NCBI GenBank assembly: GCA_023920165.1
Contig: CP089276.1
Span: 2,108,001-2,172,000 of the forward strand
DNA: 64,000 bases
From: Curvularia clavata
Lineage: Eukaryota
Direction of reading: 5' to 3'
A model generated the notes under the pieces. That model was not told where the DNA came from and searched no databases. It saw only the letters and a program-made list of their open reading frames with translations. A program made the translations under genes and the position numbers. Position 1 is the stretch's first letter, and every line of letters begins with the position of its first letter. Below, piece after piece: positions 1 to 64,000 of this stretch.

Positions 1-1190
1 AACCACTCAACTTTACCGGTCATCGGCACCTGATTTCACGCCTCTTGCTCGCAACTCTCACCGGCCGACCCGTTCGCATATCGCAAATTCGCTCTTCGTC
101 GACGAACCCTGGCCTAACTCGCCATGAAACCAATTTCATCCGACTCCTCGACGCGGTGACGAATGGATCGCAGATACAATTTAGCATGACGGGTACAACA
201 CTCGTCTACCGCCCTGGACTTATCACCGGTTCAGCCGAAGGCCTAGGCGCAAGCGGAGGCGTAATTCGACACGAGATACCGGCAGAATGCAGAAAGCGAG
301 GCGTGAGTTGGTGGTTAATACCTCTCTGCATACTTTCGCCTTTCAGTAAGGGCAATATGAACATCATTTTCCACGGTGAAGGCTGCGTTACCTCTTCGAC
401 AATTGCTGGCGACGTTTCTGCCGACACGGTTCGTACAGCTATTCTTCCGCTGTATAAAAACTTTGCCATTGAGCGAAATATCGAACTGCGCATCCTTAAG
501 CGCTCGTGCGCCCCCGCAGGAGGCAAAGGCGCAGGCGGCGAGGTCCAGCTTGTTTTCAACCACCAGGTCCGTTTACCCAAGACGCTGCACCTGCTGAATC
601 CAGGACGAGTGAAGAAGATACGCGGTGTAGCGTACTGTGTTGAGGTTCCCAAGAGCAACAACGAACGCATGACTTTCACAGCAAGAGGCATCCTAAACAA
701 GTTCGTACCGGATACGTACATCTTCTCCGACGCAAGCCCTGCACCCCTGATACCCACAAATGCAAAGGGTCATGCGTCAGGAAAGGTCAAAGGAGCCGTC
801 GGATTCGGAATCAGTCTCGTAGCGGAGAGCAGCACAGGTTGCATATATTCGGCCGACGTGTGCTCCCCGCCCGACGGCGGTGTCCCTGCAGACGAAATTG
901 GCAAGCAATGCGCATACCAGCTTCTCGAGAAGATTTCACAAGGAGGCTGTGTAGAGAATGTGGCAGCGCCCACGGTGCTTATGCTCATGGCTATGGGCAG
1001 CGAGGACGTCGGCAGAGTAGCGCTCGGCAAAGAGGTGCTTGCGAGCGAGGAGATCATCCAGCTAGCAAGAGACGCAAAGGAGTTTGGAGGCAGCGCATGG
1101 GGCTTCAGAGAAGCAGGCGGCGAAAAGGAAGAAATCGTCGTCAGTGTAGTAGGCAAAGGCGTGGGCAATGTCGGAAGAAAAGTGGCTTAG
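1..1190 (+). CDS. RCL1: RNA 3'-terminal phosphate cyclase-like protein, 18S rRNA biogenesis (5'-truncated by window)
   Basis: Frame open from window edge (PLNFTGHRHLISRLLLATLTGRPVRI); NPGL..E.NFIRLLD.VTNGS, LRILKRSCAP.GG..GGEV, RIRGVAY-like and C-terminal G.GVGNVGRK motifs of Rcl1. Confidence 0.93.
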   Translation, partial: PLNFTGHRHLISRLLLATLTGRPVRISQIRSSSTNPGLTRHETNFIRLLDAVTNGSQIQFSMTGTTLVYRPGLITGSAEGLGASGGVIRHEIPAECRKRGVSWWLIPLCILSPFSKGNMNIIFHGEGCVTSSTIAGDVSADTVRTAILPLYKNFAIERNIELRILKRSCAPAGGKGAGGEVQLVFNHQVRLPKTLHLLNPGRVKKIRGVAYCVEVPKSNNERMTFTARGILNKFVPDTYIFSDASPAPLIPTNAKGHASGKVKGAVGFGISLVAESSTGCIYSADVCSPPDGGVPADEIGKQCAYQLLEKISQGGCVENVAAPTVLMLMAMGSEDVGRVALGKEVLASEEIIQLARDAKEFGGSAWGFREAGGEKEEIVVSVVGKGVGNVGRKVA

Positions 1191-1492
1191 AAGAACTCGT
1201 GTTGGTTTTGGGCACCGAAAAAACGTTTTCCGTCTGCAAATAATGATACCCCTCCTTTTGTTCTCATGATACGGCATCTCTCTCTTTCTCTATGAGGCGG
1301 TCAATTCTGTTTTGGAAATCATCGCAAACATGCTCATCTCGACAATCTCTCCATGATACAGTTTAAAAAAAAGCACCTGTAAAGAAACAACAAACGCCAT
1401 GCAGATGACCGTTTTGCAAAAAATCGTCTACCATAACATAGAATGCCTAAATCCAAGCCGATTTCGAGACCTACGAGTTTCGCTACTACTAC

Positions 1493-3997
1493 TTACTTCC
1501 TGCCAGCTGAGCTAGCACCGCTGCCAGTTCCCTCCTCCTCGCTGCCATCCTCCTCTGCATACTTTTCGTTAAAGCGTTCCTGATCCCTATACGGGCCCTC
1601 GTCTCCATCATCGTCATCACTCAGCAAATCCTCATCCGACTCGCCTGCAAAAGCATCGTACAATTCTCCACCCCTCTTTGCGCGCTTCTTCTTGCCAGCA
1701 GCAGCTCCAGAAAGTAAACCGGCGTCATCCCTGTCCTCGTCACCATCTAGAACTTCGAACTCGTATGCGTCACGCGAATCCTTCATACGCTTGCGCCTTG
1801 CGATGAATAGATAGGTACAGAGACCAGCGATGAAAACGAGGATAAGGCCGAGAGCACCATAGATCCAGATCTGGGTGTGCTTGGATACGCCGAAAGAAGG
1901 GAAGGGGCTGGGGAGGAAGTTTTCGGCAGGAGCTGCAGATGCGGTTGCCGTTACTTCAGGTGCTGCGGTGGCAGAAGTCTGTGCCACTGTTTGCGTGGGC
2001 TTTTGGTTAACAGGGCGATCGGGGTGGTCAGCAGGAATAGAAGTCGGCTCAGATGGAGTGCTGGTAGGAACAGCAACACTGGTGGTATGTGCAGGGTGGT
2101 CGTCGATCTTGTCGTGGTCATCATCTTCGTGCTCGTCGGGCATCGGGTGCGGCTTGGCTTTGGACGCATCAATGGCCTCGCCCCAGAGACGCAGCTTCCA
2201 GTCTGTGAAAGTACCCGTCTTGCCGTTGTCTGCTTTAACATCTTTGATGATAACGGTCCACTGGCCAACAGCCTTTTCGCCCCAGTGAGCGACTGACATG
2301 AAGGTCCAATCAACGTAGCCATAAGGCGCGTCATCAGAGCGGCGTGCAGTCGAGAGGTGTGAAACCATACCACTGGGAGATCGCAACTCGACACTGAGGT
2401 CTCCGCGACGCTGGTGCTCTACGTTCATGGTCAGGGTAATGTGCTCAACACGCTCAAGGTTTGCCTTCTTGAGCATGTCTTCTGTAACTTCGAAAGTACT
2501 AGCAAGGCCCTGGTCACCTTCCGGGATGGCCTTCCGGACATGCATCCAGGGTGAATAGAACCATGCTTGTGGCTTGACCAGCTCCCAGGTCTTGGCCTTC
2601 TCAACAATTGCGTAAGCATCGAGCTTTCCGTAACCAAACTGGTGGCTGTACATGCGACCAATAGCTGTCTTGGTCCAGTCACTAGGAGTATTAAGAGGTT
2701 GAGCGGTCATGACTGTAAGCCATTGTACATCGCGCCATGTCAGTTCAGGACGAGCCTGGAGGACCAGCGCGTACACTCCGACGCCAATCGGACCAGCAGC
2801 GGATGTGCCTCCGTGCGAGCTCGTACACTTGTTCAAACCTACGTCGGTCGTGTGGATGGCGTCACCACCACCGCTACTGTAGGTTACGACAAGCTGAGCG
2901 GAACACGCCTCAGAATAATACGGGTGCTCGTTGTTTTGGTCGATGGCGCCGACAGTGATGCTGTAGATGCTGTTTGTGTAGCCGTCAAAATTGCAGTTGT
3001 CGCCGCTGGCAGCGCCATTGCCCGCCGCGAAAACGTAGATGTTGCCCTTGCCGCCACGGCCTTTCTGAACGGCGTTCACCATGGCTTTCTTGATAAGGAT
3101 GCCTGGTGCCTGCATGGTCTTGCCGTCGTCAGGCGGTCCCCATGAGCACGAATAAATGTCATTCTTCTGCATCTCGTAGTTGATAGCGAGTGCCTCATCC
3201 ATATCTGAAATATCGCCCGAGAGGATACGCACGCCTGATACCTTGGCGTCGTAGGCAAGTCCAAGTCCGCAAGCATCATTCTTTCCTGCGGCAATCTCTC
3301 CAGCGCACCTTGTTCCGTGCCGGTCGTCGGAAAGTTTAGGGGTCGGTAAGTCTTCATGGTCGTTGTAGTCGTGAGAGCCTTCGGCGAAAAAATTGTCCTT
3401 CAAATCGTTGCTGGTGTAGTCCAGACCGTCATCAACAACGCACGCAGTGACACCTTTGCCAGTGATGCCCTGGGTCCACACATCTGTAACGTTGATGTCG
3501 TTGCCCCGTGTCTTGACGTTGAAGATGTGCCATTGTTCCTCGAAGATGGGGTCCTTGATTTCCAGCTTGTTGGCAAGCTCGCGCTGAGCCTTGATCGCCT
3601 CGGTGACTGGGGGACCCGCTCGCTCTGTCCGTGGAGGTATGACACTGCGCTTCCAGTGCCGGGGCTTCAGCTTCTGCTTTTGGGTGAAGTGGATGCTGTC
3701 GAGGGGGTGGTATTCCGGCCCCACTTCACGTTTCCGCCGCCGCCTCTTGAGCTCTTGCTGTGCATCGTTTACGATGTCGTTTTCATGTTTCGGGGCTTTG
3801 AAGACATGGTGGTGGTCGAGCGAGTCGAAAGGGCCCTCGTAGGTCAGGCCAAGATGGGCAGCGAGCTCCGAGGGCGAGGCGGAGGGCGCAAGATGTATGG
3901 CATAGTAGTCGTGGCTCGTGTAGTTGCGGGGCGGAAGGTTGTTTCCTGCAGCGGCGAGAGTCGCCACCGACAAGAGGCTCCAAACGTGGACGCGCAT
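1493..3997 (-). CDS. KEX2: Kexin, subtilisin-like proprotein convertase
   Basis: Signal peptide from ATG 3997 (MRVHVWSLL), KR propeptide site, catalytic VDDG / HGTRCAGE / GTSAA, P-domain (HQRRGDL), TM helix, acidic tail with YEFEVL and LYDAF. No intron needed. Confidence 0.96.
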   Translation of the reverse strand: MRVHVWSLLSVATLAAAGNNLPPRNYTSHDYYAIHLAPSASPSELAAHLGLTYEGPFDSLDHHHVFKAPKHENDIVNDAQQELKRRRRKREVGPEYHPLDSIHFTQKQKLKPRHWKRSVIPPRTERAGPPVTEAIKAQRELANKLEIKDPIFEEQWHIFNVKTRGNDINVTDVWTQGITGKGVTACVVDDGLDYTSNDLKDNFFAEGSHDYNDHEDLPTPKLSDDRHGTRCAGEIAAGKNDACGLGLAYDAKVSGVRILSGDISDMDEALAINYEMQKNDIYSCSWGPPDDGKTMQAPGILIKKAMVNAVQKGRGGKGNIYVFAAGNGAASGDNCNFDGYTNSIYSITVGAIDQNNEHPYYSEACSAQLVVTYSSGGGDAIHTTDVGLNKCTSSHGGTSAAGPIGVGVYALVLQARPELTWRDVQWLTVMTAQPLNTPSDWTKTAIGRMYSHQFGYGKLDAYAIVEKAKTWELVKPQAWFYSPWMHVRKAIPEGDQGLASTFEVTEDMLKKANLERVEHITLTMNVEHQRRGDLSVELRSPSGMVSHLSTARRSDDAPYGYVDWTFMSVAHWGEKAVGQWTVIIKDVKADNGKTGTFTDWKLRLWGEAIDASKAKPHPMPDEHEDDDHDKIDDHPAHTTSVAVPTSTPSEPTSIPADHPDRPVNQKPTQTVAQTSATAAPEVTATASAAPAENFLPSPFPSFGVSKHTQIWIYGALGLILVFIAGLCTYLFIARRKRMKDSRDAYEFEVLDGDEDRDDAGLLSGAAAGKKKRAKRGGELYDAFAGESDEDLLSDDDDGDEGPYRDQERFNEKYAEEDGSEEEGTGSGASSAGRK

Positions 3998-4957
3998 AGC
4001 GAGGACGCCGAGAGAAAGGGATACGTTATGTGCAGCCGGCTGCAATCATGTATTTGCTAGAAGACGCTGTACAGAATGGCGAGGTGCAGGCGATTGGAGG
4101 TATGCGGGGTGCCAGGGGGCCGCTTTGAAGAGCTTGAGGTTGAGGATACTGTGGTCGGCCGGCGAGCGTAGGAATGGGTGGATAAGTCGTCTATTGTGCT
4201 TATGGTTGATGCCAGGTTGCGCAGACGGATGCGCGAGGTCGGATGGGGATAGGCGAGAGTTTGTGTCGGCGCCGAACACGATGCAGCCCGGGGCGAACAC
4301 GAAGAGAGCAGCGAGCAATTGGACGAGGGCAATATTCCCTGGCCGGTGGTGAGGTGTTGGAGCGCTGCAACTTCGGAACGTGCTTGAGACCCTCGGTGCA
4401 GGGGACGGGGACGAGGGCGCCGTCGAGGCTTCCAACCATGGCACCTTGCCTGTTTCGGCCGGCAGCCGCTTCCGCGCTACAGCGTGCCTGCCGTCTATGG
4501 GCGGGCGTGTGGAGGCAGGCGCAGACAAGGCGGGCAGGCGCAGGCGCGGCATGGGCAGACGGTGCGCCTCCAGCCATCTCTTTCGCAACCTCCCGCCACC
4601 CCATTCTACGATGCGCTGGCCATGGATATCACCCTCTTCCCTGCTCCCATACCGCTCTTCCTCTTCCTTTGTATATAGCATCTTCCTGTAGTCTGCCAGC
4701 CCCCCCATCATTGCGCTTCCCGTGTGCCACAGTTTTTCTGCGCTGCCCGTCTTTAGGCGCCTCCGCCGCACTGCTACGTTTAATGCCACTAGGTAGCTAT
4801 CACAAATGACACCAGTTGACACGCCTCTCTAAACGTCCATGTGACAGTGTTAGTTGACAACAGAGCTGCCCTTGGCCTGTACTTTGTCCCATCTTGCAGC
4901 CGGCGGTGATAGGCCCCACTCGCTTCACCACCAGCCACTTTATGAGCTCGTCGCAAC

Positions 4958-7900
4958 ATGCAAGACAACCGGGACAGCGGCTCTTACACAGAGCGGACTG
5001 TCAATATCACTATCCACAAGGCCCCCGATAGCTCGGCCCCCAAGCGTGCATCCTACAGTCGCCCAGCCGATGCCCAACCAGCGGCCTCATCTCCACCCGA
5101 GGCCGCCATGTCAAGTACCGTTCCCAGCAACACTGCGAGACCTGTCGCAGCCACCTCCTCGAGCAGTGCCACTCAGAGACGCCGGAACAGCAAGATCATT
5201 TTCCCTCCCACTACAGGTGCAATGGGCGAGTCTATGCCGGCCGCGCCAGACGTACCGCGCGCACCGCCCTCTTCCTACAGAGACCCTTACTCAAGAGGTG
5301 TCAGGGTTCCAGCACGCACAAGCTCGGGACGGGCACGCGACCCAGCTATCCAATTGAACCCGAGCAGACAGCAGGCCACCATCCAAACCGCTGCAGACAG
5401 GCTCTACCACCTACGATCACCCCCATATGCGCCAGTCGAGCCTTTGGCGGGAACCGTAGGGCGGAGGGGCTCGCAGCGTGGGCCCTCTGTGCCTGACCGC
5501 TCACCACTCCAAAAGCTAGAAGGAAAATTGGATGACATCAGCAAAGAGGAGAGAAGAGCGAGGATATTAGAAGCCGAGCTGGCGGCGCAAGAGAAGGCCG
5601 AGGCCGAAGCACGGGAAAGGCGGGCGCGAGAAGCTGCTCAGAAACAGCAGCGAGTTGTGTCTCATCCTGTCCCAGCAACCGAAAACGCCTCCAATGCACC
5701 CAGCCGAGCAAGCAGTAGCAAGCGCCATGTTTCAATGCCGACAGAGAAAAAGCACCCATCTCCACAGATTACCCAATGGGAGCCTGATAATGGCTACATC
5801 CACGACCTCAATGAGCCCTGGGATCCCACACCGCCCGAAGGTGGAGCAGTGCAGCCTGCGCAACAGGCAACCGGACAGAAAGGGCAACTCGTGGCACGAA
5901 GCACTAGTCTAAAAGGCAAAGAGCCGGTTAGGAGCTCACCGCGAAGTGGCACCTTCAGCGACCGGAGCTCACTTCCTTCGCAGCGAGACCAGAAGCCTGC
6001 AACTGATGCTGCAGGGCTTGGCCTGGTAGGTGTAGACGATACCCCAGCGGGAGCTGAAGTCACTCGCGCAGAGAGCAAGAGGATCCAAGGGCGAAGAGAC
6101 AGCAGAGGTATCACGGCGGCGCAGATGGATATGCTGCAAGAGTCGATTGACCACAAGGGGGCCGCCCGCGTAGTCGACATCCCACCGACCAAGCCTCGCA
6201 TGCCGCCCGTACCAAAGACTACGCCCGTCATGCCGCCCGTACCTCAAACCAACCGAAAGAGTGTCGTCTTTTCCGAGTCCGAATCGGAGTTGGATTCGCA
6301 CGATCCCGAGAAAAAGGCTCGCCATCGTTTCAGCCGCCATGGCGACCCAGAAAGGACGTACACGCCTAGGCCCGCACTGGATGAATGGAAAAATGCCCAA
6401 GTCGGCACGCTTGCCGCTGACGACCTCGACCTCAATGCTCCGGTCACAGCCAACAGTGGCAACAAAGCATGGTGGGAAGAAACCAAATTGTCTCGACGCA
6501 GACGCTCAAGCAGTTATGCAGAGCCCAAATACGACGGGTATGCCGACGACACTCACTTACCTACTAGTTTCAACCCACCACTGTATCTCAAGTGTGGACC
6601 GCTTCTGCGCTACACGGGTCTTCGCAAAGACCGCAGCAAGCCAGGGCAAGAGCGAGAGATGTGGCGAGGTAGCGTCATGATCGTGACCGTTGATGCTTCT
6701 TCTTCTTACTCCAAGCCGCCGACGTTACGGCTGTTCAAGCAGCCAATGGACATTTTACCTCCGCCACCAGCAGAAGTTGATCAGGGCCAGCTTGATCCGT
6801 CGTACGTAGATCCCATCGAAGGCCAGATCAAAGTATCGCGAACCGGCAAGACGCTGTACGTTAAACCAATCGACGAGATTGCAGAGGATATGGACCTGTC
6901 GCGTGTTGAAGATGACACCGGTCTGTTTTCTCAGACTCGAAGCACTGCAAACGGATCGGTCGCTAAGTCCACCCGTATCCACAAAAGAGACGGCGAAAAG
7001 CTGGGCAAAGTGCGCGACTTCCCTGGCGTCCGTCTTCACGCTGAGCGGGGTGTGACATTCTGGCGCTTCAACATTGAAGTCGAACTCGGAACCAGCCAGA
7101 CCCGTATCGCTTACAAGATCAACCAGGGTCCGGCCATTGGATTCTGGGTCCCTGCCAAAGGCGAATCTATGAACATCATGTTCCATAGCTGCAACGGGTT
7201 TTCTGCTAGTGTCGACCCGGATGAGTTTTGCGGTCCAGATCCCCTGTGGCGCGACGTCCTCAATACCCATCAGACCCGTCCGTTTCATGTGATGATCGGT
7301 GGTGGAGATCAAATCTACAATGATGCTGCCATGAGGCAGACAACTCTATTTAGACAATGGACTGAGAACAGAAACCCTTTGCACAAGCACCACCAGCCAT
7401 TCTCCGAAGAGATGCAGAACGAGCTCGAGCAATTCTACCTGGACCGGTACTCGATGTGGTTTTCGCAGGGTCTGTTCGGCATGGCCAACTCACAGATTCC
7501 CATGATCAACATTTGGGATGATCATGACATTATCGACGTAAGTGTGAACTCGCGATACTGTCCAATCGTATGCTAACATATTTAGGGCTTTGGTTCGTAT
7601 CCTCATCACTTCATGCAAACGCCCGTGTTCACGGGAGTCGGTGCTGTTGCCTTCAAATACTACATGCTCTTTCAACACCAATCTGTGCCTGCTGAAACGG
7701 AAAAGACGGAGCCCTCGTGGGTACTTGGTAAGAGCCCTGGTCCTTATATCAAAGAGCGCTCCAGAAGCGTCTTCATGCGTCTCGGCCGACCGGTGGCTTT
7801 TCTCGGTCTTGACTGCCGTACAGAACGGCAACGGGACGAAATCCTCACCGAAGACTCATATGACATCATCTTTGACCGTCTCGAGGATGAGATTATCAAG

Positions 7901-10225
7901 GGCGAGACTAAGCATTTGATTGTGCTTCTTGGTGTACCCATTGCTTACCCTCGGCTGAACTTTCTCGAAAATATCCTGACAAGTAGGCTTATGGATCCTA
8001 TCAAAGCTCTTGGCCGTACCGGTATGCTGGGAAACTTCGTCAACAAATTTGATGGAGGCGTGGAAATTCTGGATGACTTGGACGACCACTGGACAGCAAA
8101 GCATCACAAGGAAGAGCGCAACTGGTTCATTCATGAGCTGCAACACATTGCTTCTACCAAATCTGTGCGTGTCACCATCCTTGGTGGTGATGTCCATTTG
8201 GCAGCGATGGGTCAATTCTACAGCAACAAAAAGCTGAATATACCAAAAGACAAAGATCACAGGTACATGCCGAACGTCATCTCCTCAGCCATAGTCAACA
8301 CACCGCCTCCTGATATGATGGCGGATATCATCAACAAACGCAACAAAGTACATCATCTCGATGCAGAGACGGATGAGGACATGATTGCGCTGTTTGACTA
8401 CGGTGTAGATGGGAAAAAGAGGAACAACACTCATCTACTTCCTCACCGGAACTGGTGCAGCATCCGACAGTACAAGCCAGGGTCCACACCATCAGGAACA
8501 CCATCACCACCTGCAACTCCAGATGGCCCTGGCATGGTAAGATCGTTCTCTGACTTTGCGCCGGGTCAGCTGGTGAGAAGGCTGAGTGGGCAGCAGACAA
8601 GGCCCTCTGCACGACGGCCTGGGCCTCCAGTGTCTTACCGCAACAATCCAGCTTATGCTGCTGCCGATGACGAGCAGGTGGGCCACTACCATCAGCCCCA
8701 ATCCTCCTTCTCGCCCGACCGTTCAGACTCGGAAAGACCTGCCCGCCCTCGACGCAATTCCTTGTCCTCACTTTTCCGTCGTCGTCCTTCAATGGATACA
8801 GACCGCCCAGGCACCTCGGAAAGTGCAACGCCTCGGGGTCGTAGGAGCCAGTCGCAAGATCGACCCTCTAACTTCCACCGCCGCCCTAGTGTGCTAAGCA
8901 AGAAAAGTATGAAGAAGCAGGAGTACATCAACCTCGAAGGAGGTCTTGATATTTGCCTTAATGTTGAAGTTTCACAGCACGACCCGGCAGGTATCACAAC
9001 CCCATATCGACTGGTTGTACCGGCACTAGATTATGTCGAACCTGAGCCTGGTACCGAGGAAAAGGAGCCTCGTAAACCCCGAGGTTTTTTCCGTGCATTT
9101 GGTGGAAGACGCAAAGCTACAATTGGCGATGATGGAAATTCTATTTCGGGCAGCGAAAGCGGGAGCGAGCTGGGCGAGATATCCAGTGAAAGTGAGCAGG
9201 AGCGCACGCAACAACAGTACAAAGTCGGACCCAGGGTCATAGTGCCGAATCGACGCGAATCGACCTCTGCTCCCGTCACACCTTCAATCCCAACTCCTGC
9301 CATGGCTTCTGGTTCTGCACCGGCCCCGGCTCCGGCTTCTGGCCCCCGTGATAATCGCCTCAGCTCTGGATTTCATGCCAATATGGCCAGGGCAGCCGGC
9401 CCAAATCAATCTGATGGGGCTGTTCACAATCCTGCACCTCAGAGTCAAGGACGTCGAAGTCTGGACTTTGGTCCGAATGCGGGTGCTAGAGCCTCTGCTT
9501 GGGACAGTGTCACTGCGAAAAGACACGCCAGTGCGCCTCAACATCCTCAAGGGGTGCAGACTGCGACTCAAGCAACTGTGGTTCCATCTCGTTCCGCCTC
9601 CACGCGCAGACAGCCATCGTACAGCAACTCTTCCCACAAGTCTCAACTACCCGCTGCACACCCTGATGAGGGCATAAAGGTACAGAGAAGACCAGTACCC
9701 GGTACTGGAGGTCAGAGCCCATACGGCCTCGCATCAACACCATCGCAAAGGCGGGCTAAGCGTGAATCATACCCACCGCACCCAGCAATTGTCGGTGCGG
9801 GACCAGGTTCGCCATATACACGCGATGGACAGGGTCTTCAGCCCAGGCAAGACACTGCAGGTGGTGACTACTTCAGCAGCGGGGGTCGCGACGGACAAAG
9901 CCACCCTGCAATGGCACCCAGACAGGTGATAGATCCAGAGTACACCGAGAAACCAGTCCAACGAGCCGATTACGCCGCGCAACCACAGCGAGGCGGCTAT
10001 GACAGGACTGCTGCATACCCAGCCTACCCCCAGCGCAATGGCAGCGTTAGCACAGCAAATAGATATCTCGGTGGAGGCAATGGAGATCCATCTGACGATG
10101 ACGACAGCTTCGATAGTGCCGAGGAGGAGGATGTAGGCTTTGGTCAGCAGCATGGAGAGCAGATGAGTCAGGATAGCTTCGTGGTGCCGAAGCGCAAGAA
10201 GAAGTGGCAGATTTGGAAGTCATGA
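4958..10225 (+). CDS. Large (~1739 aa) PhoD-like metallophosphoesterase-domain protein with long disordered flanks; intron 7538-7585
   Basis: ORFs 4958-7576 and 7613-10225 join through GTAAGT...GCTAAC...TAG to give WDDHDIID|GFGSYP; motifs HSCNGFS, GGGDQIYND, LDCRTER, GGDVH. Confidence 0.85.
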
Positions 10226-10758
10226 AGCAGCGAGAGATGCTATAATGAAGGTGTTTAATGCAATCTAGGCCCACTCTTAATTGAGTCCGGACTTGGATTG
10301 GTAATTACGAAGTTACGATTGGAGGTATACCACTGTTTTCTGGGCTGGGAAAAAATCGAGGAACATGATGTTTGGCAGTGCGGCGCGTTTTGCGCAGCCT
10401 GTGTTTTCTTCAACGTTTTTTTTTTCTTTACGTACTAGATATCCTCTGATTTCCTCACGCTCTCCTCCCTAATCGAATATATATGATATTCTTTTCTCGT
10501 TATTCTACGAATAAAGTGGTGCTTGGATTTTAGTATGTGAATTTCTATGGCCTGGCAAGAGCCTTTTCTGAAGAATCTGCACAAAAAATGAGCACAATAA
10601 TCAAACATCAAGTACACGTCTAAACTTCGTCCGTGTACACATGCACTAGCAAAAAGTGAGTTGCGGTGTTTCTCTCTATCGAGAGAAAAAGGCAAAAAAA
10701 GAAAAGAAGGAATAGTCCTGGTGGGGCTGGAAGAGCTGTTAGTAAAGGAAATCGAACG

Positions 10759-10873
10759 AAATCCTGTGCGGGAAAACCTACTTCGAACCCACGGCATCCG
10801 CATAACCCAGATGAGGTCATAAGAGTCTGACGAATCTTATAAGAACGGCGCGCTACCACTGCGCCACAGGACT
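10759..10873 (-). tRNA. tRNA-Ile(TAT)-like gene with 34-nt anticodon intron (10804-10837) and aberrant T-arm; functional or pseudo
   Basis: Minus strand reads AGTCCTG TG GCGC AGTGGTA GCGC G CCGTT CT TAT A [intron] A TGCGG ATGCC GTGGG TTCGAAGTAGGTTTT CCCGC A CAGGATT T. Acceptor, D and T stems pair; the anticodon stem has a T-T at 31-39. A T-tract follows about 55 nt downstream. Confidence 0.8.
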
Positions 10874-11412
10874 TGATGTCCTTGGACTGAATTTTAGTCG
10901 ATTTTGAAATTGCACTAAATATATTGATATAAACAAAAGAGCGGACGATCCAGCGTGATCCGTTCCGAATCTCACGTCGCACAGGCACCACTTTGGATCG
11001 CGAGCGGGGTAATATGACCCATCGATAAGTGATGACACCAAAATCGGCGCTAGCCGCCGGGGTGGCTGGCGTGAGGGGTTGACGAAGCACCGTCCACTTG
11101 GTTCCACGTACGTGTACTACAGTGCCCCTTCACATTTGTTACTTGTCATTCTTGCTCTTTACTGCACACAATCACAATTCAAATATCCAGTTCTCTGGTA
11201 AGTTGCTCTTTCGTTATCTCCCGGTTGAACCTGAGGGCTCTCCAAGTGGCGGTCTGCAACCTTGCATGTTGCTCGTTTGGGATCGTGGACCTCGCGACAG
11301 ACTTGGCTATGTGTGCACGACAACCCCAAGGCTTTGCACAATTATTCTCATCTCATGATATCCTGGGCTGACATTTCGAAGAAGCGCCTGGTTTTTGCAG
11401 GCCACTATTACA

Positions 11413-13718
11413 ATGACGATTAGAGCTTCCAGATTCACCCCCAAGGTGCTCCTTGAAGCTCCTCGGAGATCTCAGGGCGCCCCGAATTCCGATGCATCAA
11501 AGATCCTGTACTCTGCATCCACCTACTGCTTCTCTGAACATGCGAAAAAGTCCGAGATTCGTCTGTTGGATGCTGAAACCCAACAGACCAGTCTTGTGAC
11601 TGACGACAAGTCTTTCAGCGAGCCAACGTGGCTTGATGATGAGACGATGCTGTTATTGAAGTCAAACGATGACGGAACCACGGACTTGATCATCGGATCG
11701 CCAGAGAACTTTGAGAAGAGGTGTGTATCATGTTCTGCCATGTCCCTGTTAACCATGAAATTATTGACTTATTATTACTAGTCAATACTCTGCTGGTACT
11801 TTGGAGGGACCTGTAAGCGATCCCAAGGTTTATCCACTTGGGAACGGCGCATATGCACTAGCACTCGTTGGTAAAGCAAAACCAGATGGTACTTTGTTCA
11901 ACCCGGAAAAGGTGGAAAAATCGCATACGTCAGGAAAGCTATACAAATCCGGCTTCGTTCGCCACTGGGACCATTACGTGACTGAAAACCGCAACGCGAT
12001 ATGGCTTGGTAAGTTAGCCTCAAAGAAGGCTGCCAGCTCAGACACTCTAGAGTTGGAACACCCAATGAAGAACGCACTAAAGGGAACCTCTCTGGAGAGT
12101 CCAATCGAACCATTTGGAGGCAAAGATCATTTCGACATTTCGAAGCATGGTCTTGTTTTTACCTCGAAAGACCCCGAACTAAACCCAGCCACCCATACGA
12201 AGACAAACATCTATGTTTCAGCAGCCGAGGGCTTCTGGGATGACTTGCATTCCAAAACTCTTCCTAAAATCAAGAAAGCATCGATCGAAGGATTCGAGGG
12301 CGCTAGCACTTCGCCAGTTTGGTCAACCTCTGGTAAAATGATCGCATTTCTGTCCATGAGAACCGACGGATACGAATCAGACAAGAACCAGGCCTTCATC
12401 ATCCATGATTACAATGATCCATCGCGAGCTACTCTTCTTTATGCATCTGAGGATGGCAAAGGCAAGTGGGACCAGAGCCCGCAGTCAATAGCTTGGAGCC
12501 CAGATGACTGGCACCTTTACTTTACAGCGGAGTGGCACGGTCGCGGAAATCTGTACAGCGCTGGGCCGCCCGTGCCAGGAAGCGACAAACAACCTCTTCC
12601 GTCGTTGCTTGTGAAAGGTGGGACCATCAGCGGTGCACAAGTCCTCAAGAACGGCGATGTATTTGTCACATCCACCAGCCTGATTGAGAACTCCTTGTAC
12701 TCGCTGGTACCATTAAGTTCTCGTCCCAACAGTACCGATGTCTACAACCTCCCTATTGATGACCGACCATATGACTCGGAGCCTGGCCATCTCACCACCA
12801 AGTACATTTCTTCCAACACACGCTCAGGTTCTATGTTTGGGCTATCGCGTCATCAGATCGATGAGATCCACTGGGATGGCGCTGCGTCTGGTACCAAGGT
12901 TCACGCCTGGGTCGTGAAGCCCAGCAATTTCTCATCCGGGAAGACGTATCCACTTGCTTACCTCGTTCACGGTGGACCGCAAGGCGCATGGACTGATGGT
13001 TGGAGTACGCGATGGAATCCCGCTGTGTTTGCAGAGCAAGGCTACGTCGTCATCTGTCCAAACCCAACAGGCAGCACAAGCTACGGTCAAGACTTTACCG
13101 ATGCCATCCAAGGCCAATGGGGCGGCCTGCCATACCAAGATCTTGAGTTGGGATTCGAATACATAAAATCCAACCTCAACTACGTCGACACAGACCGTGC
13201 TGTTGCTCTTGGTGCTTCATACGGCGGCTATATGATGAACTGGATACAAGGCCACCCTCTAGGCCGCAAGTTCAAAGCGCTCGTGACTCATGATGGCGTC
13301 TTTAGTATGCACGGTCAGATGTCCTCGGAAGAACTCTACTTCCCCTTCCATGACCTCAAAGGTACTCTCTGGAACAACCCCGAAGGCTGGTCAAAGTGGG
13401 ACCCGAGCAGGTACGTTTACCAAATTCCACTCATATTCAAGACAATGCTAATCGCTATTGTATAGATTTACGGCAAACTGGGCTACTCCACAGCTCGTGA
13501 TTCACAGTGAGTTGGATTACAGACTGACAATCAGTGAGGGACTCGCTGCCTTCAATGTGTTACAGAGCAAGGGGGTAGAGAGCCAATTCTTGACCTTCCC
13601 GGATGAGAACCACTGGGTACTTAAGCCAGAGAACAGCATGATGTGGCACGAGGTTGTACTCGATTGGATCAACGAGCATGTTGGACTGAAGAAGTACACG
13701 GACACTAAGGAGGTGTAA
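11413..13718 (+). CDS. Dipeptidyl-peptidase V-like S9 peptidase, no signal peptide; introns 11721-11781 and 13411-13465
   Basis: FTP..LLEAPRRS N-terminus, VRHWD, HGGPQGAW, nucleophile GASYGG, HSELDYR, FPDENHW. Confidence 0.9.
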
Positions 13719-13883
13719 AGGAAGAGTAAAAATGGTTTCGCATATGATTGGAGTACCATAGTATAGCAAAATATGCAGTTCCAACTGTTGGCACTAAATC
13801 TGCATATTAGTTTTAGGTAACAAGCTCAATGAAAGTATTGGATGGGCGGATCTGCGCGCGTTGGATACGGTCTTAGCGCGACT

Positions 13884-13899
13884 TTGTTATCGATAACAA
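13884..13899. promoter_or_regulatory. Perfect 16-bp palindrome TTGTTATCGATAACAA upstream of KRE33
   Basis: Sequence equals its reverse complement and lies 210 bp before the ATG. A regulatory role is inferred. Confidence 0.5.
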
Positions 13900-14109
13900 T
13901 TATTTTCTCGGAACCCTGAAGCTTCCTCTGCGGCCAGAACTTTTACACCCACGCGCCGTCAATCCCACCACACCACGAGCAGCAGGTGGCACTGCCTTGT
14001 CGACCACCCCAGAGCACCTCGCGACTCGTTTTTTGCTGCTCAATCGTTTGCGCCTCCCTAGCACAGCCGACTACGAAGAGGAGGCGCCGCCGCCTGCGCA
14101 GCTCTCAAG

Positions 14110-17100
14110 ATGCCGAAGAAGGCCATCGACTCTCGCATACCAGCGCTAATCCGCAATGGCGCACAGGAAAAGAAGCGTAGCTTCTTTGTCGTTGTTGGTG
14201 ATCGCCAGAAGGACGTCATTGTCAACCTCTACCACATTCTGCTCAACGTCGACGTTAAGTTGAACAAGTCGGTGCTGTGGGCATACAAGAACAAGCTGCT
14301 GGGATTCTCCAGCCACCGTAAGAAGCGCGAAAAGAAGATCAAGAACGAGATCAAGCGAGGAATTCGCGATGTCGATACTGAGGATCCGTTCGAGCTATTC
14401 ATCTCGACGCAGAACATTCGATATGTCTACTACAAAGAGACGGAAAAGATTCTGGGTAACACATATGGCATGTGTATTCTGCAGGACTTTGAAGCGCTTA
14501 CACCTAATCTCCTTGCACGGACGATCGAGACAGTAGAGGGCGGAGGATTGGTTATACTCTTGCTGAAGGGCATGAGCAGCTTGAAGCAGTTGTACACCAT
14601 GTCCATGGATATTCACTCGAGATACCGAACAGAGGCGCACAGCGACGTCGTTGCGCGCTTCAACGAACGCTTCCTACTGTCGCTCGGAAAATGCGACAGC
14701 TGTTTGGTTGTTGACGACGAGCTTAACGTGCTCCCCATCTCAGGTGGAAAGCATGTCAAGCAACTACCGCCACCAGATCCGGAGTTGGAGGGCAAGACAC
14801 CAAAGGCAAAGGAACTGGCAGAGATCAAGGAATCGCTTGCGGACTCGCCTCCTACTGGAGACTTAGTCAAGCTTGCGAAGACTGTGGATCAGGCAAAAGC
14901 CCTACTCACGTTTGTCGAAGCCATCGTGGAGAAGACCCTGCGAAGTACCGTTACTTTGACGGCGGCCCGTGGTCGTGGTAAATCGGCGGCTCTAGGTGTA
15001 GCGGTGGCGGCAGCAGTTGCGCACGGTTACAGCAACATCTACATCACATCGCCAAGTCCAGAGAATTTGAAGACACTTTTCGAATTCATTCTCAAGGGCT
15101 TCGATTCACTCAACTACGTTGATCACCAGGACTACACTATCATGCAGTCCACCCAACCCGACCAGAACAAGGCCATTGTCAGGATCGAGTTGCATCGTCA
15201 GCACCGACAAGTAATTCAGTACATCAAGCCCGAAGATTCGCACGTTCTGGGACAAGCAGAGCTGTTAGTCATTGATGAAGCTGCGGCTATTCCCTTGCCA
15301 TTGGTCCGGAAACTTATGGGTCCTTACCTCGTCTTCATGGCCTCGACAATCAACGGTTACGAGGGTACTGGCCGATCACTATCGCTTAAGCTCATCCAGC
15401 AACTTCGCGAGCAATCACGAGGCAAGGGTACCAACGGTTCGACCCATGTTGTAGATCGCTCAACAGGAAAGGAAACAAAGGACGCTTCAGAGACCACGAT
15501 GACAGGTCGCTCGTTGAGAGAAATTACCCTTTCAGAACCCATTCGATATGCTCCAGGTGACTCTGTCGAGCGCTGGATGAACGACCTCCTTTGCCTTGAC
15601 GCAACACTGCCGCGAAAGATTGCCACACAGGGATGCCCACATCCCGATAAGTGTCAGCTTCTTCACGTAAACCGTGATACCCTGTTTTCTTACAACCCGG
15701 CCGCGGAGAAGTTTTTGCAGAAGATGATGGCTCTCTATGTTGCTAGTCATTACAAGAATACGCCCAACGACTTGCAGCTCATGTCTGACGCACCAGCACA
15801 CCACCTGTTCGTCCTCACTGGACCAACAGAGGAGAACAAGCTTCCTGAACCTCTCTGTGTTATTCAAGTAGCATTGGAAGGTCAGATTAGCAGGGAAAGT
15901 GTACTGAACAGTCTGAGCCGAGGACAGCGTGCAGGTGGCGACTTGATCCCATGGATTGTGTCTCAGCAATTCCAGGACGAGAACTTTGCAAGCTTGTCCG
16001 GTGCCCGTGTGGTGCGGATAGCAACGAATCCGGAGTACGTCAACATGGGATATGGATCCAAGGCCCTGCAGCTCCTGATTGATTTCTACGATGGCAAGCT
16101 CGCCAGCTTGTCTGAGACGGAGCCTCAAGAAGTGGAGCAGATGCGAAGAGTGACCGAGGAAGACTTGGAGGATGCATCACTTCTGAAGGACAACGTCAAG
16201 ATTAGGGAAGCAAGCGAGATGCCACCGCTGTTCGCTCGGTTACAAGAGCTGAAGTCACCCAAGCTCGACTACGTTGGTGTATCATATGGTCTCACGTCGC
16301 AGCTACACAAGTTTTGGAAACGCGCATCGTTTGTACCAGTATACCTTCGGCAGACGGCCAATGACTTGACGGGAGAACACACATGTATCATGCTGCGCTC
16401 ACTCGAAACAACCTCCTCAGATGGCAGCTGGGTGGCGGCATTCGCCAAGGACTTCCAAAAGCGCTTCCTCACCCTCCTCTCCTATCAGTTCCGCACCTTC
16501 CCAGCCGTTACTTCTCTCTCGATAGAAGAGTCAGCTTCAGCCGGATCCAAACTCGATGCTGACCTCGCCGCAAAGCCCATCACCAAAGCTGAGCTGGACG
16601 CTCTCTTCACACCCTTCGACCTCAAGCGTCTGGAATCCTATGCAAACAATATGCTGGACTACCACGTCATTCTCGATATGATCCCATCTATTGCATTCCT
16701 CTACTTCACAGGTCGCCTCAAAGGCACAGTCAAGCTCAGTGGAATACAGACTGCGGTCCTCCTCGGCATTGGTCTCCAGCGCAAAGAGTTTTCAGACTTG
16801 GAAAGGGAACTAAAAGGCGTCAACACGAGCCAGCTCATGGCCGACTTTATCAAGATTGTGCGCAAGGTAGCTACGGCATTCCGCAACGTCATCGAAGGTG
16901 CTGTTGAAGAAACTATGCCAGTGGCCATGGATGTCGACGACAAGGGCATTGATGGTGAGGCCGCAGATGAGAACGCGCGACGCTTCCAGCCGCTTGAGAA
17001 GAGCTTGGAAGAAGAGTTGAAGGAGGGAGGTGATGAGTTTTTGGCTGAGGATCGGGAGAGACAGAGGAGCATGATTGATGCTTTGCCTTTGCACAAGTAC

Positions 17101-17389
17101 GTTTGATTTCTTATTCCCGTCAACACCTATTTTTTCTCTGGCTAACTCTCATGACCTCTACAGATACGAGATCAATGCTGGAGCTACGGACTGGGAAGAT
17201 GCCGAACGTGCCATTAGCAACGCGACCAAGAAGGGAGGCGCCGCGGGTAGCATGACGGTGTCTGTCAAGACTGGAGAGAAGAAGCGCAAGGTGGGAGAGG
17301 CAGTGGAAGAAGCGTACAAGGAGGCCGAAAAGTTCAAAGAGGGTGCGGCCAAGAAGAGCAAGAAGCATAAATCGGGCAAGAAGGCTTAG
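14110..17389 (+). CDS. KRE33: RNA cytidine acetyltransferase NAT10/Kre33; intron 17097-17163
   Basis: MPKKAIDSRIPALI start, P-loop ARGRGKSAALG, VIDEAAAIP, GYEGTGR, HYKNTPNDLQ, RIATNP..GYGS; last exon encodes a Lys-rich tail. Confidence 0.97.
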
Positions 17390-17928
17390 GAGCATAGATG
17401 CCGGAAGCTTGTTTGTCTGCTCATATGCATGGTACAAAGGTGTTTTGAGGCGTTTGATATCCCGCACCAAAAATTTCAGTTTGGATATACATCTTTTATC
17501 TATTGTAAAGTACAGGTAAAGAAATCGAATGTTTTCTTCCTCTACACCCAGAAGCTACTTGTATAATCTAGCACCAGAACCACAGTCAAGGATACAAAAT
17601 TATATTAAATATGATTTGATAAATTTTGCAAAGGGCTTACATAGCTACGGACATAGGGCGACGATAACCAAAACAGGAAGAAGACAAAAAAAGCAGAAGG
17701 AAAGAGGCCCAGGTTCAGGGTAGAGATGTAGAGAGAAGAGGGGGATATCATACGCTCTTTCAAATAAAAAGGGACGCAAAAAACAACGGCTTTCAACGGT
17801 CTCCTTCTACAACGTGCGTCAGTAAACGTGACGAAATCTTGTTCTTCTTCATCTTTTGTTACACGCACTGCGCCATGTCTTGTCGAATCGTCATGTAAAT
17901 GTGCATTTTCGCATCAGTAAAAGCGTGC

Positions 17929-20313
17929 TTAGAAAGCATCTTCGTTAGGGCAGGCCGTAACATCGTGACCTTCGCTCTCACACAGGGCACACCATTTATC
18001 AGGGTCGGCAATGGCAGCGCCCTTGGGTGGCACTAGGTCAGAATTAGACGTGGTAAGGGAAGGATTAGGAAGGGGGGCAGTAGGGGCGTTGCCCGGAGCC
18101 TTGGACGAATTAAGGATCGAAGGGCGACGATCGGAGATGGAGAGACCGCGTAGACCCTCAATGACCACGTCTTGATTCTTGTGGGCCGTGTCGTTTGTGC
18201 GTAGGTGCGCAGTGTCACCGCCCATGGCCGAGCAATTGAGAATGTCGTGTCCTCCAGTCTCACAAATCTCGCACCATAAGTGGCTGCTATTGGCAGATGA
18301 GCGGCCATCAGACTCTGGCATGATGGCAAGAGCGGGAGGAGTGTTGCGTCGAGAAAGCTGTGCCGAATCCTTCCAGTTCATGACTGTGTCTTTGGAATCG
18401 CGCTCTGACGGCTTGTCTTGCACGGCTGTGACTTCCGACATGCCGTTGCTAATCATGCTGTCGCGTTGCTCCGCGAGACCAAGTTGGCTCTTGAGCTTTT
18501 CAACCTCGCGCTCTAGCTCTTCTTCTCTGTAGGCCTTGCGTTCCACAAGAGTACGTAGCTCTTCTTTTTCGCGCTCGAGACGCTCTACGTCTGACTTTGC
18601 TTTTTGAAGCTCTTCGGCATCTACAGAGGGCCCTTGTGTTGTCAGAGGTGAACGGACGCGGTCGTCTCCACCCGAACTCAAGGAATGGATGATGGCTTTG
18701 AGTCCTCGGATTTCATCGTCACGTTGCTCTACCTCCCTTTGCGTTGGACTATGAGGCGCATCGACCATGGTACCCGCGCCCTTGAGAGCAGCAGCAGCCT
18801 TTTCGCGCTCGCGGCGAAGCTCTGATCGGCCACGCTCTACTTCGCCTCTGAGGAACTCGACTTCGCCTCGGGCCTCTGCTTCACCTCGGCGTGCGTCTTC
18901 CAGGCCTTCTTCAAGCTCTTGCACCAGTTCCTCCAGTTGCTTCAGCTGCATAGCAACAGCCTCGACATCTTCGCTACGAGATTGGTATTCCCGCAACTCC
19001 TCTGTCAACTCCTCGACCTTCTTTTCGTATACACGCTCGGTTTCGGTACTTGCTAGTTCAAGGGTGTCAATAGTGCTCCGGAAATCGGAGCGATGTGCGT
19101 CAAACTCAGACGTGAGCATAGCGATCTTATCATTCTTCTCGCGCAAAAGTGCTCGTAGTTGGGCTACGTCACTGGGCTCATTACTGCTGATGTCCATCCC
19201 ATCTTCCGGGATCAGGCTCTGGATCTCAGCAAGACTAGCTTCCATCTCACTCAGCGATGTAGCCTGCTCTTTTAGTTGCCTTTCTCGTTCCTCCAAGAGC
19301 GCCTGTAGCCGCTGCACCTCTTCACTTGGAGACGAGCCCAGTCGCGAGCCCGGCCGGCGATGCTTGTAATTAGATATGGAATCATTACTAGTGCGCGCTG
19401 CGCCGATGGGAGTTGTTTCGGTGTCTTCTTCAATAATATCCTGATGGTCAAGACGAGAGCTGCTTCGTGAGTAGGATCGTTGAGGGCCTGGTGTTCGTGG
19501 CTTCTGCAGGGGAGGAGCCCTTGGGGCCGGACTGGCAAAGCGAGGAGGGGCAGGGCTTGCGAAGCGCGGTGGTGCGCCGATTGCGCTCTTGGAGAAGCCA
19601 GATGGTGTGCGTGAGCCGTTTCGCTGGGGCGACGCACTCAAGCCTTGCTTCTGTCGATATGGCGATTCTGGTCGTGCGAAAGAGCGGCCCAAGCTGGACT
19701 TGCCCTGCGGGCTGGTTGCGCGGACACCGGGCCCAATAGACTGGGAGAATTTGGACTTTGGTGCATCGTGGCTGAAGTTGGGTTTTTCCGTCGTGGATAG
19801 ACTGAAGTTGGGGTAGGAGGGCGTCACGGGCTCGGGCGCAAAGTCGGAGGAGCCTCCTGACACCCGTTTTTGGGCGCGATGGACGGGGAGGAAGATGCCG
19901 GAGCCGGGGACAGAGGTGTCGAAGTACTGCGTGCTGTGTCGCCATCAGTGAATGTGCACATATGTGCATGTGTGTTGGTCTGCATACCCGTCGACTGCAC
20001 CGTTGTTCTTGCCCCGCGCAGCATACTCTCTGTTGAGTTCGACGCCGGCGAAGACTCCTTGTTTACCGCGAATGCTGCCCACGAACTTGACGACACCGAC
20101 CATGCCGCCGGGGACGTCGACGGTGTCGCCTACATCGATATCCTGACCGTCTGCGCCCATTCTGTGCGATGACGGGGGGCCGGCTCCTACGAGTGCTGAG
20201 AGGGAGGCTTGTCGTGCCATATTTCTGCTTGCGGCGTTGAGGTTGGGCGACGAGGCCGTGGGATGTAAAGCAGGGCGCGCCCCAAGGCGCCTGGGAGTCT
20301 GGGGGTAGGCCAT
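17929..20313 (-). CDS. CAP-Gly microtubule plus-end protein (CLIP-170/Bik1/Tip1 homolog); intron 19934-19987
   Basis: CAP-Gly GVVKFVG..G.FAGVEL...GKNNGAVDG|TQYF..GIFLP across the intron, long coiled coil, two C-x2-C-x4-H-x4-C knuckles, C-terminal EDAF. Confidence 0.88.
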
Positions 20314-21482
20314 GCCGGGGCGAGGTGGTAGCAGGGTAGACCTGTTCGGAGGAGCAGACGTCAGGTTGGGCTAAGGACGGTGTTTGTTTTGATAAGAGGG
20401 GAGTGCAGGGGTCGGTGCAGCCAAGTCACGGGCAACAGTATAGGGAGATTATTTACCCGACGGCGGCCCAATGAAGGGTGGCGACCACCACATATAGGGG
20501 ACATGCGTCTCCTGTACTTTATGCGACATATCTCCTCGAGTGTGCCTGTAATGTCCCTCGTATGTTAATGCATGTCTTGTTCGGGTTGCACCACATCACA
20601 CAAACATCTTGTTACGCCCCATTGTTTTATTGACGCCATCCAGCTCTGGGACTGACAGGGAACCAATAAATCGAGCGCCACCAGGAACCGTTTATTTTTT
20701 TGGCTTGATAGATCAGCTCTTCCGCGTTCTACGAGACTGAGCAGAGACAGACAATCGACAGTTGACAACTGTGACTGACCTGCCAGGGGTTTGGCAGGAT
20801 GGCTTGCCATTAACGCCATGCCACCTCTAGGGGGCGGACCGGCCATGCCTTTATCAACCTAGATGGGTTCCTTCATGACCTTGGCCGCCTATAAGCAACA
20901 AGGCCAAATGTGAATTATGGACCAGACTTTGAAGGAACAGCCGTGCCCTTGCCCTTAGACCCGCCCGCTGGTCCCTGCGTCCCGAGTATGCGCGAACGCG
21001 TGGGCACGTGAGATAAAACGGTGCAGACGAACACCAGAGTCACAGCCGTGAGCCTGCGAAGATGTAGACTGGCTTGTGTAAAGATATTTGATCGTCTTGT
21101 CGAAGAGGACAGCGTGCACGTGCTCCGCGTGATTGTGGGAGGCAATATTGCAAGCATCCATGTTTCAGGTCTGTCTAAGGGACACGCAACTACATGCGGT
21201 CCGAAGGAAGCCTGTACATGTGGAACGATATTCCTACTAAGCATCTTTGGACCAGATTCCAAAGAAAGCCGTGCCCACTTGCGTCGACTCACCCCTAGCA
21301 AGAAATTTGGTTTGGACGCCAGTATTCATCCCGATTCCGCTCAATGCGGAGTTCCCGACTCGCCGAGACATATCCCCCCATGTTCAACAAGTTGCCGAGG
21401 CCCAGTGGCTCGGTGATACTCAACCGCGCCAGCTACATCACTGTGCGCCCGCGGCAATGTGCTCTCTCCAAACCCACTCACC

Positions 21483-22779
21483 ATGGCTGGCAAGGTTCGA
21501 CAGCCCATTGACATAGCGTCTCTGGAGCGCTATATTTCTGATAATGTACCTGAAATCGAGGTTCCTCTGGATGTGAAGCAGGTACGTGCCTCGGAGCGAT
21601 CGCGTGTGCTCTGTAAAGAAGCTCAACATGAGGAACATGTTTTGCTGATACACAAACTAGTTTGGATATGGGCAGTCCAATCCAACATACCAGTTGACGG
21701 ACAAAACTGGGAAGAAATATGTTCTGAGGAAGAAGCCTCCGGGCCAGCTGCTCTCAAAGGTGCGCTTCTCTACACCAATCCATACGGAGAGAGCCTGACT
21801 TTCTTGTAGACGGCGCATAAGGTCGATCGCGAATACCGTATCATCCATGCGTTAGAAAAGACAGACGTCCCCGTTCCACGAGCGCTTTGTCTTTGTCAAG
21901 ATGAAAAGGTCATTGGCACTGACTTCTACATCATGGAATTCCTAGACGGCCGCATTTTCGAGGATCCCGTCCTTCCTGATGTTTCTCCCGAGGATAGGAC
22001 AAAAATGTATGATCAAGTACCTTCCGACTCATCTTCAACTCCTTACTCACAAAGTTGACTGTAGGTGGCATTCTGCCATTACCACTCTGGCCAAGTTCCA
22101 CCGCGTTGACCCTGCTTCCGTGAACCTCGCCTCCTACGGCAAGTCCTCTGGCTTCTACAACCGCCAAATCGCCACCTTCAACACGATATCGCAGTCGCAA
22201 GCGTCCGCCAAAGACAAGGAGACTGGCGAGCCCGTCGGCAAAATCCCGCATCAGGACGACATGGTTGCTTTCTTCAAAGACGCAAGGACACAGCCCAAGG
22301 ACCGTGCCACTTTTGTCCACGGTGACTACAAGATAGACAATGTTGTTTTCCACAAGACAGAGCCCCGTGTCATTGGCATCCTCGACTGGGAAATGAGCAC
22401 CATTGGTCATCCGCTTTCGGATCTGAACAATGTCTTGTCTCCCTACATCACGGCTTCGAGTCAGAAGGCTGCCACTATTGGACGCGCACATAAGGGCTTT
22501 CAACCAGGCGCTACACCTGGCCTGCCTACCTGCGAGCAGCTGATTGCCTGGTACTCTGAAGTCGCAGGCTGGGATCCTCGACCAGACTTTACTTGGGGGA
22601 ATGCTTTCAGCACCTATAGGCTTGCTATCATCATGCAAGGCATTGCTGCCAGGTACGCTCTTCGGCAGGCAAGTAGCGCCCAGGCGCACGAGTACGGTCA
22701 AATGATGAAACCATATGCTGAGATTGCATGGGAACTGGTGGAGGAATTCAAGAGGGACCATCAGAAAGCAAAGTTATAG
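21483..22779 (+). CDS. APH/phosphotransferase family protein (ACAD10/11 N-domain-like) with PTS1; introns 21582-21660, 21760-21809, 22007-22064
   Basis: Spliced [55 protein letters not shown]; ends AKL. Confidence 0.9.
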
Positions 22780-23259
22780 TCGTTGTCTTAGTCACTGGAT
22801 TCAATTGTCATAAAATGCAATAAGAAGTGCAATGCGCACATGCCTTTCTTCAATGTTCCAAGTGCAAACTGTTGCATTCTCCGATTCTGATAGTAACAGC
22901 TGGCAGCTATGGCACTTGAGTCTTTTTTTCTTTCTCTATTGACCATTTTACCCAATCGCGGCCCAATGGTTTATTAGTGATTCCTCACGTGGTATCATGT
23001 GGGTACTATGCCGTCGCGTAAATACCAAGTCTGCCAATACATGCGCCGTGCAAGAAAAGTGTCCCTCCGTACGTAGAAAGTGCTCGAGACAAGCAGGCGG
23101 TAGAAAGGAGAGAGCCTATTAAGGCATGCCTAATGGTCTTCGCGCCTAAAACGCCAAATGCGCCGTGAAATGTCCCATGATCTGACCAATTGCTTCGCTT
23201 TTGCGCTTGTCCGATACACCGCCGATTCCGTAATGCTTATTGCGGTCGCGTCAACGGTC

Positions 23260-23722
23260 TTATCGTCCAATCTTGGGAACATCCTGGTTGATACGGTCGA
23301 GCGCCTGTAGCGTTGGTTAGTATGTTGAATAAATACTGTAGAATATAAAGACATACCTCAAGCATAACGACGGCGTTGCCTCGGATGACAACCATGCCGA
23401 TGCGCACTTTCTCACCGCCCGCCTTCTCCTCCAGCGCATCGTCGAGTACAATGTTCAAGTAAACCTGCGCAGAGTGAGCTTGATTGTAACACAACAAGAG
23501 TTGGGGTTGTACTTACATCGTATCCACGGAGGATACCCATGACTTTGCGGCTACCATTCAGCTGCACGAGAACGCGCTTCTCCAGGTACTATGTACATGT
23601 TAGAAACAGGGAATTTGGGAGGATATTCAGAATAGAGGGAACTGGAGGCGGCTTTCAAGACAAAAGCAACTGTGATCCCGTTTAGAGCTTACCTTCTTCA
23701 ACTCGGGCTGGGCTTGCGGCAT
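23260..23722 (-). CDS. SMX2: Small nuclear ribonucleoprotein Sm G; introns 23589-23692, 23465-23516, 23305-23356
   Basis: Spliced MPQAQPELKK|YLEKRVLVQLNGSRKVMGILRGYD|VYLNIVLDDA...GMVVIRGNAVVMLE|ALDRINQDVPKIGR*, containing the Sm1 and Sm2 motifs. Confidence 0.95.
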
Positions 23723-24022
23723 ATTGGACGATGAAGCGAAGGTGTGCCTGTGTGTTTTGTAGTTTTCGTGCAAGCGGCGATTGGGTGCGTCAAGGGGCTA
23801 CGTCGTGTGGGTCGTGTCGTGTGTGAGCTTGAGTCGCGCGTGGTGTTCAACGATCAAGAGTAGTGCAGCGCATAGTGGGATAGCTCTAGGGCTTTTTGCG
23901 GAGGGCCCGTGCACAGGCGGCAGCAGCGACATGTGAGCGCGGTCATCGGCCTTCTTCTACGATACCCAACAGATTTGAAGTAGTTGTGAGAGCACTAAGA
24001 AAAAACAACCCAGATATCGAAA

Positions 24023-25409
24023 ATGAAAAGATCCGGTTCTACGCGTGTGGCGCGTAAGATTGGCAGCTACGACGATGACGACGAGTCTGCCGACAGCGCC
24101 AATAGCTCACAGAGCGAAGTACAGAAGCCTACAGGTTAGTCGCAAATTGTTCGCGATTGCCAACCTTTCTGACGTTGGGAAAACTCGCAGCGACCCTCTC
24201 CAGGCCCACCTGAAAGCTGGCAAAGGCTCTGTGCTAACTGGCCTTGTAGTCGTCAAGCGGCCTGCGCTTGGTAAATCAAAGAAGCGCTCTTCACTAAGGA
24301 TATCCTTTGGCGCTGGGGAGGACGGCAATGGTGGCGAAGAATCGAGCGACTCCGCCGTCGTGACGCCGAAAAAGGCAAACCTCAGTCGCATAGCCTTGGA
24401 GAAGAGCGCGCAACTACGAGCTCGCTCACCACTCGTATCCGAAACGGCCAAACCGACCGAATACAGTAAGGACTACATTGCCGAACTACGAAACTCAACG
24501 CCATCAACACCAAGAGACCTAAAAGTGTCCGGTGACGAAGAAGAGGAAAGTCGCGCTTTGGATATCGCCTCCAAGTTCGGGCCTATCGCGTCGCTCGAGA
24601 CCTCGTCCGCAATTCCTACAGAAGCCGAGATACAGGAGAAGAAGGCACGAAGGCGGCGTTTGGCACAGGAAGAGAAGGCGTTTGACGACGAGGATCAGGC
24701 CTGGGCATCCGACGATCAAGGAGAGGACGAGTTCAGACAACACAGAAATGAGATTTCTCTGCGACCTAAAGACAAGTGGGGGGAGAGTCGCTTGATCCAT
24801 GACGACGAAGATATTGCAGAAGGCTTTGACGATTTCGTAGAAGATGGCAAGATAGCACTCGGTCGCAAGTCAGAAAAAGAAGCGCAGAGGAGGCGGCGAG
24901 CGGAAATGGCAGAGCTCATCAACGACGCGGAGGGCGCATCAGGAGATGATGGATCCAGCGACTCTGACGAAGAGCGAAATCATGCCTTTGCTGCAGCCCA
25001 AGCACGCGCAGGACGATACGGCCAGAAGATCGAGGACGAGGACGACGGAACCAGAACACCGCCTCGGATCACGCCTCTACCTGACTTGGATGATGTCCTC
25101 CAAGGTCTTACCATCGACATACAGGCAAAGCGGCAAAGAAAAGACTTGATTCTACAGAAGCTGCAAGACCTCAAGGACGACGCGACGAGGATCGAGGAAC
25201 GGAAAAAGTACCTCCAAGAACAGCTGCAGAAGACGGGTGAAGAGTATGAGAAGTTGCGTCAGGAGTCGGGTCTTCCAGCGCTGCCTGGTACCGGCATGGA
25301 GGGAGGAGGCCGACTCATTACAGAAAGAGGACTGGACAGCCTGGGCACTACGCCTCTGGCTGGTACACCAGCAGCTGGCACATCTAACGAGAACTCGGAT
25401 AATGAGTAG
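24023..25409 (+). CDS. NTR2: Nineteen-complex-related protein 2 (Ntr2)-like spliceosome disassembly factor; intron 24135-24249
   Basis: MKRSGSTRVARKIG start; KKRSSLRISFG, YSKDYIAELRNSTPSTP, IPTEAEIQEKKARRRRLA, EGFDDFVEDG.IALG, PP.ITPLP, C-terminal coiled coil. Confidence 0.8.
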
Positions 25410-25691
25410 TGTTTGGTTTGAATCGCGAGGCTTTGTTGGTTCGCAGTTGGATGTGCGAGCCCTAGCCTTTGTAATAGTACAGATTTTCCTACCAGTTGCT
25501 CCATGACTCCTTGAAGATAGCATCATACAAACAGAGTAGACTCGAATAACCACAAGATGCATGTCCTCTGAAAACTCCCGTCCCAATGCTCTTCTCTCGT
25601 GGTGTGTAATCGTCACCAACAAATCCTTCTCACGGGCTTCTACCACACCCTTTCTCTCTCCATAGATCGACTGCCTCCCCCATGTATTGAC

Positions 25692-26028
25692 CTATTTGTT
25701 CTCATCCAACTCCTTCCACACCTTCTTTATCCTTTCGCGCTTTTCCTTTGCCGCCTCGCGGTTCTGGCGCGTGCGCTCAAGCCGGATACCGCGCAAGCAC
25801 ATGTTGACTTTGTGTTTAGCGTCGGTGCAGTTGCCGGTGACTTTCCAGAGGAAGCCGTGCGCGTGGCATTCTTCGAGGGCGGCGACAACTTCGGCGCAAC
25901 CTGAGTGTGCCGAGGTTAGCTGGGATATCTCTGTGTGTGGATGTAGTTTGAGAGGGGAGGGAGGGGATGCATGGGTGGGGTGAGGGCGCACTCTTTTGGA
26001 CTTCTTCGGTGTGGAGATGGGGGTGCAT
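25692..26028 (-). CDS. CMC2: Twin CX9C cytochrome oxidase assembly protein; intron 25901-25991
   Basis: MHPHLHT..|.CAEVVAALEECH...GNCTDAKHKVNMCLR, with two CX9C motifs and the MHPHL N-terminus. Confidence 0.9.
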
Positions 26029-26449
26029 GGTTAAGCTACGTAGTCTTGTATCAGTCAATTCGAGCTAGGAAGGCGTTGCTTTGTCTTGTGTACAAGTGTG
26101 TATCGTGGGTGGCGCGTGTTGAAGTTGCAGAGCAAAGAGAGCCAATCTGATCTCGGTTTCTTGGACGAATCGCTGGAGATCTTGCGAACTATCGACCCTA
26201 CGTCCGAGCGCGCCTCTCCTCGGCCTCGTGCTCCAACATTGGCCCTAGTTGGATACACGCTTTCGTTCGGAGATATTCGAGTAGATTGGTCATTGGCATT
26301 TCGGAAAATTCACTTGCGGGTAGTGTCCTCTTCGACTGATTGTGGGTGGCACTGTGTTGCCTGTTCGACAATCTTTTTTCCTTCCTTCTCCTCCGAGTTC
26401 CCCGCAACCAGGGCCGTCTCTCACTCACGCACACTCAACACAAGTCATC

Positions 26450-27137
26450 ATGGCCTCCCAAGCGCAGTTGAAGAAGCAACAAGGTACACAGGACGGATGT
26501 ATATTTTGAGAATGACTTCAAGCTGCTAACAAAGTGCAGAGCTTCAAACAACATACCAGAATTACAAAAACACGTTACAAACCATTGCCTCCAAGATTGG
26601 CGATATCGAGCAGGAATCTGAGGAGCACAAGTAAGTTTCTAAATTGTGTGTGAAGCATCAAATCCTGCTGCTTTGCCGTAGTTGTCACACCGCTTCTTCG
26701 GCGATCCAGCCCCTTGGCCTTTTAGAGAAGTTGTCTACTCTGACCCCCTCAAAAGCAGGCTGCTTTTGGTCAAGTCGTGGGCTGCACAAGGAATTTACTG
26801 ATATCTACTAGGCTTGTGCTAGAGACGCTGCAGCCACTTTCAGGCGACCGTAAATGCTTCCGCATGATCAATGGGGTCCTGACTGAGCGTACAGTCAAGG
26901 AGGTTGTCCCCATCTTGCAGACTAACTCAGAGGGTCTCAAGAAGGCGCTAGAAGAGCTAGTCAAGCAGTACAAGTCGAAGCAGGATGAGATGGAAAGTTG
27001 GAAGGTACGTATGCCTGTTGTGCTCAAATGTGGCACGTCATGATTGAGTCTTTTGATCTTGCAAGGGAAACGGACGGCTGACTTTGACATCGCAGAAGAA
27101 GAACAATATCCAGGTTGTTCAACAGCCCGGGCAATAG
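26450..27137 (+). CDS. GIM4: Prefoldin subunit 2; introns 26484-26539, 26631-26811, 27005-27095
   Basis: MASQAQLKKQQ|ELQ..Y..YK.TLQ.IASKIGDIEQESEEH|KLVLETL.PL..DRKCFRMINGVL.ERTVKEV.P.L...WK|KKNNIQVVQQ. Confidence 0.93.
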
Positions 27138-28852
27138 AAAGATGCCAGATCATGCGGCGCTTCTTTGACAGGGAGGGTACACGACGTATGCTTGGTTCAT
27201 TCCACGTGGGTTACTTCTAGTGTCAATGCGGCAGCATGTCGGCCAGCAGAGTCAGGAGAAATGGAGACGGGCCTTCACGGAAGAGTATAGCTCGCTCCGA
27301 ATCTGATTGTAGGGCCGCTGTAAAGGGCGTGACTCGGTGGCTAGATTTTGCAGAGCATGTCACGATATGACAGTACAGCTTCCCCCTGGCAAGTCGAGAT
27401 CGGACCCATGGGAGAGGAGTATGTATATAGCTCTGGTATTATAGCTCACATTACGATATACAGTATTGGAAATGTGATTAGTGAGGCAACGACAGCACGT
27501 CAGAGCAGTGCGATGATTGAGGACGTCAGTAACAGTGCGCGCCTACATGCCAGATGGACTAGCTACTGGCTGTATAGCTGACGAATGAAAAAGTGCTGAA
27601 GACTGGGGTTCGAGGCCGGACTGACAAGCAATTAGCACGTGCTCTGCACCCTAGGCAGTGCTGCACGATGAGCTGTCCAGTTGGGCCCGAGTGAGCTGAC
27701 GCACCGATCGGCAATCAGTGTACCATGACCGTGGACACGTAGCTCATAGGGTACCGGCTGTGATGTTTAGGCGAAGAGAAGGATGAACGGTGAAGTTCTG
27801 AGGCCGTTGGTGGCTAGCGCGAACGTCATGGAGCGGTGGAGAGAATAGTGAAGCTGAAGAGCAAGGCTGTACATGCAACCGAGCCCAACAAGAAGGATTC
27901 CAGACTGACGTCTGCAGACGGCTGGGGTCGTGCTGAGGATAAGACACGCTGGCCTAGGAAATCAAAAGGAATATGATGGAGGAGTGCAGGAGGAAGACTT
28001 GGCATGACGATGATGCGTGGGGCAGAGGTAAAGAGGCTCTTCTCTCCGTGTCTAGTTGGGTGCCGAGAGAGGTGTGGATAATAGAGCAGATGGCAGTGGA
28101 GTCTAGGAGTAGTCTAGGAGAATAGGCCCTGTAGGCGTGGCTTCGCGGATGGGGCAAAAGAGGGACTTGCAACGTGGGATTGCGTAGGGCTGTCGAATGA
28201 AAGCTGGTGGCACGGCTTGCATGGAGGATCGCCGACTAGCGCCTGGAGTTTGCAGGCGTGCTTTGACGACGGGCCGGTGGTAGTAGAGCCGAGGACAGGT
28301 CAGGCCTTTGGATGAGAATGGGCGGGCTCGGGCAGTGGTGCTGGTGCTGGTGCTGGTGCGGTTGAGAGGAATGAAGGGCGTACGAATAGGCTCGGGGCGG
28401 GCCGAGATTGGTGCGTACCAGTATCGGTACCGTGAGGTGGAGGGCAGAGCGGCCAGCGGACAATTGAATGGGCCGCGTCTGGGCAGGCAGGCAGGCAGGC
28501 GCACGCTACACGGGCAACGTCCAAGCTTCGCCCCCATCGCGGGCGCGCTCTGAGCTTCCCCCCATATCTTCTCCTCGCGCTCCTATTGGCAGGCGCGTTA
28601 CCATCTTGCTCACCTCGACTACCTTCGCGACCAAAGCGGACAGCTCGTGGAATCCATTGACCAGACCGACGCCCCTCTGCGCCCGAAGCACGCCCCAGAC
28701 CCAAGCTAGACGGTCGCCCTGCTCTCTTGCCCCAACGACTGCTTGCATATCGTCCCACGGCCAATCCATCGCCACGCCAGACAGCCATCGTCACACGGGC
28801 TATCAGGCTACCACCAGGTCGACAGGAACACACCAAGCCCCTCTGGATACGT

Positions 28853-29207
28853 GTAAGTGACCCTCACACGTCTCCAACTGGCCGACTGCCTGCCCTGTTG
28901 CCATCGCGCCTGCCCCCTCTGCCCACCGGCCGGTCGCTCTTGCCTGCGTTCCGTCCTGGGTGCAACAGTGGCACCTGCCTCTGTCGCGACCAGGAACCTG
29001 CCTCCGTCGCCGTTGCCGTTTCAGTCGCAGTCTCTGTCGCTGTTGCCCTCTCGGCCCGCTCACTTGCTCTTTGGCTGACTCGACAAGCAGTTCGCGTGTC
29101 CCCCGCCCTCTCCACTCGGTCGCAGCTACCCTCGTACGTCGTCAGCTGCTTCCCAAGCCCATCCTGTCTGCACTGCTTGCATGCCGCTAACCGTTTCCTC
29201 GTCTCAG
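28853..29207 (+). other. Probable 5'-UTR intron of hapC
   Basis: GTAAGT donor at 28853; GCTAAC branch then polypyrimidine TCTCAG acceptor at 29207. It would remove the only ATG (29181) in the ~860 nt before the start codon. Confidence 0.6.
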
Positions 29208-29338
29208 CATCCTCGTTACACCAGTGACCCGCAGCCTGCATACTCGGCCGCCAGCTCGCCCCATCTTCCTTCCCAGTGACGTGGTTGCCAACAAAATCGC
29301 CGCCAGCGCATACGCCTGCCGACCGCGCAACCGCTAAA

Positions 29339-30424
29339 ATGTCGGCCTCACCCCCAAAGCAGGAGGGCGTGGAACCAGTCCAGTCGCCTGACGAAGAACA
29401 GCCCATGGACCGGAACACAGAAGAGAACACAGGACAGATTGGCTACGAGTTTGAGGTCAAGGAGCAAGATCGATGGCTTCCAATCGCCAATGGTACGTCT
29501 GTTTCTCTTGCCCTCTCCTCCCCTCGTTGATTTGCCCGCCCCCGTCCTCCTATCTGCACGTCGACGAATGGCTCCAACCGCCGCACATCTCTCTCTGGAT
29601 GCCCGCAGAATCTCCCTCTCCACCCGTGTGTGCCTGCGTCGAATCGCCTAAATCTGTACTTTGCTCCAGCCACTCAGCGCTCTGCGGTACCTGGAAATTC
29701 CCCGACGTGCAGCCCAGCCATGTCGCCCTCTCCTCCACACTCATCTACTTCCCCGCCACAATTGACACCAAAGAGCTCAGGCACAAGTCCTGGTTCGGCT
29801 TCAGCTTCAGATGCTAACATACGTAACTTTGCTCCAGTTGCTCGTATCATGAAAATGGCTCTTCCCGAAAACGCCAAAATCGCAAAGGAAGCCAAGGAAT
29901 GCATGCAGGAGTGTGTGAGCGAGTTCATCTCGTTCATCACAAGCGAGGGTATGTGGTGTTTTTTCTTTCTTTCTTTCTTTCTTTCTCGAGCTACTTGTTA
30001 ATTCGATCCACAGCCTCCGAAAAGTGCCAACAGGAGAAGCGCAAAACGGTCAACGGAGAGGATATTCTCTTCGCCATGACCTCACTGGGCTTCGAAAACT
30101 ACTCGGAAGCTCTGAAGATTTATCTCTCCAGATACCGCGAAGTAAGCTGCCCCTTTTCCCTCTAACCCCCCTTCTTATCCTTCTTTTGTTGCCTATTGTT
30201 TGGCGAAAACGTTTATCTGAACTATTGGTATTGATTGGTGGTACGAGACCCTCCTCGCAAATCAGAACAAGCCACCCACTGGGCAGTTTGCAGCCGGGTC
30301 CGGCGGCCCCAATGCAGGCGGCCCCGAGAACCAACAGCATGTACTGAGCGGCGACTCCGAAATGGGCGACGATTCGACCGCCTTTGGATATCCAGTCCAC
30401 AACGGAAATGGCGCCGAGTACTAG
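29339..30424 (+). CDS. hapC: CCAAT-binding complex subunit HapC/Hap3/NF-YB; introns 29493-29837, 29949-30013, 30142-30247 (or 30265)
   Basis: [75 protein letters not shown] histone fold. Confidence 0.96.
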
Positions 30425-30976
30425 TCGCGCCCAGCTCTGGTGATCCCAAGGAACCTAGAGAAAAGGACTCTCATGAGAACGCCTGGCGAAACGAGTCAAA
30501 TTACCGAGGAAGAGCCTGGCGAAGGAATGATTATCAAGAAAGAACCTGTCACAGACTGAACGATCACCAGAACATAGTTGGATTGCGAAGAGCTAATGAA
30601 GAGTTGGGAGTGAGAATGCTGTTGCTGGTATCAGATTGTTCAAAGTGCGCATCTATCCCTCCTAGTCAGAATATCTGTCTGGAGGTCATGGTGTGCGGGA
30701 ACCGGGTACATGTTGTCTTGACAACATCTCATCTTGAGATGCTGTTATGGATTCTATATGGAAGAGTGGGAAAGAGAAGAGTACACGCAGAAGACCTAGG
30801 TATCTTATCTTCTTACTTGCTGGATTACTATTGGTCTAGATTTTATCCTTTGCTCACACGGGCCAACCAACATTCGTTATGTCTGGAAATCATACATGTA
30901 CAAAAGAAGAAAAAAAGGTTTTTTTTGTCGGAGCTGCAATCAGTAGAGTTTTGATTATGATGCGTGAAGAATGCTA

Positions 30977-32519
30977 CTACGAACGACTATACCCTGACGC
31001 CGACGCAGCTTGCCTTCTAGCTAAAAGCTCGCTCAGCGGAATGTTATCTTCCTGCTCATCGTAAAATTCGACGTCCTCGTCTACACCAAAGTCTTTTAGA
31101 CGCTCGCCCTCCGCATTGCGCCACGCAGCCTCTCCCTCTCGCTCCTTGTTATCATACTTGTTTCCAGACTCTTCCTCTTCTGCATCATCACTAGCATCAT
31201 CTCCGTACATGTACCCTCCCTCACCATCGCTAACGCTATGTTCTTCTCTCTCTCTGTCATCCGCCATCATCCCTTGCTGCATTTGACCACCATACGTCCT
31301 TCTCCTCCTCAACGCATCCTCAGCCTGCCTCGCCTTGAACGCCCTCACCGTCTCCTCCGCACTCATCTCCGGCGCCTCTGCAAAGCGAAACGCATCCGTG
31401 TTCGCCGCCTTTGGATTTCTCTTATAGGCGCGATCCGGGTCTGGCGGTGGCCACGTCGTGCCCTCATCTTCGAAGCCATTCGTTTCAAACGCCAGACCAC
31501 TGGCCAGACTGGGTGTTGCTGCAAAGGGATTCAACCACGAGATCGGATTCGCAGAGTTCATGCCCTGCACAATGTTGGCCCAGATGCCTATGTCGTACGG
31601 GAATTCCTGGCGGCGGATACGGATTTGCTGCGTACCGTCTGCAGAAGGCAGGTAGCCGCCAAATTGGCGTGCACGGCGCAGCAGCGTCTTGTGACGCTCG
31701 ATTTCCCAGCCCTCGATGGTGGTGGTGTTGACAGCGAGGCACCAGATGTTACGGAGGAAGAGAATGCCCAGGATAAAGAGGGTGATGCTGTTTACAATGA
31801 GGACGGTGAAGAGGTGGGAGAGTTGGAACATGGTGGGACCCAGGTAGGATGGCATGTCTGAGTTTGACCAAAGGTAGGAGAGGCGAATGAAAAGGAAGTA
31901 TTGAAGGAGGGAGAGACCGATGGTGGTGTAGAAGAGGAAACGTATGAAGTGCGGGAATGTGGTGTGGCTGACGCAGTTGTTGGTCCAGGGGCAATGGTGG
32001 TCCATTTTGGGTATGCATCTGAAGAGTTGGTCAGCTTGCTATCGGACTGAGATGATGTGTAGACAGTGATATGTTTGTCGTTCCAGAGGAGTATGGTCCC
32101 GAGCTCAACTTTCATGCACTCGTCTTACAATCTGGACAACTCGAGGGGAAAAAATAGACTTACCGCTTGCACTCCTTGCAATGATGTGCTCGCGGTGGTT
32201 TCGCAGCATCACATCGAAAACACCATTTCCTACTCTTTCCTAGCACCTCTTCCCCAGATTTCCCCCGTCGCTCTCTCTCGCCGCCCTTCCCATCCGCCTC
32301 CACAGCCCCCACATTCCAATCTTTTGGTATCGTACCAGCATCAACAAACACGCTCTTGGTATAAGTGACCATAATAAGCACTAAAAGGACATTTGACGCG
32401 ATAAGCTCGTTCTTGGTCAGGGGTGCTGGCTCAAGGTGCAAGAGCAAATATTGTGAGGGGTATCCCAGAAAGAAGATCAAGACATAGACAGCAGGCACAG
32501 CGAGCTGGGAGAGCTCCAT
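30977..32519 (-). CDS. PFA4: DHHC palmitoyltransferase; intron 32019-32163
   Basis: WC.RC.A.KPPRAHHCKECKR|CIPKMDHHCPWT.NCVSH.T.PHF.RFL, NTTTIEGWE, EFPYDIG, WPPPDP. Confidence 0.9.
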
Positions 32520-32776
32520 TGCAGGAGCATCTATGGAAAACAAAGGCGTGGTAGATGAGAAGAGATGGTGGGGGAGTGGTGTTCAGACTCTCGAGTTTCG
32601 TGTACAAGTGGATCGCGAAAGCACGTGATTGGCGGATTACCCAGGCCACGAAGCTGTAGTTGCTTCGTCCGCCCAACAATTCTCAAGACACGCCATCTGC
32701 ATTTGCTTCTTCATCACAAATCCCATTGTCATTCTCTGGCCTAAACGAAAGGTGTCTGAAGAGCCTGCTCAATGTC

Positions 32777-34597
32777 ATGGGTTCTTCTACGTGGCCTTTT
32801 CTTCTGCTTATCCCGGCGTTTGTATTGATACACCTGCTCGTGTCACCGTATACCAAGGTCGAAGAGTCGTTTAACATCCAGGCGGTGCATGACATCTTGG
32901 TGCATGGCGTACCGACTGAGAATGCGGACCAGTTTCTGACCGCGAATTATGACCATGTTTCTTTTCCGGGAAGCGTACCGAGGACGTTTGCTGGCGCTGT
33001 AGTGCTTAGTGGATTGAGTAGGCTCTGGGTTCCGCTGGTGAAGGATATGGCAGATGTGCAAGTGCTTGGTAGGTAACGCTATGATTTGATTGATTGTATC
33101 GAAGGCTGACTGTACGGTATAGTTAGGGCAGTGCTTGGACTGCTTAATGCGGCGTCGCTTGTTGCGCTTGGAAGAAGTGTGCAGAAGGCTTTTGGGACTA
33201 GTGCTGGAATCTGGTATGCACTGTTCCAGGCAAGCCAGTTTCATGCAATTTACTATGCTTCGAGGACGTTACCCAACATGTTCGCTTTCGTATTCAGTAA
33301 GTTTTCATCGTGTTGGTAGCGGACAACCCGGCTAATTGGTATAGGTAATATGGCATTGCGAAGCTTAATACTCGCATGTAATATGCCCAGCACATCTCCA
33401 AGCATCCCAAGACACTATCGGCTGAGTCTATATCTACTCACTCTTGCTGGAGTCATCTTCCGGTCTGAACTGGCTATCCTCGTTGGGACTATCACCGCCT
33501 ATCTATTCCTCACGCGCGGGATATCGATCACAAGCGTCATCATCCCGGCTGGTATCGGAGGTCTCATTATCGGTCTCATCTGCACGGTACCTCTTGACTC
33601 TTTCTTCTGGCAATCCTTCCCACTATGGCCCGAGTGGACAGGTTTCTACTACAACACAATCCAAGGAAATTCGGCTAATTGGGGTGTCTCACCTTGGTAC
33701 TACTATTTTGCAAACGCATTACCTCGATTGCTGCTCAACCCTTTGACTTATCTATTGTGCATACCGATAGCAGCCCTGAATCCGGCAAGCAGGAGACGAA
33801 GCTGTGACTTACTTGTTCCTTTGCTCAGCTTTGTGGGAGTGTATAGCTTCCTTCCACACAAGGAGTGGCGTTTTATCCTCTATGTAATTCCAGGACTGAC
33901 CACCGTAGCTGCAGACGGAGCAGCCTGGATTTGGACACGACGGTCAAAATCCATCGTATATGCTACGCTGAGCTTGGCTCTTGTTGGATCAGTCTTGCTG
34001 TCGTTCGTCGCCTCAACAGCTATCTTGGGTATTTCCAGTCTCAACTACCCCGGGGGTGAAGCGCTTCGTGCTCTACACAAAGAAATCGGGCACCCGCAAA
34101 ATCAGCACTTCAATGTATACTTTGACAATCTTGCGTGTCAGACAGGCGTCACACGTTTTCTGGAAGACCACAGAGGACCACAGACCGTTCTTGATGTTCT
34201 CGAAGAACAGAACACCCTGCAGAGCCGGACATGGACTTACGACAAAACCGAGGACCCAAGTGCGCTTCTAGACCCAATGTTCTGGACCAAGTTTGATTAT
34301 GTTCTCGCTGAGAGACCGGAGAGAGTCATTGGGAGTTGGGCTATTGTACATGTTGTGTACGGCTTCGGTGGGGTTAAACTTCTGGAGCCAGGTGAGAAAA
34401 GTGGCTCGCCGGTCGAGCCTTTGTATGATACGAGTGGTACCGATGTTGATGCGAAAAAAGACTGGACCGCACAGGTTGCAGCGACATGGCATGCGCTAGA
34501 AGGGCGTCTGAGAAATAGCTTATTGAGGGGTTATTGGGTGGAGATACGGATGGAACCAAAAATCCGTATTCTGCAAAATCAGATGAAGCAGGTGTAA
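32777..34597 (+). CDS. ALG12: Dol-P-Man alpha-1,6-mannosyltransferase (GT22); introns 33069-33122 and 33297-33344
   Basis: PYTKVEESFNIQA.HD, YDH..FPGSVPRTF, YYASRTLPN, IFRSE, PHKEWRF, NYPGG.AL, QTGVTRF, YDKTE. Confidence 0.95.
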
Positions 34598-34819
34598 TAC
34601 ATACGGGCCAAGGTTCGTGAGTTTTATACAATCTAATACACTGAGCGTTGGTTGGAAGTATGGAGCACGTCCAAAGACCCTTGCTTTCCTTTATACCCCG
34701 CCACGCTTGCTCTGCCCCACCAAGCTCTCTCCTTCGCGTCCACTCCGTGACACTACACCCAGCGAAATACGTTGCCAGCACGTATATTGGCCGACAGTTT
34801 GATAAGGATTATCTTCAAA

Positions 34820-35579
34820 ATGTCGGACGATACAGTACCAAAACAAGTAATCTACTGCGGAAGTATGTCGACGTTGCTGCGGACGGTTCTTTCGATCATT
34901 AGCTAACAAGAAGCAGTATGCAGTCTACCACCTGAAGTAGGTATGACACTGAGACGCGTTTGCACTGAGTCTAGTATTAACCAGCTATTAATTAGTACTG
35001 CGAGTTCGGTGGAACAACAAAAAAGTGTGAAGAATGGCTCGCGGGCGCACATCCAGACCTTCATGCCAAGCTGTATTCTGCAGGTACGTACTGCTGGACT
35101 TCTCCAACGCGCTCGGTTTGCGCAACGACGCATATTGCAAGAGGATGTCTAACATTTATGCAGAGGCGCTACAGCAGAACATGGCCTCGCTTTCGGTTGA
35201 TGCCCAGAAACGCGCCGAAAAGGATGCCCAGAAGAAAGCCGCCAAAGCCGCGACCGCTGAGGCACGAGCAGCCGAGACACGCGCATCCTCCAAGATCCTC
35301 ATCAAGCGTATCGAGCGTAACAAGCGAAAATATGTGACTGCCGTGCAAGGCCTCGAGGCGTTTGGTCTCGACATTAAAAAGGTAGCCAAGGACTTTGGCA
35401 AGAAATTTGCGACCGGATCGAGCGTGACAAAGATCCCGGGTGGAGGCGAGGAAATCACGGTGCAAGGAGACTTGAGCGAAGACATACTAGAGTTCTTGGT
35501 AGAAAAGTACGAAGAGGTGCCAGAAGACAATGTAGAGTTGGTCGAAGACAAGAAGAAGAAGAAGGCTGAGGGAGGTTGA
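34820..35579 (+). CDS. TMA22: Translation machinery-associated protein 22 / DENR (SUI1 domain); introns 34863-34916, 34937-34995, 35084-35163
   Basis: VIYCG|ICSLPPE|YCEFG...C.EWL...HPDL zinc motif; IKRIERNKRKYVT.V.GL..F, KKFATGSSVTK, EI.VQGD. Confidence 0.94.
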
Positions 35580-36179
35580 ACACTTTTGATGCTAAGTGTA
35601 GGTGCGAATAGATACAACGCCGAGAAGCTTGGAGCGCGTATGACTCATGTATTCTAGCATAGGTGTCCAATTTGGTTGATGAGGAGTGGGCGATGAAGGT
35701 ACAGAATACGAAAGGCATAGGCTTCATGAGTCCAAGGCAGATCAACTGTAGATGAAGTAACTATCGAGTCAATGATAGCTTCGTTACTCAAGAAAGGTGC
35801 TGTTTGCTCTGACCAGTGATATCAGTACTCTTAATACGTGAGGGTTTAAAGGTTTGGCCGAGCATGTTTGATATCAGACTACCCATAAGCTCGCTAGGCT
35901 AGACAGCGGAGGTGATGCGGTGTCACGTGCTCTGGCTGCAGCCTTTCGAAGCTCCATCATTTAACTTTTCGAGATTCTGCCGCCGCTCACTTACATCCAC
36001 CTCCAGGGCGCGTCCACAGCCCGACAACACCCAATCGGACAACCTTTTTCTTTCCTTTGCTTTTGACAAGGCGACGATTTGTTCTTCGTCGTGTATTATA
36101 ATACAGCTCGCGCCTAGACAGGTCGAGGAGGCGAAACCAAAGGCGCAAGCAGCGCAATACTACGATACCCACCGCCACC

Positions 36180-39100
36180 ATGTCGAAAGATCAAAACAAT
36201 CTCGCGCAGTTCAAATATGCGGCCATGTCCAACTTGGTCCTGCAGGCGGACAGACGGTTTACGTCGCGCCGACCGGACGAGCACACTGGCGATCCCGAGT
36301 CACTTGCAGGCCGCATCAACATCCGCGACATGGGCTCGCGCACTGCGCGTGATAGTGCAAATGCGCAGTCCAAGAAGCTCAAGGGACCTGGCGTCGAGCG
36401 AGGCAACCTTGGTGAGGGCGGCGACGTCCTAGAAAGAGAACAGCGCAAGAGGAAGCGGGACGATGGAACAAGTGCCTTTGGAGCTATCGCTACCGCCGAC
36501 TTGAACATCGAAGGCCTCACGTATAAACCACGAACACCCGCCACGCGCCAGACTTTCGAACTCATTACCACCATCGTGAGCAGAGCTCTTGGCGATGTCG
36601 ACCCTGCGACTACGCGAAGTGCGGCCGACCAAGTTCTGGAATACCTTAAAGATGATAGCATGAAGGACTTTGACAAGAAGAAGGAAGTGGATGATCTCTT
36701 GGGTACCTCTATGGGCGCGAAAGAGTTCAACGAGCTTGTGAACCTCGGTAAGAAAATTACTGATTACGATGCACAAGACGATGACGAAGGAGGCGACGAG
36801 GAGATGGCAGACGGCGAAGGTGCAGAGACTGCCGATAACCAGGGTGTCGCTGTCGTGTTTGACGATGAGGAGGAGGATGAAGATGGTCCCCAGACTTTCG
36901 AAGTGCGGGATGCCGATAGTTCAGACGAAGAAGACGAGACAGAGGCACCGATAGAACAAATCGGAGGCGACGGAGACGCGAAAGCCGCAGACTTTGCGGA
37001 TACCGAAGAGACGATAATACAGGGTGATGCTGTCACTTCGGATCGCAAAAACGGCGCAGACCAGCTCATTCCCACACACGAGATTGATGCGTACTGGTTA
37101 CAACGGCAGATTGGTCAGATCTACGAAGATGCGCATATACAGCAAGAGAAGACGCAGGAAGCGCTCAAGTTTCTTGCAGGAGTTTCGGACGATGGTGAAG
37201 AGAAGGAGCTACGCGAGATCGAGAACGACCTCATGGATCTCTTTGACTACGAACATCATGAGCTGGTTGCCAAACTCGTCCTCAACCGCGACAGGGTCGT
37301 TTGGGTCACCAGGTGGCGACGTGCTGCCGAGGACAAGGATGAGCGCACGGCTGTTGAGCGGGAGATGAAAGCTGCCGGTCAGCAACAAATCCTGCAAGAG
37401 CTACGTGCACGAGAAACGGGCATCAAAGTAGAGGACGGTGCTGGAACAGCAAAGATGAAGTTCAATCTTCAAAACATCAGCCTTCCCGAGGTTTCGAACG
37501 ATGTAGAAATGGGTGAAGCTAAACCGGATGGCATTGTGGGCGGTCTTCAACCGTCGAGTCGACTTGTCAATCTGGAAAACATCGTATTCGACCAGGGTAA
37601 CCATCTCATGACGAACGCAAGTGTCAAGCTGCCTCAAGGGTCGACAAGACGTCAGTTCAAGGGATATGAAGAAATTCATGTACCTGCGCCGAAGGCGAAG
37701 CGTGATCCTAATGAGCCGCCACTGATGCCAACCTCTGAACTACCAGACTGGGCGCGCCCCGGTTTTGGTAACTCAAAGTCACTCAATCGCATCCAGACGA
37801 AGTGTTTTCCAGCTGCCTTCAACGACGATGGCAACATGCTCATCTGCGCTCCCACTGGTTCCGGAAAGACTAACGTTGCCATGCTGACCATGCTACGGGA
37901 GATTGGCAAGCATCGTAATCCTCAAACAGGCGAGATTGCCCTTGACGACTTCAAGATCATCTACATTGCTCCCCTCAAGGCTTTGGTTGCCGAGCAGGTC
38001 GGTAACTTTGGCAAGCGTCTCGAGCCATATGGCATCAAGGTCTCTGAACTTACGGGTGACCGTCAACTTACCAAGCAGCAAATCGCAGAGACCCAGATTA
38101 TTGTCACCACGCCTGAAAAGTACGATGTCATCACTCGCAAGGCGACCGATACAAGCTATATAAACCTCGTCCGCCTCATTTGCATTGATGAAATCCATCT
38201 TTTGCACGACGATCGTGGTCCAGTTATCGAGAGCATTGTCAGCAGAACCCTTCGACGTAGCGAACAAACCGGTGACCACGTGCGCATTGTAGGTTTGAGT
38301 GCCACTCTTCCCAACTACCGCGATGTTGCAAGCTTCCTCCGTGTAGACACCAACAAAGGACTGTTTCATTTCGACGGCACCTTCCGACCGTGTCCTCTGA
38401 AGCAGGAGTTTATTGGTGTCACGGATAAGAAGGCTATCAAGCAGCTGAAGACCATGAACGATGTTTGCTACACCAAAGTGCTGGAACAAGTTGGCGAGCA
38501 CCGCAATCAGATGCTTATATTTGTACACTCGCGAAAGGAAACCGCAAAGACTGCGAAGTACATTCGCGACAAGGCTCTGGAAGAAGAGACTATAGGCAAG
38601 ATCCTACGGTCGGACGCTGCTAGTCGAGAAATTCTGAGAGAAGAATCCGAGTCGATACAAAACGCCGACCTCAAAGACGTCATGCCCTACGGATTTGGTA
38701 TTCACCACGCTGGTATGTCCCGAGCGGACCGTACAGCTGTCGAGGATCTCTTCGCCGATGGCTCAATCCAGGTGCTGGTGTGCACAGCAACCTTGGCTTG
38801 GGGTGTCAATTTGCCAGCGCATACAGTCATCATCAAGGGAACCCAAATCTACTCTCCAGAGAAGGGTAGCTGGGTTGAGCTGAGTCCTCAAGATGTTTTG
38901 CAGATGCTCGGTCGTGCCGGTAGACCTCAGTACGATACCTACGGAGAGGGTATCATCATCACCACGCAATCTGAGATCCAGTACTACTTGTCATTGCTCA
39001 ACCAGCAGTTACCTATCGAGTCGCAACTGATTAGCAAGCTCGCAGACACTCTCAATGCTGAGATCGTCTTAGGCAACGTTCGGAACAGAGATGAAGCTGT

Positions 39101-42100
39101 GGACTGGCTTGGCTACACATACCTCTTCGTCCGTATGCTTCGCTCGCCGGCTTTGTATCGGGTAGGTCCGGAGTACGAGAATGACACGGTTTTGGAGCAA
39201 AGACGTGTGGACCTTGTTCACGCAGCTGCGCATGTGCTTGAGAAGTGTAGCCTTATCAAGTACGACAGGAAGACTGGAGCCCTCAACCCTACCGAACTTG
39301 GAAGAATTGCCTCCCACTACTACGTCACCCACAACTCGATGGCCACTTACAATATGCACGTCCAGCCTGGCATCAGCGCGATCGAGCTCTTCCGAGTATT
39401 TGCGCTAAGCGAGGAGTTCAAGTACATTCCTGTACGCCAAGACGAGAAGCTGGAGCTCGCGAAACTGCTTGGAAAAGTTCCCATCCCCGTCAAGGAGGGT
39501 GTTGAAGAAGCTCAGGCCAAGATCAATGTGCTTCTCCAAGCTTACATCTCCCGTCTCAAACTCGAAGGCTTAGCACTGATGGCAGATTTGGTCTACGTTA
39601 CACAATCAGCTGGACGTATCCTTCGTGCTATCTTCGAAATCTGTCTCAAGAAGGGCTGGTCGCAAGTTGCCAAGCTAGCTCTTGACATGTGCAAGATGGC
39701 AGAGAAGCGTATGTGGCCCACCATGACCCCTCTGCGGCAGTTCCCCTCTTGCCCGAGGGATATTGTGCAGAAAGCAGAACGCATTGATGTCAGCTGGTCG
39801 AGCTACTTTGGCCTTGACCCACCCAGCATGGGCGAACTGCTTGGTATGCCCAAGGCAGGCAGACTCGTCTGCGGTTTAGTCGAGAAATTTCCACGACTCC
39901 AGATCGAAGCGACTCCACGCCCGATAACCAGGTCGTTGCTCCGCCTGGAGCTCACCATCCGGCCTGATTTCGTGTGGGATACGGAACTTCACGGAACGTC
40001 TGAAGCTTTCTGGATTCTCGTTGAGGACTGCGACGGTGAGCAAATCCTGTTCCACGACACCTTCATTCTTCGTCGTGACTACGCCGATGGCGATGCAAAT
40101 GAACATCTGCTTGAGGTTACGGTACCCATGGACGAGCCGATGCCACCCAACTACTTTGTCACAGTTCTCTCCGATCGATGGATGGCCTCCGAGACTAAGC
40201 TTGCTGTCTCTTTCCAGAAGCTTATTCTGCCAGCGAAGTTTCCTGCCCACACACCTGTCCTGGACCTTCAACCATTGCCTGTCTCTGCCCTGAAGAGAAA
40301 GGAATTTATGGGTTTGTATGACAACATTGGCCGCTTCAACAAGGTCCAGACACAAACTTTTAATACGCTGTACACCACAGATGACAATGTGCTTATCGGC
40401 GCATCAGCGGGCATCGGAAAGACTATCTGTGCTGAGTTTGCTATTTTACGACATTGGGGCACTGGTAACCAGGGCCGCATAGTTTACCTCGCGCCGTTCC
40501 AAGAGCTTGTCGACAATCAGTACAAGAACTGGAACGAGCGTTTGTCAGATCTCTCTGGAGGCAAAGACATTGTTAAACTTACTGGCGAGACCACAGCGGA
40601 CCTTCGACTTCTTGAGAAGGGCGATCTCATTTTGGCTACTCCCTCGCAATGGGACTCCCTCTCTCGACAATGGCAGCGTCGGAAGAATGTGCAGTCAGTG
40701 TCTCTGTTGATTGCAGACGAGCTGCATATGCTCGGAGGATTGAACGGCCATGTGTACGAGATTGTTGTCTCGCGTATGCAAGCTATGGCGACTCAGCTTG
40801 AGTCGAAGCTGCGCATCGTTGGACTGAGTGTCTCTCTGTCAAATGCACGAGACATTGGTGAGTGGATAGGTGCAACCAAGCACACCATCTACAACTTCAG
40901 TCCCGCCATTCGAGCTGTGCCGCTCGAACTCAAGATCCAGTCGTTCACAATTCCCCATTTCCCATCGCTCATGATGGCTATGGCCAGACCGACATATTCC
41001 GCTATCACACAGATGTCCCCCGATAAGCCAGCAATAGTCTTTGTTCCGAACAGAAAGCAGGCCCGCAGCTCTGCTGCTGACCTTTTCAACGCGTGCATTG
41101 CGGATGACGACGAAGACCGCTTCCTCAACGTTGAGCTAACAGAAATTCAACCCATCCTCGAGAAGATCAACGAACAAGCGCTTGCTACTTCATTGTCACA
41201 CGGTATCGGTTACTTCCATGAAGCTCTCAACTCCTTCGACAAGCGAGCTGTCCAGCATCTTTTCAAGGTCGGCGCCATCCAGGTCATGATTGTTTCACGA
41301 GACTCTTGTTGGGAAATCGATAGCAGCGCTCATCTTGTTGTTGTCCAAGGCACACAATTCTACGAGGGACGTGAACACCGATACGTCGATTATCCTATCA
41401 GCGATATTCTGCAAATGTTTGGCAAGGCTGGCAGGGTTGGACTGGACAAGTCAGCCAAGGGCGTGCTCATGCTGCCTGCGGTAAAGCGCGAATACTACAA
41501 GAAGTTTTTGAATGAGGCGCTGCCGATCGAGAGTTATCTGCCCGACTACCTTCACGATGCATTTGTCGCAGAGATTAGTTCAAAGACAATTGAGTCTACA
41601 CAGGAAGCTGTTGACTGGTCGACATACACATACTTCTACCGCCGTCTGCTCGCCAACCCAAGCTATTACAACCTGCACGACACTTCTCATGAAGGACTCA
41701 GCGCCCATCTGTCCGACATGGTCGAGCAGACCCTGAAAGAGCTGACTGATGCCAATCTCATTGAACATGACGAGGACGAAGATGCCATCACGCCACTCAA
41801 CCCATGCATGATTGCGGCATACTATAATATCTCCTTCATCACCATGCAGACCCTCATGATGTCGCTCAATGGTAGAACTAGTTTAAAGGGCGTACTGGAG
41901 ATCATCACTGCAGCCACAGAGTTTGAAGATATCCAAATCCGACGACACGAGAACCATATCCTTCAGCGCATCTACGATCGTATTCCGTACAAGATGCAAG
42001 AGCCTAACTTTGAGACGCCTCATTTCAAGGCTTTTGTCCTTCTCCAGGCTCATTTCTCGCGCATGCAGCTGCCCATTGATCTAGCGAAGGATCAAGAGAC

Positions 42101-42821
42101 TGTCTTGCGAAAGGTTCTTACCATTCTCAGCGCCAGTGTCGACGTCCTCTCCTCGGAGGCTCATCTCAATGCCATGTCCGCCATGGAGCTCTCCCAAATG
42201 GTTGTTCAAGCAATGTGGCAGAAGGACTCTCCGCTCAAGCAGATTCCTCACTTCGATGCCGATACCATCAAGGCCGCTCAGAAGTTCGGCATCAACGATG
42301 TCGACGACTTCATCAACGCCATGGATGAGGATGAAAACCCAGACTACAAGAAACTCATCTCCGCCCTCAACGTCGACCAACGTCAGCTTGCTGATATTGC
42401 AAACTTCACGAACAACTTTTACCCGAATGTCGAACTTGAGCACGAGCTCGTTGATCCCGAGAACATCGCGTCCAACTCGCCCGCTCAACTCAAGGTGCGC
42501 GTTATTCGCAACCTTGAAGAGGACGAAGAACCAAAGACAGAAGTGCACGCACCATTCTATCCTGCTGACAAGACGGAGAGCTGGTGGTTGGTCCTTGGTG
42601 ACCAGAAGGATCGTACGCTACTTGCCATCAAGAAGGTGCCTATCCTCAGGAAGTTGGAGACTGTACTGGAGTTCACACTCGAGAAGCCTGGTAGTCATGA
42701 ATTGACGCTTTACCTGGTCAGCGACAGTTACCTTGGTGTTGATCAGGCACCTACGTTCCAACTTGAAGCTGCAGAGGGAATGGAGGAGGATAGTGAAGAG
42801 GAAGATGAAGATGACGAGTAG
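36180..42821 (+). CDS. BRR2: U5 snRNP 200-kDa helicase Brr2 (2213 aa, intronless)
   Basis: Y.AMSNLVLQADRR start, two Ski2-like helicase cassettes (APTGSGKT, DEIH, QMLGRAGRP; DELH), two Sec63 domains. Confidence 0.98.
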   Translation: MSKDQNNLAQFKYAAMSNLVLQADRRFTSRRPDEHTGDPESLAGRINIRDMGSRTARDSANAQSKKLKGPGVERGNLGEGGDVLEREQRKRKRDDGTSAFGAIATADLNIEGLTYKPRTPATRQTFELITTIVSRALGDVDPATTRSAADQVLEYLKDDSMKDFDKKKEVDDLLGTSMGAKEFNELVNLGKKITDYDAQDDDEGGDEEMADGEGAETADNQGVAVVFDDEEEDEDGPQTFEVRDADSSDEEDETEAPIEQIGGDGDAKAADFADTEETIIQGDAVTSDRKNGADQLIPTHEIDAYWLQRQIGQIYEDAHIQQEKTQEALKFLAGVSDDGEEKELREIENDLMDLFDYEHHELVAKLVLNRDRVVWVTRWRRAAEDKDERTAVEREMKAAGQQQILQELRARETGIKVEDGAGTAKMKFNLQNISLPEVSNDVEMGEAKPDGIVGGLQPSSRLVNLENIVFDQGNHLMTNASVKLPQGSTRRQFKGYEEIHVPAPKAKRDPNEPPLMPTSELPDWARPGFGNSKSLNRIQTKCFPAAFNDDGNMLICAPTGSGKTNVAMLTMLREIGKHRNPQTGEIALDDFKIIYIAPLKALVAEQVGNFGKRLEPYGIKVSELTGDRQLTKQQIAETQIIVTTPEKYDVITRKATDTSYINLVRLICIDEIHLLHDDRGPVIESIVSRTLRRSEQTGDHVRIVGLSATLPNYRDVASFLRVDTNKGLFHFDGTFRPCPLKQEFIGVTDKKAIKQLKTMNDVCYTKVLEQVGEHRNQMLIFVHSRKETAKTAKYIRDKALEEETIGKILRSDAASREILREESESIQNADLKDVMPYGFGIHHAGMSRADRTAVEDLFADGSIQVLVCTATLAWGVNLPAHTVIIKGTQIYSPEKGSWVELSPQDVLQMLGRAGRPQYDTYGEGIIITTQSEIQYYLSLLNQQLPIESQLISKLADTLNAEIVLGNVRNRDEAVDWLGYTYLFVRMLRSPALYRVGPEYENDTVLEQRRVDLVHAAAHVLEKCSLIKYDRKTGALNPTELGRIASHYYVTHNSMATYNMHVQPGISAIELFRVFALSEEFKYIPVRQDEKLELAKLLGKVPIPVKEGVEEAQAKINVLLQAYISRLKLEGLALMADLVYVTQSAGRILRAIFEICLKKGWSQVAKLALDMCKMAEKRMWPTMTPLRQFPSCPRDIVQKAERIDVSWSSYFGLDPPSMGELLGMPKAGRLVCGLVEKFPRLQIEATPRPITRSLLRLELTIRPDFVWDTELHGTSEAFWILVEDCDGEQILFHDTFILRRDYADGDANEHLLEVTVPMDEPMPPNYFVTVLSDRWMASETKLAVSFQKLILPAKFPAHTPVLDLQPLPVSALKRKEFMGLYDNIGRFNKVQTQTFNTLYTTDDNVLIGASAGIGKTICAEFAILRHWGTGNQGRIVYLAPFQELVDNQYKNWNERLSDLSGGKDIVKLTGETTADLRLLEKGDLILATPSQWDSLSRQWQRRKNVQSVSLLIADELHMLGGLNGHVYEIVVSRMQAMATQLESKLRIVGLSVSLSNARDIGEWIGATKHTIYNFSPAIRAVPLELKIQSFTIPHFPSLMMAMARPTYSAITQMSPDKPAIVFVPNRKQARSSAADLFNACIADDDEDRFLNVELTEIQPILEKINEQALATSLSHGIGYFHEALNSFDKRAVQHLFKVGAIQVMIVSRDSCWEIDSSAHLVVVQGTQFYEGREHRYVDYPISDILQMFGKAGRVGLDKSAKGVLMLPAVKREYYKKFLNEALPIESYLPDYLHDAFVAEISSKTIESTQEAVDWSTYTYFYRRLLANPSYYNLHDTSHEGLSAHLSDMVEQTLKELTDANLIEHDEDEDAITPLNPCMIAAYYNISFITMQTLMMSLNGRTSLKGVLEIITAATEFEDIQIRRHENHILQRIYDRIPYKMQEPNFETPHFKAFVLLQAHFSRMQLPIDLAKDQETVLRKVLTILSASVDVLSSEAHLNAMSAMELSQMVVQAMWQKDSPLKQIPHFDADTIKAAQKFGINDVDDFINAMDEDENPDYKKLISALNVDQRQLADIANFTNNFYPNVELEHELVDPENIASNSPAQLKVRVIRNLEEDEEPKTEVHAPFYPADKTESWWLVLGDQKDRTLLAIKKVPILRKLETVLEFTLEKPGSHELTLYLVSDSYLGVDQAPTFQLEAAEGMEEDSEEEDEDDE

Positions 42822-44101
42822 CGGTGGTAATAGACGCAGAGGTAGATCAACGCTATTCCCGTGGGCATCTCAGGACGTGCCTTAATGATATTGTGGCTCT
42901 TGGTAGCAAACAAACATGACTAGCGTAATCTAGGCGTTTGGAAGTTTGAATTGTATGTATAGTAATTCATATGCGTTTTTTTTTGGCATTCAGAAAAGAA
43001 ATGTGGCAAGTGACTAGAACTTTAATTCTGCGCTCATACGGAGATTGGATGGTAGAATTAGAAGTTTTTGCATTGACATCAATCAAAAAGAAAACGTTGC
43101 TGTGCATCTTACTATTGCTAACACACACTTTCCATCTCCCCGACCACTAGCCTTTACACCCTTGCTAAATGATATAGCATGACACATACATAGATGAGAA
43201 CAACCGGGGTTTACTCTCTAGTTTATGTTTCCACTATTGTACTGCGCGGATGTATTCCGAACACTAATACAATAGATTTTAACTTCCACCATATTAGAGC
43301 AACAAGCGCCGAAATCTCTTTGTCCGAAGTCAAGGTGAAATCGGACCGACTTACGAAGACATTGCTTGCGTGGGGTACCAGACGAACAGAAGGTGTGAGG
43401 CTCTTTAGCAGCACACTTATCTAGTCATTGATTGGTGATCGTTATGAGAGCCAAAATATCGATACCGTCATGTATACAAAGGTTGGAGATTTCTTCCAGT
43501 CTGCTGTTGCTCGAATCACAACTACTTGTAGACTGAAAGAAAAAGAGGGCCTGTTGCATGAACTAATGCGGAATCCCGCGTCTAACCCATCGTCTAATTA
43601 AGTAGATCGGTGCATTCTGACACCACATATTACAACATCTAGATATCCAGAACGCGTCTATTTTCCCATCCCCTGCCTAGCTAAGTTTCCGTTTAATATG
43701 TTTATGCTTTGGTTTCGATGTTCAGGCATCATGTGTTCTACAAGAAACAACATTTAATGACTGTATCTTGTGAGATTCACCTCGTTTGGGCTGTGTAATA
43801 CGATAGGTCTATTCTTCGGAGATCGGTACCCCGCTTGTCTTAGATGCATTCACCGGTGTCTTAGCATCCACCTTACCCCAGAGGTAAGCTAGTGCAGGGT
43901 CTGTCGCCGCCTTTACCAGTATAGTACTAATGTGAATATGCATTGATATCGCCCGAGGAAACCCCAAGTAATATCAGAACCTGGTTAGAGCCTGACGCCG
44001 CATTACTTGCCTTTTAAAAATTGTACCACAAAACACAAGTAGAGCTGATATCGCTACCTTAACAATTCTCAAAAAGGGGCATCATTTCAACTTTTTCCAA
44101 C

Positions 44102-45218
44102 ATGGCAGCCTCAGACAACGCGACTGCATCAGTGGGCGATACATCCACCCACCTACTTCGAGGTAAGCCGCACATTTCAGCTTCGCGAGGTATACAGGGC
44201 ATCAATACTGCAAATACTTAGAGCGAACAGTCTGGACAACACTCTTGACAAACACGGCCTATTTACCAGGCCTTCTGACCCTCGACTATTCACTGAAACA
44301 TTCAAAATCTCGCTATCCCCTCATCGTGTTGTATACGGATGAGCTATCAGCTGAAGCCCATCAAGCACTCGACCGTCGCGGCATACGCAAGCGGCACGTT
44401 CCATACCTTCAACCTACGGCTGGGAACGATTACAGCAATGACCCGCGATTTTATGACTGTTGGACCAAGATGGTTCCTTTCGGACTAACAGAATTCGAGC
44501 GCATCGTTCAGCTTGATAGCGATATGCTCGTCATGCGCAACATGGACGAGTTGATGGATATCGAACTTGATCCACCTGAACTCGAAGGTCGAGGCAACAG
44601 GGTGTTTGCTGCGTCGCATGCGTGTGTCTGTAATCCATTGAAGAAACCGCACTATCCCCGCGACTGGTAGGTTAATGTATTTCATTTATGCGTGCACCGA
44701 TCCTTGTTTGCATCAGTCATCATCACTGCAAACTGAGTTACTAAACGCGCGACAGGATTCCCGAGAACTGTGCTTTCACACACCAACACAACTCACCAGA
44801 TCAAGCGCAAAAGACAGGAGCTCCCTGCACCACTGGACTTCAGTATATGAACGGCGGCCTTCAAGTCGTCAACCCCAGTAAGGCAGTGTACGATCTCATC
44901 CTGACTACCTTGGACCAGCCTCAAACAGCAGACTACGCTTTTGCCGACCAGTCACTGCTGTCCGACCTGTTCCGTGGCCGGTGGGTTGCACTGCCGTATG
45001 TATACAATGCGCTGAAGACCCTGCGCTGGAAAGGCATTCATGATTGTATTTGGATGGACGAGGAAGTCAAGAATGTTCATTATATTTTGGCCCCAAAGCC
45101 CTGGAATAACAAGGAGGTGCACAATGACTCGGATCGCGTCACACATGGATGGTTTTGGGATATGAATGAGGCGAGGATCAAGGAAGAGAAGGAGGCGGGG
45201 ATTGAGGATGGGTATTAG
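44102..45218 (+). CDS. Glycosyltransferase family 8 (glycogenin/galactinol-synthase-like); introns 44163-44221 (or 44230) and 44667-44755
   Basis: VWTTLLTNTAYLPG, CWTK, DXD motif LDSDM, HACVCNP..KPHYP.DW|IPENC, NGGL.V..PS, FADQ, HYIL.PKPW. Confidence 0.9.
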
Positions 45219-45899
45219 CTGCGGAGTATACATGAATCGGAAGAACTATGCCTGCATTCATTACCTGAGCTATCAATTTGGATTTTTCCTCGCTAATCAT
45301 GACATAGAGAATGTGAATGTTCTTGACAAGCCTTCATACTTTGAGGTCGGTTGGCATCTACAGCTCTCGAATTGTAAATATAACAGTTTGTACACAGTTC
45401 TAGCGATGAAAAATGAAGCAGCTAGTGCAATGCTATGGGTTTTGACATGAATAGCGTTGTCAGTGAAAAAAAAAAGCCCAGGATGCTGTCCAGAGACGTA
45501 GCTTTGAGTACCAATGTTGCTGCACAGCGGATACGATGATGTTGCAGTTCTTGGAGTCGTGGGTAGAAAAAAGGCGATAACCACACTGGCAAATTCAGAG
45601 TGGCAGCTTGCGTAGCCCAAAAGCAGGAGTGGTCGTTGTTGCACAACAACTGGCATGTTGACGGGCTGTTATTTGCTACATGGGAAATGCACAAGAAGAG
45701 CTTAGAATACAATGTCTACCAGGGATTTTTTGGCCCTGATAGCCCAATGAGTATATTAAATAAGATAGTAGGATTGGGCAACGTTATCTCTGGGTAAAAA
45801 AGTATAATAACAAACGCCGGGTTGTGCGATGGATCAATTGGTGATGCTGTGGAAGAGCAAAAAAAGAAATCAACGAATAACTCGTTGGTCCACGTTAGT

Positions 45900-45982
45900 T
45901 GGACGGATGGATGATCGAAATCCAGACCTCCCGCAATTTTGCGTGATGCAAAGCGGGCGCTCTACCACTGAGCTATACGCCC
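45900..45982 (-). tRNA. tRNA-Ala(TGC) with 11-nt intron (45936-45946)
   Basis: GGGCGTA TA GCTC AGTGGTA GAGC G CCCGC TT TGC A [TCACGCAAAAT] T GCGGG AGGTC TGGAT TTCGATC ATCCA TCCGTCC A; G3:U70 and A73 alanine identity elements present. Confidence 0.92.
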
Positions 45983-46421
45983 GATGATGGATCTTACGTA
46001 AGATGGAATGAAAGCAATTTTGTTAAAATATATAGAGCGCGTACGCGTCCAGTTTAACAACCCCTGGGTGGTTTGCATTCCGTACTGTTGTCAGTCCACA
46101 GCGTGTGGGTCTGTGGTCGCAGCTTTCAACCCCTCGGAAGCGTGACGTGGGCTACCAGTACAGCCACACCCTAGCGCACCTCGGACGAACCACGTCGTCA
46201 GCTTCCCCGAACCCCGTTGCGCTCTGTCTCAGCAGACGACACATCTCCGCAATATCCACGACTACAGCGAACGTTCACGTTAGCCTTGCAACGTTCGCAG
46301 TTCAAAGCGCAATCGAAACTCGCGAAACAACCGCGCGTCCATCATACATTGCAGTACCGCGCATCCGGAAGCTGTTGAGAATTGACAAACAAACAGTACT
46401 GCAATCGCAGCAACCGCTACG

Positions 46422-47768
46422 ATGGGGTCATTAGGCACATACTTCCTCGACTTTGTGTATTCTTTCACCAACTGCATGGTGTGCTTTCCAAGTTCACCGC
46501 AACTCAAAGTCAACAACCGAAGCTTCAAGATACTGCGCTTGTTGGGCGAGGTGAGCTTCCTCGGCGCAGATGAACCTGTGTCAATGGGCTGACTCCGATA
46601 GGGTGGTTTCTCGTATGTGTACCTTGTACAAGACAATTCAAATCAACAGCTTCTTGCGCTCAAGAAGATACGATGTCCGTTTGGCCAAGAAAGCGTGAGC
46701 CTTGCGCTGAAAGAGGTCGAGGCATACTCACTGTTTGCGCCGCACCCGAACATCATTCATTCGATCGACTACTCCGTTGAGACGGACAAGTCAGACCCGT
46801 CTGCGAAGACTGTGTACATTCTCCTTCCATACTATCGCCGCGGCAACTTACAAGATATGATCAATGCGAATCTGGTCAACCACACCAAGTTCCCCGAGCG
46901 GAGACTGATGGTACTATTTTTGGGTGTGTGCAAAGCTCTCAAAGCGATGCATCAATACAAGGTCAAGGGAGGGCCTGGGGGTGGACCAAGTGCAGCCAAA
47001 GCGAAGAAGGTTCGGAGAGACGCTAAGAGGGCAGACGCAGAAGCTGCAGAGAGTATGGAGATGCGCCCAAGCCGGCGGAATCGTGACGACGAGGACGATG
47101 ATGAGCAAGAAGCCGAAGGTCTGCTCGAGGAGTCCGAGGTCACAGCAGCGCACGATGGCATTGCGCCTGGCGGAGAGAGGGCATACGCGCACAGGGACAT
47201 TAAGCCAGGTAGGCGGTCCATGCCATAGCCGGTTGGTTTACAAACACTAACAAAAAATGCAGGAAACATCATGATAGACGATGACGGCAAAACACCAATC
47301 CTGATGGACCTTGGCTCTCTCGCACCCTCGCCAACACCTATAACATCGCGCTCTATGGCGCTGCAAGTCCAAGACACTGCTGCCGAACACTCGACAATGC
47401 CATACCGCGCGCCTGAGCTATTCGATGTCAAGACTGGTTCTGTCATTGATACTAAAGTCGATATATGGTCACTAGGGTGCACGTTGTACGCGTGCCTTGT
47501 AGGCAAGAGTCCTTTTGAGGCACGGTCCGACGAGACGGGTGGTAGTCTAAGCATTTGCGTGCTGGGTGGAGACTGGAGGTTCCCCGACGAAGGCATCCAA
47601 AGGGGCAAGCAAAAAGCCAATCCTGAAGACGCCATCTCTGACGGCGTGAAGGAGGTGGTGAGGAAGTGCTTGAAGCTAGAGCCAAGTGAACGGCCGGATG
47701 TTGACGAGCTGATTGCCATTGTAGAGAATGTGCTACGCGACCTGCCCGAGGATGGCTCGGAAGACTAG
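46422..47768 (+). CDS. ENV7: NAK-family Ser/Thr kinase (STK16/Env7); introns 46551-46601 and 47209-47262
   Basis: N-terminal MGS and CMVC; LLGE|GGFSYVYL, ALKKIRC, HRDIKP|GN, MDLGS, HSTMPYRAPELF, DIWSLGC. Confidence 0.9.
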
Positions 47769-47849
47769 ATGCTGCTAGCTTGGACGGCCGCACGGAAGAT
47801 GATGCCACGGTGCTTGTTTTGTACAAGCACGTTTCTTTTCTATCCAGTC

Positions 47850-47875
47850 TGTGTATGTGTGTGTGTGTGTGTGTG
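47850..47875. repeat. (GT)n microsatellite in the ENV7 3' region
   Basis: Near-perfect TG run with one interruption. Confidence 0.9.
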
Positions 47876-48704
47876 CAGAAAATTAAGTCGCCCATGTTTG
47901 CTTGCAGACGGACGCGTCCATGTACCAAAATATACCCTATTAGACCTTGGCTTGATTGGGCAGCCTGTCGTGACTATGATGAATTGAGAAGAGACATTGC
48001 TGGCGACAAGGAGTATCCTGTCTCGAGGTATGGATCGTGCGCCCAATGAAGAGGGCAACCTGGCACGTCGCATATGTTTTGGTATGGTGTTATGCCCCTA
48101 ATTGAAAAAGCATTGGCGGGGAAAAGTAAGATCAATGCTCAGGCGCCCGAGATTGTACGGCACATTCAGAGAGATCTGAAACACGCCGTTGGTGGGCACT
48201 CCGGAGAAGCAAACGTAAGCAGATGGCGATTGTTTACCATGTCGACGACAAGACAACAAGGGCGGCGAGAGATGACGATATGGATCGAGGCAGCGCGCGC
48301 GTGTGGGGACCGAGAACAGATGGCTTGTGACGTGACGGCTAGCTCTGCATGACACCGTTATCCACGTGGATCTCCGCAGTCCGGCTCCGTTGTGGTGGCT
48401 TGGGCGCAGTGGTGGAGGTGGGGCGAGGCGAGTCTGCAACGGCGGGAGAGCCCCTGCAGCAACAACAGACGTGAGATGAGATGCTGGGGGGCTATTGCGG
48501 GCCGTACGGTCCTGCCCTTTGTACTTTCCCCTTTCACCCATGCCTACTTAGTCGCCCGTCCTCCCGCCTTTTGCTTGTTTACCTACTACACACAAACATC
48601 AATCCGCATTGCGCGCTCCCTTCCACCACCCGCCTGAGCCCGCCACTGCGCAAGCATCCACCATCCATATCCATAGCAGCAATTAGCACAACAATTCCGG
48701 CGCC

Positions 48705-50454
48705 ATGACACTTCGCGACACGTACGCCAGATTCCTGGTCGCGCCCTCGACAGGCGCTCTTGCCGACAATGCCTCGCTCCATTATGTCACGACTACGACC
48801 AGCATCAACGATGCTGCCGCCATTATCAAGCACCTGTCGGTCCAGGAGAAGCTGCTCAAAAAGACCAAACAGAACATCCTCGATGCCATTGAGGGCAGTC
48901 GCGCCTTGAGCGTCGATGTGGAGACGACCATTGAGTTTACCAACGGCGGCGGCGCATATCTCCCTGGTCTAGACGACAACTTTGTCTCAGACCAGACCGT
49001 CACATTTCCCATGGTACGCATTGGCCTTCATCCATAGCTCTGGCGCACATAGCCGACTCTGACACTACCCAGGTTCACATGGTACACTTTGACCAGTCAG
49101 GCAAGATCACACAGATTCGTCAATACTGGGATCAGGGCTCGCTGCTCAAACAGATCGACGTCATCGGCGCGCGATCGCGCAACTGGCCTATTCGGGACGG
49201 CAGCGAACAACTGCGCCTGATATCTGCCAATGCGGCCGCTTCTCTGCCCGAATCTGCGGCTTCGTCGCGCCCCACAACCGCTACGTCCCGAGGCGCGGAT
49301 GAAGTATCCATCTCCTCGCGTTCGCGGGGATCGACAAGCAATGCCATGAATGATCCGCACGCCTCGCTTTCACTGTTTGCACCGCGTGAGACAGATGAAG
49401 AACCATCCTACCCATCCCAGCCCGTTGCACCTCGTGCACAATCCGCCAAACCTCCGCCACGCGAATACAACGAGTTGTTTGCTGCCGCCAACGAGGGCTC
49501 GCCAACCCCGCAAGAGAAGATCCCAGTCAAAGCAGGCGCTGGAAAGAATTACAGGTCCAACCGCCTGTTTGAGGAGGACGAAGAAGAGGCAACCAGGCGT
49601 GTGCCCACGAGCGTCAAGACAAACTCAAAGAAGTACGACCACTTCCAATTTGGTGACGGTGAAGAGACACCAAGGGCTCCAGAAGCCCTGCGACCAACCA
49701 GGCAGACTCGCCTTAAGAACTCTTCGCATTGGGACTTTGACGACTTCGCTACTCCTGACAAACCCAAGTCCAAAACCAATCCCCAGGCTGTTCGACACTT
49801 TGGATGGAGCGACGATGAGGTTAGTTTTGCCTCTGCTAGCTGATTGAGGAACAATGCACTAACATGACTTGACTGCAGGACGAAGGATCACCTGTCCGTC
49901 GCCCAATAGTCCACAAGGCCCGCCCTGATGCCGATCCACACTTTGAATTCAACGACGACGGCACCCCAGACGCCCAGCGCACAATTCCTGTCAAGGGTGG
50001 ACGAGGAAACAAGGGCCAGGGTCTCTACGAGGACCATGTCACCAACACGACTGACGATGCCAACGATGGGGCGGTCAAGGGAGACTCCAAGCGCGCGCTC
50101 AACGACGTGACGACGGTTGTCAGCAACAAGAACCGTGACAAGGACTTTGGCTCGCAGTGGGAGATGACTGACAACAGCCCTGGCGTTGGCAAGAACGATG
50201 CCGCAAAGTCGAAACAAGCTGTTCGCAGCTCGATGAAAACACACTGGGGCACACATGCCGATTCACCTGACAGCCGCGGAATCAATATTGCAGGCAACGG
50301 AATGGGCGGCCGTAAGGGTACCGAAGCAGCGTGGTCACTGTTCGACGAGAGTCCGGCTAAGAAGGAGAACACGACTCGAGCCGCGGGTATTAAGACGGAA
50401 GGTGACGGCATGGGTGGACGGAAAACAGCCGACAAGTCTTTCTGGGACTTTTAA
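48705..50454 (+). CDS. Conserved fungal protein with N-terminal NTF2/SnoaL-like domain and disordered tail; introns 49014-49072 and 49820-49878
   Basis: GGGAYLPGLDDNF..D..VTFPM|VHMVHFD..GKI.QIRQYWDQGSLLKQ; the three exons join in frame via canonical introns. Confidence 0.75.
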
Positions 50455-50754
50455 ACCGCAACTTCCGTTTCCGTTTCTTCCTTGTCGACAGATCGGTCGA
50501 TTGATTGATTTACTTGCCTTCAACTTGATACCTAGTCTTCTTCTTCTTCGTTTTTGTTTCGGCTTCCTCTATCCTAGTGGGAGTGGTCCAGCCACACGAC
50601 TTTTGTTAACAACAGATGCCTCTCCCATTTTGACGATCTGCATGTGGTCTAGGTGATGGGCGTACAAGAGACTGGGTGAGCATTTGGCATGTACATAAGT
50701 CTTTGTTTAGTCTTGTTTTTTTTGTACACATGTAGAGTCTGTTCACCATAGCAC

Positions 50755-52170
50755 TCATTGACCTTCAACATGACCACTCTCCCCAATCGTATCCCTTGTA
50801 AAGACGACCTCCAGCTCATCTCCCACCCTCCCATTATCTATATCCCCATCCCATGGCAAAAACTTGACCGCAGCCTGCAGACCCATGCGCTTCCCCAGCT
50901 TCTTCCGCTGCTCAAGTGGTATCCTGTTCCTCATACCCTCCCACACGGCGCGAAACGCCTCGCCCTGGCCCTCGCGCTCCACCTCTTGTCCATCATCTGG
51001 GTTATCGAACCACACACCGGCGTCCACCATACGCAGCAAGTCATCCGTGGGCTCCATGGACGCCCAGATATCTGTTGGTGCATACCTCACACGCACTTGG
51101 TCAAGAGGCGTCGAGTCAGGCGTACCAGATACGAGAGGCGAAATCAGCATGAGCAGCGCGTGGACACAGACTTGGATCCAGTAGCGGATTTTCACAGGCA
51201 GCGCGTATCCAGGGCGTGACAGGTTGCGGTGGTGGTACGACTCGCGGGATATGAAGGCTAGAGGGAGAGTGATGCTACTGAGGTTGAAGGTAGGGGAGGC
51301 AAGGTAGGTAAAGAGAGGCGTTACTTCTAGCGAGACGAGGAGATCGAGTTTGGTGGCAATGTCGGCGGCGGAAGCTTCGTGGACGGGATCTCGTGTTGGA
51401 TCGGTGAAGGGGTAGTGGGTTGAGAAGCCAAAGGGGTCGTTTGGATTAGGCGGCTGCGATGCACTAGATTGACGGAACGAAGGGTACAAAGGCATATTCG
51501 GGGGGTCGTATAGATTGTCGTCGTAGTGTTGGCCTTCGTGATCGTATTCGTCGTAGTGTCCGTTGTAGTATGCGCCGCGGATGTAGTCGACGTCGACTTC
51601 GACTTGGTCGTACTCCCAGTACTCGTCTGCCCTGCCCTCGTCTCGCTCTGGCGGATAGTTGCGCAGATTAGGTAGTGTTTCCCAATCTAGCTGGATCTTC
51701 TTCAGCCACCTGAGCCATTGTCGGCCAGGACCGTTTGGCTCTTCAATCTTTTCGAATAACGTTTTGAGCACAAAAGGCCCACAGCTTAAGTAAACCGTGT
51801 GCCGCTTGAAGAGAACCTCGAGCGCTTCACGAGCGACTTGGCGGTTGAGAAGGAAGTAGTCATGGCGGGTCACGAGAAGAATGGCAGCAGCACTGGGTTG
51901 GAAATACTTCAGATTGCGCCGCTCGATGGGCCGCTGGCAACGGGGGTTCTGAGCAGCAAAGGTATAGTCGTATATCTATTACCTTGTTAGCCATGCGGCT
52001 GTGTGGGCGCGTGCATGAATGATGGAAGCGCCTACTTGGTCTCTGAGTTCTCGAGGCAGCCTGAGGAAGGGAAAAATGGCTTGCTGTGGCGATACGTCCT
52101 CGCCCTCATGTTTTACTTGTGCTGCGGCAACATGGTACTGATTTGGCGCATGGAACGCATCGACGGCCAT
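50755..52170 (-). CDS. Hypothetical protein with F-box-like N-terminal motif; intron 51976-52035
   Basis: FPFLRLPRELRDQ|IYDY formed by GTAGGC...CTAAC...TAG splicing, followed by LLNRQVAREALEVLF; joins the 372-aa ORF. Confidence 0.75.
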
Positions 52171-52742
52171 TTTGCACACCTTTTTTTCCCCCGGGACGAC
52201 GCGTCTTGTTCGGGTCTGCAGAACCAAGCCTTGCCCCGCAAGCCAGCAGCTGGATGAGCCTCCGAGACCCAGGTTCCCCGCCACGGACGATCTTCACGTG
52301 ATTGCGGTTTTTCAGATGCCGCTATCCCCTGTCGTGCGGCAGCATGGCGGTGCAAGCGCCTGACACAGACCTTGGAAGAACGGGCCGACTTGTGCCTGTA
52401 ATGACTTTCATGCGCGTAGCGTCCCGTTTCCTCGGGTCGCTAGCTAGTCGCGTCAGTGGAGACCCTCGTGCTTGGCAAAGCCGTAGAGGCCGAGTGTTGT
52501 TGTACTAGATGCGTGAGGCATTCGCCTCCGAGAAAGTTTCTTGACCTTCCGCGACTACGAAACAGGCTTCTTTCAAGGCGCCCAACATAGTCGAGGCCAG
52601 AAGGAGATGGGCGTATGTTCGAGCACATGAAGGCCAGAACTCGGGCCGGGTAGCACACTTGAATCTGGGGGTCAGCGCTGCAGGGCTGCTCGGCTCCATT
52701 GATTGTAGACACATTGCCTGTTCAGGTACAGTCGGTCAGTCA

Positions 52743-52781
<39 letters not shown>
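52743..52781. repeat. (TGT)13 microsatellite
   Basis: Perfect trinucleotide run. Confidence 0.95.
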
Positions 52782-54612
52782 CGACGACGACGTTGGTTCT
52801 CGGCCGCACGGGTTCCACCACCAACAAGCATGCAGAGACGAGGTGCATGCAACTGTGGTATGAGGGACGGGTCGGCAATCATCTCGTTTCGTCGGTCCTG
52901 GCTAGTTAGCGCCGAGCTGACTTGGATAGCACCAGCCCGAATTAGCCAAATTTGCAACGTTGGTTGAGAAGTTGGAGAGAAAACGGCAATAGAAAGCCCT
53001 TTAATTAATGCACAGCGGAGGTCATACGGGACGGTGAATGACTGGTGTTCCGTGTCAAGCGATAGCCAGTGTGCAATGGCCCGCTTGGAGTGGTCTTGCA
53101 TGTGTGCTACTGCCAGCGCCCCAACAGTTCCACCTATAACACGACAGCCTGCCAGCGGCTGGTATCCGCTCAGTGCACGACATGGGTCCTCCACGCCCAT
53201 CTGTTGTGCGAATCTGGCGCATGCGGATCACGTATGGAGCCATGAATGCCGAAAGGTGACATTGGACGGTAAAAGGTAACGATTAAGTTGGGCAAGGCAT
53301 GCCGTGGCCTGCATGTGATGGTCGGAACTTTGACTGCTCTACGCCTCTGAACCGGCCGTCGCTTGCAAGGTGCAGGGGTGTCTATGGTCTATGGCTTTAG
53401 CCTTTTTTTTTTCTCTTCGCCTCCATATCGACGTACTTGTCGTGTAGCCCTGCATGTGCAACGGCGTTTCTGTGTGATGAAACGTACGTCTCTTTCCACC
53501 CAGTGACGCTGTTTCTGTAACTTGGAAAGATTCCAATGTACAATGCGGAGCCATGACGACTCAAAACTAACGGGGACATGTGGTACAGGGACGGCGAGTG
53601 GGCACATGTCAGAGGAACAGAGACAAGCGCACAACTATGACGATGAGGTGATGACAAGGGCCAGGGTACTTGTCATGACGACTACTTGATTCTAGATCTG
53701 CATACAAGACGGATCCGATCCGATCAGACAGTGGGTGGTCAAGGACAAAACATGAATTGACACCTGACACAAGGGCGTTGTATGCATGGACCCGGTTGCC
53801 GGGTGTGCCTGAGGTGGCACTGTCGAGTCGAGTACAGTGCGAGGAGGAAAGCAAGACATGCAAGCGTGGTGTAGAGCGTGGTGGGTGTCGGGGCTGGCCA
53901 CTAATGCTGAGGTGTTAGAAGGAGGTTTAGACTTTTTTGGTTGTGTAACCTGAGGTTAGTGATGACACGGATACTTTGTCGTTGTGCCTGGCGGGCGTGT
54001 TAGGGGCGCCGGGATGGCGATGGTAGAGACAGGGATAGATGAGAACCTTCCCAGTTGAGCGAAGGAGCGGTTTCAACGTCTGGCTGGGCTATGTGGGCTG
54101 GGCACGAGACGGAGACGTGGAGGATGAGGGAGTGTGTGGATTCAGGGTACTATGCAAAGCAGAGGAGAAACATCGGACCGGTAGCGTAGTATGGGACCAA
54201 TAGGGCCGGGTAGGGTGGCATAATTTTTGTTTGGCTTGGGCGTGCAACCCAGTTCAGACGGAGTTCCGAGTCCATCGGCAGGCAGACACATGTGTAGCAC
54301 TGGGGCGAGATGGGGATTGTGATGGCGTTGCTGTGTGACTGGCGACAGCAGAGAGGGCGAGGGTGGATCTGCATGCATACGAGAGGCGCGGGCAGAAGAC
54401 GGCCGGGGCTGGGGCTGGGCTGGAGCGACGGGAGCTTGCGGCAGGGATGGCAGGAGTGAATGGCAGAGGTGCATGTGGGCGCGTGGATCGGGGGGATGAG
54501 GAACGTGGAGGGATTCCGTTTGGCGCGGCATGGCTGCAGTGGCTGCAGTGGCGGCGAGGCAGGAAGGCGCTAGGCGGCGACGAGGGAAGGCGTGGCCACG
54601 TCTTTCTGAGGT

Positions 54613-54738
54613 AGGCAGGCGCAGGCAGAGGCAGAGGCAGAGGCAGAGGCAGAGGCAGGCGCAAAGGGCCTAGTGCGGCGGCAGAGGGGCAGAGGGGCAG
54701 AGGGGCAGAGGGCAGGGCGGGCAGAGCGGGCAGAGGGG
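54613..54738 (+). repeat. (GGCAGA)n and (GGGGCAGA)n purine-rich tandem repeats
   Basis: A hexamer run near 54624-54658 is followed by octamer-type repeats with eight G-tracts at 54686-54738. Confidence 0.9.
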
Positions 54739-55703
54739 CGTCAGCATGGCTGTTGTCGCAGCATCAACTTGGGCCCCGGCGCAGTCGCCGGTTGGGTGGC
54801 AGATAGCGCGTCCTCGTGGCAGTACAGTACATGGCAGCAGGCAGGGCAGCCAAGAACAACGACAGGCCGTCCATGTCCACCGGGTCCTACCATGTCGCCC
54901 TCCCGTGTCCGGTACTCGACTGTACATACTTGTACATGCACCCGCACACAAACCCTCTCTCCTCGCACACGCATCGCTGCCACGCCCGGCCACGTGGTGC
55001 GCTGCTGTGTGCAGTCGGCTTGCCCCCCACCGCCCAGTCGCCTGCGCGCGACGGGCTGGAGCAGCGTTTGTAGCGCGGGCACCAGTTCGCGCGCTGGGCC
55101 AGGGTGAAAGTGCAGCTAGCCGCCGCTAGCCCGCCTGCTGAGATACACGAGGCCTCGATTGAACGATTTCCCACGTGTGCTGAACAAGTCTGCTCCGCGC
55201 TAGCATATCCATTAATTGGCTGTGCCCTGGCCCTGTCGTCCACTCCGCCAGACACTCGCACCTTGGACTCGACCCAAGCCGTCCTTGGCCCTCAGATACT
55301 TTGTCCTCTCCCGCCTGTCCTCGCTCCCTTCTGCCACCCCGTCGCACATACTTTGCTGCGTGCCCGCCATCCCCCGGCTGCCCGCTGCTTGGTTGTGCTG
55401 CCTGCTCGTGTCCTCTTCCACCCCTCGACTCGTCTCGCCCCTGCCGCTGCCACTGCCACTGCCTCTCTGCTTTTCTGCTACTTTTCTTCTCCATCCATCC
55501 CTCCCCCCAACTGTCCTCGCAGAATGCACTAAGACCTGGTCATCTGTCCAGTGTATTCAGCGCCCAACTACTTTCTTCTGTGCCACGCGCGCCTATCACT
55601 TACACAAACTTGGCTGCTAGTCGCGCCTGGCTTTCTTTTCTCTCCTCGCCTCGCCTCGCCTCGCCTCTCCTAGGCTAGTAGTAGGGCTTCAAGCTCATCG
55701 TGT

Positions 55704-55773
55704 GTACGCCGCCAACTCCCCTCACCCAGCAGCAGCAGCAGCAGCAGCAGTTCACCTGCTAACATCTCCCTAG
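55704..55773 (+). other. Probable 5'-UTR intron of the bHLH gene, containing (CAG)8
   Basis: GTACGC donor, (CAG)8 at 55727-55750, GCTAAC branch, CCCTAG acceptor. The donor choice is uncertain. Confidence 0.5.
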
Positions 55774-56473
55774 TCCGCCGCTTTCTGCCTCCAGCGCCCC
55801 CAACAACGACGCCCTTGCCTGGCACCTGCTGGTTGCACTCGACTGTCATCGTCCTCTTTCAAGATTCCTCCATTCGGACCCTGTGTACCAATTGGCCTTG
55901 CCTTCTGAAGCTCTCGTGGCAGCATTGCACCGCACGCACCAACCCACCCACGTAATCCGCTGCTCTGCCCTGCTCTGCCCTCGTGCTGCCTCTGCACCCG
56001 GGCCACGCAATTCCCTGTTCGTGCTCGCCCTCGCCCGTTCGCGTGTTGCCTCGTTTCGTCGCATCGTGCCTGCTCGCTGACTTGGTCCTAGGCTTGGCGT
56101 CAATTGCTCTTGCCCCACTTGATTGCCTGCCACTCCCTCGTTGGACGAGGCGCAAAGCACCCCTTGACCATCCCTTCCACCCCGCGTCGCGCTGACATCG
56201 TCGCTCCACGCTTCTGCCATTTGTCGATCCTTGGGACGCTGTCGCCTTCATCATTACTTGTCGACCCATTCTTTGCACCGCGCCTCTGGCCCTGGCCCTG
56301 GCCTGTTTCCATTTCCCTCTCTTCTCTTCTCCGCCTCCTTATTGGCTCCGTCATCTCGTCACCACTCGACCCCATCAACCACTGCCCATCAACTGGGCAT
56401 TTCGCTAACGCAAAGGCCACTCTCCACACGACTATTAAACCGCCTGCTCGTGCGTGAGCAAACCCCCTCAGCC

Positions 56474-58154
56474 ATGGATTCAGCAGCGCAACCGCGAGCG
56501 CAGCATGGCAATGGTGTGCCGCATGGCAAACTGCCACAAGGTCAGCAATCACTGCCACCTTTGTCATCCCTCACCAACGGTCTCTCCACCGCCGACCAAA
56601 CTCCGCTCCAATCCAAGCAACAGCTGGACAACCGAGACGTTCGCGACTCGGGTAACTGGTCTATTGCTCCAAGCAAGCGTAAGCGCCCAAAGACTGTTGG
56701 TCATCTACATGTTGTGCTAACATGCACCCTAGACTCGTCTACCGTCTCCCAGCACATGGGACTGCAAGTACAAACTCTGCTGAACCCGTCGGAAGACTCA
56801 CCCTCACGTGCCTCTATCCCCGAGACCCCGTCCTCGGCCAGGTATCCTTCGGGCTTTTCTCAGTCTTCCCAGGTATGTCGTTGAACCATTGTATTACGAC
56901 TTCGTCTGACAAGACACAGCCCAATGCTTTGCCATCTCTTAACCAAGGTTTCGACAACAGACTGAGCGTCGATGCTGGTTCCCATCTCGAGTCCCGGCGC
57001 AGTAGTGTTGACAGCCGGGTCAACGTTGGCATGGGCACTTTGAGCTTGCATCCACAGTCACCCTACGAGAGCCAGAATGCTTCCCGCGTCTCGCTTGTCT
57101 CGAACCTTCAGCAGCAAAGGGGCATCGCTAACCCCGAGTCTCGTCCTAATGGCACTTCTCCACTCTCGCCAAACCGTAATGGTCCGCCTCCGCGACGCGC
57201 TCCTGTCATCACCCCAAACCCCAAAAGTGTATCCGGTGCACCCAACCCGACCGCATCGGCACCAACCAAGGGATATGCTTGGGCCTTCCCCGCAGATGAT
57301 TTTGAGGAAGACCAGATGGCCTCCAGCAGCGGTGAGTCTAGCATTGATCGCTCAAACGTGCCTTCGCGTCAAAACAGTATTGCCACGTCCATCAACAGTA
57401 GCATCTACACTACTGATTCAAGATTGCCGCAAGGACAAAAACGGCTAGATGATGGCATGCCACCCAGTCTGTCTCATATTGCATTACTGACTGTTCCAGA
57501 TATTCCCAGTACCCATCATCACTCCATGCAACACCGCAACGTTACCAACCTCCAGAGTGCGGATGCTGCAAACGCCTTGACGCCCGGCGGTGGAAGTTAC
57601 AGTCGCACTCCTGAGCTTCGCGTCAGTCACAAGATGGCCGAGCGAAAGCGAAGGAGCGAGATGAAGCATCTCTTTGAAGACTTGAATAACATCCTGCCCA
57701 ACTCGCCTGGAAGCAAGTCTAGCAAGTGGGAGATACTCACCAAAGGCAAGTCTCGCTACGCCTTTTTCTTGCATCTTTTTCTAACAAATTACTAGCCATT
57801 GATCATATCAATAGTCTTAGAGGTGCACAAGCAGGTTTCCACAAAGAAATCAACCGCCTACGACGGACTCAAGAAGAGAACGAGCTGCTGCGTTCCGAAT
57901 TGACTGCCGTTTGGAATGCCCTCCGTCGTGCCGATCCCAACAACGCGCACGTCTACGGAAGTATGACTGGTCATCTTGCCCAAGGCCATCCTGCTACGCC
58001 TGGTTCTTCCACCAACATGCTTCCACCACTACAGCAGCAACAGCAAGCCCAACCCCAGGCCCATCCACAGTCTCCCTGGGCCCCGTCACACACGAACGCC
58101 ATGCAAGGCGTCGAGTTTGGCGGAATGCGGCCATACGAACATTCTCATCGCTAA
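56474..58154 (+). CDS. bHLH transcription factor, Esc1/DevR-like; introns 56679-56732, 56873-56919, 57455-57499 (GC-AG, probable) and 57746-57795 (GC-AG)
   Basis: YSRTPELRVSHKMAERKRRSEMK.LF..L...LP...G.KSSKWEILTK|AIDHI bHLH followed by a short zipper; also RDSGNWS and SRRSSVDSR motifs. Confidence 0.88.
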
Positions 58155-59746
58155 GTTCGCCCTCTTCCTCTCAGGACAGGCGAAACGTTTCATCTTATCA
58201 ACTTGTCCCCAGGCCCTGTCCTAGGTAGTCTTTGGAGTGACAAGCATCTGTGCCGACATTCTCGAGACAGCATTGGGTCCAAACATGCAATGCATGCAGG
58301 GCGCTTACCTTGTTTGTTTATATTGTCCGTTTATCTTGGCTGCTTACCTTCTTCTTTATCAGCAAGCAACTTGAAGCGGATGTGCTTTCCACTTTTTTAC
58401 ACCGACTCGAGTAGATGCTTCGGTCATTACATGGCTGTTCGCCATCTCGGAGCAAGGTGTGAAATCCTTCCCAATGTGCTTGACGAGTCTTTTTTTCCGG
58501 CATCAACAATTATCATGGCATGGCCTTGGCGGCATTTTCTTGCTCTTTACAAAGCGCTTCTACTCCTACATGGACCTGAGGCTTGGCTTTGCAGGAGGAG
58601 ATTCCCACTTGACGAACTGGACAACACTGACGCCCCCCTTTCTTTCCTGGCGGGCTTTCAGACTAACCCAGAAGACTCAACCCGGCATGCTATGGCTCTG
58701 TACCTCTAGTCTGTTGAAGGGAATGATGGAATGCTCTCTGCATGTACCTGAACCCGAATGACTAGGGCAATCTTGACGACTAGGTTGTCTTGCAGTTTCC
58801 CCATTCTATGTGTACTATATTTCTTTTTTTAACAATCAACATCGAGTGGATCAACTCTGGCGGGTTTCAATCTCTAACGAGAGGGCATGGAGAGAACAAA
58901 AGTTATACATCAAAACATCAAAATGGATAATGTATCCACCAAAATGACTCGTTGTGTTGCAGTGATGTGATGTGTTTCGTTTGAATCGCGTGCCGTGCCG
59001 CGTGTTGTTTCGATTCGATTCGATTCGATTCATTTGTGCCTCGTGGTATTTGCCGTACGTACCATACTAAATTCAATGGAGAAACAAATGCCGAATTCTC
59101 GAGAGAGAAAGAAGAAGAAAAAAGGCCTCCCACCCCCCCACTCGCCCTTGCTTCAAACTAGATGGGCCCCACGTACCCACTTACATCCACACAAGCATTA
59201 GTGCTAGTGTGATCTTCTGTTTCTTGTCAAGAGGGAAACAAGTCCGGACCTGGTGCGAGTCGGACATGGGGAAAGGAGAAAAGGGCATTGTACCTTACTC
59301 GCATACACTAGTCTAGGTTGTCGATCCCGCCCCCGGCCTCGCTTTCTCGGTTTCGGGGCAAGAGAGCCGTTCTGAGTTGCTGAAAGAGGAAGGTGAAGCT
59401 GGAATGGAGTGGAGAATCGAAGGGCACAAGAGGTACCTGATGAAGTTTATCCTAATCTTTTCTCTCGCTTGGGTTGGACAAGGATAGGGCAGAGCAGTAG
59501 TGAGCAACGGCACGTGTGCATGCATGCGATGAGAGAAGACGTGTGAAGATCAGAGGCGTAGTGGGCATAGACGTGCTCTACCACCCACCGAAAAAAGTGT
59601 ATGTGTATGACATTAAATTTGCAAGATAACAAGAAGAAGTAGCGCAAACGTCTCAGTCTTCCTTTTTGCTACTATCCTACTATTTTTGTTTGAACAAAGA
59701 AAGAAAGTAAACAACGACAACAAGTCGAAGTACATAATGTGCAACT

Positions 59747-61752
59747 CTAACCCCGATGTAGAATAGTATCTAGCGGGTTCTTTGGCTGCTCGCCCATGTC
59801 CTTTTGCATCTTCTTCTTCTGTGTCTTGGTCATGAGGCCCTGGGCCTTGATGCCGCGTTCTTTCTTCAGCTTCTTGAGCGCTTCCTCGGTCATTTCTTGG
59901 CGGAGCATTTGCTCCACGACTAGCTTCTTACGGCTGCGACGGTCACCCTGGCCAATGATGATACCGGCGGAAATGTTGCACGTGAGACTGCATGTCAGGA
60001 TGATCGCAGTGACTTCTTTGGGCCGGTCCTTGTAGTAGATGCCCCATGTGGTACCGCCAAGAGCGCACTGGAACATGGAGTGGAAGTCGAGGAGGACGAT
60101 GATGGTGATGAGTAATCGGATTGAAAAGGCGTTGTGCGTATACGTCTCGTGAGGCCGATAGAAGGTGTGTGATTTTTCCAGTTTGGCTTGGTGATACTCT
60201 AGTTTCTTTTGCTCCTCGGCCGTCAGTACGGGTGCCTCTATATTTCCTCGCTCCACTTCCCCAGATTCCCATGCAGAACACGGAGGCATAGTTGGCAGCT
60301 CGTTATGGTCCTTCAACGCCTGTAGACCTCGCTCTTTACGAACTCTCCATGTTTTGTGTGCGTAGTAGGCGACAAAAGCCATGTGGTAGGTGTCGACAAG
60401 GCGGAATGGAAACATGGTAATTCCAACCACGCAAAACAGAGCAGTGAGAATCTGGTCGCAGATTTCGACAAAGTAGTCCTGGCGGCTGCCAACGTAGATC
60501 CAACCGATAAGAAAAAGAGCCCATGCCGCTCCCCAAAAGGTAATGAGGAAGAAGTACAAGGTGACAATGAAGCCGAGCGGGTTGCGCACGTAGCGTCCAA
60601 AACCCTTCATAGTCCGCTTGAATTTTGCGCGTCGTGAGTGGAGGAGATGACGCACATGGTCGTCGAGAGCAGCTTTCTCTTCGTTTGTCCATCCTGTCAA
60701 GGAAGCACCGTGAGGTAGCACGGCGTAGTGGTGGTCTGGGCCTTCCTCCAACGTGGATAGAACCGAGTCAATCGAGTTTCGACGTCCCAGATTACCATCA
60801 CCAGCGCGTGATGCATCCGCGGCACCTTCTCCTTGGCCTATCTGTGCCATTTCCTGTCCTTCTCTTGCGCCTCTTGCCGTGCCCATTTCCTCATCCGAGG
60901 AGTCGGATGAAGACGGTCCGAGCTCGTAAGTCGGTTGGCGGTTGTAGAGCCATGGCAAGTTGGGCAGAAATAGCGAGTTTTGAACGTTGTTCAGTGTGGT
61001 TAGGGTGGATATTTCTGGGTCTAAAGGGGGGTATTAGTTTGCGATACTGAAAGGATATGGATGTACTGACCAATGACATCTAGCACGTCGACGACGTTTT
61101 CGCCCATCATGTTTTGGTCGGCATACTTTTGATTCCGCCGCATGTTAAAGGCTGATGAGGTCCGAGTAAGGGCCTTTCGCATGTTGCTAGTACTTTGAAC
61201 CGGCCGAGGGCTACTGTCAGAAACAAAGGTCGCAGGCTGTGCGCTATCCTCATACAAAGGCTGCATGTGCGGCGTTGCTGTCACTTGGCGCCGTAGGCTA
61301 TCATCATTAAACATGGCCTGTGGAGGCGGACGCGGCTCAGAGCTACTTCGTCTACGGCCAGCTTCCCATGTATCTCCAACAGCAGGAACCGGACTTGGGG
61401 CCGGAGCTGGTGCTGGTGCTGCGTCAGCCTCTTGCAGGCTTGGTTGGTGCGAGGGTCTCCGTATGCGGATGGAGGAACTGCGCAATCTTAGGGGATAGGA
61501 AGGTGCCTGAGGCTGTGGGACAGAAGGTTGAAGCGGCGGCATGTGAGAAGTCGTCGTGACAGTGGGATGGGTAACGGTAGTTGAGGTTGATCCATCGTGG
61601 TGTATCGTGATGTCTGGTTCTGGGGAAACGTGAGTGGTTGAGGTAGTTGTATGCGGGCCAGAAGTAGTCGTGGTTGTAGTGGTGGTGGTAGTTATTGGGG
61701 ATGCCTGAGGGCGACTCTGGCCGTCTTGCCCTTGGTCTGGGGTCGGCGCCAT
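59747..61752 (-). CDS. Integral membrane protein (DUF2985-like); intron 61021-61070
   Basis: VVDVLDVI|DPEISTLTTLNNVQNSLFLP across the intron, HYAVLPHG, L.DHVRH.LHSRR, about four hydrophobic helices, SHTFYRPHET.TH.AF. Confidence 0.78.
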
Positions 61753-62608
61753 TGCGAGGAGTGATTCCCCCAGGCAAAAAAGTGAGGGTGTTGAGGAAGC
61801 GCGGATGGGTAGGGGAAGGGCAGATGGTCGCAATGCTTGCTAAGCGTGCATTCGTCCGGTCGCAGCCGGCTCTGGCTTAGTGGATGCTTCAGTCAGCAGC
61901 ACACGCGCAGCCGCTGGCCATTAATTGGGGGACAGCGAAACCAAGAGGGGAAAGAGGAGCATATGCAAGAGGCGGCAGAATAATGGTGTTGACAAGGCCT
62001 TTTGAGTGGGCGCGTACCCTTGGACTACTGTGGCTGAGGTCCGCACGGCGGTTGAGACGATGGCTCGCCACAGCCACCCCGGGACGGCCGGCACCGGGAT
62101 CAAGCCGAAGCAACACGGCAAGCGTCATGTCTCCACGCGGGGAGGGAGTGCAAAATACCGCCATTGCTGTCGGCAAATGCTAGGATACACGGCTGTACTT
62201 TAAAGCCTGTCTTGCGGTACTGCACGTACCTACTCGGCATACACAACATACGCCGGCCATACCCCGTGAGATGTGCACATCGCTAGTCTCGTCTCGTGGC
62301 ATGCGAGCTATACGCGTCGAAAACGCGACTGGCGCCATGTGCGAAGCTTAGTTTCACTTTGAGTCTATTAAAACCCATATGTGCCATGGTTCGTTTTCTT
62401 CTTTCTCCTGTCAAGTCTAGCACATGCGGCAAACCCAGATGAGGACCGACCGTGGCCGTAGGGCTGAGACGCGCCTCCGCATTGGCCACGCCCTGACGCA
62501 ACTCATCCCCACATCAGTGTCTCAGGCACCAAGGCGAGCTGAATGCTCGTCCAACAGATAAATCCTCTGGTCCGCACCTGCTGCCTTCACATCACCTCTC
62601 CCCACATC

Positions 62609-64000
62609 ATGAAACCCACTCGCGCCCTTCTGTCGGGCCTTGTGGCCGCCAGCAATGTCGCCGCAGCCCTCCAGCACGGCGCATCCCAACAAACAGTCCT
62701 CGACGCGTCGGCCAAACAACCCGCCAAACCTGTGGGAGTTGGTCACTTCAGCGAATGGAGTCGCCAGACCAAAAAGGAGTTTCTGATTGACTGGCAAGCT
62801 GGCAAAGAGTCGGAATGGATCTTGGTCCAAGGCAATGAGGGTGGTGACTTGGACTCGATGACTGCGGCACTTACTTGGGCGTACCATCTCGAACATTTAA
62901 CTATGAATTCGTCCAACCCCGTCAAAGCAATTGCTCTGCTACAGACACCATCACATGCCCTCGACCTGAGGCCTGAAAACAAGGTGGCGCTGGACAATTC
63001 GCAAATGACGCCTGGCCACGAAGATCTGCTTACCCTGGACGAACTACCCGAAGATCCAGAAACACTCAGCAAGAAGCTCAAGGGCATTGTCCTGGTCGAC
63101 CATGCAGCACCCCTGAGAAAATGGTCACAGGCAAAGATTCTGAGCATCATAGACCACCACAAAGATCGTGGCACCGCACCAGATGCTGACCCTCGGATAT
63201 TTGAGACTGCGGCGAGTTGCACGACCCTCGTCGCCCGTCAAATGCTCGATGAGCTCGAGCAGCTCGAGGAAGAATACCACATGCCGCACGAGCTGCTCGA
63301 ACTTATTCTCAGCGCCATTGCCATTGACTCTGGCGGCCTGACAAGCGACAAGACCACCAAGGCCGACATTGAGACGTCGAAGCGTGTCCTCGCACGCAGC
63401 AACTGGAGGGACAACGAATTGGACGACGTCATGGAGGACCTTGACGACAAACTTACCAAGGCTCAAAAGAACATTGATAAGCTTGGTTTGTACGATCTGT
63501 TGCGTCGTGATTGGAAGTCTGATGTTATCGACACGCCTTCTCCACGCACCCCCACCATAAGCGTCGGCTTCGCTTCTATTCCTTACTCGATGGATGAGCA
63601 AATCCTCAAGACTGAGTTCGAAGAGCTGTTTGGTATGTTCTCCCTTGTCTTCCCCATGTCATATAAATGACACACCCCAAGCTAACGCACTTACAGACTG
63701 GTTCGCAATCCACGCCGCTTGGACAGCCCACGCAAACGTTGACGTCTCCATCTCTGTCAACAAGTTCAAGAAACACTACAAGGACGGAAGCAAGGAGAAG
63801 ATCAGAGAGGTCGTACTAGTAGTCCGCGACGACGTTCGCATCGATCAGAACCAAGCCGACTCGCTGTTCACGCTCGTCAAAGACGCCATTGAGAATAATG
63901 ATTTGGGAATTGATTTCCAGCCGTGGCACAGGGCGGATGAGCTGGCACCTCGCCAGATGGTGTGGCAACACAGGTCTGATGCTGGCAGGAAGGTCATCAA
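62609..64000 (+). CDS. DHH/DHHA2 exopolyphosphatase (Ppx1/Prune-like) with putative signal peptide; intron 63633-63696; 3'-truncated
   Basis: GNEGGDLDS, LVDH, IIDHH, ASCTTLV, AIAIDS, LLRRDWK; N-terminus MKPTRALLSGLVAASNVAAA. Confidence 0.85.

Follow-up and report, generated by a model that had tools for sequence, protein, structure and literature searches.

The window, that is, the whole 64-kb stretch of DNA that was analyzed and along which all positions are numbered, contains on its minus strand an interrupted tRNA gene that runs from 10873 to 10713. The neighboring genes encode a PhoD-related phosphatase, an S9 peptidase on the plus strand, and a NAT10/Kre33-type acetyltransferase. The acetyltransferase gave higher scores with PDB entries 9aym and 5jpq than with 6ke6; 5jpq comes from a filamentous ascomycete and 6ke6 from budding yeast, and the source of the window is accordingly taken to be a filamentous-ascomycete-like fungus. 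The phosphatase gene (4946-10225, plus strand) consists of two long ORFs of 876 and 879 codons lying about 10 bases apart, which points to a frameshift or a very short intron near 7576-7586. The isoleucine codon ATA is in use in the window, where it accounted for 17 of the 146 Ile codons in four long ORFs.

The tRNA gene has three exons, all on the minus strand. Exon 1 (10838-10873, tRNA positions 1-37) carries the acceptor 5' strand, the D arm with an A-box-like sequence, the anticodon stem 5' strand, and the anticodon TAT at 10841-10839. It is followed by a 34-base intron at the canonical place between positions 37 and 38 (10804-10837), which was the intron reported by ARAGORN, and by exon 2 (10782-10803, positions 38-59), which contains the anticodon stem 3' strand, the variable loop, the T stem 5' strand GTGGG, and the first six bases of the T loop. 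Between positions 59 and 60, this loop is interrupted by 55 bases (10727-10781), most likely an intron of the spliceosomal type. This insert begins with the putative 5' splice site GTAGGT (10776-10781) and ends with the 3' splice site CAG (10727-10729), which was placed by both an RNA joint and the alignment of relatives. Its predicted branch site, TACTAAC (10738-10744), would put the branch A at 10739, 12 bases before the intron 3' end, and directly 5' of it lies the block GTTCGATTTCC (10747-10757), which resembles the B-box consensus. Exon 3 (10713-10726, positions 60-73) supplies the last T-loop base, the T stem 3' strand CCCAC, the acceptor 3' strand CAGGACT, and the discriminator A. Downstream of the gene, the sequence contains runs of four T (10705-10702) and seven T (10700-10694). 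T runs of this kind end RNA polymerase III transcripts.

In the 5' flank and leader (10874-10923, minus strand), 21 of 52 leader columns were invariant among orthologous loci, and these were clustered in a motif of AGTCCA, A or G, and GGAC (10888-10878), which was also present in L005, L008, L009, L010, L011, and L014. The GGAC of the motif is complementary to bases 2-5 of the acceptor 5' strand, and the motif could form a small leader-acceptor hairpin or serve as a promoter element. In L016, a locus with no extra intron, a leader stretch is also complementary to its own acceptor strand, and L001 and L003 have no such stretch.

The original prediction ended the gene at 10759 and described a 15-base T loop with eight extra bases. 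Its letters for 10873-10759 on the minus strand were all confirmed: AGTCCTG stands at 10873-10867, the D arm and anticodon arm with the anticodon TAT are intact, and the 34-base insert at 37/38 (10837-10804) pairs back on the anticodon. The 15 bases between GTGGG and CCCGC can likewise be read in the DNA; as a structure, this T loop did not hold, the eight extra bases being the first eight of the 55-base intron. The end at 10759 proved to be a wrong boundary, and both the RNA contig joint and the removal of the insert in a script placed the true 3' end at 10713. The CCCGC, the extra A, the CAGGATT, and the T discriminator (10772-10759), which had been taken for the tRNA 3' end and gave an acceptor 3' strand with one G-U pair, are a look-alike inside the intron, and the anomalies vanished when the intron was removed.

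Standard software behaved in a similar way. The Rfam tRNA model (RF00005) aligned the genomic locus as the original prediction had done and gave it 27.4 bits, just below the gathering score of 29; the alignment required 36 extra bases in the anticodon loop, nine T-loop bases where the model has one, and a single extra base ahead of the acceptor 3' strand. ARAGORN made no call at the genomic locus with or without the intron search, its bacterial mode also missed the locus, and at an 80% threshold it returned 134 mostly spurious genes, with none at this locus among the matches listed. The locus is therefore a near-miss for standard tRNA tools, because the insert splits the T arm outside 37/38. 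At the gathering level, Rfam matched only one other tRNA in the window, and a permissive scan of all 64 kb gave this locus and a tRNA-Ala, with no further match. The tRNA-Ala(TGC) gene (45900-45982, minus strand; 48.3 bits) is an ordinary gene with an 11-base intron at 37/38, a G3-U70 pair, one T-C mismatch at 6-67, and no mRNA-type insert; thus, the feature is not general to the tRNA genes of the window.

When the 55 bases were removed in a script, the ARAGORN result changed from nothing found to a tRNA-Ile(tat) of 72 bases with a 34-base intron. The spliced tRNA had an acceptor stem of seven pairs, all of them Watson-Crick, a T stem of five pairs, a 7-base T loop, and A73, the discriminator expected for Ile, and it agreed with the cloverleaf expected of a tRNA (a D stem of four pairs, anticodon and T stems of five pairs, and 7-base loops). 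A U-U pair at 31-39 was common to all 15 loci that were compared. We also removed in turn every GT..AG piece of 35 to 130 bases that started in an 80-base span around the tRNA 3' half, and exactly one such removal gave a tRNA in each of the nine sequences with an insert at 59/60, the window included. With both inserts removed, ARAGORN reported tRNA-Ile(tat) at default settings in 15 of 15 loci. When only the GT-AG insert was removed from L004 and L020, which have a C-A mismatch at 3-70, ARAGORN with the intron search made no call even at a lowered threshold, and unspliced L003 was called in a shifted register.

To compare the locus at the level of RNA and DNA, four public runs were examined over 10400-11400: X3, X4, and X6, which are labeled DNA, and X5, which is presumed to be RNA from the same organism. 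In X5, a 6147-base contig starts at 10878, matches 10878-10782 without a difference, and then joins 10782 to 10726. The joint skips exactly 55 bases, with no shared letters, and the skipped piece has the ends CT..AC on the plus strand, which are GT..AG on the minus strand, indicating that the spliced RNA is a minus-strand transcript. At the neighboring plus-strand peptidase gene, X5 joins 11196 to 11381 and thereby removes a GTAAGT..AG intron with the frame kept; thus, X5 behaves as RNA. The RNA support for a precise removal of the 55 bases is one contig in one run, unstranded and merged with the neighboring plus-strand gene. This contig shows a spliced minus-strand RNA, which is compatible with transcription by either RNA polymerase II or RNA polymerase III and which, as far as the contig goes, may or may not give rise to a tRNA. 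The contig keeps the anticodon intron while the 55-base intron is gone, indicating that the mRNA-type intron is removed first. The X5 contigs leave 10740-10773 uncovered; contigs drop rare forms, so unspliced RNA may still exist.

The joint between 10726 and 10782 was found in none of the three DNA runs. In X3, a single contig of 24,870 bases matched the stretch compared and spans all of it, with the 55 bases unchanged, and, among the contigs listed, those of X4 and X6 cover part or all of the insert with small differences. Had the 89-base 5' part been present twice, a contig of this kind would normally have been interrupted, and we therefore infer that the 5' half is single-copy in the close relative represented by X3; the genome of the window itself may still have an uninterrupted second gene. 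These contigs also bear on the explanation, raised in the original prediction, that the extra bases arose through an error in assembly or sequencing. The insert is present in all three DNA runs and recurs in eight metagenome contigs from other samples, no evidence in favor of an error was found in the material compared, and this explanation has almost no chance of being correct.

The 55-base insert has the signals of a U2-type GT-AG intron, namely GTAGGT, TACTAAC, and CAG, which are kept among relatives while the interior varies. Such signals in a piece of 55 bases are together the marks of a short fungal mRNA intron. The insert is therefore most likely a spliceosomal intron, its dependence on the spliceosome being suggested by these motifs. 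The original prediction had considered a tRNA that needs an unusual extra excision, and in this respect it was partly right: a second intron does lie in the T loop, and it differs from the one proposed in its size (55 bases, not 8), its kind, and its consequences. The comparison with the noncanonical introns of archaea and algae was not upheld, as the signals are a GT, a branch site, and an AG and not a bulge-helix-bulge. Excision of such a bulge-helix-bulge intron by the tRNA splicing endonuclease would have precedents in archaea and some algae, where noncanonical tRNA introns are cut in this way (PMC4090602, PMC3978253). However, at the junctions, the minimum-energy fold of the precursor (computed for the window only) lacks the pair of 3-base bulges that would flank a helix of four pairs, and the elements conserved among relatives are the GT, the branch site, and the AG, with no helix. 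As for self-splicing, 55 bases are far too short for a self-splicing intron. Removal by the endonuclease or by self-splicing is thus very unlikely, and a spliceosomal intron remains the preferred reading. In the predicted fold of the 161-base precursor (window only), the T stem and the acceptor stem close around the intron, which would hold the two splice sites near each other.

Next, we examined related loci in metagenomes. A scan of metagenome contigs with a 30-letter pattern from the tRNA 5' half gave 20 loci, 16 of which were of the fungal type; L013, L017, and L019, which are one odd sequence, and L018, a bacterial-type tRNA, were left out. The alignment with relatives, which the original prediction had proposed, showed an insert of the 55-base type at the same place, 59/60, in 8 of the 16 loci (L005, L006, L008, L009, L010, L011, L014, and L015; 54 to 56 bases), with L006 equal to L010 and L009 equal to L015 over the stretches compared. 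Three of the 16 loci (L001, L007, and L016) had no extra insert. In L003, a 57-base insert lies in the acceptor 3' strand at 68/69, with a GTACGT start, a TACTAAT, and a TAG end. In L004 and L020, the insert is 50 bases long and follows T54 (54/55); it starts with GTAAGT, contains GCTAAC or GCTGAC, and ends with AG. In L012, a GTAAGT start also follows T54 and the contig ends within the insert, and L002, whose contig is cut off, was left out of the classes. Thus, introns occupy three places among the scanned loci (54/55, 59/60, and 68/69). All 12 inserts compared start with GTAGGT, GTACGT, or GTAAGT and end with AG, and all 12 contain a branch-site-like heptamer with its A 9 to 12 bases before the end.

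Seven loci of the 59/60 class share the peptidase-side flank of the window (48 to 190 bases, 72 to 86% identity in a DNA comparison), indicating that they represent one locus in different fungi. For the left flank of the window, the DNA comparison gave no match among the metagenome loci. In the samples with loci of the 59/60 class, no uninterrupted gene was found, although the 30-letter pattern would have matched one.

Seven orthologous loci of the 59/60 class were aligned with their flanks, and invariant columns were counted by segment. All 72 exon columns were invariant, with 36 of 36 in exon 1, 22 of 22 in exon 2, and 14 of 14 in exon 3. The tRNA intron was invariant in 32 of 35 columns, compared to 1 of 19 in the interior of the mRNA-type intron, and this difference suggests that the sequence of the anticodon intron, beyond its mere presence, is under constraint. 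Within the mRNA-type intron, 5 of 6 columns of the 5' splice site (GTACGT in five of the seven aligned orthologues), 16 of 19 columns of the block ending in the branch site (10756-10738), and 6 of 11 columns from the branch site to the intron 3' end were invariant, and TACTAAC was the same in all seven. The look-alike 3' end (CCCGC, A, CAGGATT, T; 10759-10772, minus strand) falls in the variable interior and is not conserved. In the first 12 bases of the trailer, only two columns were invariant.

Between the classes, the acceptor stem differs in sequence and keeps its pairing. Pair 2-71 is G-C, T-A, A-T, or C-G among the loci, and at pairs 1-72 and 6-67 and at T-stem pair 50-64 both sides change between loci, including loci whose two strands lie on either side of an insert. 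An alignment of 13 unspliced genes put the 3' exons of the classes out of register; therefore, covariation was read from the script parse, without a formal pair count.

The conservation bears directly on the possibility that the locus is a decaying tRNA pseudogene, as the original prediction had suggested for a young one, or a tRNA-derived noncoding element, the spliced RNA being a by-product of read-through. The rejection of the locus by standard tRNA finders would agree with this possibility, as would the result that no mature CCA-tailed tRNA was seen in the RNA contigs examined (X5 only). However, the exons are invariant in all seven orthologues while the flanks and the intron interior have diverged, in other lineages the acceptor stem stays paired across the insert through compensatory changes, the insert is precisely removed in RNA, and the X3 DNA contig shows no second copy of the 5' half. 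As judged from these alignments, exon invariance and covariation form the pattern of a tRNA under selection whose 3' part needs joining, and not that of a pseudogene. A pseudogene or noncoding element is thus highly improbable, slightly more so than excision by the endonuclease.

Altogether, the locus is very probably a working nuclear tRNA-Ile(UAU) gene, a reader of AUA codons, with three exons and two introns of different kinds. In the proposed pathway, RNA polymerase III would make the precursor, and the spliceosome in the nucleus would remove the 55-base intron first, thereby restoring the T arm and bringing in the real acceptor 3' strand. The tRNA splicing endonuclease would then excise the 34-base intron, as the position and form of this intron suggest, and tRNA ligase would seal the exons. 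The B-box-like block in the 55-base intron may stand in for the split B box or assist it.

We consider polymerase III to be the probable source of the precursor, ahead of polymerase II. A run of at least five T starts 7 to 20 bases downstream of the gene in 14 of 15 loci, with variable bases in between, and no T run inside the genes is longer than four. The A-box-like region is intact. Against polymerase III, the 55-base intron splits the B box, and in the window it contains a run of four T, which could stop RNA polymerase III early. If the precursor were instead an RNA polymerase II transcript, the tRNA would still be functional and the intron spliceosomal. Such a transcript would either originate in a promoter region that the divergent peptidase gene also uses or be antisense to the phosphatase gene, and once it had been spliced, RNase P and RNase Z would release the tRNA from it. 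Polymerase II is the enzyme to which splicing is ordinarily coupled, and such an origin would also fit the split B box, the TATA-like sequences about 30 bases upstream in L003, L004, and L020, and the occurrence of the spliced RNA in one contig with about 6 kb of neighboring sequence. However, unstranded contigs may merge two overlapping transcripts, and the spliced contig of X5 starts 5 bases before the mature 5' end of the tRNA and 8 bases from the start of the divergent peptidase contig. The start close to the mature end and the T run kept behind the gene speak against polymerase II, which we regard as an unlikely source but one that deserves to be taken seriously. Transcription by polymerase III is accordingly the version carried forward here.

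The nearest known counterpart is the U6 snRNA gene. Introns of the mRNA type are reported in U6 genes, in fission yeast as well as in other fungi (Tani and Ohshima 1989, 1991; Frendewey et al. 1990; all as cited in PMC5855946), and Frendewey et al. are reported to have found a B-box match inside the U6 intron of fission yeast. The two cases agree in that a short stable RNA, from a gene type normally transcribed by polymerase III, has a GT-AG intron with a branch site; the conserved block inside the present intron, which resembles a B box, may be a further parallel. In contrast to U6, the host here is a tRNA and not an snRNA of the spliceosome, its precursor also has an endonuclease-type intron, and the insert splits the B box of its own gene.

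Noncanonical tRNA introns are described for archaea, the red alga Cyanidioschyzon, and nucleomorphs (reviewed in PMC4090602 and PMC3978253). Like those introns, the one found here is a second intron outside 37/38 that causes gene finders to miss the gene. Unlike them (bulge-helix-bulge introns cut by the tRNA endonuclease), it has splice-site and branch-site motifs and no such fold. The terms "spliceosom," "T-loop," and "T-arm" are absent from the text of the 2014 tRNA-intron review (PMC4090602).

The other intron of the gene follows a known pattern. According to a 2025 paper (PMC12530127), the canonical intron of eukaryotic tRNA-Ile(UAU) is required for the formation of pseudouridines 34 and 36 by Pus1. 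In line with this, the gene described here has a 34-base intron at 37/38 that is strongly conserved. The same paper treats the three eukaryotic intron types as apparently unrelated and places the spliceosomal ones in mRNAs and other polymerase II transcripts, a separation that textbooks also make; the present locus departs from that scheme by having both intron kinds in one tRNA gene. Among the full-text papers searched, which largely exclude subscription journals and supplements, none described a tRNA gene with a spliceosomal intron. Here, a familiar type of intron is found in a class of host gene that is new for it.

Both splicing machines appear to be required for this single tRNA precursor, in an arrangement that is conserved among related fungi. 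If this is confirmed, the substrates of the spliceosome extend to tRNA, and the gene would provide a natural system in which to examine whether polymerase III transcripts undergo splicing. If it is the only such gene, these fungi would seem in standard tools to lack an AUA reader, and decoding tables based on such tools would be wrong. The presence of introns at three places in one small gene would also offer a compact system for studying intron gain or movement. The intron might keep the precursor from leaving the nucleus before pseudouridines 34 and 36 have been formed, because without them the UAU anticodon could misread AUG, or the intron might carry the B box of the gene. A broader generalization, which we offer tentatively and with considerable doubt, is that isoleucine tRNA genes transcribed by polymerase III have, in many fungi, repeatedly gained spliceosomal introns at different places, that these introns are kept for a function, and that the spliceosome has become an obligatory, ordered step in the maturation of the tRNA.

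Several further observations concern the insert and the scanned loci. One X4 contig and one X6 contig have one more T in the T4 run of the intron (10773-10776; an A after 10772 on the plus strand). In the T-stem strand of the look-alike 3' end, X4 and four X6 contigs have A for G at 10769, which brings it nearer to the real exon 3; this A could be a hint that the look-alike is the relic of a duplicated 3' end. Tandem duplication of an exon piece bearing AGGT, a model of intron gain, was considered as the origin of the insert and set aside, since AGGT is missing from the junction and the look-alike 3' end varies among the aligned loci. Loose ends in X4 and X6 run from a T loop through a T stem to GTACGT after position 68, the arrangement of L003. 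Among the loci left out of the comparison, L018 is a compact bacterial-type tRNA with a gene-encoded TAT anticodon and lies just upstream of a short ORF resembling ribosomal protein L36. L013, L017, and L019, which are identical over the compared stretch and nonfungal, have a tRNA-like 5' half with a TAT loop, followed by unrelated sequence with no T arm, and they could be a broken tRNA at an insertion site.
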